From Lytechinus pictus (Eukaryota): DNA of 64,000 bases. Location of the stretch: contig NC_087250.1 of NCBI RefSeq assembly GCF_037042905.1, positions 20,028,001 to 20,092,000 of the forward strand, written 5' to 3'. Shown in pieces: positions 1 to 64,000 of this stretch (positions are counted from its first letter, which is position 1; each line of letters starts with the position of its first letter). Position numbers and translations under genes: made by a program. The notes beneath the pieces are model-generated. The model ran no database searches, had not been told where the DNA came from, and was given only the letters and a program-made list of their open reading frames with translations.

Positions 1-126
1 CTTGATGTGTCTTTTGTGAATTCTGGGGCGTGTTTCATGAACTGTCATATCGGTGATTTTCAGTGGCAATTCTGCTCTTATCCAATCACATGCAAGGATT
101 GTTGAGAGTTGTCAGAGAAAATCCTG

Positions 127-396
127 GGCCCCAACTTACACAGAGTTACGATTGATCCGATCAATCGCAACTGTGGATGGCCAGCAACATCAACATCTTG
201 AATGCAAATTTGTTTGAAATATTTTCTAGATTTGATGTATATTCATACATTCATCGCTGTCTTGAAGATTTAGTGTGATTCTCTTTGCTTACCGAGGAGA
301 TTGTGCAAATTTCCTGTAGAAAATATTATGGTATGGATGGATTTCCATAGTGTTAAGATTGATTGGATCAATCGTAACTCTTTGTAAGACGGGGCC
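127..396. mobile_element. Harbinger-like MITE with CWG target; adjacent copies at ~2458-2725 and ~2729-2994
   Basis: TIR GGCCCC..CTTACA.AGAGTTACGATTGATCC.ATCAATC; CTG/CTG flanks. Confidence 0.75.
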
Positions 397-3300
397 CTGG
401 ACTGTATTAGGTTCATGAGTCGTGGCACACCTTTCGTTTCAATTAATATACATTCCTTGTGCACAAAAATTCATGTCTTTTTTTATACACCAGACAATGC
501 AATTTTTCTATGGAAGCCTGTTGACTTTCATTTTAGGGTTGTTAATTCGAAGTGATCACTGTTTGTGTATATATATCAAATATTTACAGTTATTCCCTAG
601 CAGTGTCACTCCTGCCTCTGCTTTAGATATCATTTAAATCGTAGAGTCATTGGCCCCTGTTTAACAAGGAGTTGCAATTGGTCCATTCTATCTCAAGTAT
701 GGAATGCCAGTAGCACCATCATCTAGAATTTATCAACTTCATTCAATATAACTAACTTGGGATTTAGCAGGCCAACGCTTTTTTTTTTGGGGGGGGGCAG
801 GGGGGGGGGGGGAGCGGGCGCGGGCTACTTTTCACAAGCTACTGCCTAAATCTCCAACACTGGATAAGCTTTAACTTTGCAGTAAATAGGGATTTCCCCA
901 GGGCTTTTTAGAGCACTTTGTGGTTCTAAATCAACATTGGCCCTATATAATTTTCCCCAACGGTTTAGGTTGCAAAGACTGATGTTCGATAAGATGTTCA
1001 ATTCTTTTGGATTAGAATGTGAGTCATGTTGTCCATCTTTTATTTCAAAATTCTTTTGACCCCCCTTCCCTCCCCAAATCAGTATTCATGATGATGTTAA
1101 TGTATATTAATAAGTCGTTTGGTTTTAACTGTATCTTTTGTCCAGCATTTTTCTATAGAGTTAGCTAAATTTAAATATCATTTAGCACTTCACATGTTCC
1201 CACTGGCCTCTTTCAGACTTGTTATATTTTTTCGTACAGGTTACCAAGCTCAGTATAATTATATTCACATATAAATCCAGGCCACCGATCATATGTGACG
1301 TGATATAGTTGTTGGAGTTCTAGGTAAAAGAATTCAGTTGCATTGCAGTAAATATTTATGTCACGACTGAGAAAGTCTATAAAAATCAAGGTTAACTGTC
1401 ACCGTATTATCATAGATCTAGGTTGGGTGTATTAATATCAACTTAACTTTGGGAAATCATATTAGCTGGAAACCAATAACTCTGAAGATTACTCACACAG
1501 AAAAGCACATGTGGGACAGTGTATTAATATTACTAGGAAGATACCCGGCATTCGCTTTTCAAATGCTGTTCAAGAATTATGAAAAGGATATAACTTATGT
1601 ACTTTATGATCAAGATTTTAACTGCCTCTAAAAAACTTTGTGTACATGTCCACTGCATATTGTTTATAGCTATTGTAGATCTTCGTACAGGCATAAATTG
1701 AGGTAGACATTCTTGGTACAGCATAGAATATTTGTACTATTTTAATTGTATGAATAGATTATTGTGAACACTATTATGGTTTTCATTATGATATTAGATG
1801 TTCTGTGTATATTTTGTTTTTACTCAAATTGTATTGTGCTCTCATTTATCTCTTTTGTATTCTATGTCTTTAAATTTATCTTTATTCCTCTGTCACGTTC
1901 ACACATATCATATTAAACCTTTATTTTTAGAACGTAAATAATGGACCACAAAATAACATGGGAACTGCCATGTGACTGATGCTAAAAGTGAGATATTTGG
2001 TTCTCAAACATTTCATGTACCACTTTCCAGTATAAGATATGGAAATCAGCACTTTTATGAGCATTTACAATCGGAAGCAGATATATTGAAACTTTGGCTT
2101 GAAACCGAGGTGGAAGCTTTGATATTGGGCCATGTTTCACAAAATACATTTTATTCATGCCTTTTCAGTTTAAGATTTTAAAATCATCACCATCATCATT
2201 TACATTTGGGAAGTAGATGATTTGAAACTAGACTGATCTCTGTTCATCTGTTCTGTGGCTCGAAGAAATTGTTTTGAACTTCCTTGTGATGTTCCTTCTT
2301 GAAATTCAATTCATGACTTCAAAAATTCTTCTTGGTGTTCGAGGTTTGCAGAGGTTTAATGTCTTAATGTGTGAACAGGCATTTTCTGAGGTAGTATGTG
2401 AAGCAGTGATTGTGCCGCGAATATGTACAGCCTATGACCACTCAAGATATGAACCAGGGGCCTGTCAAACAAAGAGTTGCGATTGATCGGATCAATCACA
2501 ACTATGGAAAGCCAACAATGTCAACATCTAAAATACATGTTTATTCAAAATGTTTTCTAGAAATGACGTATATTCATTCACTGTTTTCTTGAGAAATCAG
2601 TATGCTTCTCTTTGTTTTCAAAGGACATTGAACAAATCTCCTGAAGAAATATTTTTTATGACATGGATGGATTTCCATATACTTGAGATTGATCGGATCA
2701 ATCGTAACTCTTTGTAAGACGGGCCCAGGTCTTACTAAAAGTTACGATTGATCTGATCGACCGTAATTATATGGAAATCCAACAATGTCATAATATTTTT
2801 TCTCCAGGATATGTGCACAATGTCCTTTGTAAACAAAGAAAAGCACACTGAATTTTCAAGAAAACAATGAGTGTATGACTTAACATCATATCTAGAAAAT
2901 ATTTTGAACAAACATGCATTTTAGATGTTGACGTTGCTGGCTTTCCGTAGTTGTGGTTGATCGGATCAGTGGTAATTCTTTGTAAGACTGGGCCCAGTTT
3001 TATATGAGCCATTTCATGGGCCTTAATGTTTTTGCATGGTGGAGGTTATGTCCGAAGTATTGTGTGCATAAGCTGGCTAGGTCCACCAACTGCATGCCAG
3101 CAAGGCACTGATAAGCATTATAGTCCATGAATAAAAAGCCACAGAAGGCAAAGGTTACGTTGCTGAGATTTTCAAATCTTCGATCGCGTCTCTGGCATGA
3201 ATTGCAATCATCAGCTCTCATACTCTTGGTTGCATTGCATAGGTTACCCACTCAAGCAACAAATGGCACAAAACCAATGTGCAAACTAGGTATATCTGTG

Positions 3301-4963
3301 ACTACAATTTGTGCAAGAGTCTGGTGAATTCAGTATTTGAACAGCATTAAGGTCAATCCTTGCTTCACATAATACCTCTTTAAAAGCCTTAAGTATGTAT
3401 CTATGTGGATATACTTACAATCTAAATCCTATCTAAGTACTATTTGGTTTTGTGTGGCCACTCTGGTTCCGTCTTTCATCGTGGCAAATTGATACTTGCA
3501 TGAAAATTGATTTGATTTGATATAATTGTAGTCAAACCTGTCTTTTAATAGTGGCTACCCGTCTTTACTGGAAACCATGTCTTTAGTGGCCATCAAATTT
3601 GTCTCCCATTTGAACAGAATATGTGTTATAGAACCCGTCTATAAAGGACACCTGTCTGCAGTGGCCACTTTTTCTGTTTCACTTTGATGGCCTTAATGGT
3701 TTTACTGTACATGTATTCATCTGTTGTGCAGAAAATAGTCTCAAAATGAAATGTGCTCATACCCATTTCAAATCTATTTCCCTACCATTTATCTACATTG
3801 TTTATCAACATTCTGTTAATAATATAATACTTTTTAGTTCATTGCTTTGATTATCGATTGATTGATCGATTGGAGTGTCGGAATCCAAATAGTTTAGCTT
3901 AAAGTGATTGGCTAACATTGATTTGACTTTAAAAAATCTGAGCTAGAAGGTCACACTTGTCACCTGTGTCTGTGATATGTTACAAAAATGAAGCCCAGAA
4001 AAAATTGCGTTCGAAAATAATTATTTAGTGCTTCAAAAATTGAAATATAAAGTGACCGAAAACACCATCTTAAGTTCATCCCATACACTTATGTGTACTA
4101 TTTAGGCGTCTATAAGACGCCTATTTACAAAATCGGGGTTTGCCTTGTAGTTTTAGCTTTTCATTCTCAATAATGGTTGTTTTCAGGGTTTATTAGTTCT
4201 AATACATGCACTTGTACACATGTTTCATCTTGGTTCAAGAATTTTTTAAATCGGCTGCTCACAAAGTTAAACAATACCTTTAAAACTGCAGTCACTTAAC
4301 TATAACATGACTGTTTAGGGGCTGCTGATGATTCTGGCTTTGATTAACATTTTAATGTTCAACTGCAGTTTAGAGTAAGTTGCGTCCTACTAAAAATGGA
4401 ATCATTTGAAATACGGTCATTTTTTTTAATATGTCATAAGTAAAAAATTTGAGTCAACTTTTTTGTCTCATAATGCAGCGAGCGAAGAACGCCCTGTTGA
4501 ATAGCTTCAATCAGAGTACGCGTCTTTAGACACCTCAGTTTTTTCTCAACAAAATAAATTCTGGATGATAAAGTTTACAGCCATACTGGGATTTAAACCC
4601 ATGATCATTCCAATGAAAGCACAAGGATAATACCACTTTGTCATGCTGATGGGTTGCTTACTATGTCAGAAATATTGCTATATTCTATACCATTTATGTT
4701 AATGAAAAGCATAACGTTTCATGACTGGGTTATGTTCCTGAAGTATGTAGGTGTTTTATCATATTTATTGATTGTTTTATCCCTTTCAAAGACAGTTTTC
4801 ATTTTACACTGCTTTCTAGCTGTTCATGTACTTTGGTAATCTGTCAATGAAAGATCAATTTGTAATGCAGTCACAACAACGAAGCCGACTCCAAACCAAC
4901 CAATAATAAGTCATTTGATATTACGTAATAGCTTTGATCGGTCCGGAGTCGGTTTCATTGGTG

Positions 4964-5199
4964 CACTGCAAAAACTCCGGTGTTGATATAACACCAGCCC
5001 GGAATATGTCCACACCAGAGAAGTATTGAAACAACACCAGTTTGGAATCAAACCGATGCTGTTTTAATACTAATTGGTGTTGTATAAACACCTATCTGGT
5101 GTTAGACCAAAATGAAACTGGTGGTGTTTAACACTTCTCTGGTGTGGAAATATATAGATTCCAGGCTGGTGTTGAATCAACACCAGAGTTTTTGCAGTG
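4964..5199. mobile_element. CACTG-ended MITE (EnSpm/CACTA-like); copies at 21253-21504 and partial ~19990-20165
   Basis: TIR CACTGCAAAAACTCCGGTGTTGA; 2-bp TG flanks at both full copies. Confidence 0.8.
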
Positions 5200-6177
5200 T
5201 GTGACTGTAGCGTATGTAGACAAAATATAAACAGTTAGCTGCCTTAAGTATTTAGTTTTGACTAACTTCTGTTAAATCGATCGTTGAGTGTACTATTATT
5301 CATGTATATTCATGTTTATTCATTTATAGACTAGACTCGTTTATATCAAAATCATGCATATTCATGAGGTATCAATTGGTCATTTTGTGAAATGGAATGA
5401 GCGTAAAAGCACAAAGCAACCAATGTCATAAGTGTTATTATTACAATTATGCAATAAATTGTGAGTATATTATATATTCAATGAAAAGTCGTTGACCTTC
5501 AAGCTTTGTGTACTTTATTCATAGTGTGCATATGATACAGTGCGTCCCAGAAAAAAAGGAAACCGGGATTCCCATGTCTTTTTTCTTCAAAGGCAAATGA
5601 AATATGATAGTTTATTTACATAATCATATCATTCAATTATTCCTCAATATTTTGATAACTAATATGTGAGGAGCACTTCATGCATTAATGAGCAAAACGA
5701 GTTTGAAATTTTAATGTCAAAAGTAGGTTGCGCAGAAAAAAATTGACAAGATTGGTTGGTGATATGACGAACGTGCTTATTCGATGACTGGTTCATTATC
5801 ATTTTTTTTGTATTCTTTATTAAGATTCTCTCATTGATTCCTGAAATGAGAATGGATTCAGATTCACATGCGAGTTTCTGCGCAATTTGTTTCTGATATG
5901 CCTCCGTATTTATTATTATCTGCCATGCGTGAACGATTTGCTTAGCTGTTGGTTTCAAATTGGAGATGAGATTCCACTCTTGCCACGAGTATCAAAATAA
6001 TGTATAGTAAACAAATATTCAATAATTGTTAAATCTATCCACAGGTTTCCTTTTTTGTGGGATGCACTGTATATTGTGAAAATTGGTGAAAGAGTATATC
6101 ATTTAGAGTGGGGGGGATAGGTGATGAACTGACCGACACTATATGAATGGTCTTGAAATATACCCCTTGCGATATCT

Positions 6178-6532
6178 ACAGAGAATAAGTTTGCCTATTG
6201 CCTTATTTCTATAGAGAAACCAAAATGTTTGGAGAGGAAAAATATTTGTTTTGATATATACTTGTTAGCTCTGTTATTGTGTATGAATATATTGATTAGT
6301 GAATTAGTGTGATATATTTCAACAGGGTCTATATTACAAGACTACACTGTGTCATTAACACAGAGAAATAGTTTTCCTATTACCTTATTTGTACAGAGAA
6401 AGAAAATGTTTGGAGAGGAAAAGTACTTATTTTGCTATATACTTGTTAGCTTAGATTTTTTGGTTTGAATGCATTGATTAGTGAATTAGTGTGATGTATT
6501 TCAACAGAGTCTACATTACAAGACTACACTGT
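6178..6532 (+). repeat. Tandem duplication, ~182-bp unit
   Basis: ACAGAGAA..GTTT.CCTATT.CCTTATTT...ATTACAAGACTACACTGT occurs twice; single copy in the paralogous region at ~49370. Confidence 0.8.
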
Positions 6533-7877
6533 TGCATTATGGGTAAGGAGCATGGTCATATTTGAGTAGTTGAGGACTTGGGGTGGGTGATATACAAGGC
6601 TGATGCTTTGTTTTAATATTGTTAATTGTTTAAGGTCGTATAATTATGATGGGTGATGTATATGAGTTCTGCATATATACAATTCTTCTCTCATTGTTTG
6701 CAGTGTCTACAATGATTGTTTTTTGTGGTTGAAATAATAATTTGTTGGTGAAAGATTATTAAAGAAAAAAATAATATGAATTAAATAATTTACAAACTTT
6801 TAATTGGTCAATCTATATCAATACTTTTTGTCTGACACATAATCATTTGCCAAAACATTATTTTACCATTTTTTTAGAGTAGACAGAGAGCTCTAAAGAG
6901 AGAAAAAATAGAACAATTAAGATTTACAAAATTATTGTTCTGTTTTGTACAAAATCAGAGAAATCTTTCTGCAGATATGATAATATGCAAGGAGGAAGTA
7001 AGTATGTTTAAGTTATCAAAACTCGAGAATTAAACAAGCATTATGTAGTTCATTTCCCCCTTCAGATCACTCCGAAACAATTCTCCAACTTCGAAAGTTG
7101 AAACCAATTTTCAACTTATGGCAACTGTATATCTATGTGTTAGGCATATAAAGCAAATTATATGCCACCTTTAAATTCATAAACATTCGTATCGATTTTA
7201 TCAGTTGATCGATGTACCGAAGTACTCTCTTCGGGGATATATATAGATAGTTATTACCCTTAAATGCGGAGATATCGAATTGCTTTTCTCTCCTACAAGG
7301 TGAATCCCCCTTGCGAGTGCGCTCATTCATGTCGGATAACAACAGAGCGCGGTAAGTCTGAATAGAACATCGCTGTTATACGCGGCAGTGTGTATACAGG
7401 GTGATCAAAGTACAAAGTACCAATTGATACAGTACAGAGAAGTCATTGGTGTCAACTTGTGGATAGAACGTGCAGGAATGAGCTCTAGCCACCCACCAGT
7501 GCATTATGTAATTACTGCATATATACGACGTTTAGCATATACCTACGGAACTTGAAGCTTAAGTATACTTAATAAGTTACTACACTAACCTTAGTAGCAT
7601 ACACACGCCCCGGACACACGCATACGTTCGGACATTTTATCTTCAACGTTATGTCCAGGTGCGCAAAGAAGAGAGAACTCCGGAAAGAAATGGTATGAGT
7701 TTGTAAGCATTTTGTCTGTTGGTGGTATTTGTATGTTGCCACTAGACAGGAAGGATTATGGAGGAATAATTGCGTTCTGTTGGATCATCCGATGTCCTGA
7801 TCAGGCCTATACTTCGAAAAACGCGAGTCATATATATCTAAACTGGGAAACTGTCTGAATAGTGGCGCCATATCGAT

Positions 7878-8026
7878 ATGGGGTTAGGAGGGAATGAGAA
7901 AAACCATGAGGCGCCGCCGCCGGAAGAGGCGGAAAGAAATTCGGGAGAAGATGGAGGTAACGGCGACTCCTCAACGTCCCAGGGGAATGACAAGACCAAA
8001 ACGGGTTCGGACACTAGATCAATGAG
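7878..8026 (+). CDS. DNAJC5: DnaJ subfamily C member 5 (cysteine string protein)-like, coding exon 1
   Basis: ATG at 7878; reads MGLGGNEKNHEAPPPEEAERNSGEDGGNGDSSTSQGNDKTKTGSDTRSM(S). Ends at AG|GTAAG in phase 2, matching exon 2. The spliced [11 protein letters not shown] resembles CSP RSLSTSGESLY. Confidence 0.8.
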
Positions 8027-8366
8027 GTAAGCCTAGCAAAGGGTCGCATATCATCTAACATACAAGTATAAACTCATTGCAAAAAAAAAATGCTACATGA
8101 CTTTTTTATGAATATGGAGAAGCAACATGAATAATTGTTTAATTTTTTTTCAGGTTGATATTAAAAAGTAATAATGGAATTTCATCGTGTAATTAGAGAT
8201 GACAAGACGTACGTGCATCTACATGTAGATGTGTTTCTAGGCTATAGCCCTGATGAATAAATAAGTTTCAAGTTTACTTTGTAAGACACACCAATACATT
8301 TTACCAACAAGAGAGAGAAAATGAAATGATTAGCATAGGATATATATATATATATATATACATAAT

Positions 8367-8398
<32 letters not shown>

Positions 8399-8446
8399 TA
8401 TACTTCGGGAATTTGATTAACCTCCAGTCAACCTTGTGAACTTGTG

Positions 8447-8530
<84 letters not shown>

Positions 8531-8537
<7 letters not shown>

Positions 8538-9192
8538 AAAGAAATGGATGAAGAGAACAATGGTAGGCGTAGCTTAAATCAAGGTTCCCCAGAGCTATCT
8601 AGCTTAAATCAAGGTTCCCCAGAGCTATCTACCCTTTTCCAAAGGGTAGATAGCTCTGGGGAACCTTGATTTAAGCTACGCCTACCATGATTGTTCTCTT
8701 CATCCATTTCTTTACAATATTTAAATAAAAGAGTTGCCAAAGCTGTTGTACATGTATAACTTTACACATTTATATATATACATATATATATCATGTATAT
8801 ATATATATATAATATATTCCATAGATTAGTAAAAAAAAACCACCATAGTAACTGGTAATTAACTACACATAATTCATAGGAGCATGGGTCCATGATAGGA
8901 ACAATAAACCAACAAACAAATAGATGTTAGCATGACATCATGCACTGTATAGATATGTAGTGCATGAAGTCATAATAATTTCTAGTTGTCTGTTTATGCA
9001 TATATATAGCTGGGGGCCTGGGTTCGATTCCCGGCAGAGACATTTTTTCGGCATTACCAATTTTTCCAAAGGGTAGATAGCTCTGGGTAACCTTGATTTA
9101 AGCTATACGCCTACCATTGTTCTCTTCATCCATTTCTTTACAATATTTAAAATAAGAGTTGCCAAAGCTGTTGTACATGTATAACTTTACAC

Positions 9193-9200
<8 letters not shown>
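8531..9200 (+). repeat. Two copies of a small (TA)n-associated retroposon-like repeat; first copy is a fold-back
   Basis: 8636-8770 matches 9063-9196; second copy is preceded by B-box-like GGTTCGATTCCCGG; both end in (TA)n. Confidence 0.7.
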
Positions 9201-9229
<29 letters not shown>

Positions 9230-9564
9230 AATATATATACACACATATATATATACATATCTAGTTTAATTTCAAGTTAGTTGGAAGGGAGCTTCCATGT
9301 CTTAGGTACCCCCCCCCCCTTCCCTGCCAGTGTGATATACTGTAGTCCTACTTGTAGTTCTGGAATGAAATGACAAGTTATGGCTTCAATTCATATTACT
9401 AAAAAGAAATGACGTGAAGACATTTATATCTTCCTTTGATTCTGCTGAAGACTTGTCAACTATGACCACAACCAATTCTACAACCACAAGAACATTTATG
9501 CACTCCTCCTAATTCTCATTATTCCCAAAGCAAGATATGCCATTCAATGGAAACCGCTCCCATG

Positions 9565-9833
9565 TACTGGCGGATCCGGGGGGGGGGCACAGCCGGCCTT
9601 GCCTCCCCCTTGAGAGGCACAATTAAAATTTGTAATGTAAAAAGCCGTTAAAACAGAAGTGTGCCCCCCCCCCTTTCGAAAGTGAAAACCTTTTTTTTTC
9701 TGGGGGGGGGGGGTTCAATTTTTTGTGTGTAGGAAATCCCATTAGTTTTTGGTTGAAACCCTTTTTTATGCTTGTCATATTTTTCCTCGGGAAAATGTGC
9801 CCCCCCCCTTTCGAAAATCCTGGATCCGCCCCT
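9565..9833. mobile_element. hAT-type MITE; inverted sister copy at 11243-11464
   Basis: TIR CTGGCGGATCC...GGATCCGCCCCTG with poly-G/poly-C subtermini. Confidence 0.75.
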
Positions 9834-10438
9834 GGAGACGACATTGCAGACTGATTATTCATTCCCTTCTCTACGTGGTGATATCCCACATTTGACAATA
9901 GATACAGGCCTTGGGATGGATGACCCTTCGTTCATTTAAAAAGTCCTGAAACGAGAATGTTTCGATGAAAATTTGCGAGGGTGTTCCCACGATCATTATT
10001 TTTATTAACTTCTTTTTGAGAATAAGATTGTTCCGTCTTTTCATGCGCGCATGATTACAAACAAGGGCGAAATTGAAACTGTCTAAAGTTCGAGGGGTGT
10101 GAGAGAAATTCGAAACAATCTTGCGAGCTGTTTGAAATCGGTTTCCATATGAAAAAAAAATGTTGTTGAATGTAATTGAATGGTTCATTTACCATTCATT
10201 CATTCTAATATCCATATAAGTTATTTATCTATTTATTCATTCATTTATCATTTATTCTTTCACGTATTCATTTATTGATTGATTGATTTATTCGTTTATT
10301 CATTCATGTATTAAAATTTTTCGTTATTTATTGCTTTATTCATTCATTTATTCACGACTTTTTTTCTCTCTTTTCAAAGCGAAGTTGTGGCCGTGTTCTT
10401 AATCTGTACATCTATTCATTTATTATTTTACATTTCAG

Positions 10439-10520
10439 CGTATCTGGTGAATCGCTCTATGCTCTACTGAATTTGAAGAAGGGGGCAACAGAGGAGGAAA
10501 TCAAGAAAGCATACAGAAAG
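10439..10520 (+). CDS. DNAJC5: DNAJC5-like exon 2 (start of J domain)
   Basis: tttcAG acceptor; (S)VSGESLYALLNLKKGATEEEIKKAYRK; GTCAGT donor. Confidence 0.93.
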
Positions 10521-10824
10521 GTCAGTAATAAGAAAAAAACACAAGGGGGTGAATTAGCGAAAATAAACAGGGGCCCATTTCGTCATCGCTAGATTTTTGT
10601 AAGATATTTAAGCGGTGAAGTTCGAGTATCATAGGTCTACTGAATAGGGGGTAATCCGGGCTGAAAATATTTATATATAAATAGATAGAGTGAAATTCAC
10701 AGAGCAAAATGCTGAATATTTCATCGAAATCTGATGTAGGAAGAGAGGCGTTGGGATTGGGGGTAGGGGGCTGTGAATAAAAAAAGTCATTTTTCATCAC
10801 ATGCCGGGTAGGCACGTGCCATAA

Positions 10825-10925
10825 AGATGATAATGATGGTGATGATGATGACGACGATGATGATGGTGACGATATGATGGTGGTGATGACGAAGGTGATG
10901 ATGATGATGAAGGTGATGGTGATGG

Positions 10926-10966
<41 letters not shown>

Positions 10967-11110
10967 GTGGTGATGATGATGGTGATTTTGCTGATGATGA
11001 TGATGCTGCTGCTGATGATAATGGTAATGAGAGTGATGATGGTAATGATCATGATCATGATCTTGCCGATGATGATGGTGATGATGTTGATGATGATTAT
11101 GATGATGATA
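10825..11110. repeat. (GAT)n microsatellite
   Basis: Imperfect GAT/GGT triplets. Confidence 0.95.
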
Positions 11111-11528
11111 ATACTATTAACGTCTATGGTAACCCCGTGGAACAGCCATTCATTTTCAATGTTTTCAGAATTTCCCGTCATTGGAAGAGGTTGACCCTTG
11201 CCCCCTTTTAGCAATACACCTGGGTTTAAGTATAGGCCTATGCAGGGGCGGATCCAGGATTTTCCAAAAGGGGGGGGGGGGCACATTTTTCCTAGGAAAA
11301 ATTTGACAAGCAAAAAAAAAGAAAAGAAAAAGGTCTTTACTTTCAAGGGGGTGGGGTACACTTCTGTTTTAACGGAATTTTTACATTACAAATGTTTATT
11401 TTGCTTCTCAAGGGGGGGGGGGGGGCACGGACCGGCTTTGCCCCCCCCCCTGGATCCGCCAGTGGTCTATGACATATTTTTGTAAAAAATGAAAATGACT
11501 AAGGTCTGTTTACATATGTTTTTAACAG

Positions 11529-11585
11529 CAAGCATTGAAGTACCACCCAGACAAAAACAGAGACGATCCCACTGCAGAAGACAAG
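11529..11585 (+). CDS. DNAJC5: DNAJC5-like exon 3 (HPD motif)
   Basis: taacAG acceptor; QALKYHPDKNRDDPTAEDK; GTAAGT donor. Confidence 0.95.
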
Positions 11586-11769
11586 GTAAGTTCATCTTAC
11601 CATGGACCTATAGATGATCTTACGATGGATTACAATCGTCGTATGTGGCAGCGCTATACGAATTTTATGTTAACATTTTGTTACGATAATTACGGTGAGA
11701 AGTAATGTAGCATTTTACTGGCTCCGCAAGGGGAGGGGGTGTCTGAATAAAAGAATTTATATCGTATAG

Positions 11770-12148
11770 ATGGTTAATTGCCAATTCGTCTACTGCCAAC
11801 TCGTCCACTCACCACATGGTCTACTCTTATTGAACAGTCTAATGCCATTCAGTCCATCAACATTTCGTATAACAATCAACCACTAACTTGTCCATTAACC
11901 ATTTGGTCCAATCATTACTTCGGCTAATGACCATTTCGTCTCATAACCAGTTGGTCTAATATGCATTTCATTTTCATTCATTTTGCACAATTTAATACTA
12001 TGTCCAATTAGACCAAATGGTATATGGACTAAATGACTATTGGACCAACTAGTTATTAGACAGTAGATCATGTGGTGAATGGACGGACAGATGGTAGACC
12101 AAAATTAATGATTGTGTAGACGAGTTGGCAATTGGACGAATTGGCATT
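11770..12148. mobile_element. MITE with short internal repeats
   Basis: TGCCAATTCGTCTACTGCCAACTCGTC...GACGAGTTGGCAATTGGACGAATTGGCA inverted ends. Confidence 0.65.
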
Positions 12149-12149
12149 A

Positions 12150-14460
12150 GTTCAGTTCAGTTCAGTTCAATTTATTTATTTTCTCAGCATAAAAAAAGAT
12201 GATATATATACAATATGTACAAGAATGACAAATAGTATCAGAGAAAATTGGAAACTACAGAAAAGTTTATAAAAACTTGTGAGTAGTAGTTCCCAGTCCA
12301 TTGAATGAAAATGCACACACAGCATCAACAAACACCAGCAAACACACAGGGAGGGTGGGGCGGTAAATGTACGAGATTTCAGCAAGGAGAAAGGAAACAA
12401 ATTATATTGCATATTCATTTATATACATTCTTTTTAACTTAGATTTAAATGACGTAATTGTTGAGTATTTAATTTCATCGGGGAGATTATTCCAAATGCG
12501 TGGGCCATAATGCCTTAATGAATTTAGGAGAATTTGTGTTTTAACCTTGGGATAATGAAAATTATTACTTGAGCGAGTGTTGTGACAATGAACGGAATTG
12601 TTTATTAAAAACATACGGGATATATTAAAAGGAATTATGTTATGAATAGTACGAAACATCACAGATGCTATCTGAAATTTATGAATATCATATATATTAA
12701 GGGTATTGAGATTAAAAAACAAAGGTCGTGAGGGAGCTCTAAAAGGGGAGTTGGTACATATTCTTAAAATTTTCTTTTGCAATTTATGAAGGGGTTCCAA
12801 TTTTGTTATTCCAGCATTCGCCCAAATAATATTACAATATTGAAGATAGGATAGGGAAAGACAGTTATAAATCATAAATAACTCCTTCTGTGGCAAAAAA
12901 TTGCGAAGTTTAGAAAGAATACCAATATTTTTTTTAGATTTTGTTAGCTAAAATAGAACGGTGGCTGTTGTATGACAGTGTATCATCTAAAGTGATTCCG
13001 AGAAACTTGGTTGTTTTTTTAACAATTCAAGACGATTTGATTCAAAAATATTTTAACATCCGAAATATCATGTTTTATATGTTCTTTACTAATATACATA
13101 ACAGTTGTCTTTTCATAATTGAATACTAATTCATTAGCATGGAACCAGTTTATAATCTTAATTAATTCTTCATTTGTATTCTTAATAAGTAAATTAAAAT
13201 CACAATTGGACGCAACTAAATTTGTATCATCGGCAAAAAGGACAAAATGAAAAAAATGAGAAACATTACATAAATCATTGATATATATCAAGAATAAGAG
13301 CAGGCCCAGTGTGGAGCCCTGGGGGACTCCACAATGGACCCTCTCATGATGAGAAACAGCATTATTATAAACAGTATAATGAAAACGATCAGTTAAATAA
13401 TCTTTAAACCATTCAAGGGCAATGCCACGAATACCAAAATGAAATAGTTTACTAAGTAAAATATTGTGGTTGATAACATCAAAGGCTTTGCTTAAATCGA
13501 GAAAAATACCGAGTGTATGTAGATTATTAGCCATATTATTTAGGAGATGATCATTAAGGTCGATTAGTGCAAGCTCGCATGAGTAATTTGATCTAAAACC
13601 GTATTGTGAATTATTTAATAGATTATTTTTATCAATGTGCCGTATAAGCCTATTGTACATTAACTTTTCTAAGATTTTGGAAATACTAGGGAGTAAAGTG
13701 AAAGGTCTATAATTTGAAAATATATGCAAGTCCCCTTTTTTAAATACTGGAATAATTTTCCCTATTTTCATGTCCTTTGGGAATCTACCTGTTAAAAATG
13801 ATACATTAAAGATATGTGTTAGGGGTTTTGTTATGAAATGAATTACTTTTTTAATAACACACTGACTAATTCCATCAAATCCCATGCTTTTACTTGATTT
13901 AAAATGTTTTACTATTTCAATAATTTCATGTTCATTTGTAGGAAATAAGAATATAGAATTTTGACATTGGTTTGAGAGATAAGACAAAAAATTATTAGAA
14001 CGCTGGGGAATATTTGATTTGATATTGGTAGCTATATTAGCAAAAAATGTATTAAATTCTTCTACGATAATTTGATCATCAGTTATTTTAACACCATCTT
14101 TCAGGAAATAAGTGTTTAATTTATGTTTATTTGTAAAAAGAACCTCATTAATTATTTTCCACAACTTAGAAAGATTATTTTTATGTTTTTGCAACAAGTT
14201 ACTATAATATTGTTTTTTTGCCTTTTTTAGAACTAGGTTCAATTTATTTCGGTAAGATTTAAACTTCCTTTCAATTGTTTGATTTCTACTTTTGCAAAAA
14301 CGTTTATATAAATTGTCTTTTCAAAGACGAATTGGAAATAAACCGTATAGATACCATGTAATTTCCACCGGTTAAACCATAGAGCTATTAATAGCTCCAT
14401 GGTTAAACTATACATTCCAAAGATTTGAATAAAAAGGGCAACACGTACCAATATTTTGTA
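12150..14460 (-). mobile_element. CR1/L2-group LINE, 5'-truncated, antisense in DNAJC5 intron 3
   Basis: RT motifs NYRP, FLDLSKAFD, GVPQGS, LFADD in ORF 13019-14242; C-terminal part in 12402-12896; AATAAA plus (GAACT)n tail. Confidence 0.92.
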
Positions 14461-14777
14461 CTTTCTCTATCTTTTGGAAGTTTAGAGATCCGAATGTCTA
14501 CGTCAGAACACAACTTTATTTCGATGTCAAATTGATCTTGAAAATATTATTTTTTTTCCAAGGATTTTTGTTATAGAGGATAAAATTGACAATGCACAAA
14601 TGTTTTGTTATATCCGTGTTTTCCAAGTTACAGTGATCAAACATTGATTTATGTGCCAACTCATGCACCCTTGATTTTCTTTATGCTTCCGTCTTTTGTA
14701 TGTTTGAATAGATCTCAAACATGAATTTCTTCGTGAGAAACAGCCTTAATTTTCGTTTCTCTGTACTTTTTTGTCAG

Positions 14778-14930
14778 TTTAAAGAGATCAACCGTGCGCA
14801 TAAAGTGCTGATTGATGAGAAGAAAAGAAAAATCTACGACGAATATGGGTCGATGGGTCTTTACATTGCAGACACAGTCGGTGATGATTATGTGGGACTC
14901 TACTTTATGTTCGATAGCAAATGCTTCAAG
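14778..14930 (+). CDS. DNAJC5: DNAJC5-like exon 4 (end of J domain and linker)
   Basis: tgtcAG acceptor; FKEINRAHKVLIDEKKRKIYDEYGSMGLYIADTVGDDYVGLYFMFDSKCFK; GTACGT donor. YD.YGS.GLY is typical of CSP. Confidence 0.95.
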
Positions 14931-15089
14931 GTACGTATATATAGCCGATAGAGATATAAAGAGAGGGGTGAGGGAAAAGAGATTTGGGGGGGGGGGTGAG
15001 AAAGAAAGGATAACTAGATAAATAAGAGGAAACAAAGAGAGTTGGAGAGAAACAGAGGAGGAGGAAGAAAGAGAAGATGAAGAAAAAGT

Positions 15090-15378
15090 GGAGCGTTGTG
15101 GCCCAGTGGATTAGTCTTCTGACTTTGAAACAGAGGGTCGTGGGTTCGAATCCCAGCCATGGCGTAATTTCCTTCAGCAAGAAATTTACCCACACTGTGC
15201 TGCACTCTACCCAGGTGAGGTGAATGGGTACCCGGTAGGAAGAAATTCCTTGAATGCTTTGAGCGCCTAGGCAGCCCAGCTAAAGCCGGGGTTATAATAA
15301 TAGCTGGGCCCACTGGTAAAACAGTTTTCGAAACTGAAGTGGCTTCCCTGGGTAAATATACCTATATTATTATTATTA
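15090..15378 (+). mobile_element. tRNA-derived SINE
   Basis: A box TGGCCCAGTGG, B box GGTTCGAATCC, body ...CCCAGGTGAGGTGAATGGGTACC..., (TAT)n tail. Confidence 0.85.
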
Positions 15379-15394
15379 CTTTTTGTTATTACTA

Positions 15395-15590
15395 AGAGGA
15401 GGATGGAGAGCAGGAGAAAGGGAACTAGAGGAAGTAGAAGAAGAGAAGAAGAAGGAGGAGGAGGAGAATAAGAAGAATTAAGAAGAAGAAGAAAGAAAGA
15501 GAAGAAGAGGAGAAGGTAGAGAAGAAAAAAAGAGGAGAAGGAGGATGAAGAGGAGAGGGAGGAGAAAGAAATAGATAGAGGTAATAAGAA
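15395..15590. repeat. (GAA/GGA)n purine tract
   Basis: Seen directly. Confidence 0.9.
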
Positions 15591-15897
15591 GCAGGTTGCT
15601 GCGCCAAGATGGGATGCCCACCCCCCTGGAAGTTAGCTTGGCATATGATATAGTGTTGAGACTTGACCCCAAAAAGACACGTACATTCTAAGTCTTTGTT
15701 TGTTTGTTTATTTTGCTTGTCAAATTTAGTTTGATCAAAATCACCCTAAATGGGAGTGGAAACCCTTTTCAGGGAGGGGGGGGGGGGTGTGGCCGGGGGC
15801 GTTTCAAAGTTTAATAAAAATCAACACCCCTCTTAAGAAATAGTTCCGACAGCCCTGATATGAAAAAGACAGAAAATGAATATATCAAAAGGATATA

Positions 15898-16703
15898 CAG
15901 TGCGTCCCAGAAAAAACGAAACCGAGATTAAGCGATGATTTATCATAACTTAATCACAAATACAATAGACAAATGACCTACCAATTTAAAGCTTAGAATC
16001 TCCTCTTTCATCTAATATTACTTAGATTATTCCCCATTCACGCATGAGTGAGCAAAAACAATTTGAAGAAAGGATACCAAAAACTCATTTGGCGGGGGGT
16101 ATCTGAATTTCAAAAAGAAAATCAAATGCCTAAAAAGTTCAATATCTGCTCTTTTATTTGATACCTTAATCACAAAAATTGGTCAAGAAGTAAAAAAGTT
16201 ATGTTCCCTCGAAACAATGCTTGTATTTCCATAATTTCATTAAATAAACGGTTTTCACCGGTTTCCCACATAAGCTATCGCACGGTTAACAAAAGACTTA
16301 ATGCATGGCTGATCGTCAACAAAACGGAGTGTCGAGTGAGTTTGATCGCTAGCCTGTAAAACCTCTTAATTTTATGAAATTATTGAAATTCAAGCCTTAT
16401 TTCAAATAACCAGAACTTTGTTATTTCTTGACCATTTTCTGTAATTGAAGAGCAGATATTGAACTTTTAAAAAATGTGATTTTCTTTTTGAAACCCAGAT
16501 ACAGCCCGCCAAATGACTTTTTGGTATCCCCTCTTCAAATTGTTTTTGCTCACTCATGCGTGAATGAGAAATAATCTAAGTAATTTCAGATGAAAGAGGA
16601 GATTCTAAGCTTTACAATGGTAGGTCATTTGTCTATTGTATTTGTGATTAAGTTATGATAAATCATCGATAAATCACGGTTTCATTTTTTGTGGGACGCA
16701 CTG
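15898..16703. mobile_element. Tc1/mariner-type MITE with ~300-bp inverted arms; related termini at 5538-6069
   Basis: TA|CAGTGCGTCCCA...TGGGACGCACTG|TA. Confidence 0.85.
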
Positions 16704-16984
16704 TATAGGTTAGACCAATTCTTTAAAAAGGCATAAATAAGTTCAATAACGTGAACCACTGTAAAGAAAAAGTATTGTGAGGGCAGCAGAACGGGAATCA
16801 TTCATTGATTTTTAAAATATAAATTTCCGATCACTATAATGTAGGCAGAAGACGAGGATGGGTATTTCAAGTGGTTTTGCAAAAAAGAAAAAAAAAATCC
16901 TATCGACACAAATAACTTCCTAATCGCGCCGCCTGCAGATTTCTGAGGAAATGCTTGACTTCTGTTTATTCTGTTTACGTTAAC

Positions 16985-17220
16985 TCCCGTAGGAACTCAG
17001 CAGGGCAGCATTTTTTTTATGGTAAACGCCAAGCTGGTATATAACCAATAACAGAGGAAACATTTTACGTCTTGGTTCATCAGTCATCGTGGCTGATTTT
17101 ACAGACGACAGATATTACTCTTGGGCCTTTTTATCAAAGTGGAAACAAGAGCAGAGTGGGGATTCGAACTCACAACCTTGCGATTATGAGTCCAATGCTC
17201 TAATCACTGGACCACATGAC
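16985..17220 (-). mobile_element. tRNA-derived SINE (diverged)
   Basis: Minus strand TGGTCCAGTGATTAGAGC...GAGTTCGAATCCC; 3' boundary approximate. Confidence 0.6.
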
Positions 17221-17355
17221 TTGTCATTGATCAAAACAAAAATACCAATCAAGATGAAAGTTAAACATGCATGCTGGGGGAGGGGTAGAATTAATGAAAA
17301 TTATCTTTGCATCTGATCGATAATTCATATTTTTTATTCATTTTTCCTTTAACAG

Positions 17356-17490
17356 ATCACTACAGTAATATGCTGCATAGTTACAGGTTGCTGTTGTTGT
17401 TGCTGTTGTTTCTTTTGTTTCTGTGGATGCTGTGGATTATGTAGTAAATGTCGACCGTCAGACGATGATGAGGAGATCTCGGAGGTAGAG
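17356..17490 (+). CDS. DNAJC5: DNAJC5-like exon 5 (cysteine string)
   Basis: taacAG acceptor; ITTVICCIVTGCCCCCCCFFCFCGCCGLCSKCRPSDDDEEISEVE (15 Cys). GTCAGT donor at 17491; an in-frame alternative GT at 17485 is possible. Confidence 0.93.
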
Positions 17491-17497
17491 GTCAGTT

Positions 17498-17571
17498 TAT
17501 TATTATTATTATCATCATCATCATCACCATCATCATTATCATCATTATCATCTTCATCATCATCATCTTCA

Positions 17572-17602
<31 letters not shown>

Positions 17603-17873
17603 CGTTGTTGTTGTTATTATTATTATTCTTGTTGTTATTATTATTATTGTTATTATTATTATTACTATTTTTACTATTAATAATTATATTATTATTATCA
17701 TCATCATTATTATCATTACCATTATGTTTATACTATTATAGTAGTATATTAGTAGTATGTTAGTAGTGTAGTAGTAGTAGTAGTAAATGTAGTAGTAGTA
17801 GTAGTAGTAATAGTAGTACATGTAGTAGTAGTACATGTAGTAGTAGTAGTAGTAGTACATGTAGTATTAGTAT

Positions 17874-17908
<35 letters not shown>

Positions 17909-18000
17909 ATAGTAGTAGTGGAACTCACTATCATTATCATGATCACCATCACCACCATCACCATCACCACCACCACCATCATTATTATCACTATTATAAT
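17498..18000. repeat. Compound (ATT)/(CAT)/(GTA)/(CAC) microsatellite in DNAJC5 intron 5
   Basis: Seen directly. Confidence 0.95.
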
Positions 18001-18334
18001 GATGATCTTATCTATTCTTATAGTTTTATCATTATCACCAGTATCAACATGATTGTTATATCAGCAGTCAAATCGTAATTAAGTTACTAATTGTCAAAAT
18101 GTGATTATAGGGCTGTAGAAAATTCTAATTAATTTGTTTGTATACCATTACAAGGTCAGATATAGCTCATTCAGCACACAACCATGCAATGTGTAATCTT
18201 ACGTAAAAAAAAAACCTGCAGAATTTACAAGTATATCCCCATAAAATCTTACTTCAATAAACAATTGGGCAGTCTTTTCAAGTCTGTATACATTGACCTT
18301 GGAATACCTACATTATACTGTCTTGTAATTTCAG

Positions 18335-18427
18335 GGTTCTGATGGAGAGGATGATAAGCCCATTAGTACACAGCCTCAAGCCGCGCAGGGAGTGGAGAAT
18401 GTCGTATTCGCTATGCCTGACTCGTAA
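18335..18427 (+). CDS. DNAJC5: DNAJC5-like terminal exon
   Basis: tttcAG acceptor; GSDGEDDKPISTQPQAAQGVENVVFAMPDS*. The PI..QP and FAMP motifs resemble CSP C-termini. Spliced CDS 669 nt = 222 aa + stop. Confidence 0.88.
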   Translation, partial: GSDGEDDKPISTQPQAAQGVENVVFAMPDS

Positions 18428-18477
18428 TCCACGGACAAAGGACAGAAATATATAGTTACACACCAGTGAAATCACCA

Positions 18478-18714
18478 TACTCTGTAAAAACTGTGGTGTT
18501 AAAACTGACACCAGTTGGCGTTAATAGAGGACCACAACCTATGGTGCTAAAAATTAAACCCTAGAGATTGAACATAACACCAAACAGTGTAAATGTAACA
18601 ACCAAAGGTGTTGAAATAAAACCTATAGGTGTTAAACTAACATTGTCAATCTAACACCGGTGTAAAATAACTGGTGTGGTCCTCTATCCGGTTAGCACCA
18701 CAGTTTTTGCTGTG
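18478..18714. mobile_element. CAC-ended MITE just after the DNAJC5 stop; inverted relative at 20862-21085
   Basis: TIR ..AAAAACTGTGGTGTTAA; internal ACACC repeats. Confidence 0.7.
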
Positions 18715-21700
18715 TACTGTTTCTATCTATACTGTAGAATGTTTCTCAATTCGGTCTTGAGGATGACCTTGTTACAGGGAGGCACTGCATGGGGCAGGCT
18801 TGGGGGTGATTGCCCTATGTGAGTTTTTGTTGGTAGGACCTAGTGAATGATAAAACAATACAGTAAACGGGATACAGTGGCTTGTATTCTGATAAAATTA
18901 TGGGGAGCCCAAAATTCAGTTTATATTGTATATTTCTTATGTTTACTATTTTGTTTCATTTTGCATTCATAACAAAGAAAACTACTTCAGTTCCCATTCC
19001 CAGGCAATTATGAACAATTCGGGTGTCAAATGTGTTAATAAATTGAATGTGTACTGTTAGGTATTTGTGCTCCTATTGGCTCTTCATAGTTAAACCACAA
19101 CTTTAAACCAGGGTTTAATTTAAAATCGAGTTCAGAATACGGGCCAGTCGAAGAAAAGGAAAGAGGGGAAAGGAATGGTATGAATAGAGGTAATTGGTCA
19201 TGCAACTCTCTATACTACACCTGTTATTCAACGGATACAAAAATGGCGTCATATTTAGAGCCCCCCCCCCCTCTTCCTTCCATACCAAAAACACCCTTGC
19301 ATCACCCCTGCCTATATATACCATGTTTGATGAAATTCCTTTTACTTCATTCTTTTAATCAACAATGTTGCCGATCTCTGTGTAGTATTATACTGATACA
19401 ATAATTTTCTGAAATAATTATCATCATAGCAACTTGGTGAATTAAACAGTAATATCTTTATGCTGTACATATTTTTAATTTGAAAAAAAAAATCGTTAAA
19501 AATCGCAAGATGTCGAATTCTTCTGAGGCCTAATGGGCATATTAAGAATTTTATATTATAATGTCTTCTGTTTTTTATACATTGTAAAAAGTAGACTCTA
19601 ATACTATATGGAATTATTTTTATAATATGTACTTAATCTGCTTGCTCGCATAAAAGGGGAGAAACTATTTTCATATTTAAAAATATATATAATGTACTTT
19701 CATATTAACGTTTTCTCTTTCTCTTTATATCCCGAATTACATGATTATAAAAGACTTATTTCAAAATGCCTTTGTACTCTACAGTAGAATATAGCATTTC
19801 TCCTGGGTATTCTCTTTATGAAGATGAAAATGGTAATAATATACTCCAGAATATATGGCATACAATTTACGATTCAAAGGGTATGATGATGAGTAGCCTG
19901 CTGGTTTATCTGTATGGCGAAAATTTTGGAATAAAAAGAATAAAATTTCAATGTACATTTACAGTAGGCCGCCTATATATTGCCTCGGCAATATTGAAAC
20001 AACACCAGTTTGGAATCAAACCGATGCTGTTTAATACTAATTGGTGTTGTATAAACACATATCTGGTGTTAGACCAAAACAGAACTGGTGTTGTTTAACA
20101 CTACTCTAGTGTGGACATAATAGATTCCAGGCTGGTGCTAAATCAACACCGGAGTTTTTGCAGTGTAACCCCTTCCTGATAAACTCTGTATATTGAGAAT
20201 CGTTAATTGAATGATCCATCGAAATGATACTAGAATTATGATACTTGAAACTACTTTGGCAGCATATTTCACTTCATTATACCAAGTCGCCATTTCCAAG
20301 CATTCGAAAGAAAATAAGAATCAAAGTTAAGTTGCGCATGTACCACGGAGTGTTTTTTATTTTTAATTATAATATTATATAATGTATAAAATGTGCTTCC
20401 AGTGTCTGTGTTTTTGTGTGCAACACAATAGCGTAACTAAGGGGGGGGGGGGGCAGGGATGCAGACTGCCCCCCTGACGAGTCACAACTCATGCAGGGGA
20501 CCTATCCCTGCCCCCCCCCCCCCCACCTGACGAGTGACATTTGGTAAGAAATCCCTTTTTTTGTTTGAAGACCATTTTTTATCTTTTGCTTGTCAATTTT
20601 TTTGTGGTAAGAAATCCTTAATTTGTGGTTGAAGACCTTTTTTTTTTGCTTGTCAAATTTTTTCGCGGACGAAATATCCTCCACAAAATTTGCCCCCTTC
20701 TGGAAAATCCTAGGTACGCCAGTGGTGCAAGATTATATATTATCTATTTTCTAAGCCATGAAAACGTGTGTTTTTTTAGTGAAACATAATTATATGGTAT
20801 AAAATTATGATTAAAAAAAAATCCATATCAGAAAGAGAGAGAGAGTTAAGAGAGCATACTACACAGCAAAAACTGTGGTGTTAACCGGTGTACATAGAGG
20901 ACCACACCAGTTATTTTACAACGGTGTTAAATTGACAAAGTTCGTGTAACACCTACAGGTGTTATTACAACACCTTTGGTTCTTACATTCTTTGGTGTTA
21001 TGTTATGTTATGTTATGTTATCTCTAGGGTGTAATTTTAACATCTGAGGGTGTGGTCCTCTATTAACACCACAGTTTTGACAGTGTGCAGAATACGGCAA
21101 GAAATAGGAGCTCAGCAATGACAATTGTGAGTCGTTCAATCAAGTAATTCAGATATTGTTTGGTTAGATATTATTTTCATTACTTTCATATTAAAAAAAG
21201 GTGCTTAAACTCTATTATTGTGCTCGCACTTCGCGCTCGCATTATAAGACTGCACTGCAAAAACTCTGGTGTTGATTTAACACCAACCCGGAATCTACAT
21301 GTATATATGTCCACACCAGAGAAGTGTTAAACAACACCAATTTCGTTTTGGTCTAACACCAGATAGGTGTTTATACAACACCAATTAGTAGTAAAACAGC
21401 ATCGGTTTGATTACAAACTGGTGTTGTTTCAATACTTCTCTGGCGTGGACATAATTATGTAGATTCCGGGCTGGTGTTAAATCAACACCGGAGTTTTTGC
21501 AGTGTGGTGACATACATATTATTTTAATGAGTCACTGGAAACCATCATTAACGGATCGCTTTTCAGATCAGTATATATAAAAATTTTCAGCTCATTCTCG
21601 CAATATCCTCTGATGAGTCATTGCAAATTGTAATTACCAGGGGCCTTTTTCAGATCAGTGTATTGACATCTTTAGCTCGCGCTTCGCGCTCGCATTAATT

Positions 21701-22747
21701 ATTTAGTTAGATACATACCTTGTGCATGATTATAAAATACTACTTAGAATATTAAATATCATATCATTATACATGAAATATGAAGAACGAAATTGGATCG
21801 CGTTTCCGAGTTCGCGTTATTTCCCGCCTTATCTCTTGTTATCTTGTGTGTAAGAAAAAAACTTAAAATGTTAAAACTTCAGTCTTTTGAGAGGAATGCC
21901 CCCTTGAAAAAAAAAGCAATCGGCGGCCAAAGGGGGAAAATTTGAAGTTTCAAGATTATTTCTCTGATTTCAAATCCAAACATAAAGGATTACAATCAAA
22001 TAAAATCAACAAATTTTAACAAATTATCAAACAAAAGTTACATTGATAAATTATTTTTTAGCAATAAACAGAGTCACATATTAAACAAAACGGAAAAGGG
22101 AAAAGAACATAACAAAATAGAGCAAAAGAAGAAATGAAACAAAGGACTGTCAGAAATTGTTTGACTCCACTATCTGTCACTTTACAGGGCATAATTATAA
22201 ACAAAACAATCATCAGGTACTTATTTTTCGTTCTGATTATCAACTCCATAATTTGTTAAATATTTGTAATTGCGCCAATTTGAGGCCATGCTATTAATAT
22301 ACTTGGATCGCAAATCATATATTTTATTTATTCCAGTGAACCGATGCATATTTTAAACATATCCGTTTCTTTGGGCGCTAACAAAAACTTAAATTTTCAA
22401 CATCATTGTATTCAATGAGATCTGGTATTACGTGTTTTATCTTGTCAATCAAATTGGTACTGGGATTATCGAGATTTTTTTCATTGGGTATTAAAGTGAT
22501 AATGAAAATATTCTTCTGCCAACTCCTGCCCCTCCCTCCATCGGCGAAAGCTGGATCCGCCCCTGGGTATATGGATTTTTAACTTGCACACACTGTTAAT
22601 AAAAACCCTGATTTTACAGGGGAAAAAAGAAGATTTTGCAGAAAGCAATAACAGAATCATTCTGTCAATTCATAAAACAGGAATTTTTCTGCAATTTAAC
22701 AGAACAGGTCTGTTTAAAAAGAGGGAAAGGGGGTTTTATTTAAGGAA

Positions 22748-23930
22748 ATTGTTTACAGTAAAGTTAAGTGTGAAGTGAGGTCAGGTGTGGGGGATGAGTT
22801 TATTAGAGGGTGAAGAGGGTCGTTTATTGGTCGGCGTTTATACCACGTGGTCTTAATGTTTTGAGTTTGTGTATCCAATGAGATTCCCTTTTAATGATGG
22901 TGTCGTGTTTCTTGTTTTTTACTATTTTGATGGCAGTGATGTTAATGTTGTGTACTGTATGTCCGTTTACTTACTAGTAAACGCTAAATCACCACAAATG
23001 GAAACAGAAAATCACAACGGAAACAACCAAACAAATAATCATAACACCAGTGACACGACATGCACCTTTATCACAGACACGTCAACACCAGAGCTAGGGT
23101 TCTACAAATACAAAGCAAAAAAATGTTCACTTCACCATCACATCCAAGAAACAACCACATTCACAAGTTCAGTCACTGGACAAAAATTCAACATACGCGA
23201 TCACATAAACTGCAAATCCTCATGGGTCATCTACTTCCTAACATGCACTAAATGCAACATGCAATACGTTGGAAAGACTGAAACAACACTATACACACGA
23301 CTAAATAACACTAGATCAGAAGTAACTTATTACAACAAAAACAAACCCAACAGCAAAACCCTCCCATACACCATACATTTTAACCTTCCCGGGCATACAG
23401 TACACAACATTAACATCACTGCCATCGAAATAGTAAAAAACAAGAAACACGACACCATCATGAAAAGGGAATCTCATTGGATACACAAACTCAAAACATT
23501 AAGACCACGTGGTATAAACGCCGACCAATAAACGACCCTCTTCTCCCTCTAATTAACTCATCCCCACACACCTGACCTCACTTCACACTTAACTTTACTG
23601 TCAACAATGCACTATATACTTACGGACCTTACGGTAACTATATATTCTATACTTCGTTACATATTGACTCACCATTACCTTATATGAATAATTGGTTATT
23701 ATTTATGGACTATAATTACTTATCTCCGTTATATATGGCATTGTATATTATCATTGTTATTAGTAGGCCTATATTTTGTATTTTATATATTGGTTTAGAT
23801 CCTGATGAAGGGCATGTGTCCGAAAGCTTGATGAAGACAGGTATTGACCTTGCTACGGCCCTCTCCATACTCTTGATCTCGAATATAATTATGAAGGAGA
23901 CACGTACACGTACATCGCCAAGATTGATCA
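22748..23930 (+). mobile_element. 5'-truncated Penelope-like element (GIY-YIG endonuclease end) with inverted terminal copy
   Basis: ORF ending at 23531 has CKSSWVIYFLTCTKCNMQYVGKT...RLNN...HF...H...RESHWIHKLKTLRPRGIN. 22748-22965 is an inverted copy of 23390-23608. The element runs into (CA)n(TA)n. Confidence 0.88.
23798..23832 (+). ncRNA. Minimal type I hammerhead ribozyme in the Penelope 3' region
   Basis: ATC-CTGATGA-A-GGGC(ATGT)GTCC-GAAA-GCT-T-GAT: both core boxes, stem II, palindromic AGCT stem III, 3-bp stem I. Confidence 0.65.
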
Positions 23931-23948
23931 CACACACACACACACCCT

Positions 23949-24043
<95 letters not shown>

Positions 24044-25203
24044 ACATATATATATTTATATACATAACATCACACTTTGCGTTCGCATTATTTATTTAGG
24101 CCCTGTGAGATACCTTCATTGTGTTTTTGAGAATAAATTTAAGATTTTCTGTAACTTTCGTCTGTAGACCGTAACAATTATCTTGGTGCCCCCTACCAAA
24201 GTTTAAGCCGCCCCCCCCCGTGCGCCCCTGCTGAATAAATCCCAGCTACTCAACTGATGAGGAGATTAAGTCGTTTGCCTCCGAGATTGCACTATTTCCA
24301 ATAGGTTATCAATAACATTATTGAAGAAAATTCTAAAACGATTCGTATGAAATGACAGCTCCCGCTCACACAATTCTAGTAAGCCGGGCCCCTCTATGAA
24401 ACCACCAATTGATTAAAACAGAAAATTAATGGATTTTTTTTTCATGAACACATATCATTAAAAAGAATCGGCATGCGTGTTACTCATGGCATAATCTAAG
24501 TTACTATAAGATCAACTTTCACGAGAAATCTCGTTACTAATTAATTATTGTTTCTTTTATTATTTTCTGTTTTTCAGTTTCACACAATCTCACCAGTTGT
24601 AATCGATTACCTGTACTGAACCAATTCATTAGAGCATGGATCTATGCTTATAGTTCAATTTCTATATTATATTTGTTTAATTTTCACAACTCATTAGCTA
24701 AAATTTAAGCATTTTATTTATATTACACATAATGATATATATTTTTAACATATTATATTATAATATAACAATGTAAATAAAAATTAATAACAATAAAAGC
24801 TATGCGATATTTACTAGCATAATTATTTATATAAGAGTATATATAATTTTAATATTCATACATCGATCATACTACGAAATTTAGCAAATTAACATTGGTA
24901 TTTTGGTAGTGGACTGCGTACGGTATGCATTCACTAATGTTAATACACTACTCAAAAAAACTTAAGGACCACTTTTTAAAACGTACATAAAGATTTTATA
25001 CAAGGTGTTTTATTTCTGGAAATACCTCAGTACAACTGTCCTAAATGTCCTTAAACACGCTGTAATCAATTTCACGCATGGGTGGTTTCAGTTGTTGCAC
25101 AATGTCTCTCGCATCACTGCACATCCTGAAAAGTGGGCCCCGAGGGGTATCAGCTACCGACATGAAGTGGTAAAAACGAATGTCTGAGTGTCTTTCAGGC
25201 AGT

Positions 25204-26232
25204 TCAGTAACGAGTGTGACCACCTCCTGCAGCAATAACGGCTTCACAGCGCTGTCTCATGGAGCTGATGAGGCGATTGATGTCTCTGACGTCCAGTGCA
25301 TCCCATGCAGCCTCCAGAGCCACACCCAGCTGCTGCAGTCCAAGTGGATGGGCTTCGAGCTGCTCGAGACTCCTCCCCATCATGTCCCAGACGTGCTCTA
25401 TCGGGTTTAAGTCCGGGGACCTCGCTGGCCACTTCATACGCTCAATCCCCTGGCCCTCAAGGAACTCGGTCACCACCCTAGCTCGGTGGGCACGGGCATT
25501 GTCATCCATGAAAATGATGTTTTGTCCCACATTTTCTGCAAATGGCACCACTATAGGTTCAAGGACCTCATCCCTGTACCTCACTCCTGTCATTGCTCCC
25601 CCTGGGACCACGTAGAGACGAGTACGGTTGGCGTAGGTGATGCCTCCCCACACCATGACGCTGCCTCCCCCATAACGGTCATGTTCTGCAATACAGGGGT
25701 CTGCAAATCTCTCTCCTGGTCGCCTCCAGACTCTCGAACGTCCATCATTGTGGTCAAGGGAAAATCTGCTCTCATCTGTGAACAGAACTCTACGCCATTG
25801 CTGTCTGGTCCATCTGACATGCTCCCGGGCCCAGTTGAGACGAATTCTTCTGTGAGCAGGGGTGAGTGGGACACACTGAGCTGGCCGTCTGGCATGCATA
25901 TTGGCTCTGTGAAGTCGGTTACGGATTGTTTGAGTGGAAACAATCACTCCAGTTGCTGCAGCGAAGTCATTGTTGAGGCGGCGTGCACTGTGAAAGCGGT
26001 TGCGGAGGCTGAGATTCGTCAAGTAGCGATCATCTCTAGGGGTTGTCGAAACTGGTCGGCCACTGCGGGGTCTCTCGGAGTATAGCCCTGTCTCTCGGTG
26101 TCTTTGATTTGCTCTGCTAATGACACTGTGTGACACGCCCATCATTCTGGCTACTCTTCGCTGACTGAGGCCAGCTTCCAGCATCCCTAGGGCTCTGGCT
26201 ACATCTGTTTCACTTAGGTGGTGTCTTGGCAT
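25204..26232 (-). CDS. Tc1-family transposase, left copy (342 aa from MPRHH)
   Basis: Paired-like HTH N-terminus with GRP; FTDE, DDNARAH and WPARSPDLNPIE motifs; 34 residues between second D and E. Confidence 0.93.
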   Translation of the reverse strand: MPRHHLSETDVARALGMLEAGLSQRRVARMMGVSHSVISRANQRHRETGLYSERPRSGRPVSTTPRDDRYLTNLSLRNRFHSARRLNNDFAAATGVIVSTQTIRNRLHRANMHARRPAQCVPLTPAHRRIRLNWAREHVRWTRQQWRRVLFTDESRFSLDHNDGRSRVWRRPGERFADPCIAEHDRYGGGSVMVWGGITYANRTRLYVVPGGAMTGVRYRDEVLEPIVVPFAENVGQNIIFMDDNARAHRARVVTEFLEGQGIERMKWPARSPDLNPIEHVWDMMGRSLEQLEAHPLGLQQLGVALEAAWDALDVRDINRLISSMRQRCEAVIAAGGGHTRY

Positions 26233-26563
26233 TGCTGTTGTAGGCAAGTTGTTGATTGTACAGACTAAAGACGGAAAATGCTTTGGAAGACACTTGTCTT
26301 ATGGCCCACTGCAATGATGCCAGAGACATCATGAAAGAACTGCATGTGTGAAATTGATGTCATTGTGTTTGATGGCATTCTGGACAGCTGTATCTTGGCA
26401 TTGCTATTGTCAGCAAGTTGTTGATTGTAGAGACTAAAGACAGAAAATGCTTTGGAAGCCACTTTTGTACGGGCACATTGCAATGATGCAAGAGACATGA
26501 AAGAACTGCACGTGTGAAATTGATTTCATTGTGTTTGATGGCATCCTGGACAGCTGGATAGCA

Positions 26564-27592
26564 ATGCCAAGACACCACCTAAGTGAAACAGATGTAGCCA
26601 GAGCCCTAGGGATGCTGGAAGCTGGCCTCAGTCAGCGAAGAGTAGCCATAATGATGGGCGTGTCACACAGTGTCATTAGCAGAGCAAATCAAAGACACCG
26701 AGAGACAGGGCTATACTCCGAGAGACCCCGCAGTGGCCGACCAGTTTCGACAACCCCTAGAGATGATCGCTACTTGACGAATCTCAGCCTCCGCAACCGC
26801 TTTCACAGTGCACGCCGCCTCAACAATGACTTCGCTGCAGCAACTGGAGTGATTGTTTCCACTCAAACAATCCGTAACCGACTTCACAGAGCCAATATGC
26901 ATGCCAGACGGCCAGCTCAGTGTGTCCCACTCACCCCTGCTCACAGAAGAATTCGTCTCAACTGGGCCCGGGAGCATGTCAGATGGACCAGACAGCAATG
27001 GCGTAGAGTTCTGTTCACAGATGAGAGCAGATTTTCCCTTGACCACAATGATGGACGTTCGAGAGTCTGGAGGCGACCAGGAGAGAGATTTGCAGACCCC
27101 TGTATTGCAGAACATGACCGTTATGGGGGAGGCAGCGTCATGGTGTGGGGAGGCATCACCTACGCCAACCGTACTCGTCTCTACGTGGTCCCAGGGGGAG
27201 CAATGACAGGAGTGAGGTACAGGGATGAGGTCCTTGAACCTATAGTGGTGCCATTTGCAGAAAATGTGGGACAAAACATCATTTTCATGGATGACAATGC
27301 CCGTGCCCACCGAGCTAGGGTGGTGACCGAGTTCCTTGAGGGCCAGGGGATTGAGCGTATGGAGTGGCCAGCGAGGTCCCCGGACTTAAACCCGATAGAG
27401 CACGTCTGGGACATGATGGGGAGGAGTCTCGAGCAGCTCGAAGCCCATCCACTTGGACTGCAGCAGCTGGGTGTGGCTCTGGAGGCTGCATGGGATGCAC
27501 TGGACGTCAGAGACATCAATCGCCTCATCAGCTCCATGAGACAGCGCTGTGAAGCCGTTATTGCTGCAGGAGGTGGTCACACTCGTTACTGA
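26564..27592 (+). CDS. Tc1-family transposase, right copy (342 aa)
   Basis: Same protein as the left copy except RRVARMM/RRVAIMM and RMKWP/RMEWP; uninterrupted ORF. Confidence 0.93.
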   Translation: MPRHHLSETDVARALGMLEAGLSQRRVAIMMGVSHSVISRANQRHRETGLYSERPRSGRPVSTTPRDDRYLTNLSLRNRFHSARRLNNDFAAATGVIVSTQTIRNRLHRANMHARRPAQCVPLTPAHRRIRLNWAREHVRWTRQQWRRVLFTDESRFSLDHNDGRSRVWRRPGERFADPCIAEHDRYGGGSVMVWGGITYANRTRLYVVPGGAMTGVRYRDEVLEPIVVPFAENVGQNIIFMDDNARAHRARVVTEFLEGQGIERMEWPARSPDLNPIEHVWDMMGRSLEQLEAHPLGLQQLGVALEAAWDALDVRDINRLISSMRQRCEAVIAAGGGHTRY

Positions 27593-28389
27593 ACTGCCTG
27601 AAAGACACTCAGACATTCGTTTTTACCACTTCATGTCGGTAGCTGATACCCCTCGGGGCCCACTTTTCAGGATGTGCAGTGATGCGAGAGACATTGTGCA
27701 ACAACTGAAACCACCCATGCGTGAAATTGATTACAGCGTGTTTAAGGACATTTAGGACAGTTGTACTGAGGTATTTCCAGAAATAAAACACCTTGTATAA
27801 AATCTTTATGTACGTTTTAAAAAGTGGTCCTTAACTTTTTTTGAGTAGTGTATGTTAGGATCGACAGGCATACCGTAAAGAAGTCGTTAAGTAGGACAGT
27901 TAATTCGTTGTAAGATGACTCCTCAAATGTCTGTTTAGATGTATGATGAAATATGTGACAGAAAATTCTGGAGTAAGTTGTGTAACTGCTGAGATAAAAA
28001 GCCAAACAAGCATGACATTCTTTCCACAGAACAATCATTTTCTTCGCCAAATTTTGCCTGAACGTGCAACACACGACATGCACGAAGGGGTTTCAGAAAC
28101 ACCATGTGTTACTTGCTTCGTTTTGCCAAAGTTGAGCAAAATAGTCAAAATTATGAAAAATGTTATGGTCACTAGAATAGTTATTTGTTAAAAAGTATTC
28201 TAATACTAGTACCTACTTGTATGTTTAAGATTATATATTAATTTACTAAATAATTTGGCAGTGAATCTCGTACGTTATGAGATCACTAAATTAAAGAAAA
28301 TGAAAGCTTTGGAATGATCAAGATAATTTGTGCAAAATCAAAAAATCAAAGAAACCGATCTATAATTGAGTTAATAATGAGAAAGTTGA

Positions 28390-28984
28390 AGGTCAAGTCC
28401 ACCACAGGAAAATGTTGATTGGAATAAATAGAGAAAAATCCAACAAGCATAACGCTGAAAATTTCATCAAAATCGGATGTAAAACAAGAAAGTTTTGACA
28501 TTTCAAAGTTTCGCCTATTTTTCAAAAAACAGTGATATGCACAACCAAGTGACACGCAAACATGGCAAATGAGACAGTCGATGATGTCCCTCACTCACTA
28601 TTTCTTTTGTTTTTTACTATTTGAATTATACAATATTTCATTTTTTACAAATTTGACAATATGGACCAACTTGACTGAACCATATAGTATTAAACAATGC
28701 TAATTCCATATGTTCAGGGAGGAATTATTGCTGTTTCACTTGACAATGAGGACAAAATGAGAATGTTTCATATTTCATATAATAAAATACAAAAGAAATA
28801 GTGAGTGGATGACATCATCAGTCTCCTCATTTGCATACCGACCAGGATGTACATATAACTGTTTTGTGAAATTAAGCGAAACTTTAAAATGTCATAACTT
28901 TCTTATTTTACATCCGATTTTGATGAAATTTTCAGTGTTATGTTTGTTGGATAAATAAACTTTTTGTTGGGGTGGACTTGTCCT
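28390..28984. mobile_element. TTAA-target (Kolobok-like) MITE, uninterrupted copy
   Basis: AGGTCAAGTCCACC...GGTGGACTTGTCCT|TTAA; long imperfect inverted arms. Confidence 0.85.
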
Positions 28985-29271
28985 TTAAGAGAATTTGAAG
29001 TTTAAATAATTACTGTATTTTAATATAGATCCTCCCATTGGCAATGCGACAAAAAAGTGTGATGTTACATGTAAACAACTTTGCCATTACTTTTGTATAT
29101 AATTCACCTAAACTGCCTCTTTTATCTGTCATATATCAGTAGATCGTGTGTTCTTTCTATAGTGAGAGCATGTTATGCATATTTTTGGATGAATATATTA
29201 TGGATAAGGAGTTTGTATCACCATATGAAAGAGCAGAACGATACATTTTGGAGGCATTTTATGGTCCATCA

Positions 29272-30431
29272 CAGCGGCTGATCCAACTTTCGCTAATAGG
29301 GGGGTGGGGGATTTCGATTTTTTTTATTTTACCCATATTTCCCCAATCGGCCGCTCAAAGTTGATTTTTATTTGTTTATTTGAAGGGGTAGTCCTAACAG
29401 TCACTTCTTATCTTTATTTCCACGAAACATAAATAATAATCTCATATAAGCCCTAATTGAATAGTACGAGCGCGAAACGCGAGCTAATTTTTAAAGCAAA
29501 TATTATGTATTTTGTCCTAAAAATTGAACATTCGATCTGAGCAATATTGTGATCGTGAACAAGATGTGTATGTAACTAAAAAATTACTGCGAGCGCGAAT
29601 CGCAAGCAACAATTTTTAATGTACGATCTGGCCTGATGGAAAACAGATCTTAAGGACTGTTTGCAGTTACCCATCAAAACGATACATATTTCAACAATCA
29701 AATAATGCGAGCACGAAGCGCGAACTGAAAATTTTTGACATTTTGACCTAAAAATTTGACATTCCAAGCACTTTTTGTAATTATAAACATGATAGGTATA
29801 TAACTAAACATTTCATGCGAGCGCGAAGCGTGAGCGAAAAAAAATAGATTTAGACCTAAAACGGTTTCGTAAATCACGAAACGGATGACTAATTGGGTAT
29901 CTTCATACAATAATAATGCGGGCACGAAGCGCGAGAAGCAATTTGTGATATTATGATATGAAACTGGATAATTCAAGTGCCTTTTAAATAAAGAACAAAC
30001 TGCGTATCTGTTGTGTGCGCGTGTTTTTGAGATTTCGACCTAGAATCTGGGCATTCTAAATGCATTCCTTTCATTATGAAAATCAATAATGCGCAAGCGC
30101 GAGCTGAAAAAATTGATGGCGATTTGAATAGGGTCAATTTAAGCACTATTTCAAGTATCGTAGGAAATTTGTAAAGTGGATATGGATTGTACTTCACAAA
30201 TGATGCGGGTGCGAAGCGCGAGCCGATTTCTTAAAATTATTATTTAGACCAAGCACCCGGGGAAATTGTACGGACATTTTGTCATCAGATGAAAATGAAA
30301 ATGACTATTTTCCTGTTCCTCTTCCTGAGTGCGAGATGAAACTTGTCGACATTTTTTTTGGTTGCCAAAAATAGGGAGGGGGGGGGGGGGCGGCTTGCCC
30401 CCGCCCCCAGCCTCTCTTAGATCTGCGCCTG
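29272..30431 (+). mobile_element. Long non-autonomous element with internal GCGAGCGCGAAGCGCGAGC repeats; relatives at 59948-60879 and ~21220-22565 (minus)
   Basis: CAGCGGCTGATCC...GATCTGCGCCTG ends; motif recurs about every 100-120 bp. Confidence 0.7.
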
Positions 30432-30888
30432 CATCAAATGGAAAGTTGTTTATGTGACAGCACACATCTTTGTTGCATTGCCAATTGGAAGATCTCCATA
30501 GCATGACAACATTCAAATGGTCACAACTTCATCATTATTAATTGTCTGTTTTTTCTTAAAATTTTTGATCGTATTCTTTGATTTTTCTGATTCCACACAA
30601 GCCCATCTTTTTCAAAGTTTTCATTTCCCTTTAAACAGTCATATTCAAAAGGATTTTGATCTTAATTTTAATTATTAAGTACATTGTTTCTATTCATGAT
30701 AATCAATAAACTTAGGTAGAATAACAGTAATAATAGGAACAATAATTATATTATATTTCACCTTATAAAAACCGTTCTGCGGCCCCTGTCATAAATGCAT
30801 GAATGCCATTTTCATTTGAAAAGTCGGGGAGTGGGGGGGGGGGGAGTGACGATAGACGGCACTCATTGTGGTCGCGTAAAAGGTTCGT

Positions 30889-31067
30889 ATGTGTGTTTGA
30901 TTTTGTTTTAACAGACTTTTAATAGTCAGAGATGTTTATTATGGGAAGACCTTTAACGCCACCATCCGGAAGACGTGACCAGGGCTTGAACCTCGAACTT
31001 CTGTATCAATTCGTAACTTCACCATGTAGCTAGGATTACAGGCGCACATTACAACGTTGAACACTAG
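30889..31067 (-). mobile_element. SINE-like element with 7SL-like head, copy A (more diverged)
   Basis: Minus strand: GTAATGTGCGCCTGTAATCCTAGCTAC...GGTTCAAGCCCTGGTCACGTCTTCCGGATGGTGGCGTTAAAGGTC; colinear with copy B. Confidence 0.65.
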
Positions 31068-31631
31068 CAAGTGATACACAACACACAGATCGTTCCCACT
31101 TTAAAAAGACTGGGCTATCTTGAAACGCCGAAGACGGGGGGAGGGGGGGGGGGGAGACTTCGACTGCGCAATCACGACGAAAATCGGCATGCATGTTACT
31201 CATGGCATAATCTACGAAACTATAAGATCAACTTCTATGAGAAATCTCGTAACTAATTAATATTGTTTCTTTTATTATTTTCTGTTTTTCATTTTCACAC
31301 AATCTCCCCTGTTCTAATCGATTACTTGTAATGGATCAATCGATTATAGTTCAATTTCGTTATTTTTTAAAAATATTTTTCACGACAGCTCGTTACCAGT
31401 AGAATGTGGGATTTTATATATCATATATATTTATATATTTTAACATCTTTAGGCTAAGATAACAATGTAAACAAATCGTTTATAACAAAAAAAATATGTT
31501 ACTCACTAGCATAATTATCTATTTAAAAATAAATAATTATGATATTGTTTCGAATGTTACATTAATCTTAATCTTATAATTTAATTTAACATTATTTTGG
31601 CAGTGGACTGCATATGTTTGAAGTTCACTAC

Positions 31632-31802
31632 GTGTGTGTATTTCAGTTGTGTCAGACGTGTATCAATCAGATATGATTATTTACGTCTGGGACCGACCTT
31701 TAACGTCACCATCCGAAAGACGTGACCGGGGTTCGAACCTCTGCATCAATTTGTAACTTCCCCACATAGCTTGGATTACAGGCGCACGCCACATCGAATA
31801 AC
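31632..31802 (-). mobile_element. SINE-like element with 7SL-like head, copy B
   Basis: Minus strand: GTGGCGTGCGCCTGTAATCCAAGCTA...GGTTCGAACCCCGG-TCACGTCTTTCGGATGGTGACGTTAAAGGTCGGTCCC...(CA)n. Confidence 0.7.
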
Positions 31803-33274
31803 TAGGATAGGTAAACATACTAATAAGAAATCGTCAAGTCGGACAGTTAACTTTATCAATTGACTATCCAAATGTCTGTCTGAATGATGAAATAACAGAA
31901 GATTCTGGATAAAATTGTGTAACTGATAAGATAAAAAGACAAACAAGAATGACATTTCACAAACTTGTCGGGACCTTTCCACTCCAATGATAATACACTG
32001 TTCCACGTAGGATTTATTTTTCAATTTACATTATACTAATACATTTATGTAATATTGACTGGTATTGAGGGGAATATCAAATATGTCGCCCGCAACAGAA
32101 GTCCTTAGACGAGGGCAATATGGTTCTTTTAAGGGCAACATATTTCCCGGAAGAAGACCCAGTCAATATTATTATTATCACCTAAGGCTGTACAATGTGT
32201 AATTCAAGCAATTATAAATTTTGGAACAATTTAAATGCATGTTTGCTAATCACTACCGGGATCACTACTTCTGATTTTAGGTTATTCACGAACTTAGCGA
32301 AGTACCCTTAATATTTGTGACGTATTTACCTTGCAGTCGCGCACGCGCACATGCACTGAACACGTAGAAATCATGCAATTGGGTTTGTTATGCCGGGACG
32401 TGCATTATCTACAATGTGTTGATTCATAAACTGGTTCCAGCCAGTTTTCTCAAACACTGAAATTAGCGATCAAAATCGAATCCTACTGCGCAATGCATTA
32501 GCAAAAATATGGCCAATATTGCCTTCTGTTTTGTACAGGATTTCTATAGGCAAAGCCCGAGGAGGGCAACATGGCAAATGTTTACCTCGTTGGTTTCGGA
32601 TTCAAAGTAGCGAGCGAAATATGGCTTTTATTTATCTCCTAAAATGCCTTGTATCGGTATAAAAACCGTTCTTTGGCCTCAGTAATAAATGCATCGATAA
32701 CCTGTGTTGACTCAATCGATTATAGTTTAATTCCATTATTATGAAAAAAATCTCACGACAACTCGTCATCTAAAGTTTTGGGTTTTTATATCACATGTTA
32801 AAAAAAAAATAAAAAAATTGATTTAAAAGAAAGCAAACGTTCTATTTAAGAAGAAAAAATAGTCACTAGCATAATTATTTTTAAAGATTATTATGAATAA
32901 TGACATTGGATCATACTATGAAACTACCTAACTATATACTGTTATTATTATTTTGGCAGTGAACTGCATACGTTATAAGTTCACTAATAGGAAGATAGTC
33001 AGGTATATTTTGAAAAGGTTGTCAAGACAGGATAGTTAACATTATAAGATGTCTCTCCAAATGTCTGTTTGTATAAATGATGAAATATGTGACAGAAGAA
33101 TCTGGAGAAAATTGTGTAACTGCTGACATAAAAAGCCAGGCAAGCATGACATTTCACAAACTAGGCGGGACATTTTTACTCCTATAATAATACACTGTTC
33201 CATGTGGGATCTTTTTTCACCTTATAATTCATAATCACACAAAGTTCGGTTTATGCACTTGTGCCAGATTTAAA

Positions 33275-33850
33275 TCTATGGTGACACCACATCTGATTTG
33301 TTGAAAACAAGACTGTTCATTGTTAATTGTTACCATTTGCTTCCGATTTGAAAGATAGCTTTCAAAAAGTTTTAGTGTTATTCCCCTTATCCCATATAAA
33401 TTCAGTTTATTTAACAATATGCGATGATCTAAAGTATCAAAAGCCTTTGATAAATCCAAAAATAACCCAATCATTATCTCTCCATTATCTATTGAATTTA
33501 CAACCTTATGGATAAGATTAACCAGTGCAGAAGAAGTAGAATGACCTGCTCTAAAACCATATTGGTTATTGCTGATAGTATTGCACATAGATATGAAATT
33601 ATATAAACGATAAATACACCTCTCAAGTATTTTGGAAAATATTGTTAAAACAGATATTGGACGATAATTAGTCATGAATTCAGGTGTACCATTTTTAGAA
33701 ACAGGGGTAACTCTCGCTAATTTCATTTGATCAGGAAAAATTCCCAGTTGAAAACACTGATTGAATATTGCACATAATGGGTTAACAATTAAATGTATTA
33801 CACGCTTCACAACTTTAACATTAATTCCATCAAAACCGGCACTTGTCTAC
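33275..33850 (-). mobile_element. CR1/L2-group LINE RT fragment
   Basis: NYRPIS...QYGFR...FLDLSKAFD. Confidence 0.85.
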
Positions 33851-34439
33851 CAATTCTAAACAGTACGATGAGCATGGTATTTAAAATGTATCATATAAAA
33901 AAGAGAAATTTAAATGTTGCAGATAAAAAGATAATAATATGGTTTGGATGATTCATAGCTGGGAACGTAACATTTTTTTTAGTTTGCTACAGTAGGTATA
34001 GCATTAATGATAATAATAGAATGGACAAACTACTCTTCAGGTACAGTCCCTGATTAAAACTTTGATCATAAAGTGGATCTTCACCTAAGGCTTGTACAGA
34101 TAATCTTTTTTTCAACTTCACGGACCTCCTATACTCAATTAAGTAATTGGCAGAGGCTTTTGGCTGCATATTCAGATCACTTTCCTCGAGTGATTATTGA
34201 ATGGTTTACAAATGGATCTGTTTTGTCAAATAATACCTAATCACCCATGCATGTCCAACTTCCAAGGTTGTGTCTGTGTGGAGGCTGTAGCCCAAAGGTG
34301 CCAAAGCTGTGAGTTCGACAAGTTTCTGTTGAAATTTTAATACTATTTAATAAGGGTCAGAAGTTTAATCACAGGTATTAAGATGTCACTTTCAATCTTA
34401 TATCTGTCAAGAAATCAGAGGGATGAAAGTATGGAAACT

Positions 34440-35055
34440 TGGGATCTTAAGCCTTAATATGGTTGTTATTTACCTGATTGCTAAGAAAGCATGAATACTT
34501 GAAAGCAAACAACCAGAGGACCGACAGCTTAATGTCCTCTCCAAGACCTGGTAATGAGGATGCGCCTTACAAAAGAGCACTAATCACTAGCGTACCTACG
34601 GGGGGGGGGGGGGGCAGGGGGGGGGGCACTCTGCCCCCCCTGACGAGCCACAACCCATACAAAAGACATATACCTGCCCCCCCTGACGAGCATAAAAGAC
34701 CTCTTTGGCCCCCCCCCACCTGATGAGCTTGAAGCTTGAAGACCTTTTTTTTTTTTTTTTTTTTTTTTTTGTTTTTTTTTTTTTGCTTGTCAAATTTTTT
34801 TTTGGAACGAAAGCCAATATTTTTTTATTGAAGACCTTTTTTTTTTTTTTTTTTTTAACGAAAACCTATATTTTTTTATTGAAGATCTTTTTTTTTTTTT
34901 TTTTTTTTTGCTTGTCAAATTTTTTTGCGGCCGATTTTGCCCCCCCCCCTGTGGAAAATCCTAGGTACGCCACAGGCACTAATGTACCAAGTGGGAATCA
35001 AATCCAGGTCAGCGGAATCCGAAACCCCCTCTCTACCGACTGAGCTATCATTCCT
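34440..35055 (-). mobile_element. tRNA-derived SINE interrupted by a hAT-type MITE
   Basis: Head ATAGCTCAGTCGGTAGAG on minus; body matches 59603-59790 in reverse. Confidence 0.7.
34585..34975. mobile_element. hAT-type MITE
   Basis: 8-bp TSD GCACTAAT at 34577 and 34976; TIR CACTAGCGTACC...GGTACGCCACAG; relative at ~20425-20724. Confidence 0.85.
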
Positions 35056-35889
35056 GATTAGGCCAAAAAAAAGGACAAGAAAACCATAAAGGATAGAAAG
35101 GCTTACTAACATGACTAAATTGGGAGATGTTTTCTATGTCTAAGTGTCATTATGTAATATGTCATGAGGTTTGCACACATCTGCTGAATAGAGACAACCA
35201 GGGAGGGGCATACAATAAAAGTCCCTGAATATGGAGAGGAGGCATATCAGCCTAAGTAGTCTTTGATGTTATCCTTCGGGTATTTTCGGCTACAGCGATA
35301 GTGTCAGTGACTCCGGCTGTTAAGAACTGTTTGTTTGTTTGTATTTCCGAATCAGATAAAAAAAAATACAATATACAAGAGAGATACATACAATAACGGA
35401 GGATCATCCAATTCAGCTGTATTTACAAAATACTGCTGTTCTTTCTTGGGGTCCTACAAGAACTGATGCCTTAAATACTCAGTTTAAGAAAATACGTCTG
35501 AATGAAAAGACAAGGATTCCTCTCAACATGCATACATATGTAAAGGACATTGACAAAGGTAAAGCTTCGGAAAACAGGTACACTATTGTAGGACTTACAC
35601 TAACGCTACTGTTTGTTCCATGGAGATTTAGATCAATGTACATCTTTAAAGACATCCGTATATGTCTGAGAAAATATCTAAAACTGATGTTATTGGGATG
35701 ATACCCCTACAGTATTGGTAAAACATACTACTCTGTATTTGTAATGATGATTTGTTCAAATATTAAGGCTGGAACATCTAAAGGCATAATTTTGTATCAC
35801 TGCTTGAATGGAGTGGAAAAAACATTGAATCAGGGTGTTGAATTGTGCAATAATCTCTAAAGTAATAATCACTCCTCAGTGTGCCAAAA

Positions 35890-36800
35890 CGGACTCAGTG
35901 ATGATCTGGCAAGTCTAACTCCTTACTGTGCTATAAATCATCTCTGTGCCGATCCAGAAAGACCCCAACTTAGTGTATTCCACTTTAAGAACAGAGAGCA
36001 GATACAAAACTGAGGGTCAGATTACCATCTGACCCACCTACAAGCAAACCTACCTTGGCGTCATTCTAGACCGTTCGTTTTCATAGAAAGAACATGCTGC
36101 CAAAACAAATGCAAAATTTGGAGCAAGGAATATCATTCTGAAGAAGCTGGGAAACAGATGGGGAACCGACAGATACCAATTATCTCTCTACCACAGCTCT
36201 TGCTCTATGCTTCCCCAATGCTGAGTATGCAGCCCTTGGTGCTCAGTATTGACCCCAAGTCTTGAATGGAGCATGCAGAGCCACCACTGGCTGTTTGCGA
36301 CTAACAGATGTGAGTAATCTTTACCTTCTCTGTATTATTGCCCCACCATACGTCAGAAGAGAACTCATCAGCACAGATGAAAGAAAAAAAAAACAATCAA
36401 GAAGATAATATTCCACTCGTCAACCATGAACCTGCCAAGAGACTCAAATCTAGACACAGTTTTCTCCGCTCAACAGAATCCTTTGATGACTCTGCACGCA
36501 CGAAAGCGTCACCCTCTGGTCTAACAATCTCCAGTCTGTGATGCACAATCTCACCTATGGACTTTGTACATCACTCTCCAGGTCCAATTGAAGAATGGCC
36601 TACCTGATCTTGTCTGAATCGCCTATGGGTCTACAATATGAATGGAGAAACTACCTGCAACTGTAAGGATGATCATAGGATACAACACTTATTTGTCTGG
36701 CCCCTCCTACCAGAGCTATGAACGCCACTTTCCACAGGAAAGCTACATGTAGATTTTGTACCATTAACAGGATATGACATCTTTAATGACCTAAGAAGAA
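35890..36800 (+). mobile_element. Degraded Ingi/Vingi-like non-LTR element, 3' part
   Basis: Decayed frame YLGVILDRSFS*KEHAAKTNAKFGARNIILKKLG; clade call from motif memory. Confidence 0.6.
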
Positions 36801-37299
36801 GTCTGTAATTGATTATCTGACTGGTAGAAGACACCCATTTACAGTAATCTGACATTTGGGGGGAATGATTATTTGCTCATGGGTTGTTAGATGGGGGAGG
36901 GGGCAGGGACTTATAATTGGTTCCTGATGGGGTTGCCGTGGGGTTGTCGGTTAGGCTAAAACTTCGCTGAAAACGGTGCATATATTCTGATTGTCAGTGT
37001 TTTAAGGTGAAAATTACAATTTGCCAGTGGAAGAGCAAAGATATTCGATGCTAACAATCTTACCCCATATCTACACCCCCCCTTAAAAAGCCACCTTTTG
37101 GAGAGACAAACTCTTGCACACCTAGGATCCAATTCGGTCATAGTATACTGAATGATCTTAAAGGGCAATATTTGCTCTCTGCCCATCTTCTCGGGTCACT
37201 ACACAAGTCCTGTGTAGTAGAGGGTTCAAGCAAGATCTGGCTTTTGGGTGAACGACTCCAGATCTTTGGCAGCGCACAGCTCTGGTAGGACGGGGGGGG

Positions 37300-40200
37300 G
37301 GGGGCAGACCAAAAGGTGATGCACTGTCTGATCATCCCCTCAGTCGTAGATAGTGTCTGCATCCCTGCTGTAGCCCCGAACTGCATATTAAGGACTTTGC
37401 ACCTTCCTGTACCAGACCATAGGCGATTAAGACATAGCCAGGATGGCCATTCGTCACTTGAACCTGGGGGCGTGATTTGCAAGGTCACATGGAAAGCTTT
37501 TGCGTCACAGACTGGACGTGGTTTGACCATAGGGCGATCCTTTGACTGTGTGCATAGCCATCAAGGGATTCAGTCAAGTGAAGAAAACTGTCTTGATTCG
37601 AGTCTCTTTTTGGCAGGTTCATAGTTAAAGAGTGGAAGAAGAAGAAGGACATCTTGGTTTGCTTGTTTTTCCACCCGTGCTGATACCTCTATGTGTTGGG
37701 AACTGTGCCACACAATAGGTAAAGATCATCTACTGTTTTTGGTAGCAGACAGCCAGAAATTGCTCTGCAAACAACATTGGGTTAAACTTGTAGCATACAG
37801 CAGAGCTGTTGAACGGATGGTTTGGCATCTGCTCCCATAATGTGTTAGCAAGCCTCTTCTTGATGCTATTCCTTTCTCCAGCTTTTGCCTTTGTCTTGGC
37901 AACATGTTCTTTGTACGCAAGAGTGACGTCAAGGTAGGCAGGCTTGCTAGTGTGTTTCATTCACTTTCAACACCATCTGACCATCAGTTTCCGGTCTGCA
38001 TCTCTATTGTTAAGTTGGAAGACGCTAAGTTGGGTTTTCTCTGGATAGTGAAGAGCAAGATATGCCAGAGCATCACTGAATGTTTTTTCCACCTCTTAAA
38101 ATGACTGCTTCTGTGAGGTAATCCACAGTTCATCAGCATAGGTAGCTCTTGGTGTTTGGGTGGATGTTAAAGAGGAGCTGGGCAAAGACACTTCTTTGTG
38201 GGAGACCACTTTTTCTGCCTCTATTTGCTGCTGGAACCACTGAGATTCACAAACAACCGGTTTGAGGGTATGTTCTGAATTAGCCTTGTCAACCTTTGTC
38301 ATCGCAATGACTTTCCTCGTAAGTCGGCCTACCCTATGACTAACTGTTTCATAAGCTGCAGAAAAGTCAACAGAGGCTGCTGCAGTTGTCAGACCTTCCT
38401 TAAACCATCTGATGTACTGAGTCAGATTCAGTACTTGATAAGTAAATGACTTTCCTGGCCTGAATCTTGCCTACTGGAATGAGGAACTCAGTCACAAAGG
38501 GAGCAATGCGGTTAAGCAGGAGCCTTTCAAAGGGTTTGTATGTGTGACAGAGTAGAGAGATTGCTCTCTAACTCTTTGGGCTGACTGGGTCTTTGCCTGG
38601 CTTGAGTTAGGTAACTACCCTCAATTTCCTCATGCCATTGTTTTTTTTTAATGCAAACAGTGGTTCATCATGTCGGCAGCCCTTGGGCTGCAACAGGTCC
38701 AAGAAGTGTTATCTGCTCACAGAGGACATCATATCTAATCCATGTGCCTGTTGCTCTTCATTGTTTTCTTTGATAGCATAGTACAAGCAGACAAGACGTT
38801 CATGCTGAATGGTCTTGAATTGAATTGAATTGAATTGAATTTATTAGAACTTCACTGGCAATTGCCAGCATTTTGTTCATAACAAGAAGTACAAAATGAT
38901 ACAAGACAAATATACAATGCAAGGAATATAAGCAAATAAACAAAAACAAAATAGTATTTCGTCAAAAAGAAAAAAAAAGAAAAAAGAAACAACTTGTAAA
39001 TTATATACAAATATACACAATAAACATAGGAATCATTCGGATAGATATTTTGACAATGGATATAGAGACTGATATCCAAGAAAAGATAAAGAAAACATAG
39101 AGAAAGTGAGAGAGGAAAGGGAAATAAAGAGGGAAGAAGTTCGAAAATGGAGAGAGCGGGAAAGAGAGGAAGAATGAGAAGAATGGCATTACATGTAAAT
39201 TCATTGTGTAAAAATATTGCGAATATATTACTTCAAAGTGTTTACCGGTTGATATTTTTAGTACTTAGAAATCACCCCTAATAGCAATTATGTTTTGGAT
39301 AAAAGAACAAAACAATTTAATCAAGGCTTCAGTTTCCAATTTCATGATGTAGATAAATTTTTCCTGGCACTCCATTTCAGTAAACCTAATATTGAAGGTA
39401 ATTATCTTTTCAAAAAAATCTTTACGCAAATCTTTATATTTGTTACATTTCATTATAATGTGGAACTCATCCCCGACAAAATCTTGTGTATTAAAATGAC
39501 TCTTAGTTGGGAGTCTGTCTCTGCACTTTTAGGGAGGTTGGCGGTTTGCGGGCAATAAATAGGGTTACCTTGACTGTACACAATAAGATAGTGGGCCACT
39601 TGGTCGTTGGTCACTAGGGGTATAGTTTGAGTCTCGTATAGTCGTTTTCAAGGATCCGAATTGCTTTCCCCGGCTTTTCTGCTGTTGTGAGTCATGTCCA
39701 TTGCTTTATTAAATTACTGTCACTTTCTTTTTTACTATCCAGATTGGCAGTTGTCAATTTTTCCCACATTCAAGTGTATCGGCACCAAATGGGTAGTGCT
39801 CAAAGCTCCTGAAATATTTATTGTACAGCAGCTTCGTCATCCGTCAAGCCCGGATAATATTTTGTACGGCATCCTCGTGGAATATCCTTCTGTGATGATT
39901 TCTTCAACAGCTTTCCAATTGTGTCATAATGAGTAGGGAGACCTGGAATATCCTGTGTATAGGTATCCGGATCTATCACAAACTGCTCCCAGATTTCCCA
40001 GATTGGTTTCTTCAGGGTGAAACGTCTGTGAAAGGGAACTGTGCGTGGAGTGATGGCTGCATTCACCTTCAGCCTATTAGGTCGGTGTTGAGTGTGCGGG
40101 AGAGGGTCAAGCACAACCTTCTCACATTTTGTTGGGTGATGCAATCCGATTTGCATCTGACCAGTTCTCCACAAGTTCTCCATCTCGTTGGTTTCTCCAT

Positions 40201-40370
40201 ATCCCCAGATAATGCTGTGACTGTTGAAATCCCCAATAATTACATTTCCTCGATCGGAGGGGGCTTCTCGAGGAAGGGAGAAATATTGGTTAGGAGGTTT
40301 ATAAAAAGAACTTAAGAAATAATCATAAGTTCAATGGTTACGACTTTGTCCTTTAGCTGAATGAGACAAT
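37300..40370 (-). mobile_element. Degraded Ingi/Vingi-like non-LTR element, interrupted at ~38815-39815
   Basis: AYLDVTLAYKEHVAKTKAKAGERNSIKKRLANTLW; endonuclease GDFNSHSIIWG near 40200-40235. Confidence 0.65.
38815..39490 (-). mobile_element. LINE 3' end with (ATTCA)n tail nested in the Vingi-like element
   Basis: DEFHIIMKCNKYKDLR-type C-terminal motif, AATAAA and pentamer tail on minus. Confidence 0.6.
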
Positions 40371-41216
40371 AATACGGCCTATAATCCAAATTAATTCTGC
40401 TTAAACAGATATTTGACCTGCTGATTAACTGCTGGAATCAGTAATGCCTATACATAATGTACAGGGACTAACCGGTTCTAGTGAGCAACAGGCTCAGATT
40501 AGAGTAATTTTTGTTGTCTACTTGATATATGTACGACATACTGAGGATCTCTTGATATGTGTTTAAATCACGGCAGGTGATCATTGAAAAGCCCCTTTTC
40601 ACCAAGTTGTCCAGATAAAAGAGCAATCCTGCTTGAAGGTCTGCAAGTAGACTATTGTGTTATCTGCCCCATTGCCCTTGCATTGGTATGATAAAAAGTA
40701 AAAAAAACCTTGCAACAACATAGGAAAATTGCCAGAATTGCAGATAGAAACTTTGATAGATCATTGTGATTTACATATTTAAGTAGGTACCCCATACAGT
40801 AATTAGCTTTTGAGTTCACAATCACTACAGTTAGGAATTATATTTGCCTTACTGATAAATAATTTCGTTTCCCATTGCAGACACTTTAAGACTTATTGGT
40901 TGGTCTTAGATATGTATTACCCTTCCTTAAATGTTATATGATAAAATGTTCCAAATAACAAACTAAATGATATTGTCAATAATGCACATTTCCTCTCTCA
41001 TTTCCGTACGCACCGAAAAGTTACATTATTAGACTGAAAATTTTCACAAAATTCACCAAAAGTGCGCATGATATCCTTCAATTTACTATGAAAAAGCGCC
41101 CCTTGCCAAACTCAGTCGCTTCGCTCCCTTGCTTTGTTTCTTAGAGATTTTTTTAGTCGTCTTGCCGCCCCAAGGACAAATTTTCTGCATACAGCCATGC
41201 CCTCTCTCAATATGCC

Positions 41217-43876
41217 AATTTACCACTAACAGAAAATCAAATTATAAAAAGGTTCCACTCCACCCTTGGATTACTAAATCACTTTTGAGATCAATCAACC
41301 GAAAGAACAACCTTTACTATAAATACATAACTAAACAAAGTAACGAATCTCGCTTTAAATATACTTCATACAAAAACACACTCACTACTTTATTACGCAT
41401 TGCAAAAAGAGAATATTATACCTCCCAACTTAATTTGTTCAAAAACGATATGAGGAACACATGGAAAATCATTAATGGAGCATTAAATGAAAACAAAAAA
41501 AGTACTTCTATAACAAAAATAAAAGTAAACAATACAACTACCGACGACAACATCTCAATAGCACAAGAATTTAATTCATATTTTTCAAACATTGGCAACA
41601 ATCTGGCAAGCAAAGTCCCTAAAACTCATAAATCTTTCAACAGTTTTCTTGACAACCAAAATCCAAACTCTATATTTTTTAATCCTACGAACACAAGATA
41701 AATTATTAATATTGTTAATAATCTACAGACCAAGAAGAGCACAGGTTTCGATGGTATTCCTAACTTCCTACTTAAGAAAATTATTTTAACTATCGTCGAT
41801 CCTCTGGTCCACATATTTAATGTTTCTATGAACACAGGGAAGGTACCTAACCTAATGAAAATAGCCAAAGTCATCCCCCTTTACAAAAAAAGGTGATAAT
41901 CAACTTGTTTCTAATTACCGTCCTATTTCATTGCTCACTTCGTTATCTAAAATTCTCGAAAAACTTATACATACTCGTACAATTACGTTCTTTAATAAAT
42001 TCAATACTTTTTCGAACTCGCAATTTGGTTTCCGCGAAAATCATAGCACCTCGCATGCAATTTTGACTTTTATTAATAAAATTACTTCTTCCATAGATAT
42101 AGGTTGTCATACTGTTGGTATTTTCCTGGACTTCTCGAAGGCCTTCGATACCATTAACCACGATATACTTCTTCATAAACTTTCTTTTTATGGTATCAGG
42201 GGGAAGGCCTTGGAGTGGTTCAAGAGCTACCTAACAGACAGGTCTCAATTTGTGTCAGTCAACAACGTTGTTTCTTCTACTCTTCCTATTACATGTGGAG
42301 TACCACAGGGTAGTTTACTTGGTCCTCTTTTTTTTATTACATATATTAATGACATTAAAAAAAGTTCAAATTTACTAACATTTGTATTGTTTGCTTACGA
42401 TTCGAACATTTTCTTTTCTCATGATAACGTAAACCAACTTGTAAGAATTGTAAACTCAGAACTTATACATGTCACTGACTGGATTAAGGCGAATAAACTA
42501 TCACTTAACTTACAAAAGACGAATTTTATGCTTTTTAGTAACAGAATAAATACAATACCTGATAACATAATTTTTGATAATACTGTTCTTGAAAATGTTT
42601 CAGATACAAGATTTTTGGGGGTTACTATCGATAATAAGCTATCATGGAAACCACACATCAATAATACATGCAAAACAATTTCAAGAAACATCGGAATTAT
42701 CAACAAACTCAAATATTTTTTCCCATCTCACACTTTACTTACACTGTATCATACGTTAATATTACCATACATTAATTATGGCATTTTGGCATGGGGTTGT
42801 GCGATCCAAACACAATTACAAAGAATACTGTTGCTGCAGAAGAAGGCTCTTAGAATAATTTTTCAAACCCAATTCAGATCACACACAGATATACTATTCT
42901 TCCAAAATAATATTCTTAAAGTGAGTGATTTATATCTTTTCCAACTCGCCCAATTTATGTATAAACTAAACAAAGATGATCTCCCAACAATTTTTTCAAA
43001 TATGTTCTGTAAAAAACTCCTCTATACACGATTACCCAACGAGACAACGTAATTGTTATCACCTACCCCCTACCCGTACTATATTAGCGAAAAACTATTT
43101 TATCTTTTTTGGACCTGCGTATTGGAATTCCCTGCCCAACGACTTTAAAGAATCTACAAACCTTAATATTTTTAAACGCAAACTTAAAAAGATGCTCATT
43201 TGTCAATACTCCACACCAACAAGTCAAGCTAACACATAACCTAAACTAAAACTACATAATAACCTTTAACTGCCAATAAATTTGTCAAACTTTACTTAAA
43301 AAAACAACAACAACACTACAACATGATACAATACATTACGACCTGTGCACCTGCCATGTTCCTCTTTTCATTTGCACTTTTTATTTGCACCTCCCTTATC
43401 TCCCTCTTTCTTTCCTTTGCCACTTTTCCCTCCCTATTATGATTTTGTAAGTACTTTTTTTTGTGTTACCACTGTAATTATTATTATTTGAATTACTTTC
43501 TCTTATTTTTGTTGTCGCTTATTCGTTTTATTTTGATATTTGTGGATTACTTGTTTTAAGTTTGTCTTCTGTGTCCGTCTCGATTTTTGTATAGAGTTGT
43601 ATATATAGTTTGTTTATAATTAGTATTGAAACTAAGTTTAGGGGCTTGCCTTCTCTACAAGCTTTTGCTTTTCTTGGCAAGTCCCTCCGTTCATTTCTTG
43701 TTTCTTTTCATTGATAATATTACTGCAACAAATTGTAGTTTTGTTTAATTTATATTCAACATCTGTTACAAAATTTCATTGATTTGTCTGTATTATCGAT
43801 TATATTGAATATGTATTGTTACTTTGATTATATTTTGAAAAAAATGTTGAACGGAAATAAAATCTAAATCTAAATC
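41217..43876 (+). mobile_element. CR1/L2-group LINE, 5'-truncated and frameshifted
   Basis: PWIT, FLDFSKAFD, GVPQGS, LFAYD (catalytic D lost); AATAAA plus (AATCTA)n tail; candidate TSD TATGCC at 41211 and 43877. Confidence 0.9.
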
Positions 43877-44239
43877 TATGCCGACTGCCTGGCCAGATGG
43901 CTTAAATGAATTGTCATCACCACGATAAATTCTTAGAATAGTATAAAATGCATTTTGAGGACCAAAACAGGGAATTTTTGGGAGGTTACAGGCCTGAAAT
44001 ATCGCCCAAAAGTGATAGTTGCTAGGGAAAATGCTGTTGCTAGGCAACATAATGGTTTCCATGGGTAACAGAAAAATCTATGAATACTCAATTATTTAGA
44101 TTAGAACAGATAACATGACACAGCAGGGTATCTAAGAATGATTTATAAAAATATTATAAAATCCATTAAATGATAATAGACCATATACTGTTGCGTATAA
44201 TACACACAAACATGGTGATACATGTCACATGCAGGGGTT

Positions 44240-47200
44240 TGTAGTAGTTTTCTTTTCATCAAACACTGATTTCAACATGATCAGAGCTTGATCACTACTT
44301 TGTTTACAATGATCATGCAAAGACAGCTGATTTACAACTTAATTAATTCTTTTGATGGAGCACTCCTCAGTTAGCCTATTCAACTTGATTCTTTTGTGCA
44401 CCTACTGGCCCAGTCATCCTTTATTCAAGATGTTCACACAACAGCCAGGAATTCTTTCATGTTCTTTCGTCTTCTACTTCTAGTTCAGAGTTGTCACAAC
44501 TTAGACAGCAAGTAGACAGACTTACATTTCAAGTGCAATCATTGACTACGCAACTTCAACATGAACGTGGTCGATCTCCAAATAGGCGCCCTCATCGTCC
44601 AAATAGACAACGTAGCAGGAGTAGCAGTCAAAAGCGTCCTCTCTGTTGGTATCACTGGAAGCATGGTGCAGGAGCTCGCAAGTGTACACCGCCATGTAAC
44701 TTTAATCACGCTTCTTTGTTTTCGAGTGATTCTCAACAGCCTTCTTCCAACACTCATGCTCAGGGAAACGACAGAGCCAGCCGGGATTGAGAGCGACGAC
44801 CCGTGCTGGTGCTAAGAATAAGAATGGTCGCTTGTTCTACATTCATGATCGGATCAGTGGTACTCAATTTTTAGTAGATACTGGAGCTGAAGTCAGCATA
44901 ATCACGCCATTTGCAGTTGACAGACAACGGCATACACATTCAGAGTTCACATTGGAAGCGGTTAACGAGTCTCGCATTCCTACGTATGGTGAACGCTCCA
45001 TCACTTTGGACTTGGGCCTTCGAAGGACTTTTCGTTTTGTTTTTGTGATTGCCGATCTTCCTACACCCATTATTGGAGCCGATTTCTTGAATGAATTGGA
45101 CTGGTTGTAGATGTTAAGCATCGAAAACTTCTTGACTCCACTACAAAGCTCACGATCTACGGCATCCGTGCTCCACTTCAGACGCAGTCTGTCAGTCCTA
45201 TGTTTTCACGTTCATCGACTACAGGCAGTGATGAGTATAACGCCATCTTAAAGGAGTACCCAGACATCACTCGTCCTGACTATCGCCCCAAAGCTGTCAA
45301 ACATTCTGTTACGCACCACATTGTAAAGACAGGACCTCCATGTTCCGCACGTCCACGTCGTTTAGCTGCTGATCGCCTGACAATAGCACGTTCTGAGTTC
45401 GAACATATGCAGGAACTGGGGATCGTTAGACTGTCGAGCAGCAATTGGGCATCCCCGCTCCACATGGCTCCCAAATCTACACCAGGTGATTGGCGCCCAT
45501 GTGGGGATTACCGTGCTCTTAACGCTCGAACTGTACCAGATCGCTACCCAGTCCCACATATCCAGGACTTTACAGCATCATTGAATGGCAAGAAGATCTT
45601 TTCGAAGATAGATCTCGTCAAGGCATACCATCAGATACCCGTTGAACCATCTGATATACCGAAGACGGCAATTACCACACCCTTCGGACTCTTCGAGTTT
45701 ACGCGAATGCCTTTCGGACTTCGAAATGCAGCCCAATCCTTCCAGCGTTTGATGGACGAAGTGGTCAGGGGCTTGCCTTTTGTCTTTGTGTACATCGACG
45801 ACATGCTAGTTGCTAGTGCAACAGAGGAAGAGCATAAAGAACATCTCCGACTTCTTTTTGCTCGCCTTCACGAGTATGGTATTGTGATCAACCCTGCCAA
45901 GTGTGTGTTTGGTGTGAGCTCTCTCATCTTCTTGGGACATCACATCAGCGCAGATGGCATTCGACCCCTCGAGAAGCGCGTAGAGGAGATCCGCGAATTT
46001 GCTCGTCCTTCTTCTATTCGACAGCTCCGTCGTTTTCTAGGACTTGTCAATTTTATCGACGATTTATCCCCAAGGCAGCAGCTATCCTCTCACCACTTAC
46101 CGACATGCTCCGTGGTCAGCCGAAGAGATCAACCAAGGCAGTTGAGTGGACGGAAGAGCGCATCAGTGCATTCGAGCGTGCGAAGGAGGAACTCGCAAAT
46201 GCTGCTTTGCTTGTACATCCTTCGATAGATCTCCAAACTAACTTGATGGTTGATGCATCAGATGTAGCAGTCGGTGGCGTCCTTCAACAGTACGCTGATG
46301 GTATTTGGAAGCCAATTGCGTTCTTTTCACAGCGACTCAAACCTACCGAAACTAGATACAGCACTTTTGGTAGGGAATTATTAGCTGTTTACCTCACGAT
46401 TCGCCATTTTCGCCATTTCTTAGAGGGACGCGAGTTCACAGTCTACACGGATCATAAGCCGTTGACCTACGCTTTGCGATCGAAGCCTGACCGTCACTCT
46501 CCAAGAGAAATCCGCCAGCTGGACTATATCTCGCAGTTTACATCAGACATTCAGCATGTACACGGTGTAGACAACACAGTAGCTGATGCCTTGTCTCGAC
46601 TGCATGTGGATGCTCTTCACACATCATTTACTGTTGATTTTGATCAGATTGCAGCCGACCAAATTGATGATGAATGGGAAGAGATACAGAAATCAACTTC
46701 ACTGACATTTAAGCAAGTACCACGGCCTTCAAGCGACGGAATGATTTTGTGCGATGTCTCTACAGACCACGAGAGACCTTACGTCCCGAAGAAACACCGC
46801 CGCATGGTATTTGAAGCGTTGCATAATATGTCACATCCTGGTGTACGCTCTACCCAAACAATGATTACTTCACGTTTTGTTTGGCCAAGTATGAACAAGG
46901 ACATACGTACATGGGCTCGTTCATGCCTATCTTGCCAGCGCTCTAAGATCCACCGACATATCAAGGCACCACTTGGAACCTACACTGCGCCAGACGCCAG
47001 ATTCAGTCATATTCATGTAGACTTAGTCGGTCCATTGCCTTTGTCAAATGGATATTGTTACATGTTAACCTGTATTGATCGGTTTACAAGATGGGCCGAT
47101 GCTTTCCCAATATCAGACATTACAGCAGAGACTGTCGCCAAGACACTTGTGCATGAGTGGATTTCCCGATTTGGCGCACCCTCGACCATCACCACGGACA

Positions 47201-48336
47201 GTGGTAGGCAGTTTGAATCGCAACTCTTCCAAGCACTCACTTCACTTCTTGGGAGCTCTCGTACACGCACCACTGCGTATCACCCTGCGGCCAATGGTAT
47301 TGTGGAAAGATTCCATCGTCAGCTCAAAGCAGCACTTCGAGCGCAATCTGATCACAGCAAATGGCAAGAGTTTTTGCCGATCGCACTTTTGGGCATACGC
47401 ACAACGGTAAAAGAGGATCTTGGATGTACACCAGCAGAACTGGTGTATGGAACTACACTGAAGGTTCCAGGTCAGCTGGTGGCACCAACAACTCCAGACT
47501 CTTTCTCCAACCCAGGCGACTATGTTCATCGCCTTCGCAACTATATGATTGACATCAACCCTGCACGAACACGTTCTCAAACTACTACATCGCATGTTCC
47601 ACCTGATTTGCAAGATTGCTCGCATGTATTTATCAGGTGTGATGCTGTCCGGCCGTCACTTCAACCGCAATATGATGGACCTTACAGAGTTGTTAGTAGG
47701 ACGCCAAAGTTTTTTTATTTTGGATGTGAAAGGGAAGAATGATTCCGTCAGCGTTGATCGTCTCAAGGTTGCTCATCTGCCATCTACTACAAGCATGGAC
47801 AATTCATTTCTACATCATGCATCATTTTCATCGCTACCTACTCCTACTACCTCTACTCCACCGGTGCGGACAACCAGATCAGGTCGCCGCGTCCATTTTC
47901 CAGCTCGTTTTGCCCAGTTTTCCAATGGATGAAAGGACATCTTACATTATCATGGGACCAATGCTTTGTATCGATCAACTTAACTCTTGTTCGTTGATCT
48001 AGGAGGGGAGTACTGTAGTGGTTTTCTTTTCATCAAACACTGATTTCAACATGATCAGAGCTTGATCACTACTTTGTTTACATTGATCATGCAAAGACAG
48101 CTGATTTACAACTTAATTAATTCTTTTGATGGAGCACTTCTCAGTTAGCCTATTCAACTCGATTCTTTTGTGCACCTACTGGCCCAGTCATCCTTTATTC
48201 AAGATGTTCACACAACAGCCAGGAATTCTTTCATGTTCATTTTCTAAGCCATGGAATGCTCCTGTCTATTTCTAAGTGGATGTTTTTCTCACTTAGCAAC
48301 TACTAGCCAGTCAGATTTAAGCTGAGAGCAACCTCA
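44240..48336 (+). mobile_element. Gypsy/Ty3 LTR retrotransposon (CsRn1-like), internally deleted and frameshifted
   Basis: Repeats 44240-44464 and 48014-48238 start TGTAG and differ at ~4 sites. PPT AGGAGGGGAG at 48001. Gag end CWYHWKHGAGARKCTPPC, protease FLVDTGAE, RT YIDD, RNase H DASD, integrase. 3' LTR end at 48336 is inferred from CA plus flanks GGGTT/TGGTT. Confidence 0.92.
44787..47932 (+). pseudogene. Gypsy pol (PR-RT-RH-IN) broken by frameshifts
   Basis: Domains are split over ORFs 44787-45110, 45200-46228, 45901-47742 and 47549-47932. Confidence 0.9.
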
Positions 48337-51104
48337 TGGTTAATTTTGACACTCCAACACACTCAGTAGAAAGTCTTCACCTAGTAAGGACATGTACAAT
48401 TTCTGCTAGTCATCTTTTTTGCAACACAACAAATAGCTCATACTCTGGATTTATTTTACATCATCAGGATTTCAAGTTCTTTATTTTCATCATTTTGATT
48501 TCGACATATGTAAATATATATCCATCGCTTGTGTTATCCAAGTGGGAGCGTGCAATATCTCTAGGAGAACATCTCGTGTCACCCTATTCGCGACGCGTTT
48601 CGCTGAGGCCTCACGGGCGCGGTCGTTCTTCATCGCGACATCGTTCTTCTCCATCTGTTGTATATATATATATATATATTTCGCATTTATCTTGTTAATG
48701 GACATCGCATTAAAGGATCCCGATGAATTTATAGTCATTTGATTTTCTACATCTTCGCCTTTGCATAAAGGAACCCAGTGCTGGTGAGTCAATCAGATAT
48801 ATTTATTTTAAGTAAGACCTCATTTCTTACAGGTTAATCAAACATGACAATGATGTAATTTTTCATGATCACAAATGCATTATACATCCTAGTCTCCCTC
48901 TTTTATTCATTTTTTCATAAAAATTCACCTTCTTCATTAGTTTTTACAAATTAAAAACTAAAAAAAAGGATAAAATGAATTAATCCGGTAAAAAAAGAGA
49001 GAATATTGAAAAGTGAATATGGTGGCTAGGGAAAATAATGTTGCTAGGCAACAGTTTTGAAATCAAATATGTATGAAATATATATTTGGTTGCTAGGCGT
49101 AATCATATTCAATCTGTAGTGATTTTATCCATGTAAAATCTATATTTATATATAAATTACTGTAATTCAATAACAAATATAAATAATAAGTTACTGCTTT
49201 GCATTTATCACAAAAATGGGCGTGGCCTATTCAAGGCTGGTTTTCATGGTTAAGCTACACTCTGCGACACTTTTAATTCCCAGTTCTAAAAAAAATCAGA
49301 AAATTTCCTTCAAATTGATGTATGTTTTTGCTTTGATCCAGTCGGGGGGATTAAAGTCCCTACTTTATTTATGTAGAGAACCAAAATATTTGAAGCGGAA
49401 AAATATTCGTTTGCTATATACTTGTTAGCTTTATTTTGGTATGGATGTATTGAGCAGTGAATTAGTGTGTTATATTTCAACAGGATCTATACTACAAAAC
49501 TATACACTGTGTATGGGTAAAGGAGCCTGGCCATACTTGAGTAGTTGAGTAGTTGAGGAAGATAAACAAGGCTGATGGTTTGTTTTATAACATCTAAAGT
49601 CAATTACTGATAAAATATAAAAATAAAGTGAGATAATAATATACTTTTAAATGAATGATTCATATGAATTATGCATACATAATTTTTCTTTCAATGTTTG
49701 TAGTGTCTACGATGATAGCTGAAAAAATATTGGTCAAAATAATAATGTGTTGGTGAAGCATTAGCATTTGGTCGGACGCATAATTATTTAAACAAGTCTT
49801 ACAACTTTACAAGAGAGAGAGAGAAAAAAAAAAGATTTACAAAATTACTGTTCTGTTTTGTAAAAATCAGAGCAATCTTTTCTGCAGATTTGATATGCAA
49901 AGAGGAAGTAAGTATTAAAAACACGTTTATGTTATCAAAACTCGAGCAACAAGCCTTATCTAGTTATTTTCCCCTTCACTCCGAAACAATTCACCAACGT
50001 CTAAAGTGGACACTTATTTTCATTACAATTAGAGCAACTATATATCTATGTGTTATACTCAAATGTAGGCCCATAAATCAAATTGTATGCCACCTTTTAA
50101 TTAATAGACGTTCGTATCGATTTTATCAGTTGATCGATGTACCGAAGTATTATCGTCGCGTCGGTGATACTATTGAGCACTTTTAGAAATGTACGTCGAC
50201 ATAGAGGACTGGTACGAGATGACGTCATTTTTTGGCCTGCCATATGCCTCGGGTCCTCACACATGTCCACTATCAAAATCGAGAACCTCGCCACATCCAT
50301 TTTGCGGTTCTCCTAAATCATAGACGACGTGCACGTGAGTGACGTCATTTTAACCGTTCAAGCCCAGTATGAAGATCAACCTTTCCCTTTTAAAACACAG
50401 TTTTCAGTGACTTTTCACAAAATTAATGTTAGTTGTACGATGCATTATGTTTATCATATTTGAAATTGCTTTCTGATCTCCAAAATATTTATCGATATAT
50501 ATCCTAACTCGCGTTAAAAAGGAATCAAACCAAGTGAAAGGGCACGTGTGCACAAGTTGCACCTTCGCATCACCCGACCGGGTCGCCAGGCGATGGTGCG
50601 CGAGATCTTCCGGGTCGGGCAGCGTGTCATGACCCGCTGGTTATCGCGCTGTTTCACGTGGACGTACGTACACGTACAAGTCGAGTGAAATCTAAAGTAT
50701 TCGCATTTGTAGTGAACAAGGGCAGACGACGACGTTGACTCGAACGATCAGATGACTGCTACGTCGTTCTCGTTCACTGCTCCAAAAACTCTCTATTACC
50801 CCTTATATGGGGAGATAGAGATTAGTGATAATTCTCAGACTACTAAAATTGAGCTTCGACCTAGCTTCTTATATAAGTTTGCATACTATGAAGTACAAAA
50901 ACGCACAATTTAATGGTGGTGGTAACTAATCATAATTATATTGCACCTCGCTATATGACAGGTCAGACTAGTCTAACGCCGAGGACATTGATGCGGGAAT
51001 TAAGCAACTAACTCGGAAACGACCTGGCGCAGATAATCTACCAGATTGAAGAGCGCCAACTTAACTCCAACACCAACCAACCAACTAACCGCCCTTTCAC
51101 ACGG

Positions 51105-51917
51105 CAGGAGCGGCTGAACGTATTTTCGGTTTTTTTTTTTTTTTTTTTTGGGGGGGGGGGCAAAGCCAAAAAGGGCACTTATATGTCATAATTGGCATTT
51201 TGGTGAAAACAGATATTTTCACCATGAGATTATCATCTGTAAAAAAGTTGTGTGTTTTGTAGTAATTAAGTTGAGCAAAGTCATTATGAAGTGATTTCTG
51301 ATTGATAAAATAAATATTTAGGATTTAAAGTTGTTAAACTCGCTTTTTGGTCAATTATGGAGCGAATGATGCAAGCGCTATGCGCAAGCTCAAACTTTTG
51401 GATATTCATTATTTTAATTACACATGAAAATTAAACATTCCAAGCAGTTATTTTTATCATGAAAAGGTTGTGTATATTATTGACGTGAGCGCGAAGCTCG
51501 AGCTGAAAGTTTGTATATACTGACCAGAAAAGGGACCTGATTAGGACTGCATGTAGTGACTGATTAATAGGATACATATCTCACCAATCGAAAAATGCTA
51601 GCACAAATCACGAGTTGAAAAGTTTTGATATTCCAACCTGAGAACTGGACATTCTAAGCACTTTTTATAACCAAGAACAAAATAAGTAACATTTTAAAGA
51701 ATAGTTGATGCGCGCGCCAAGCGCGCGCCAATTTTTTTTTCTAACCTAAAATGTATTATTGGTTTACTTAAAAAAGAGTATTTCTTTTAAAAAAGGGAAA
51801 CTTTCAGATTGAAAAAGGCACTTTCCTTTTTGAAAAGATGCATTTTTTCCCTAAGAGGAATTGGGGGAGGGAGGGGACTTGCAACCTGCCCCCCCCCCCC
51901 CGGTTTCACCGCCCCTG
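51105..51917. mobile_element. hAT-type non-autonomous element nested in a MITE
   Basis: Exact 8-bp TSD TCACACGG (51097-51104, 51918-51925); TIR CAGGAGCGG...CCGCCCCTG. Confidence 0.88.
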
Positions 51918-52787
51918 TCACACGGAAAAACAAAATTGTAATTTGTATGATTCCAGTGAAAAATAAGGCTTAAGATGAATTTTCTAGAACGTGTGAAACC
52001 AAACTAGAATCACGAAAGCTAATCACAATCACGAATTTCAAATTCTACTCCGGAGGTGAATTCAAATTAATTTTCACTCAAATTACGGTACGAATTTTTC
52101 ATGTGAAAGGCTTGACCTCCAAAACATCTTTTGAGGGAGGAGCTTACGTGACCTTTCAAGCACTTGTTCAGGGGTGTCATTGTCTCATTCATCCCTTCCG
52201 TAGATATTTGCAATGCGGCGCTTTGATTGACAAGTCACCAAGGACACATACCGCCTTCGTTAGGGAATTCGAATTCAAATCACAGTTTTGGAGTGAGCGT
52301 GTGAAAGGTCCGATGATTCTAAAGACGAATTGCAATCATCAATACAATGATGATTCAAGATTCACGTGTGAAAAGGGCCAATAAGTGCACAAGAAATGAG
52401 GATTTACCCTGGAGGAGGGAGTATTAGGACCTTTTCACACGTGAATCTTGAGTCATCATTGTATTGATGATTGCAATTCGTCTTTAAAATCATCGGACCT
52501 TTTTCACGCTCTCTCTAAATTCGAATTCCCGAGCGAAGGCGGTATGTGTCCTTGGTGACTTGTCATTCAAAGCATTGTGTCGAAACGATGAGTGCATGAC
52601 ATTATCTACGGAAGTGCTTGAAAGGACAGGAAAGCTCAAAGCTCCACCCCCAAAAGATGTTTTGGGAGGTCAAACCTTTCACACGTAAAATTCTTACTGT
52701 AATTTTAGTGAAACTTAACTGGAATTCACCTCCGAAGTAGCGTTCGTGATTCTAGTTTGGTTTCACACGATTTCGTCATTAGCCTTG

Positions 52788-53327
52788 TGTAGAGACAAGC
52801 ACTAATTTTATGTTTATGTATCATGTGAACACTTCCCTTAATCTAGATTGTATGCTGTGTGAACACAGCCTCTACTATAACGATAGACATTCCCCTCTCT
52901 TGGATACAAAATGTTAATGACAATGCATCCCTTTGTATTATGTTAGCTTTAAGCTGCTGCATTGGGCAATTTATAGGGTTCTATTATAACATCATGCCTT
53001 GCTCACCCATGCTTGGCAGTAACTCCTAGTAAGGCACAGGGTATAAATAGGAGACACAGTTTTTAGTTAGAGTTGTTATGAGTTGTTATTGAGTGTGCAT
53101 GGATCCACCGCTGAAAGCGATACCGGCCTGAGGAAGCACCATACCCCAGCAGCTACACTATGTACAGCTAGGACCAAGAGCGCTCTGCAACGACCTCTTC
53201 GACTTCAACTTCCTGAGCATTCCAGGCCTTCATCGACTTCGAGATCCATATCTTAAGGTTAGATTTATAGTGCATAGGTTATCATAGTTTACACTTACAG
53301 TATAAGTTTATAGGCCACGATACAATA
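52788..53327. mobile_element. Probable solo LTR
   Basis: 540-bp insert starting TGTAG, flanked by CTTG/CTTG, interrupting a MITE whose uninterrupted sister is at 51926-52379. TATAAATA at ~53042. The 3' end reads TA rather than CA. Confidence 0.6.
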
Positions 53328-53604
53328 CTTGTTTTTCACTGGAATATCATTATTCAAACTACGATTTTTTTTGGCCGTGTGAAAGGCGGAAAGTCGGATT
53401 ACAACAGAGTGCGCCAAGTCTGAATAGAAAAACGTTGTATGCGGCATTGTGTACCCAAGGTGGTCCAAGTACAAAGTACCAACTGAAATAGCAAGAGTCA
53501 ATGGTCTCAAATTGTAGAGTACGTGCAGCAATTGGCTCTAATTACCCATTGGTGCGATACGTACGACGTTTAGCATGAATATACCAACAGAACTTGAAGC
53601 TTAA

Positions 53605-54771
53605 AGGACAAGTCTACCCCAACAGAAAGTTGCTTTCAATAAAAAGAGAAAAACCCAACAAGCATAACACTGAAAATATTTATTGTATTTTTAAAATCGG
53701 ATGTAAAATAAGAAAGTTATTACCTTAATTTTTTTGCTTAATTTCACAAAACAGTTATATGCCCATCCCGGTCGGTATGCAAATGAGGAAACCGATGACG
53801 TCATCCACTCACTGTTTCTTTTGTATTATATTATATGAAATATTCTTATTTTCTAATAAAGTGGAACAACATTAATTCCTCCCTGAACATGTGAAATTAG
53901 CAATGTTTAAAGGTCAAGTCTACCCCAGACATGTGTTGATTTGAATCAATAGAGAAAATCAATCAAGCATAACGCTGAAAATTTCATCAAAATCGGATGT
54001 AAAATAAGAAAGCAATGGCATTTCAGAGTTTCGCTTATTATTCACAAAACGGTTATTTCCAAAACTCAGTGATATGCAAATAAGAGAGGCGATAATGTCC
54101 CCCACTCACTATTTTTTTATTGTTTGAATTATCAATTTTCACAAATTTGACGATGATGACCAACTTGACTAAACCACAAAAAGCTAAACAGTGGCAGTTC
54201 CACATGTTCAGGGAAGAACAAGATTTTGTTTTACATGACATTCTGGAGAAAATTTAGATGTTTATTATTTCTTATAATGAAATACAAACAAAATAGTGAG
54301 TGACTGATGTCATCAGTCCCCTCATTTGCATACCAACCAGGATGTGCATATAACTGTTTTGTGAAATTAAGCCAAAGTTTAAAATGTCATAGCTTTCTTA
54401 CTTGACTCCCGATTTCGATAAATTTTCAGTGTTACGCTTGTTGGATTTTTCTCTTTTTATTAAATTATTTTTTGTTGGAGTAGATTTGTTCTTTAATACT
54501 CTTGTTTAGTCAATTTGGTCCTTATTTTCTAATATGTAAGGAATTAAATAAGTATACTTCAAACAATAAAAAAAAAATGTGAGTGAAGGACATTATCGAC
54601 TGTCTGCATGTCACTGACTTGTGCATATCACTGTTTTGTGAAACTAAGCGAAACTTATGATGTCATAACTTTCTTATTTTACATCAGACTTTGATGAAAT
54701 TTTCAGCGTTATGCTAGTTTGATTTTTCTCTATTTATTCAAATCAACATTTTTCTGGGATGGACTTTACCT
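53605..54771. mobile_element. TTAA-target (Kolobok-like) MITE containing a second copy of itself (53911-54492)
   Basis: TTAA|AGGACAAGTCTACCCC...GGACTTTACCT|TTAA; inner copy also TTAA-flanked; empty site GAAGC-TTAA-GTAT in the paralog at 7559-7562. Confidence 0.88.
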
Positions 54772-55080
54772 TTAAGTATTCTAATTAAGATACTACACTC
54801 CTTAACCTTAACAGCATACACACACCTACGTTTGTACAGTTTATCTTGAATGTTATGTTTAGATGCGCAAAGAAGAGAGAACTTCGCATAAAAAATTTAT
54901 ATGGGAGCATAATCATGAATGGCATTTGTGTGTGGCTGCTATAGAAAGGATTGAAAATGAAATAATTGTACTCTCTGTTCGAATATTCGATAGCCTGAGC
55001 TTACTCCAAAAGACGCGATTCATACTTAGACTTATTTCAAATTAGGAACACTTACCAGAACATTGGCTCCACATATCGAT

Positions 55081-55229
55081 ATGGGACTAGGAGGAAAAGA
55101 GAGAAACCATGAGGCGCCACCGCCGAAAGAGGCGGAAATAAATGTTGGAGAAGGTGGAGGTAACGGCGACTCCTCAACGTCCCCGGGGAATGACGAGACC
55201 AAAGCGGGTTCGGACTCTAGATCAAAGAG
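55081..55229 (+). CDS. First coding exon of a tandem DNAJC5-like paralog (later exons not in window; gene or pseudogene)
   Basis: 149 nt, colinear with 7878-8026 with 17 substitutions and no indels. Same ATG context (ATATCGATATG) and AG|GTAAG donor. Confidence 0.65.
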
Positions 55230-56019
55230 GTAAGCCTGTAGGACCTACACCGTTAGAAAAAAAACAGAAGATTTTACAGAAGAAAAATAAAACAAAACAT
55301 ATTTTACAGAAAGAAAAACCAATAATTCTGTAAATTGTTATAACAGGGAAGATTTTGTACATTTTTTCTAAAATTTTACAGAACAGGCCTGTTTTAAAAA
55401 CAGTTTCATTACAATAAATTTGCAAGGTTACATACACTAAATACCAATTTTCTGTAATTTTACACAAATGCATGTAATATTACACAGTGCAGTAAGATTG
55501 CAGGTGTTCTCAAGACTCTGCTGCAGGAACTTTTGTTTTTTTAAGTGAAATTTTCTAACAGTGTACTTAGTCAAAGGGTCGGAAAGAGTTCCTTTTGCGA
55601 CAGTCCCCTAATTTTAAAGGGTCGAATCTTTTGAAACATACCAACTCGAACCATTTACAGTAAAACCGAAGACTTTTTTGTATTAATCTGCATGTAGAAT
55701 TTGAAAGCATTCTGTTAGTCTCTTTTCACCCGTGCGCCTTAGAAATCATATTTAATATTATCATTATTATTATCATCGTTATAATTATCAATATTGTTAT
55801 CGATATTATTATTATCATCAACTTCATCATTATTAATATCATTATTATTATTGTCATTATCATCATTATTATTATTTTCATGATAACTTTACATTTATTT
55901 CATAGTTTTAAGTTAGTTATCATGTATATATGGGAACTTTTACGGTTCATAAACAACTTGGGCACCCCCTGCCAGTGTATTATGTTGCTATGTCTGGTAG
56001 TTCTGGAATGAAATACAAA

Positions 56020-59000
56020 CTAAGTTTGGTTTGGTTTATTTTTATTTTCATATCTCATAAAATATCAAATACAATGTAACGTCCATCGAAAGACAGTTAA
56101 TCATTGATAATAAAATAATACAATACATCACCATAATTCATAATAAATCAGACAAATGTTATACAATTGAACGTTTGGATTGGAGACAGATATATCAATA
56201 AGATGAGAATATGAAGGGCAAACTATCTAAAAGCAGAGCTTGTAATTTATAGTTTCCCTATTAATAAAATTATAAGTAATTGTCAACTTGTTTTAATATC
56301 AATATGTTACAAGAAAAGAAAGAGAAAGAGAGAGAGAAAAAAAATATATATATTTCTTTAAAAAAACGAGAGAAAGAAGGAGACAAAAAGAAAAAAACAA
56401 AACAAAGGGAGGTGGACTGACATTAGTTAAGAGGAACACTAGGGAGCCGATGAATTGTCGTTTAGATATTAGTTTAAAATAAAAAAAATCAATTTACGTT
56501 TAAAAGTATATATAGAATTGCAATCTTTGAAGTCGGTTAGTAGATCATTCCAAAATAATGGACCTGTGACAATAATTGTTTTATGTGAAAAAGCTGTACG
56601 AGTACCTGGAAGATGATAAAATGACTTTGACGGGTAGGATAGCTGTGAATCTTGTCATTCCTTCTAAATAGAGAAGATACGGTGGTCATGGTGGTAGGTA
56701 ATTCTTTTCTTGAGAGTTGAAACATAAATATTCCAAGGTTAAATGCATAAAGATCATGGATTTGTAGAACATTAAGTACATGAATAAAAGAGTGGCATAG
56801 AATGAGCCCGGTAACTTGTATTATTAATAATTCTTATTAGTCTTTTTTGGATAAGTAAAGTTTTATTGATATGAAGTTTTGAACTGTTCCCCCAAGAAAG
56901 GATACCGTAATTTAAATACGGCAAAATTAGGGTGGAGTATAAACATAACAAGACACGGGTGGGAAAAGATGACTTAAGTTTGCAAATGACGCCAGTATTT
57001 CTGGATATGATTTTACTAAATGTGATTAATGTGGGCTTTTAAAGTTAATTTACTGTCGATATATCCGCCAAGAAATTGTGTCGTGTCAACCTTTACAAGA
57101 GGTGTGTTGTTTAAAAATACAGGTCCGGGTAAATTAGCGATCGTATTACTGAATAAGAGATAATTTGATTTATTGATATTTAGAGACAATTTATTGAAAT
57201 GTATCCAGTTAAGAACAAAAAATCAGTCTATGATTTAGTGTTTGTAAGAGAGTTTGATGGTTTTGTGAAAGATAAATATATTGGAGTCATCTGCAAACAG
57301 AAGGAATGAAAGAATATTAGAACAATTTTGAAAGTCATTAATGTAAATGAGAAATAATAAAGGGCCTAGTAAAGACCCCTGTGTCACTCCGCATGTAATA
57401 AGTTTGTATGAGATTCTTGATTGTTAATACATACAAAATGCTGACGGTTATATATATAACTTCTGAACCACTCCAATGCCTTTCCACGCATTCCATAATG
57501 TGATAATTTGAAAATAAGAATGTCATGATTAATTGTATCAAAGGCCTTGGAGAAGTCCAGAAATAAACCAACAGTATGAGAAAAAGCGTCTATTGATGTA
57601 GCTATTTCATCTATAAACATTAATAATGCATGGGTAATTGAATGTTTCTTTCTAAAACCAAATTGAACCTTCAATAAAATATTATATTTACTTAGAAAAT
57701 CAACAGTGCGGGAGTATATTAATTTTTCGAGAATTTTGGAAAAAGAGCTTAAAAGCGAAATGGGACGATAATTTCCAATATCATGTTTATTACCTTTCTT
57801 ATGTATCGGTATGACCTTTGATATTTTCATTTTTTCTGGTACTACCCCAGTTATTAAAGATAAGTTGAATAAATAAGTTAGCGGTTGTACTATTTCATTT
57901 ATAGTCTTCTTCAAAAGAATATTCGTAATATTATCTTACCCATAGCTTTTTTTAGTTTTCAAATCTTTAACAATGATCATAATTTCACGAGAAGTAATGG
58001 GAGTAAAAATATAAATTGAACGTTCGGTTCTTTTAAAAACGATCAAAAATCAACATCGGAATTTGGAATGTCGCGGGCATGCAAGATTTGGGCCAATATT
58101 GATGAAATAATCATTAAATGTTTCAGCAATCAACATTGGATTTCTATTTTCGGAGCTGTTGATCATAATTGTAGAAATAGATGGTGATTTTCTTTTTTTT
58201 TTATTTAGAACATTGTTTATCACCTTCCACGTACGTGAGACATCATATCTGTTTTCTTCAAATTGTCTATAGAAAAATAATTCTTTTTAGCGGTCCGAAG
58301 TAAAGTAGTAAGGGTATTGCGATATGAAGAATATCGACGTTTACTTTGATCTGATTTAATTTTTTTGTGCTTATAAAAGAGACGATCTTTCCGGTTAATA
58401 CAACGAAGAAGAGACATAGTGATCCAGGGAGATCTCGGAGATTTTTTTTGTAGTTCCGAGATGAAGACTTCAATGGAATGTTGGTATTATACAAATTAAG
58501 AAACCTGTTAACAAAAATATTATATGCTTCATTTGGGTCGGAATTTATGTACACCTGGGACCAGTCGGCTTGTGCTAAACATTCTCTAAATTTGTATAAA
58601 TTGTCTTCAGAAAAGTTACGGGTCATAGACCTGGAGCAGTCTATGATATGGTCGGGGGTGGGGAAAAAGTAAATACTGGGAAGTGATCAGACATATCACT
58701 GATAATAATTCCGGAACTTAAGCAATGATCACGATTTATAAAAAATGTATCTATAAGGGTTGAAGATACATCAGATATTCGAGTGGGTTTGTTAATTAAG
58801 GGTAAAAACGATTTCGAAAGCATTATATCATAAAATTGTTGACATACATTACACGAGTTACATTTCAAGAGATCTAAGTTAAAATCTCCCATGATAAAGC
58901 ATACTTTATTTTCTAGAGTTGGTGCAGATAAAAGACCCTCAAGTAATTCATAAAAATCAAGAGGATTTGCTTGAGGTGGTTTATAAATTTCCCCGAAGAC

Positions 59001-59280
59001 AATATTTTCCCCTCTTGGGACAATAATTTCAACAAAAACAGTTTCAGCAAGGTTTGACATTTGATTTAATTCCTCTAAAGACTTCGTTTGAAACTGGTTT
59101 AAGACGTACAATCCCACACCTCCACCGGTTTTGTTTTTTTCTATTATTCCCAAAGTATGAATACCTATCTAAAAGATGTAATGGACTTATGGCTTCACTT
59201 CACATAATGCCATAAAACAAAAATATGCGAGAAAATTTCTATATTCTTTTAATTATGTTGAGTCATGAGAAAATTCATTT
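56020..59280 (-). mobile_element. Degraded CR1/L2-group LINE (APE endonuclease + RT)
   Basis: GGGVGLYV, MGDFN and SDHFPV in 58641-59153; FLDFSKAFD in 57384-57914; many frameshifts; (CCAAA)n-type tail. Confidence 0.88.
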
Positions 59281-59319
59281 TATTACTATTCCCAAAGATT
59301 AGGAATTCAATTTTGGTTG

Positions 59320-59820
59320 CGCAATAGCTAAGTCGGTTGAGCGGGGGTTTCGGATTCTGGTGACCCGGGTTCGATTGATGATGATCCACGTCATTTATAT
59401 TGCGCCATATTTCTGTAAAAACATTCATAGGCGCAGGCTCATCAAATGAAGCCAATTATTACATATCTGCTGAAATAAGTGATTTTTGAGAGACGATTTG
59501 AAGATGTTCAATGTTGTCAATTTCACGGAGTTCCAGAGGCATGGAGCAATAGATGAAAAGACACGGCCTCCATATCCCTTTAGGTGTGTGTGTAATGTTG
59601 TCGGTTCCCACTTGGTGCGCTATAGTGTCCTTTGGTAAGGCATTAATCCTCTTTACCAGATCACCCGGAGTCCGGAGAGGAAAAATAAGCTGTTGATCCT
59701 CTGGTTGGTTGCTTGCTTACAAGCATTCATGCTTTCTTAGCAAACAGGTAAAAAATCACCACCATTAGGCTAAGGTCACAACTCCAAAATTTAGCTCGCT
59801 CGGCGACAGGGCGGCGAGTT
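59320..59820 (+). mobile_element. tRNA-derived SINE (same family as 34440-35055), split by a ~225-bp insert
   Basis: TAGCTAAGTCGGTTGAGC...GGGTTCGATT head; body resumes at CCCACTTGGTGCGCTA. Confidence 0.65.
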
Positions 59821-60879
59821 TTTAGACAATTTCGCCCGGGCACCAGTGGCGTAGCTAGGATTTTTTTCCTGGGGGGGGGGGCACTGGGGGTACTTGCTTT
59901 TTCAGGGGGGGGGGGCACCATTTTTTCCGGTCTGTGTGTATGTGTCACAAGGGCGGATCCGACTTTCGCCAATAGGGGACGGGGCCCGAAATTATCTTCA
60001 CCTATATTTTCCCCGATCAGTCACTTCTCAGTTTTATTCTTATAAAACAACATAAACATGAAATAATCTCATAAACCTTATAAAAAGTGCGAGCGCGAAG
60101 CGCGAGCGATTTTTTTGGTACTTTAATGTACTAGTATTTTGTCCTGAAAATGTAATATTCTGGGCAATGTTATGTGTGATCCTGAACAAGATTCGTATGT
60201 AACTAGATGGTTACTGCGAACGCCAAGCGCGAGCAAAATCTTTTATTAACTGTTCTAGCATTATCGAAAAGGGACCTGTTAAGGACTGCTTACAGTTACC
60301 CACGAAGACGGTATACATTTCAATAATGCGAGCGCGAAGCGCGAGCAAATTTTTTTGACATTCCGACCTAAAAATTGTAATTCTAAGCACTTTTTGTATT
60401 AATAAATGGGATAGGTATGTAACTAAACATTTGATGCGAGCGCGAAGCGCGAGAGGAAGAAAATTGAGATTTTAGACCTAAAAGCGGGACACTCTATTCA
60501 TATTTTGTAAATCATAAATAGGATATAGTTAATTGGGTATCATTAATAATGCGATCGTGAAGCGTGAGCAGACAATCATAGATATTCTGATGTGAAACTG
60601 GATAATTTAAGTACATTTTAAATAAAGAACATACAGGCTATCGCGCATGTTTTAGATTTAGACCTTAGAATCTGGACATTCTGAGTACATTTGTTTAATG
60701 GAACTTTATATGATACGCGTAGACAATAGAAACTTGGCAAATCAAACAATGTGACCACGCAGCATGAGCTTAAAATGCTGATATGTAGACCATAAAACTG
60801 ACATTTTACAGAACACTTAAATTTGTAAATGAAAAAAAATAATGAAAGCTCGATGTCCGAGCTAAAATATGTTTTGTAT

Positions 60880-63800
60880 TGTAGTGATATGAATAACAGG
60901 TGCAGGCATAACTCTTGGGCATACATGTAGAGCCTGAAGTGAATTGTATTGTATGCCTGTATTGCATGCCTGCACCAGGCAAGGTGCTTATGAATAGAAA
61001 CATTCTTGGTTTGGTTTATATGAGGCGTGTCCTGAACAGGACCATTGATACATGTATGTATTGAGAGAGTAGACAACATGTACCATGCTAAGTAACCTGG
61101 CAGTTGACTCTTCATGCTCTTGTACATGTAGTTGTATGTGAACTCGGTTCTTATAAAGTCTGAAGACTATATTGGAGTTAAAAGCTGAATAAAGTGAATA
61201 CCAAGATAACTTTCTGATCTGTATCGTTATTTTGTTCCCCGTCTATTTCAACTGGTAGTACGGATGGGGTACTAGAAACTGGATAAAAACTCCTTGTTTT
61301 CAGACAATGTTTCTTCAGTACAATGGCATTGGTGTTCTGTCTCCATGATTGCAACAAATATGTGAATATACAAGAAACTGCTACTGTGTCCATACAACTC
61401 GGATAACTAGTGAGGATAGAATGCTTTTATGGAAGGCATATAGTGACTATTTATCGCTCCTGCATGCACTGCGTTACTAAAGAGTCATGACAACATGTCA
61501 GATGGTGCTGTAGCTGAAGTGGAGAAGCCTCCAGGCTAGTCAAGTGGTACAGTCACATCTATCCTCTGTGTCTGCAATATTAACTATCTAAGGTGGAACT
61601 GGAAGTTGCAGTTACGGAATACCGGTGATGTTTACTACTTCTTTTTGAGACTGAGAGTAAATTCTTCGTTCTGTGAAAAGCATTTGCTGACTGAGGAGCC
61701 CAGCAGAATTTGTTTGAGCTGTCCTAGCTGTTTCGTCATCTAGAGAGTAGCCTTTATATTTTGGAAAGCGTGGATATTTAGGGAAGATAAAAATGGTATT
61801 TGACCCCATTGAACGAGGTTCAACACTGCGTGAGTAAATCTAGACCTAGAAGTACTGTTTTGAGTTTGCAATTTTGTGTTACATTGAAGCTTTAATCATC
61901 TTTCTGATGCAGAATAAATGGAGGAGACTCTACTATAGAATGGCATGATTGATTTTTGTTACAAGTCACATCAATTTGGAAGTGAGTGTACATGAATCTG
62001 AAGAACAAGAAGATTATTTTGAGAAATGACAACTGCATCATTTCCAGAAGACTTTGAAACAATATGCAATATGACATTTTGAGTGGTGACTAGTCTGTTC
62101 AAAAATTTTAGTTTTGAATATTGTAATCCAGTGATCAAGATGGCTGAAAGTTCTAATGAGTTAGTTGACAAATTGATAACAGGTATTACTAATGCCTTAA
62201 ATGTGCAAGGAGGTAGAGTGACACATCTGCGTGCCCCCGAATTACCACGATTTTCAGGTAAAACTTCTGTGGGAGATTTAACATTATCGCAATGGTTGGA
62301 AGAAGTGGATATTTTTTGTGATCAATGTGAGATTCCCATAACACAGAAAGCCCAAGTTATTTTGAATCATTTAGATGGGGCTGCACGCCAGGAAATCAGA
62401 TGTCACTCTGTCTCTTCAGATGATCTAGATACTTTGCTTTCTTTGTTAACACGTAATTTTGGATCTAAAGATACTACTCAAACCCTCAAGAAGAGATTTC
62501 ATGAAAGAGTTCAGAAGGAGGGGGAGTCTTTGGATGAGTTTTCAAGGGCTTTAATGTGCATGTATGATGCTATCATAGATGTAGCACCAGATAGGGAAAA
62601 AGAGGCACACAAAGGCCTTAGGGATTCTGCCCTTATTGACAAGTTTGTAGCTGGTGCACGTAGCAATAGCATACGCCTAGAGTTACGGCGTATCCGATTG
62701 GCTAATCCTGATAAAACATTTTTAGAGATCAGAGATTATGCCTCAGATTTGTTGGAAAGCTTTGACACAAAGGTAGAGGGTACGTCCAATAAACGTGGAT
62801 TGGTATATGAGGTGTCAGTTGATGATTGTCCTGAAGGGATAGCTAGTACAAGTAACATGCACACGGATAGTAGTTTGATTCATCATACGGTACAACAACA
62901 AGCTGCATTAGAAAAATGTGTATTGCAGCAGCAAACTATTATGGAGCGTCAGCAAGAACAATTATCAGAGTTATTGGCTAGGAAGACCCAAGCAGCTCCA
63001 AAGTATACAAGACAGAAACGTAATCGAAGTTGTTTCTACTGTGGTAGACCTGGTCATATCCAGGCACAGTGTTGGGAGTTACAAAAACAATCACAGAATA
63101 GGAATTATGAGTATCAGAATTCAGGTGATTTAAATGCCAAACCCCCTCTCTAGCACGGGACCGAAATGTTGAGGGGGAAACTCAGTCGGTCCCTGTAGGT
63201 GATGTCCATGTTCCTAGCACTCAACTGACACCTGATGAGATATTAGATAAGTTAGTTCAACAGAGCCCCAAAGCAGTTGTTGATTTGGCTGGTGTTTAAG
63301 TTCAGTGTACATTAGATACTGTGGCAGAAACTTCTCTGATTAGTTCATCATTTTATCATGAGCATTTGGCTGACAAATTAAGTAATACAAAACTAGGGAA
63401 AGTATGTGTACAAGTTGTAGGTGCAAATCACCTACAAATCCCAATTGAAGGATATGTGGAAATTCCTCTTTCTGTAAATGACCATACATTAGGTGCCCAC
63501 TTCTTAATTGTTGATGACTCTGCGCATGGGAAGGCTATTATTGACAGTAAACAAAGTCATGTGTTACTAGGATGTAATGTATTGTATGATTTGAAAGACC
63601 ATGTAAATGATTTGAATGGGTCAGATGCTGAGGCTTGGAATATTGTAATGAAGTGGTTAGATCTTACTAAGCCTGTTGATTCAAATGACAAGAGACAAAG
63701 AGAATGTAAACCAAGTCGTGTTGTAAATGGTAGACCTGGTAGAAAACCTGTAGTCATACATTCTAGACAAGTGCAGACTGTAGTGTGTCAATTGAGAACC

Positions 63801-64000
63801 CCGCCAAATGCTTTGAAGGATAAAATGGTTGTAGTAGAAGGAAACCATGATATTGGTGAGACTTGTGCAATTTATGATACTTGTGAGAAGAGTAATGGCA
63901 AGTCGGTTACAGTTTTAATAGGGAATCTTGGCTCCCAACCCTTAGTTATTCCCCCATTTAGCAAATTGGTGAACGTGACTGAAGTCTTAGATTCCAATGA
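60880..64000 (+). mobile_element. Second Gypsy-type LTR retrotransposon, 5' part, running off the window
   Basis: Starts TGTAGTG where a GCGAGCGCGAAGCGCGAGC-type repeat breaks off; LTR end uncertain (~61495). Gag ORF followed by -1-frame protease region LDTVAETSLI. Confidence 0.75.
62140..63153 (+). CDS. Retrotransposon Gag with CCHC zinc knuckle
   Basis: MAESSNE...LPRFSG...WLEEV...LDGAAR...QKEGESLDEF...CFYCGRPGHIQAQC; uninterrupted. Confidence 0.85.
   Translation: MAESSNELVDKLITGITNALNVQGGRVTHLRAPELPRFSGKTSVGDLTLSQWLEEVDIFCDQCEIPITQKAQVILNHLDGAARQEIRCHSVSSDDLDTLLSLLTRNFGSKDTTQTLKKRFHERVQKEGESLDEFSRALMCMYDAIIDVAPDREKEAHKGLRDSALIDKFVAGARSNSIRLELRRIRLANPDKTFLEIRDYASDLLESFDTKVEGTSNKRGLVYEVSVDDCPEGIASTSNMHTDSSLIHHTVQQQAALEKCVLQQQTIMERQQEQLSELLARKTQAAPKYTRQKRNRSCFYCGRPGHIQAQCWELQKQSQNRNYEYQNSGDLNAKPPL

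What the first reader, a model, noticed from the sequence alone, without database searches (positions are those of the whole stretch)
24946..27850. Tc1 transposon built as a 2.9-kb palindrome with two intact, divergent transposase genes
Seen: one pair of TA-flanked termini encloses two 1291-bp inverted arms. Each arm runs from the transposase ATG through the stop to the element end, so the whole transposase gene lies inside the terminal inverted repeat. Both 342-aa DD34E ORFs are open. I found 3 arm differences (two amino-acid changes, one TIR base). The two flanks join up into one host repeat whose unbroken sister is at ~32960-33160, so the palindrome inserted or formed as a single unit. Known: ordinary Tc1 elements carry one ORF between two ends. 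Inference: two 3' ends make a mobilisable unit, and read-through transcription would give a 1.3-kb dsRNA hairpin, so the element could be both autonomous and a source of its own silencing RNA.
Basis: partly seen in the sequence, partly recalled or inferred. Interest (0 to 1): 0.85.

Follow-up and report, generated by a model that had tools for sequence, protein, structure and literature searches.

The report
Mobile head-to-head Tc1 transposon dimer
This is a real Tc1-type jumping gene built as two inverted copies joined head to head, and this doubled form has copied itself to many places in the genome, which shows how transposons with very long inverted ends can arise.

Summary
Window 24946-27850 is a 2905-bp, TA-flanked element: two 1291-bp inverted arms (3 mismatches), a 323-bp spacer and two open 342-aa DD34E transposase ORFs. 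It is neither an artefact nor a one-off. The junction that only the palindrome has occurs 27 times in the 811-Mb genome. Eighteen copies are full length. All have TA on both sides and unrelated flanks. Nine aligned copies differ only by private changes, so the unit transposed in a recent burst.

The parent is a 1896-bp single-ORF element with 195-bp TIRs and a tripled 169-bp 5' unit. The palindrome is the commonest of many "two-3'-end" dimers. 3'-end tags outnumber 5'-end tags 425 to 135. The 38 such dimers sampled fall into 23 junction classes, and three other classes have 16, 12 and 6 copies. No 5'-5' dimer was seen. Junctions show microhomology or short filler, which points to end-joining or template switching.

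One fungal Tc1/mariner element with this architecture is in print. I call this a new variant of a known kind.

The parts
24944..24945 (.). left TA target-site duplication
   Evidence: TA directly abuts CACTAC in all 9 aligned copies
24946..27850 (.). complete 2905-bp head-to-head (two-3'-end) Tc1-like element
24946..26236 (-). left arm, equal to canonical positions 606-1896 in reverse (ATG to 3' end), 1291 bp
24946..25140 (-). 3' terminal inverted repeat (195 bp as defined on the canonical element), left copy
   Evidence: 5' and 3' TIRs align over 195 bp at 84% identity, first 34 bp identical
25204..26232 (-). transposase ORF 1 (342 aa, DD34E). It keeps its native 5'UTR units upstream and carries one private change (K where the other arm has E)
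26237..26559 (-). 323-bp spacer: two tandem ~169-bp units of the canonical 5' region (inner-TIR-like sequence plus 5'UTR), in the orientation of ORF 1
   Evidence: canonical positions 286-605
26557..26560 (.). palindrome-specific junction: canonical position 286 joined to position 606 in inverted orientation, with 3 nt (GAT) that match neither parent exactly
   Evidence: the 32-mer across it occurs 27 times in the genome
26560..27850 (+). right arm, equal to canonical positions 606-1896, 1291 bp
26564..27592 (+). transposase ORF 2 (342 aa here). It has no native 5'UTR. Most other copies have an in-frame ATG 18 codons upstream, giving 360 aa; this copy lost it through the private change at 26511. 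It also carries one private change (I29 where the other arm has R)
27656..27850 (+). 3' terminal inverted repeat, right copy
27851..27852 (.). right TA target-site duplication
32788..33153 (+). uninterrupted sister copy of the host repeat that the element split (an empty-site paralogue)

Best explanation
Shown: the element is a real, recently mobile inverted dimer of a Tc1-like (DD34E) transposon. Its parent is a 1896-bp single-ORF element with 195-bp TIRs and a tripled 169-bp 5' unit. The dimer keeps canonical positions 286-1896 in one orientation, joined at a blunt or 3-nt-filler junction to positions 606-1896 in the other. Both termini are therefore 3' ends and both arms hold a whole ORF. 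This unit was cut and pasted as one piece into at least 27 TA sites in a recent burst. It is the most successful of at least 23 independently formed dimers of the same design. Inferred, about 0.55: the dimers arise when two 5'-damaged copies, probably the two sister chromatids, are joined by microhomology-mediated end-joining or template switching. In some cases the damage is a cut at the 5' tip, presumably made by the transposase. The transposase then mobilises the product using the two outward-facing 3' ends. Inferred, about 0.4: only 3'/3' products persist because a pair of 3' ends is a competent, possibly better, substrate than 5'/3' or 5'/5'. The engineered Mos1 element with two 3' ITRs behaves this way. 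Speculative, about 0.3: copies transcribed from outside fold into a 1.3-kb hairpin and feed RNA silencing of the family. The confidence given (0.85) is for the part marked as shown.
For: Structure and ORFs.

Copy number: the junction 32-mer has 27 hits against 0 for the reversed control. All 27 loci were fetched. 18 are full length (2901-2909 bp) and 9 are further deleted or rearranged. 12 of the 18 carry two ORFs of 342 aa or more.

Transposition as a unit: TA sits on both sides of every full-length copy. Left and right flanks are not inverted copies of each other, and no two loci share flanks, in 47 of 47 elements. An empty-site paralogue lies in the window. All 44 variable sites among the 9 aligned copies are singletons, and the column majority has identical arms.

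Parent element.

Family-wide asymmetry: the 3'-TIR 35-mer has 425 hits and the 5'-TIR 35-mer 135. 76 of the first 100 listed 3' ends form 38 outward-facing 3'/3' pairs. All 38 were fetched, and they fall into 23 junction classes. The 32 tabulated are all TA/TA; the other six are full-length 2905-bp copies, TA-flanked. No 5'/5' pair was seen by eye among the first 100 listed 5' ends.

Other classes amplified too: 12, 6 and 16 copies.

Joining chemistry: mean microhomology is 2.1 nt against 0.68 expected. 10 of 22 classes have 3 nt or more, against 5.5% expected (binomial p about 9e-8). 5 of the 22 are scored as 1-7 nt of filler, though one of those (L015) reads as a 2-nt microhomology beside a polymorphism. 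The 23rd class, L023, has 5 nt of filler by eye.

5'-tip breaks: three classes break at canonical positions 3, 7 and 19.

Age: all forms are equally young, at 0.20-0.39% from the family majority, with no diagnostic differences between forms.

Precedent for end asymmetry: a Mos1 element framed by two 3' ITRs is about 20 times more efficient than the natural 5'/3' element (PMC3419177, passages read).
Against: No read-level confirmation was possible. Only assembled contigs of 4 public runs could be laid. None bridged 26559/26560 and none covered this copy's flanks.

The census is partial, because only the first 100 places of each end-tag search are listed.

Nothing in the sequence shows that the 5' TIR is a weaker end. 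The first 34 bp are identical to the 3' TIR and the inner ~70 bp are well conserved. The advantage of two 3' ends therefore rests only on the skew in abundance and on the Mos1 analogy.

With 3' ends now three times commoner, a neutral template-choice bias could account for part of the skew.

Intact single-ORF copies are common (14 of 18), so the palindrome may be moved in trans.

The breakpoint cluster at canonical 549-716 (17 of 46 breakpoints, about 4 expected) was noticed after the fact and is unexplained.
Confidence: 0.85

Rival explanations
1. Assembly artefact: fold-back chimeric long reads or a mis-join created a palindrome that does not exist in the animal.
For: Palindromes are a known failure mode of long-read libraries (general knowledge). 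No raw reads could be examined, and contigs of 4 runs did not bridge the centre.
Against: 27 loci on 12 contigs (chromosome-sized pieces) carry the same junction. The palindromy ends exactly at the transposon tips, with TA on both sides and unrelated left and right flanks. The arms carry copy-private substitutions and enclose a 323-bp asymmetric spacer. Fold-back chimeras would give symmetric structures that run on into the flank.
Confidence: 0.01
2. A local one-off rearrangement (nested insertion plus deletion, or a local inversion-duplication) that is not itself mobile.
For: Three other dimer classes keep an almost complete internal 5' TIR, which resembles nested copies (L023, L035, L036).
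Against: The identical junction is present at 27 places with independent TA sites. Variation among 9 aligned copies is star-like. Neither side of the junction is a transposon tip next to a TA target.
Confidence: 0.01
3. Same structure and mobility, but a different origin and no advantage for the ends. Dimers form in place during gap repair after excision. The strand primed from the 5' flank copies the 34 bp shared by both TIRs, re-invades one of the many 3' TIRs, and the two like-sense nascent strands are then joined by microhomology. The excess of 3'/3' over 5'/5' is a self-reinforcing bias in template abundance, not better transposition.
For: Both TIRs share an identical 34-bp tip. Junctions show microhomology and templated-looking filler, such as the 7 nt in L024. 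Single-copy classes sit at ordinary TA/TA sites, as an in-place product would. 3' ends outnumber 5' ends 425 to 135. A break at canonical position 3 also fits run-off copying of a template cut 2 nt inside its 5' end; that cut position is recalled from Tc1/Tc3 biochemistry, not from a call.
Against: At the start of the invasion both ends were equally common, so 5'/5' products should exist. I saw none among the first 100 listed 5' ends, against 23 3'/3' classes on three contigs. Four dimer lineages reached 6-27 copies, so they are efficiently mobilised whatever their origin.
Confidence: 0.3
4. The palindromic copies act mainly as silencers. Read-through transcripts fold into a 1.3-kb hairpin, are diced, and shut the family down. 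This is the first reader's inference, analogous to maize Mu killer and Ac/Ds composite insertions.
For: The arms are 99.8% complementary over 1291 nt, so any transcript crossing the whole element must fold back. Mu killer is a partial inverted duplication of a transposase gene proposed to give a hairpin RNA by read-through (PMC3440606, abstract seen in the listing). Inverted Ac duplications made by aberrant transposition give dsRNA and siRNAs and silence Ac (bioRxiv 10.1101/2020.01.07.897926, abstract read).
Against: No RNA evidence: contigs cannot show strand, and none crossed the centre. Outward transcription of the two genes gives identical sense RNAs, not a hairpin. The family kept amplifying after dimers appeared: four dimer lineages total 61 copies, and all forms are about 0.2-0.4% diverged. 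Silencing was therefore not immediate.
Confidence: 0.3

Closest known systems
Canonical Tc1-family (DD34E) transposons, such as Sleeping Beauty and the elements labelled Tcb1/Tcb2
   Same: TA target duplication. HTH plus DDE_3 transposase with D-90-D-34-E spacing. The nearest solved structure is the SB100X catalytic domain (E 2.7e-28). Relatives carrying source names are 39-52% identical and unnamed ones reach 59%. The family's own 1896-bp form has one ORF between two TIRs.
   Different: Here the 5' TIR and one 5' unit are replaced by an inverted copy of ORF plus 3' TIR. This gives two ORFs and 1291-bp terminal inverted arms, and this form is itself multi-copy.
FUN-MUPI-2, a Tc1/mariner-superfamily element of Mucor piriformis (PMC13469147, passages read)
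   Same: Described as a 6758-bp element with two 1627-bp inverted-repeat regions at its ends, each holding an identical transposase gene. TA duplication and DD34E.
   Different: It is reported as a single unusual element, in a fungus and in the Dici family. The passages I read give no copy census, parent form, junction analysis or sign of recurrent formation. I did not see that paper's supplements.
Engineered Mos1 pseudo-element framed by two 3' ITRs ('3T3')
   Same: Both termini are the 3' end of the natural element. In Mos1 that arrangement is about 20 times more efficient than the natural 5'/3' one, because the 3' ITR is the single high-affinity site (PMC3419177, passages read).
   Different: It is a laboratory construct of the mariner family with 28-bp ITRs. 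Here the arrangement arose naturally and repeatedly, and it carries whole genes. Differential binding of the two ends has not been tested.
Maize Mu killer, Ac/Ds composite insertions and 'double Ds'
   Same: Inverted duplications of transposon sequence made by aberrant transposition or repair, with hairpin-RNA potential (PMC3440606 abstract; bioRxiv 10.1101/2020.01.07.897926 abstract). The double-Ds structure is recalled from memory, not from a call.
   Different: They belong to other superfamilies (Mutator, hAT). They are single loci that silence the family or break chromosomes, and are not reported as amplifying units. Here the dimers are bounded by functional ends and have multiplied.

Membership tests
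Tc1 family (DD34E) of the IS630-Tc1-mariner superfamily | TA target-site duplication | tested here: met
   TA on both sides of this copy and of every other full-length or two-3'-end copy examined
Tc1 family (DD34E) of the IS630-Tc1-mariner superfamily | DDE catalytic domain with 34 residues between the second D and the E | tested here: met
   Pfam DDE_3 at 3.1e-19. D153, D244 and E279 located by motif. SB100X catalytic domain at E 2.7e-28. The residues were assigned by motif position, not by a structure alignment.
Tc1 family (DD34E) of the IS630-Tc1-mariner superfamily | N-terminal paired-like helix-turn-helix DNA-binding region | tested here: met
   HTH_Tnp_Tc3_2 at 8.2e-19 is above its cut-off. 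HTH_38, HTH_23 and HTH_32 are weak and below their cut-offs.
Tc1 family (DD34E) of the IS630-Tc1-mariner superfamily | one transposase gene between a 5' and a 3' terminal inverted repeat | tested here: not met
   This element has two genes and two 3' ends. The family's 1896-bp form does meet the feature. The element is therefore a derived architecture within the family, not a different family.
Foldback-type / long-TIR transposons | very long terminal inverted repeats built of non-coding subrepeats, usually with little or no coding capacity | tested here: not met
   The arms are long (1291 bp) but each is an intact copy of ORF plus 3' TIR. Tandem units occur only in the spacer.
Hairpin-RNA silencer loci of transposons (Mu killer type) | inverted duplication of transposase-coding sequence | tested here: met
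   1291-nt arms with 3 mismatches
Hairpin-RNA silencer loci of transposons (Mu killer type) | transcription through both arms, small RNAs derived from them, and silencing of the family | not testable with these tools
   Only assembled contigs could be laid, and none crossed the centre.
Transposons with two identical high-affinity ends (Mos1 3'/3' type) | both termini are copies of the same natural end | tested here: met
   Both termini are the 3' TIR, with 1 mismatch in 195 bp in this copy.
Transposons with two identical high-affinity ends (Mos1 3'/3' type) | that end binds transposase better, and the symmetric element transposes better than the natural one | not testable with these tools
   The only support is the abundance skew: 425 against 135 end tags, and no 5'/5' pair seen.

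The most novel reading that the evidence does not exclude
In this genome a Tc1-like family spreads mainly as self-made inverted dimers. Transposase cutting at the 5' end, followed by joining of two broken copies, keeps generating units with two 3' ends. These are preferentially mobilised because the 3' end is the stronger end. That would make them a natural counterpart of the engineered hyperactive 3'/3' mariner, and a live view of how long-TIR or foldback-like transposons are born. Each copy is also a latent 1.3-kb hairpin gene that could eventually switch the family off.
Probability: 0.3. Interest if true: 0.78.

Novelty: new variant of a known kind. Interest (0 to 1): 0.64.

Why it matters
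Textbook Tc1/mariner elements have one gene between two short or medium TIRs. How elements with kilobase-long inverted ends arise is mostly inferred from old, decayed copies.

Here the parent, at least 23 independently formed dimers and four amplified dimer lineages coexist at about 99.6-99.8% identity. Formation junctions, end usage and relative success can therefore be read directly from the sequence.

This makes two questions testable in a natural system. The first is whether the two ends of a Tc1-like element are functionally unequal, as in Mos1. The second is whether inverted duplications made by the transposon itself start RNA silencing in an animal, as shown for Ac/Ds and Mutator in maize.

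There is also a practical point. A family that is more than half palindromic is a hazard for assembly and for repeat annotation.

Tried and rejected
1. Public runs. The best holders had at most 0.64 of the sampled words. Only Logan contigs were available. In the 4 runs laid (X1, X4, X13, X15) no contig bridged 26559/26560, and none covered the flanks of this copy apart from one 33-nt piece. The contigs showed the extra 166-bp unit of the single-ORF form and the branch into the 5'-TIR sequence. This neither confirms nor denies the palindrome in other samples, and it does not show transcription.

2. JGI metagenome contigs: 0 exact matches to the junction 32-mer and 0 to the 3'-TIR 35-mer.

3. 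Earlier notes of this scan: nothing for this genome or this protein.

4. Literature. Six answered searches found no description of amplified two-3'-end Tc1 dimers. The only architectural precedent found was FUN-MUPI-2. Matching is by words only and subscription journals are missing, so this is not proof that nothing is in print.

5. Nested insertion as the origin of the main junction was rejected. Neither side is a transposon tip at a TA.

6. A canonical variant that would make the main junction perfectly blunt was looked for and not found. All 17 canonical copies that carry this site read CAGCTGTAT, not CAGCTGGAT. Up to 3 nt are therefore untemplated or mutated.

7. Diagnostic substitutions separating palindromic from canonical copies: none.

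8. A 5'-TIR defect visible in the sequence: none obvious.
Full report
**1. Observation**

The repeat finder reports inverted arms 24943-26236 and 26560-27853 with 323 nt between them. The outermost three bases on each side are the TA target site plus one chance match. The element proper is therefore 24946-27850 (2905 bp), with ends TA|CACTAC...GTAGTG|TA and arms of 1291 bp.

- The arms differ at exactly three positions: 24961/27835, 25434/27362 and 26147/26649.
- Two 342-aa ORFs lie head to head, at 25204-26232 (-) and 26564-27592 (+), and differ at two residues.
- The protein matches Pfam DDE_3 and HTH_Tnp_Tc3_2 above their cut-offs.
- D153, D244 and E279 give DD34E spacing.
- The nearest solved structure is the Sleeping Beauty SB100X catalytic domain.
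- GC is 51% inside the element against 35-37% outside.
- The two flanks, joined, align without a break across the insertion point to a sister repeat at 32788-33153.

**2. Not an artefact and not a one-off**

The window lies in an 811-Mb assembly. A 32-mer spanning the junction that only the palindrome possesses (26559/26560) occurs 27 times, against 0 for the reversed control. I fetched all 27 loci.

- 18 are full length (2901-2909 bp). 9 are further deleted or rearranged derivatives.
- Every full-length copy has TA on both sides.
- In 47 of 47 two-3'-end elements tested, the left and right flanks are not inverted copies of each other (best local score 20 over 250 bp). No two loci share flanks. 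The palindromy therefore stops at the transposon tips, and the loci are independent insertions.
- Among nine gap-free copies, all 44 variable sites are singletons, and the column majority has identical arms.

This is the signature of a recent burst of transposition of the whole palindrome. No raw reads could be inspected, so read-level proof is still missing.

**3. The parent and the anatomy**

The same search found loci that match only up to the junction. These are the single-ORF form: 1896 bp, TA-flanked, with 195-bp TIRs that are 84% identical to each other and identical over the first 34 bp.

Its 5' part holds three tandem ~169-bp units. Each unit runs from inner-TIR-like sequence to a copy of the ATG context.

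In canonical coordinates the palindrome is reverse(286-1896) joined to 606-1896. The 323-bp spacer is therefore two of the three 5' units, and it is native upstream sequence for the minus-strand gene only. The plus-strand gene is fused four bases before its ATG to inverted foreign sequence. Most copies have an in-frame ATG 18 codons upstream there, giving 360 aa. This copy lost it through its private change at 26511.

At the junction, 3 nt (GAT) match neither parent exactly. All 17 canonical copies that carry this site read CAGCTGTAT there.

**4. One of many two-3'-end dimers**

- A 35-mer specific to the 3' TIR has 425 hits. The matching 5'-TIR 35-mer has 135. By arithmetic this implies roughly 145 elements with two 3' ends.
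- 76 of the first 100 listed 3' ends form 38 outward-facing pairs 1.3-3.0 kb apart. I fetched all 38.
- Each has the form reverse(x-1896) + (y-1896), and they fall into 23 junction classes.
- The 32 tabulated are all TA/TA. The remaining six are full-length 2905-bp copies, TA-flanked.
- Three further classes are multi-copy by junction 32-mer: 12, 6 and 16 copies. With the 27, that makes 61 copies in four lineages.
- Reading the first 100 listed 5' ends by eye, I found no 5'/5' pair.
- All forms are equally young. Per-site difference from the family majority is 0.39% for canonical copies, 0.20% for the palindrome and 0.28% for other dimers. There are no diagnostic differences between forms.
- 14 of 18 sampled canonical copies have an intact ORF. 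12 of 18 full-length palindromes have two.

**5. How the dimers form (inference)**

Across 22 classes, junction microhomology averages 2.1 nt against 0.68 for simulated random joins. Ten classes have 3 nt or more, against 5.5% expected (p about 9e-8). Five are scored as 1-7 nt of filler, though one of these (L015) reads as a 2-nt microhomology beside a polymorphism. The 23rd class, L023, failed the automatic anchor and shows 5 nt of filler by eye. This fits microhomology-mediated end-joining or template switching.

Three classes break at canonical positions 3, 7 and 19. That is at, or just inside, the 5' tip. Position 3 is where a Tc1/Tc3-type cut of the non-transferred strand would fall; this is recalled biochemistry, not a call. 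It points to transposase cleavage of the 5' end in at least some events.

Seventeen of 46 breakpoints lie in canonical 549-716, around the ATG, where about 4 are expected. I noticed this after the fact and cannot explain it.

My preferred model (about 0.55) has three steps. Two 5'-damaged copies, most simply the two sister chromatids, are joined head to head. The product is rescued by excision at its two outward 3' ends. It then reinserts elsewhere.

The main rival (about 0.3) is in-place gap repair, in which the strand primed at the 5' flank switches to a 3' TIR after copying the shared 34-bp tip.

**6. Why only 3'/3' (inference)**

I saw no 5'/5' dimers. That argues either for polar formation or for a requirement, or preference, for 3' ends in mobilisation. 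In Mos1, an element framed by two 3' ITRs is about 20 times more efficient than the natural element, because the 3' ITR is the single high-affinity site (PMC3419177, passages).

Nothing in the present TIR sequences shows that the 5' end is weaker. This therefore remains an analogy supported only by abundance (about 0.4).

**7. The hairpin idea**

Any transcript crossing the whole element must fold into a 1291-bp stem. Outward transcription of the two genes gives identical sense RNAs, so a hairpin needs transcription entering from outside the element.

Maize offers precedents. Mu killer is one (PMC3440606, abstract). Ac/Ds composite insertions that produce dsRNA and siRNAs are another (bioRxiv 10.1101/2020.01.07.897926, abstract).

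I could not test it here. The four dimer lineages went on to reach 61 copies, which shows that any silencing was not immediate.

**8. Comparison with what is known**

The element is a member of the Tc1 (DD34E) family on every feature tested except the one-gene, two-different-ends layout, which its own parent form does meet.

Its closest relatives carrying a source name are 39-52% identical and are labelled Tc1-like, Tcb1 or Tcb2 transposases; unnamed ones reach 59%. Near-identical proteins (99%) occur only on short public contigs.

One element with the same architecture is in print: FUN-MUPI-2 of Mucor piriformis, 6758 bp with two 1627-bp inverted regions, each holding an identical transposase gene. 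It is mentioned as a single oddity (PMC13469147, passages; supplements not seen).

Six word searches found no account of amplified or recurrent two-3'-end Tc1 dimers. I therefore rate it a new variant of a known kind.

**9. Surroundings**

The neighbourhood is rich in repeats.

- Reverse-transcriptase fragments at 13022-14320, 33238-33846 and 41865-43049.
- A Ty3/gypsy-like RT-RNaseH-integrase stretch at 45095-47739.
- A PNMA/gag-like ORF at 62083-63150.

I saw no host gene that would obviously transcribe through this copy, but I did not model exons.

**10. Verdict**

- Autonomy and self-silencing are open.
- Interest 0.64.

Noticed in passing
locus L013 1211-3106 (canonical element); in the window, the spacer 26221-26559: The canonical 5' region carries three tandem ~169-bp units. 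Each ends in a copy of the start-codon context (AGCAATGCCAAGA), so the mRNA leader would hold repeated upstream ATGs with short ORFs. Some canonical copies lack one or more units (5'-tag to 3'-tag spacing of 1612, 1641 or 1472 instead of 1807).
   Followed up: partly
window 26510-26563, and the same place in L002-L009 and L061-L065: In most palindromic copies the inverted spacer supplies an in-frame ATG 18 codons upstream of the second ORF, giving 360 aa. The window copy has ACG there (a private change at 26511) and starts at the normal ATG.
   Followed up: partly
L024 2523-3101 and L036 2727-3305: Two different dimer classes both carry an insertion of about 580 bp at the same point of the right-hand 3' TIR (between canonical ~1794 and 1787). 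This may be another small mobile element, or a shared ancestry of that arm.
   Followed up: no
G000 C10:17441853, 17455224 and 17460547; C7:21212291 and 21213989: Hits of the (213,642) junction cluster within about 19 kb on C10 and within 1.7 kb in opposite orientation on C7. This suggests local hops, local duplication or a higher-order rearrangement.
   Followed up: no
window 28438-28952: Nested inverted repeats: 91-nt arms at 89% (28438-28528 / 28862-28952) and 73-nt arms at 78% (28565-28637 / 28762-28834). They lie just right of the element and look like a small foldback or MITE-like repeat.
   Followed up: no
window 13022-14320, 33238-33846, 41865-43049, 45095-47739 and 62083-63150: Retroelement remains surround the finding: three reverse-transcriptase ORF fragments, a Ty3/gypsy-like RT-RNaseH-integrase stretch and a PNMA/gag-like ORF (Pfam).
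   Followed up: partly
window 24946-27850 against public runs X1-X20: Near-identical words of the element are held by runs labelled with at least five coded organisms, and by marine and echinoderm-labelled metagenome or transcriptome runs. The family may be shared among related marine animals or be spreading between them. Contigs of an oligo-dT RNA library cover parts of the ORF at 99% identity or more, which does not prove transcription.
   Followed up: partly
L010 (G000 C6:20126686-20130184), about 74 kb from the window copy on the same contig: A rearranged relative of the palindrome with extra inverted segments (arms of 971 and 884 bp). It carries the same junction 32-mer, so it is a second-order rearrangement of a dimer.
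   Followed up: no

What the first reader, a model, noticed from the sequence alone, without database searches (positions are those of the whole stretch)
30889..31802. Candidate 7SL (SRP RNA)-headed SINE in an invertebrate genome, two copies
Seen: on minus, both ~170-bp copies open with an Alu-domain-like motif. Copy B has GTGGCGTGCGCCTGTAATCCAAGCTA, 22/26 identical to the vertebrate 7SL 5' segment GTGGCGCGTGCCTGTAGTCCCAGCTA as I recall it. Next come a tRNA-type B box (GGTTCGAACC), a segment GTCTTTCGGATGGTGACGTTAAAGGTCGGTCCC resembling the Deu/Nin-type SINE central domain, and a (CA)n tail. Known: 7SL-derived SINEs are rare, mainly primate/rodent Alu and B1, with a separate report from hagfish. 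Inference: an independent, chimeric 7SL-head SINE family.
Basis: partly seen in the sequence, partly recalled or inferred. Interest (0 to 1): 0.75.

Follow-up and report, generated by a model that had tools for sequence, protein, structure and literature searches.

The report
Invertebrate SINE with 7SL RNA head
Two copies of a short jumping element whose first 47 or so bases match the start of signal-recognition-particle (7SL) RNA, as in human Alu, joined to the promoter half of a tRNA-type element; in the papers read, such heads are reported only from a few vertebrates.

Summary
Two minus-strand copies (about 30889-31062 and 31631-31802) are 75% alike. Alone they are weak evidence: Rfam SRP gives 10 bits, E 0.72, for B and no SRP hit for A. 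Contigs from 4 of 4 runs of three coded organisms pile on the element and extend its 5' end. Positions 2-30 then match the printed hagfish 7SL-SINE at 27 of 29 and the Rfam consensus at 25 of 29. The likeness stops near base 47. A tRNA-type B box, the first 33 bases of a Nin/Deu domain, a 3' hairpin and a CA tail follow. Copy B is a clean insertion: two paralogous sites lack it. It differs from all 7SL SINEs in the papers read by keeping only the 5' Alu domain, the 46-base unit shown to be minimal for Alu mobility. Not tested here: the host's own 7SL gene, the taxon, Repbase/Dfam, Pol III transcription, the partner LINE. No convincing target duplication was found. This scan already noted the family on other DNA of this genome (15 notes listed).

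The parts
31631..31802 (-). Copy B, whole SINE (family position 1 would be 31802; the alignable part starts at 31796)
31756..31802 (-). Copy B 7SL-like head, family positions 1-47 (5' Alu domain, holds the A box); first 6-9 bases worn or truncated
   Evidence: Rfam alignment; hagfish SINE1; loose ends at 31793
31742..31755 (-). Copy B linker of unknown origin, 14 bases, shared with copy A
31719..31741 (-). Copy B 3' half of a tRNA-type head with B box; lacks one unit of a 7-base doublet that the family and copy A carry
   Evidence: 19 of 21 identical (31739-31719) to the printed SINE2-1_SP head (by eye); loose ends at 31741
31689..31721 (-). Copy B 5' block of a Nin/Deu central domain (Inv-like part only)
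   Evidence: 25 of 33 columns to Lsa_Nin_1, 24 of 32 to Pan_3 (by eye, one gap); similar block in hagfish Deu SINEs
31653..31689 (-). Copy B 3' stem-loop (7-bp outer and 6-bp inner stem), candidate LINE recognition signal
   Evidence: z -2.8, 5 of 200 shuffles; not seen in copy A (107 of 200)
31631..31652 (-). Copy B A/C-rich end with short CA repeat
   Evidence: loose ends at 31632 and 31653
30889..31062 (-). Copy A, whole SINE, more diverged, especially in the tail
   Evidence: lower cover
31016..31062 (-). Copy A head, family positions 1-47, with several G-to-A and C-to-T changes
   Evidence: no Rfam SRP hit
30972..31001 (-). Copy A tRNA-type half with doubled 7-base unit and a B box with one change
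30943..30974 (-). Copy A Nin/Deu 5' block
31182..32023 (.). Older host repeat that copy B interrupts (flanks 31182-31630 and about 31797-32023)
   Evidence: 67-81% to paralogs at 32693-33219 and 24466-24936 plus 27878-28019
32693..33219 (.). Paralog of the host repeat without the SINE (empty site, junction near 32987)

Best explanation
A non-autonomous retroposon (SINE) of about 180 bases. The first ~47 bases of 7SL RNA replaced the 5' half of the tRNA head of an older Nin/Deu-type SINE. Shown: the sequence modules, many copies with sharp ends in three organisms, one clean insertion. Inferred: Pol III transcribes it from the 7SL-derived A box and the tRNA-derived B box (likely); the 3' stem-loop and CA tail are read by the reverse transcriptase of a stringent-type LINE, probably CR1/L2 clade, which copies it by target-primed reverse transcription (moderately likely; partner not found); the head folds as the 5' Alu domain, binds SRP9/14 and brings the RNA to ribosomes making the LINE protein (about even odds).
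For: Loose ends at 31793 begin with the same 8 letters in 4 of 4 runs (62, 8, 64, 20 records) and carry the head to 7SL position 2. Positions 2-30: 27 of 29 to hagfish SINE1-1_EBu (binomial 1e-14), 25 of 29 to the Rfam consensus, no gaps. On the Rfam structure line 6 of 8 pairs of the first hairpin hold (the consensus itself has 7), the 3-pair second helix holds, and the closing helix holds through a both-sided change at position 3 and perhaps at position 1 (by eye). Summed contig depth is 0.7-1.1 million (X2) on the element against 0-58 on both sides; 110 and 88 records break off at the 3' end in X2 and X10. Variants at 31717, 31744 and 31662 are common in organism B and rare in A and C, so subfamilies differ by lineage. 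Two paralogs lack the insert. No run of 4 T inside either copy. The 46-base 5' Alu domain binds SRP9/14 and is required for Alu mobility (PMC12199147). Sea urchin Deu SINEs pair with CR1 LINEs (PMC3747384).
Against: The host's 7SL gene was not available, so host origin is not shown here. The window copies score only 10 and 8.8 bits on the SRP model, copy A nothing, and their heads fold no better than shuffles (117 and 15 of 200; 109 of 200). The 5' extension comes from loose-end consensus of other organisms' contigs laid at 80% likeness. The first 15 bases also match the tRNA-derived SINE2-2_SP head at 12 of 15. No convincing target-site duplication: at best 4 bases for B, none for A. B's tail matched none of 6 retroelement 3' regions in the window. 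The 3' hairpin is absent from copy A. Overlap with 7SL is under the 60 bases that SINEBase asks for.
Confidence: 0.85

Rival explanations
1. Same origin, but the 7SL head serves only as an A-box promoter piece; the Alu fold and SRP9/14 play no part in mobility.
For: The 3' strand of the Alu domain is absent; both window copies have lost head pairings; the element has a 3' stem-loop that could suffice for LINE recognition. Pairing in the family may simply be inherited from the host gene.
Against: The 7SL likeness ends near position 47, the size of the minimal SRP9/14-binding unit, though an A box needs only the first ~15 bases.
Confidence: 0.4
2. An ordinary tRNA-derived Nin/Deu SINE whose head drifted into a chance likeness to 7SL.
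For: tRNA-type B box and 3' half; 12 of 15 match of the first bases to SINE2-2_SP; sub-threshold Rfam scores.
Against: Positions 16-47 have no collinear counterpart in the 5 printed tRNA and tRNA-SINE heads (about a 10-base deletion and a 25-base insertion would be needed), while positions 2-30 are ungapped at 27 of 29 to a known 7SL SINE; ARAGORN finds no tRNA; no Rfam tRNA hit at E<=10.
Confidence: 0.05
3. The family is real but already catalogued (Repbase, Dfam), perhaps filed as a tRNA SINE or as an unnamed repeat.
For: It is abundant in organisms with many public runs since 2011; eight or so sea urchin SINE2 families are in Repbase and I saw only the heads of two.
Against: Papers of 2020, 2024 and 2026 list 7SL SINEs only for supraprimates, hagfish and shrew mole; no paper prints either of two motifs; searches gave no report.
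Confidence: 0.25
4. A fragment of a DNA transposon, Helitron or solo LTR, or a one-off 7SL chimeric retrocopy, or human Alu contamination.
For: No clear target duplication; AT-rich insertion site.
Against: No inverted repeat at its ends among those listed (one search shows 25 of 574 pairs); the 3' end is a CA run of variable length; the same modular structure recurs in thousands of contigs of three organisms; nothing beyond base 47 resembles the SRP model.
Confidence: 0.03

Closest known systems
SINE1-1_EBu of the hagfish Eptatretus burgeri (PMC7245038; parts 1-3 of 4 of the text, supplement passages and half of file 2 seen)
   Same: 7SL-derived head fused to an older tRNA-SINE lineage; 27 of 29 identical over positions 2-30; microsatellite tail; non-L1 partner.
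   Different: Keeps 96 bases of 5' 7SL plus the 3' 7SL segment and a 7SL B box, has an RTE-derived tail; no shared sequence seen beyond about base 47.
Alu, B1 and shrew-mole Urop (PMC13023118; part 1 of 5 and passages seen)
   Same: Start with the 5' Alu domain of 7SL.
   Different: Made wholly of 7SL with a ~183-base central deletion, poly(A) tail, L1 partner; here only ~47 bases, a tRNA-type B box, a Nin/Deu block and a CA tail.
Tree-shrew Tu SINEs (only as described in PMC13023118 and PMC7245038; original papers not read)
   Same: Leftmost unit said to be of dual 7SL and tRNA origin, a precedent for a mixed head.
   Different: Multimeric, L1-driven, descended from the supraprimate SINE1; junctions not compared here.
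Deu/Nin SINEs: SINE2-3_SP, hagfish SINE2-6/-7_EBu, mollusc Lsa_Nin_1, and 5S-headed SINE3/AmnSINE1 (passages and supplement pages of PMC5804259, PMC4758252, PMC3747384, PMC7245038)
   Same: First ~33 bases of the Nin/Deu domain; tRNA-type B box; head replacement by another Pol III RNA as in the 5S-headed Deu SINEs.
   Different: The new head is 7SL, not 5S; the rest of the Nin domain is absent; the element is about 180 bases. The SINE2-3_SP sequence itself was not seen.
SA46, the engineered minimal Alu domain (PMC12199147; abstract, section 17, first part of the Discussion seen)
   Same: Same span of 7SL at the 5' end of a retrotransposing RNA.
   Different: SA46 has no B box, which the authors give as the reason why such a truncation did not succeed in evolution; this element has a B box from a tRNA-type source.

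Membership tests
SINE (SINEBase definition) | Short (<1 kb) interspersed, non-tandem repeat | tested here: met
   About 172-180 bases, sharp ends, different flanks
SINE (SINEBase definition) | [quoted passage not shown] | tested here: inconclusive
   110 records break off at the 3' end in run X2 (organism A), 88 in X10; the window's own genome is not held; earlier notes claim 1,300-1,600, unchecked
SINE (SINEBase definition) | At least 60% identity to tRNA, 5S or 7SL over at least 60 bases | tested here: inconclusive
   7SL likeness is high but spans about 47 bases, the tRNA-like part about 25-30; neither alone reaches 60
SINE (general) | Internal Pol III A and B boxes, no internal terminator | tested here: met
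   A-box region as in 7SL SINEs, B box as in printed tRNA heads, no T4 run inside; sequence only
SINE (general) | Transcription by Pol III | not testable with these tools
   Only contigs were available
SINE (general) | Target-site duplication | tested here: inconclusive
   4 bases at best for B, not supported by the empty sites; none for A; both copies are worn
SINE (general) | 3' tail shared with a partner LINE | tested here: inconclusive
   B tail: 0 of 6 retroelement 3' regions of the window matched; genome not available
SINE1 (7SL-derived head, Kojima 2020) | 5' part derived from 7SL RNA | tested here: met
   27 of 29 to SINE1-1_EBu, 25 of 29 to Rfam consensus, starting at 7SL position 2; host gene not compared
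Described SINE1 lineages (Alu/B1, Urop, SINE1-1_EBu) | Both 5' and 3' 7SL segments joined over a central deletion (whole Alu domain) | tested here: not met
   No likeness to the SRP model beyond about base 47; the downstream part is tRNA- and Nin-like
Described SINE1 lineages (Alu/B1, Urop, SINE1-1_EBu) | B box taken from 7SL | tested here: not met
   B box region is 19 of 21 like a tRNA-SINE head and unlike the 7SL B boxes printed
Deu/Nin SINE superfamily | Conserved central domain | tested here: inconclusive
   Only the first ~33 bases match; the rest of the printed Nin domain is absent
Rfam Metazoa_SRP (functional 7SL gene) | Full 299-position model at 70 bits | tested here: not met
   10 and 8.8 bits, 5' part only
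tRNA gene or whole tRNA head | Cloverleaf with D and anticodon arms | tested here: not met

The most novel reading that the evidence does not exclude
An uncatalogued, independently born 7SL SINE in invertebrates, amplified separately in several species, that is nature's version of the minimal 46-base Alu domain: it was rescued by a borrowed tRNA B box and uses SRP9/14 ribosome docking together with a stringent, non-L1 LINE partner.
Probability: 0.4. Interest if true: 0.82.

Novelty: new variant of a known kind. Interest (0 to 1): 0.7.

Why it matters
Papers of 2020, 2024 and 2026 treat 7SL-derived SINEs as rare and vertebrate-only, all born through the same central deletion. This family points to another route: take only the 5' Alu domain and borrow the B box from a tRNA SINE. 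It makes a published claim testable in nature, namely that a 46-base 7SL piece failed in evolution only for want of an internal promoter. It also offers a way to ask whether SRP9/14 docking helps SINEs whose LINE partner reads a 3' structure rather than poly(A).

Tried and rejected
No whole genome is held, so no genome-wide consensus, copy count, host 7SL gene or partner LINE. Pattern scans found 0 stretches in metagenome, viral (17, 31) and prokaryote genome contigs (33). Run search: 24 runs listed, none holding half the words (share 0.04-0.07), no RNA holder listed on record; run X22 is only guessed to be RNA and contigs cannot show transcription. Rfam on 1.9 kb gave 4 chance hits and no SRP hit. 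Energy folding of the heads does not recover the Alu fold and is no better than shuffles. Partner LINE: 18 tail-versus-region comparisons, 1 beat all 200 shuffles (copy A tail against 11362-11403), rejected as AT-rich, 1 kb past that LINE's end and absent for copy B. Taxon: two protein searches and one Atlas look-up gave no usable organism. Literature: 9 searches gave no report of an invertebrate 7SL SINE; the head motif was absent from the supplements searched for three papers (with file 1 not searched, 71). SINEBase supplements could not be read and may bear on whether it is catalogued. Horizontal transfer from hagfish was rejected: only the universally conserved 7SL part is shared. Summed contig depth suggests some 10^4 copies in organisms A and B if depth 20-60 is single copy, but the tool warns that it is no copy number, so it is not used as one.

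Full report
Observation. The window is repeat-rich animal DNA (GC 37%, CpG o/e 0.70) with LINE, Gypsy and Tc1-like reading frames. Two related stretches lie on the minus strand at about 30889-31062 (A) and 31631-31802 (B), 74.7% identical over 166 columns. No third copy passed in the window. ARAGORN finds no tRNA. Rfam gives Metazoa_SRP only weakly, for B: 10 bits, E 0.72, against a gathering score of 70, and 8.8 bits on model positions 1-44. For A there is no SRP hit. The two copies alone are suggestive, not decisive.

A many-copy family with sharp ends. No genome is held. The run search listed 24 runs of three coded organisms and one unlabelled run, each holding only 4-7% of the words, so they are probably not the window's own species. 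I laid 4 of the 24 (X2 and X22, organism A; X10, organism B; X14, organism C) at 80% likeness. Summed contig depth on copy B's body is 0.7-1.1 million in X2 and 0.36-1.3 million in X10, against 0-58 in the neighbouring bins. Loose ends cluster at 31793, 31741/31733, 31653 and 31632; 883 further rows were not shown. At 31632, 110 (X2), 88 (X10) and 32 (X14) records run on into other sequence; in these three runs the loose ends at 31632 or 31653 show TG runs on the plus strand, so the tail is a CA repeat of variable length. Variants at 31717, 31744 and 31662 make up 63%, 64% and 25% of depth in X10 and under 1% in the other three runs, which points to separate amplification in different lineages.

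The head. At 31793 the loose letters begin ACGCCCAG on the plus strand in 4 of 4 runs; the ninth letter also agrees in all four but could be AT-rich flank. Read on the minus strand this gives family positions 2-9 and puts position 1 at 31802. Counted by eye, positions 2-30 match the printed hagfish SINE1-1_EBu head at 27 of 29 without gaps (binomial 1e-14) and the Rfam consensus at 25 of 29. Copy B alone holds an exact 20-mer of the hagfish head, expected about 3e-6 times in this window. On Rfam's structure line the first hairpin keeps 6 of 8 pairs, both loops and the U-turn segment are intact, the second helix keeps its 3 pairs, and the closing helix pairs positions 1-3 with 45-47 (31758-31756) through a both-sided change at position 3 and perhaps at 1. 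These changes may be features of the host 7SL gene, which I could not see. The likeness ends near base 47. Against this: energy folding of the worn copies is no better than shuffles, and the first 15 bases also match the tRNA-derived SINE2-2_SP head at 12 of 15; positions 16-47 are what separates the two readings.

The rest. After a 14-base linker comes a tRNA-type 3' half: 31739-31719 matches the printed SINE2-1_SP head at 19 of 21 in copy B, 17 of 21 with the majority letters. This motif is generic to tRNA SINEs and does not fix the taxon. The family and copy A carry a doubled 7-base unit here; B lost one. Next, 31721-31689 matches the start of the Nin domain in mollusc SINEs (25 of 33 and 24 of 32 columns) and of hagfish Deu SINEs. 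The rest of the domain is absent; the 5' part of Nin is called Inv. B then forms a two-stem hairpin at 31689-31653 (z -2.8, 5 of 200 shuffles); the one listed variant there falls in an unpaired bulge (5 rows not shown). Copy A lacks this hairpin. Neither copy has an internal run of 4 T.

Mobility. Copy B interrupts an older repeat. Two paralogs of that repeat in the window (32693-33219; 24466-24936 with 27878-28019) lack the ~170-base insert at the same junction. The target duplication is unclear: 4 bases at best, which the empty sites do not support cleanly, or at most 1 base with a 6-base 5' truncation. Copy A shows none. B's tail matched none of 6 retroelement 3' regions in the window.

Mechanism. 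Most likely the 5' end of 7SL RNA replaced the 5' half of the tRNA head of a Nin/Deu-type SINE, much as 5S rRNA took over the head of some Deu SINEs (PMC4758252). Inferred steps: Pol III reads a 7SL A box and a tRNA B box; a stringent LINE recognises the 3' stem-loop, as is common for such pairs, and sea urchin Deu SINEs pair with CR1 (PMC3747384); the head may bind SRP9/14. PMC12199147 shows that the 46-base 5' Alu domain binds SRP9/14 in human cell extracts and is required for Alu mobility, and argues that such a truncation failed in evolution because it lacks a B box. This element has that span plus a borrowed B box. No step of the mechanism was shown by experiment here.

Comparison and novelty. 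PMC7245038 (2020), PMC10886601 (2024; passages) and PMC13023118 (2026) list 7SL SINEs only for supraprimates, hagfish and the shrew mole, and the last says that all arose by a central deletion that keeps both ends of 7SL. This family meets the definition of SINE1 but lacks the 3' 7SL segment and the 7SL B box, so it belongs to none of those lineages. Tree-shrew Tu elements are a stated precedent for a mixed 7SL/tRNA unit. Nine paper searches gave no invertebrate case. Repbase, Dfam and the SINEBase supplements (PMC3531059, passages only) were out of reach, so prior cataloguing remains open.

Earlier notes. This scan noted the same family elsewhere in this genome: 8 notes and 8 of 42 fitting notes, 15 distinct. 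They agree with my reading, which rested before I saw them. They add a sea urchin host, about 1,300-1,600 copies and a match to the host's own 7SL gene; I could not check these three points. Look-ups by sequence, relatives and nearness gave nothing, and one more word look-up gave an unrelated note.

Verdict. Real, and correctly read: a chimeric SINE with a 7SL 5' Alu-domain head, a new variant of a known kind. Confidence in the identity 0.85; interest 0.7.

Noticed in passing
window 24943-27853: Two Tc1-like transposase copies form a 1294-base perfect inverted pair, 323 bases apart, inserted in a paralog of the same host repeat within about 10 bases of the junction that holds SINE copy B. Proteins 99% identical exist in public assemblies. 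A very recent insertion, an insertion hot spot, or an assembly artefact.
   Followed up: partly
window 11528-11585 (+): A short exon with good splice sites that reads like part of a DnaJ domain (HPD motif, recalled), so part of the window may be intron.
   Followed up: partly
window 31159-31281: Another many-copy repeat between the two SINE copies; covered in all four runs laid.
   Followed up: no
window 44240-48241: Gypsy-type element with 228-base terminal repeats 98% alike and RT, RNase H and integrase frames.
   Followed up: no
window 22790-23565: 176-base inverted arms around a GIY-YIG-like frame, Penelope-like (below the Pfam cut-off).
   Followed up: no
window 12402-14320, 33235-33846, 41072-43052, 57384-59168: Several decayed LINE copies with RT frames; two end in short pentamer repeats.
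   Followed up: partly
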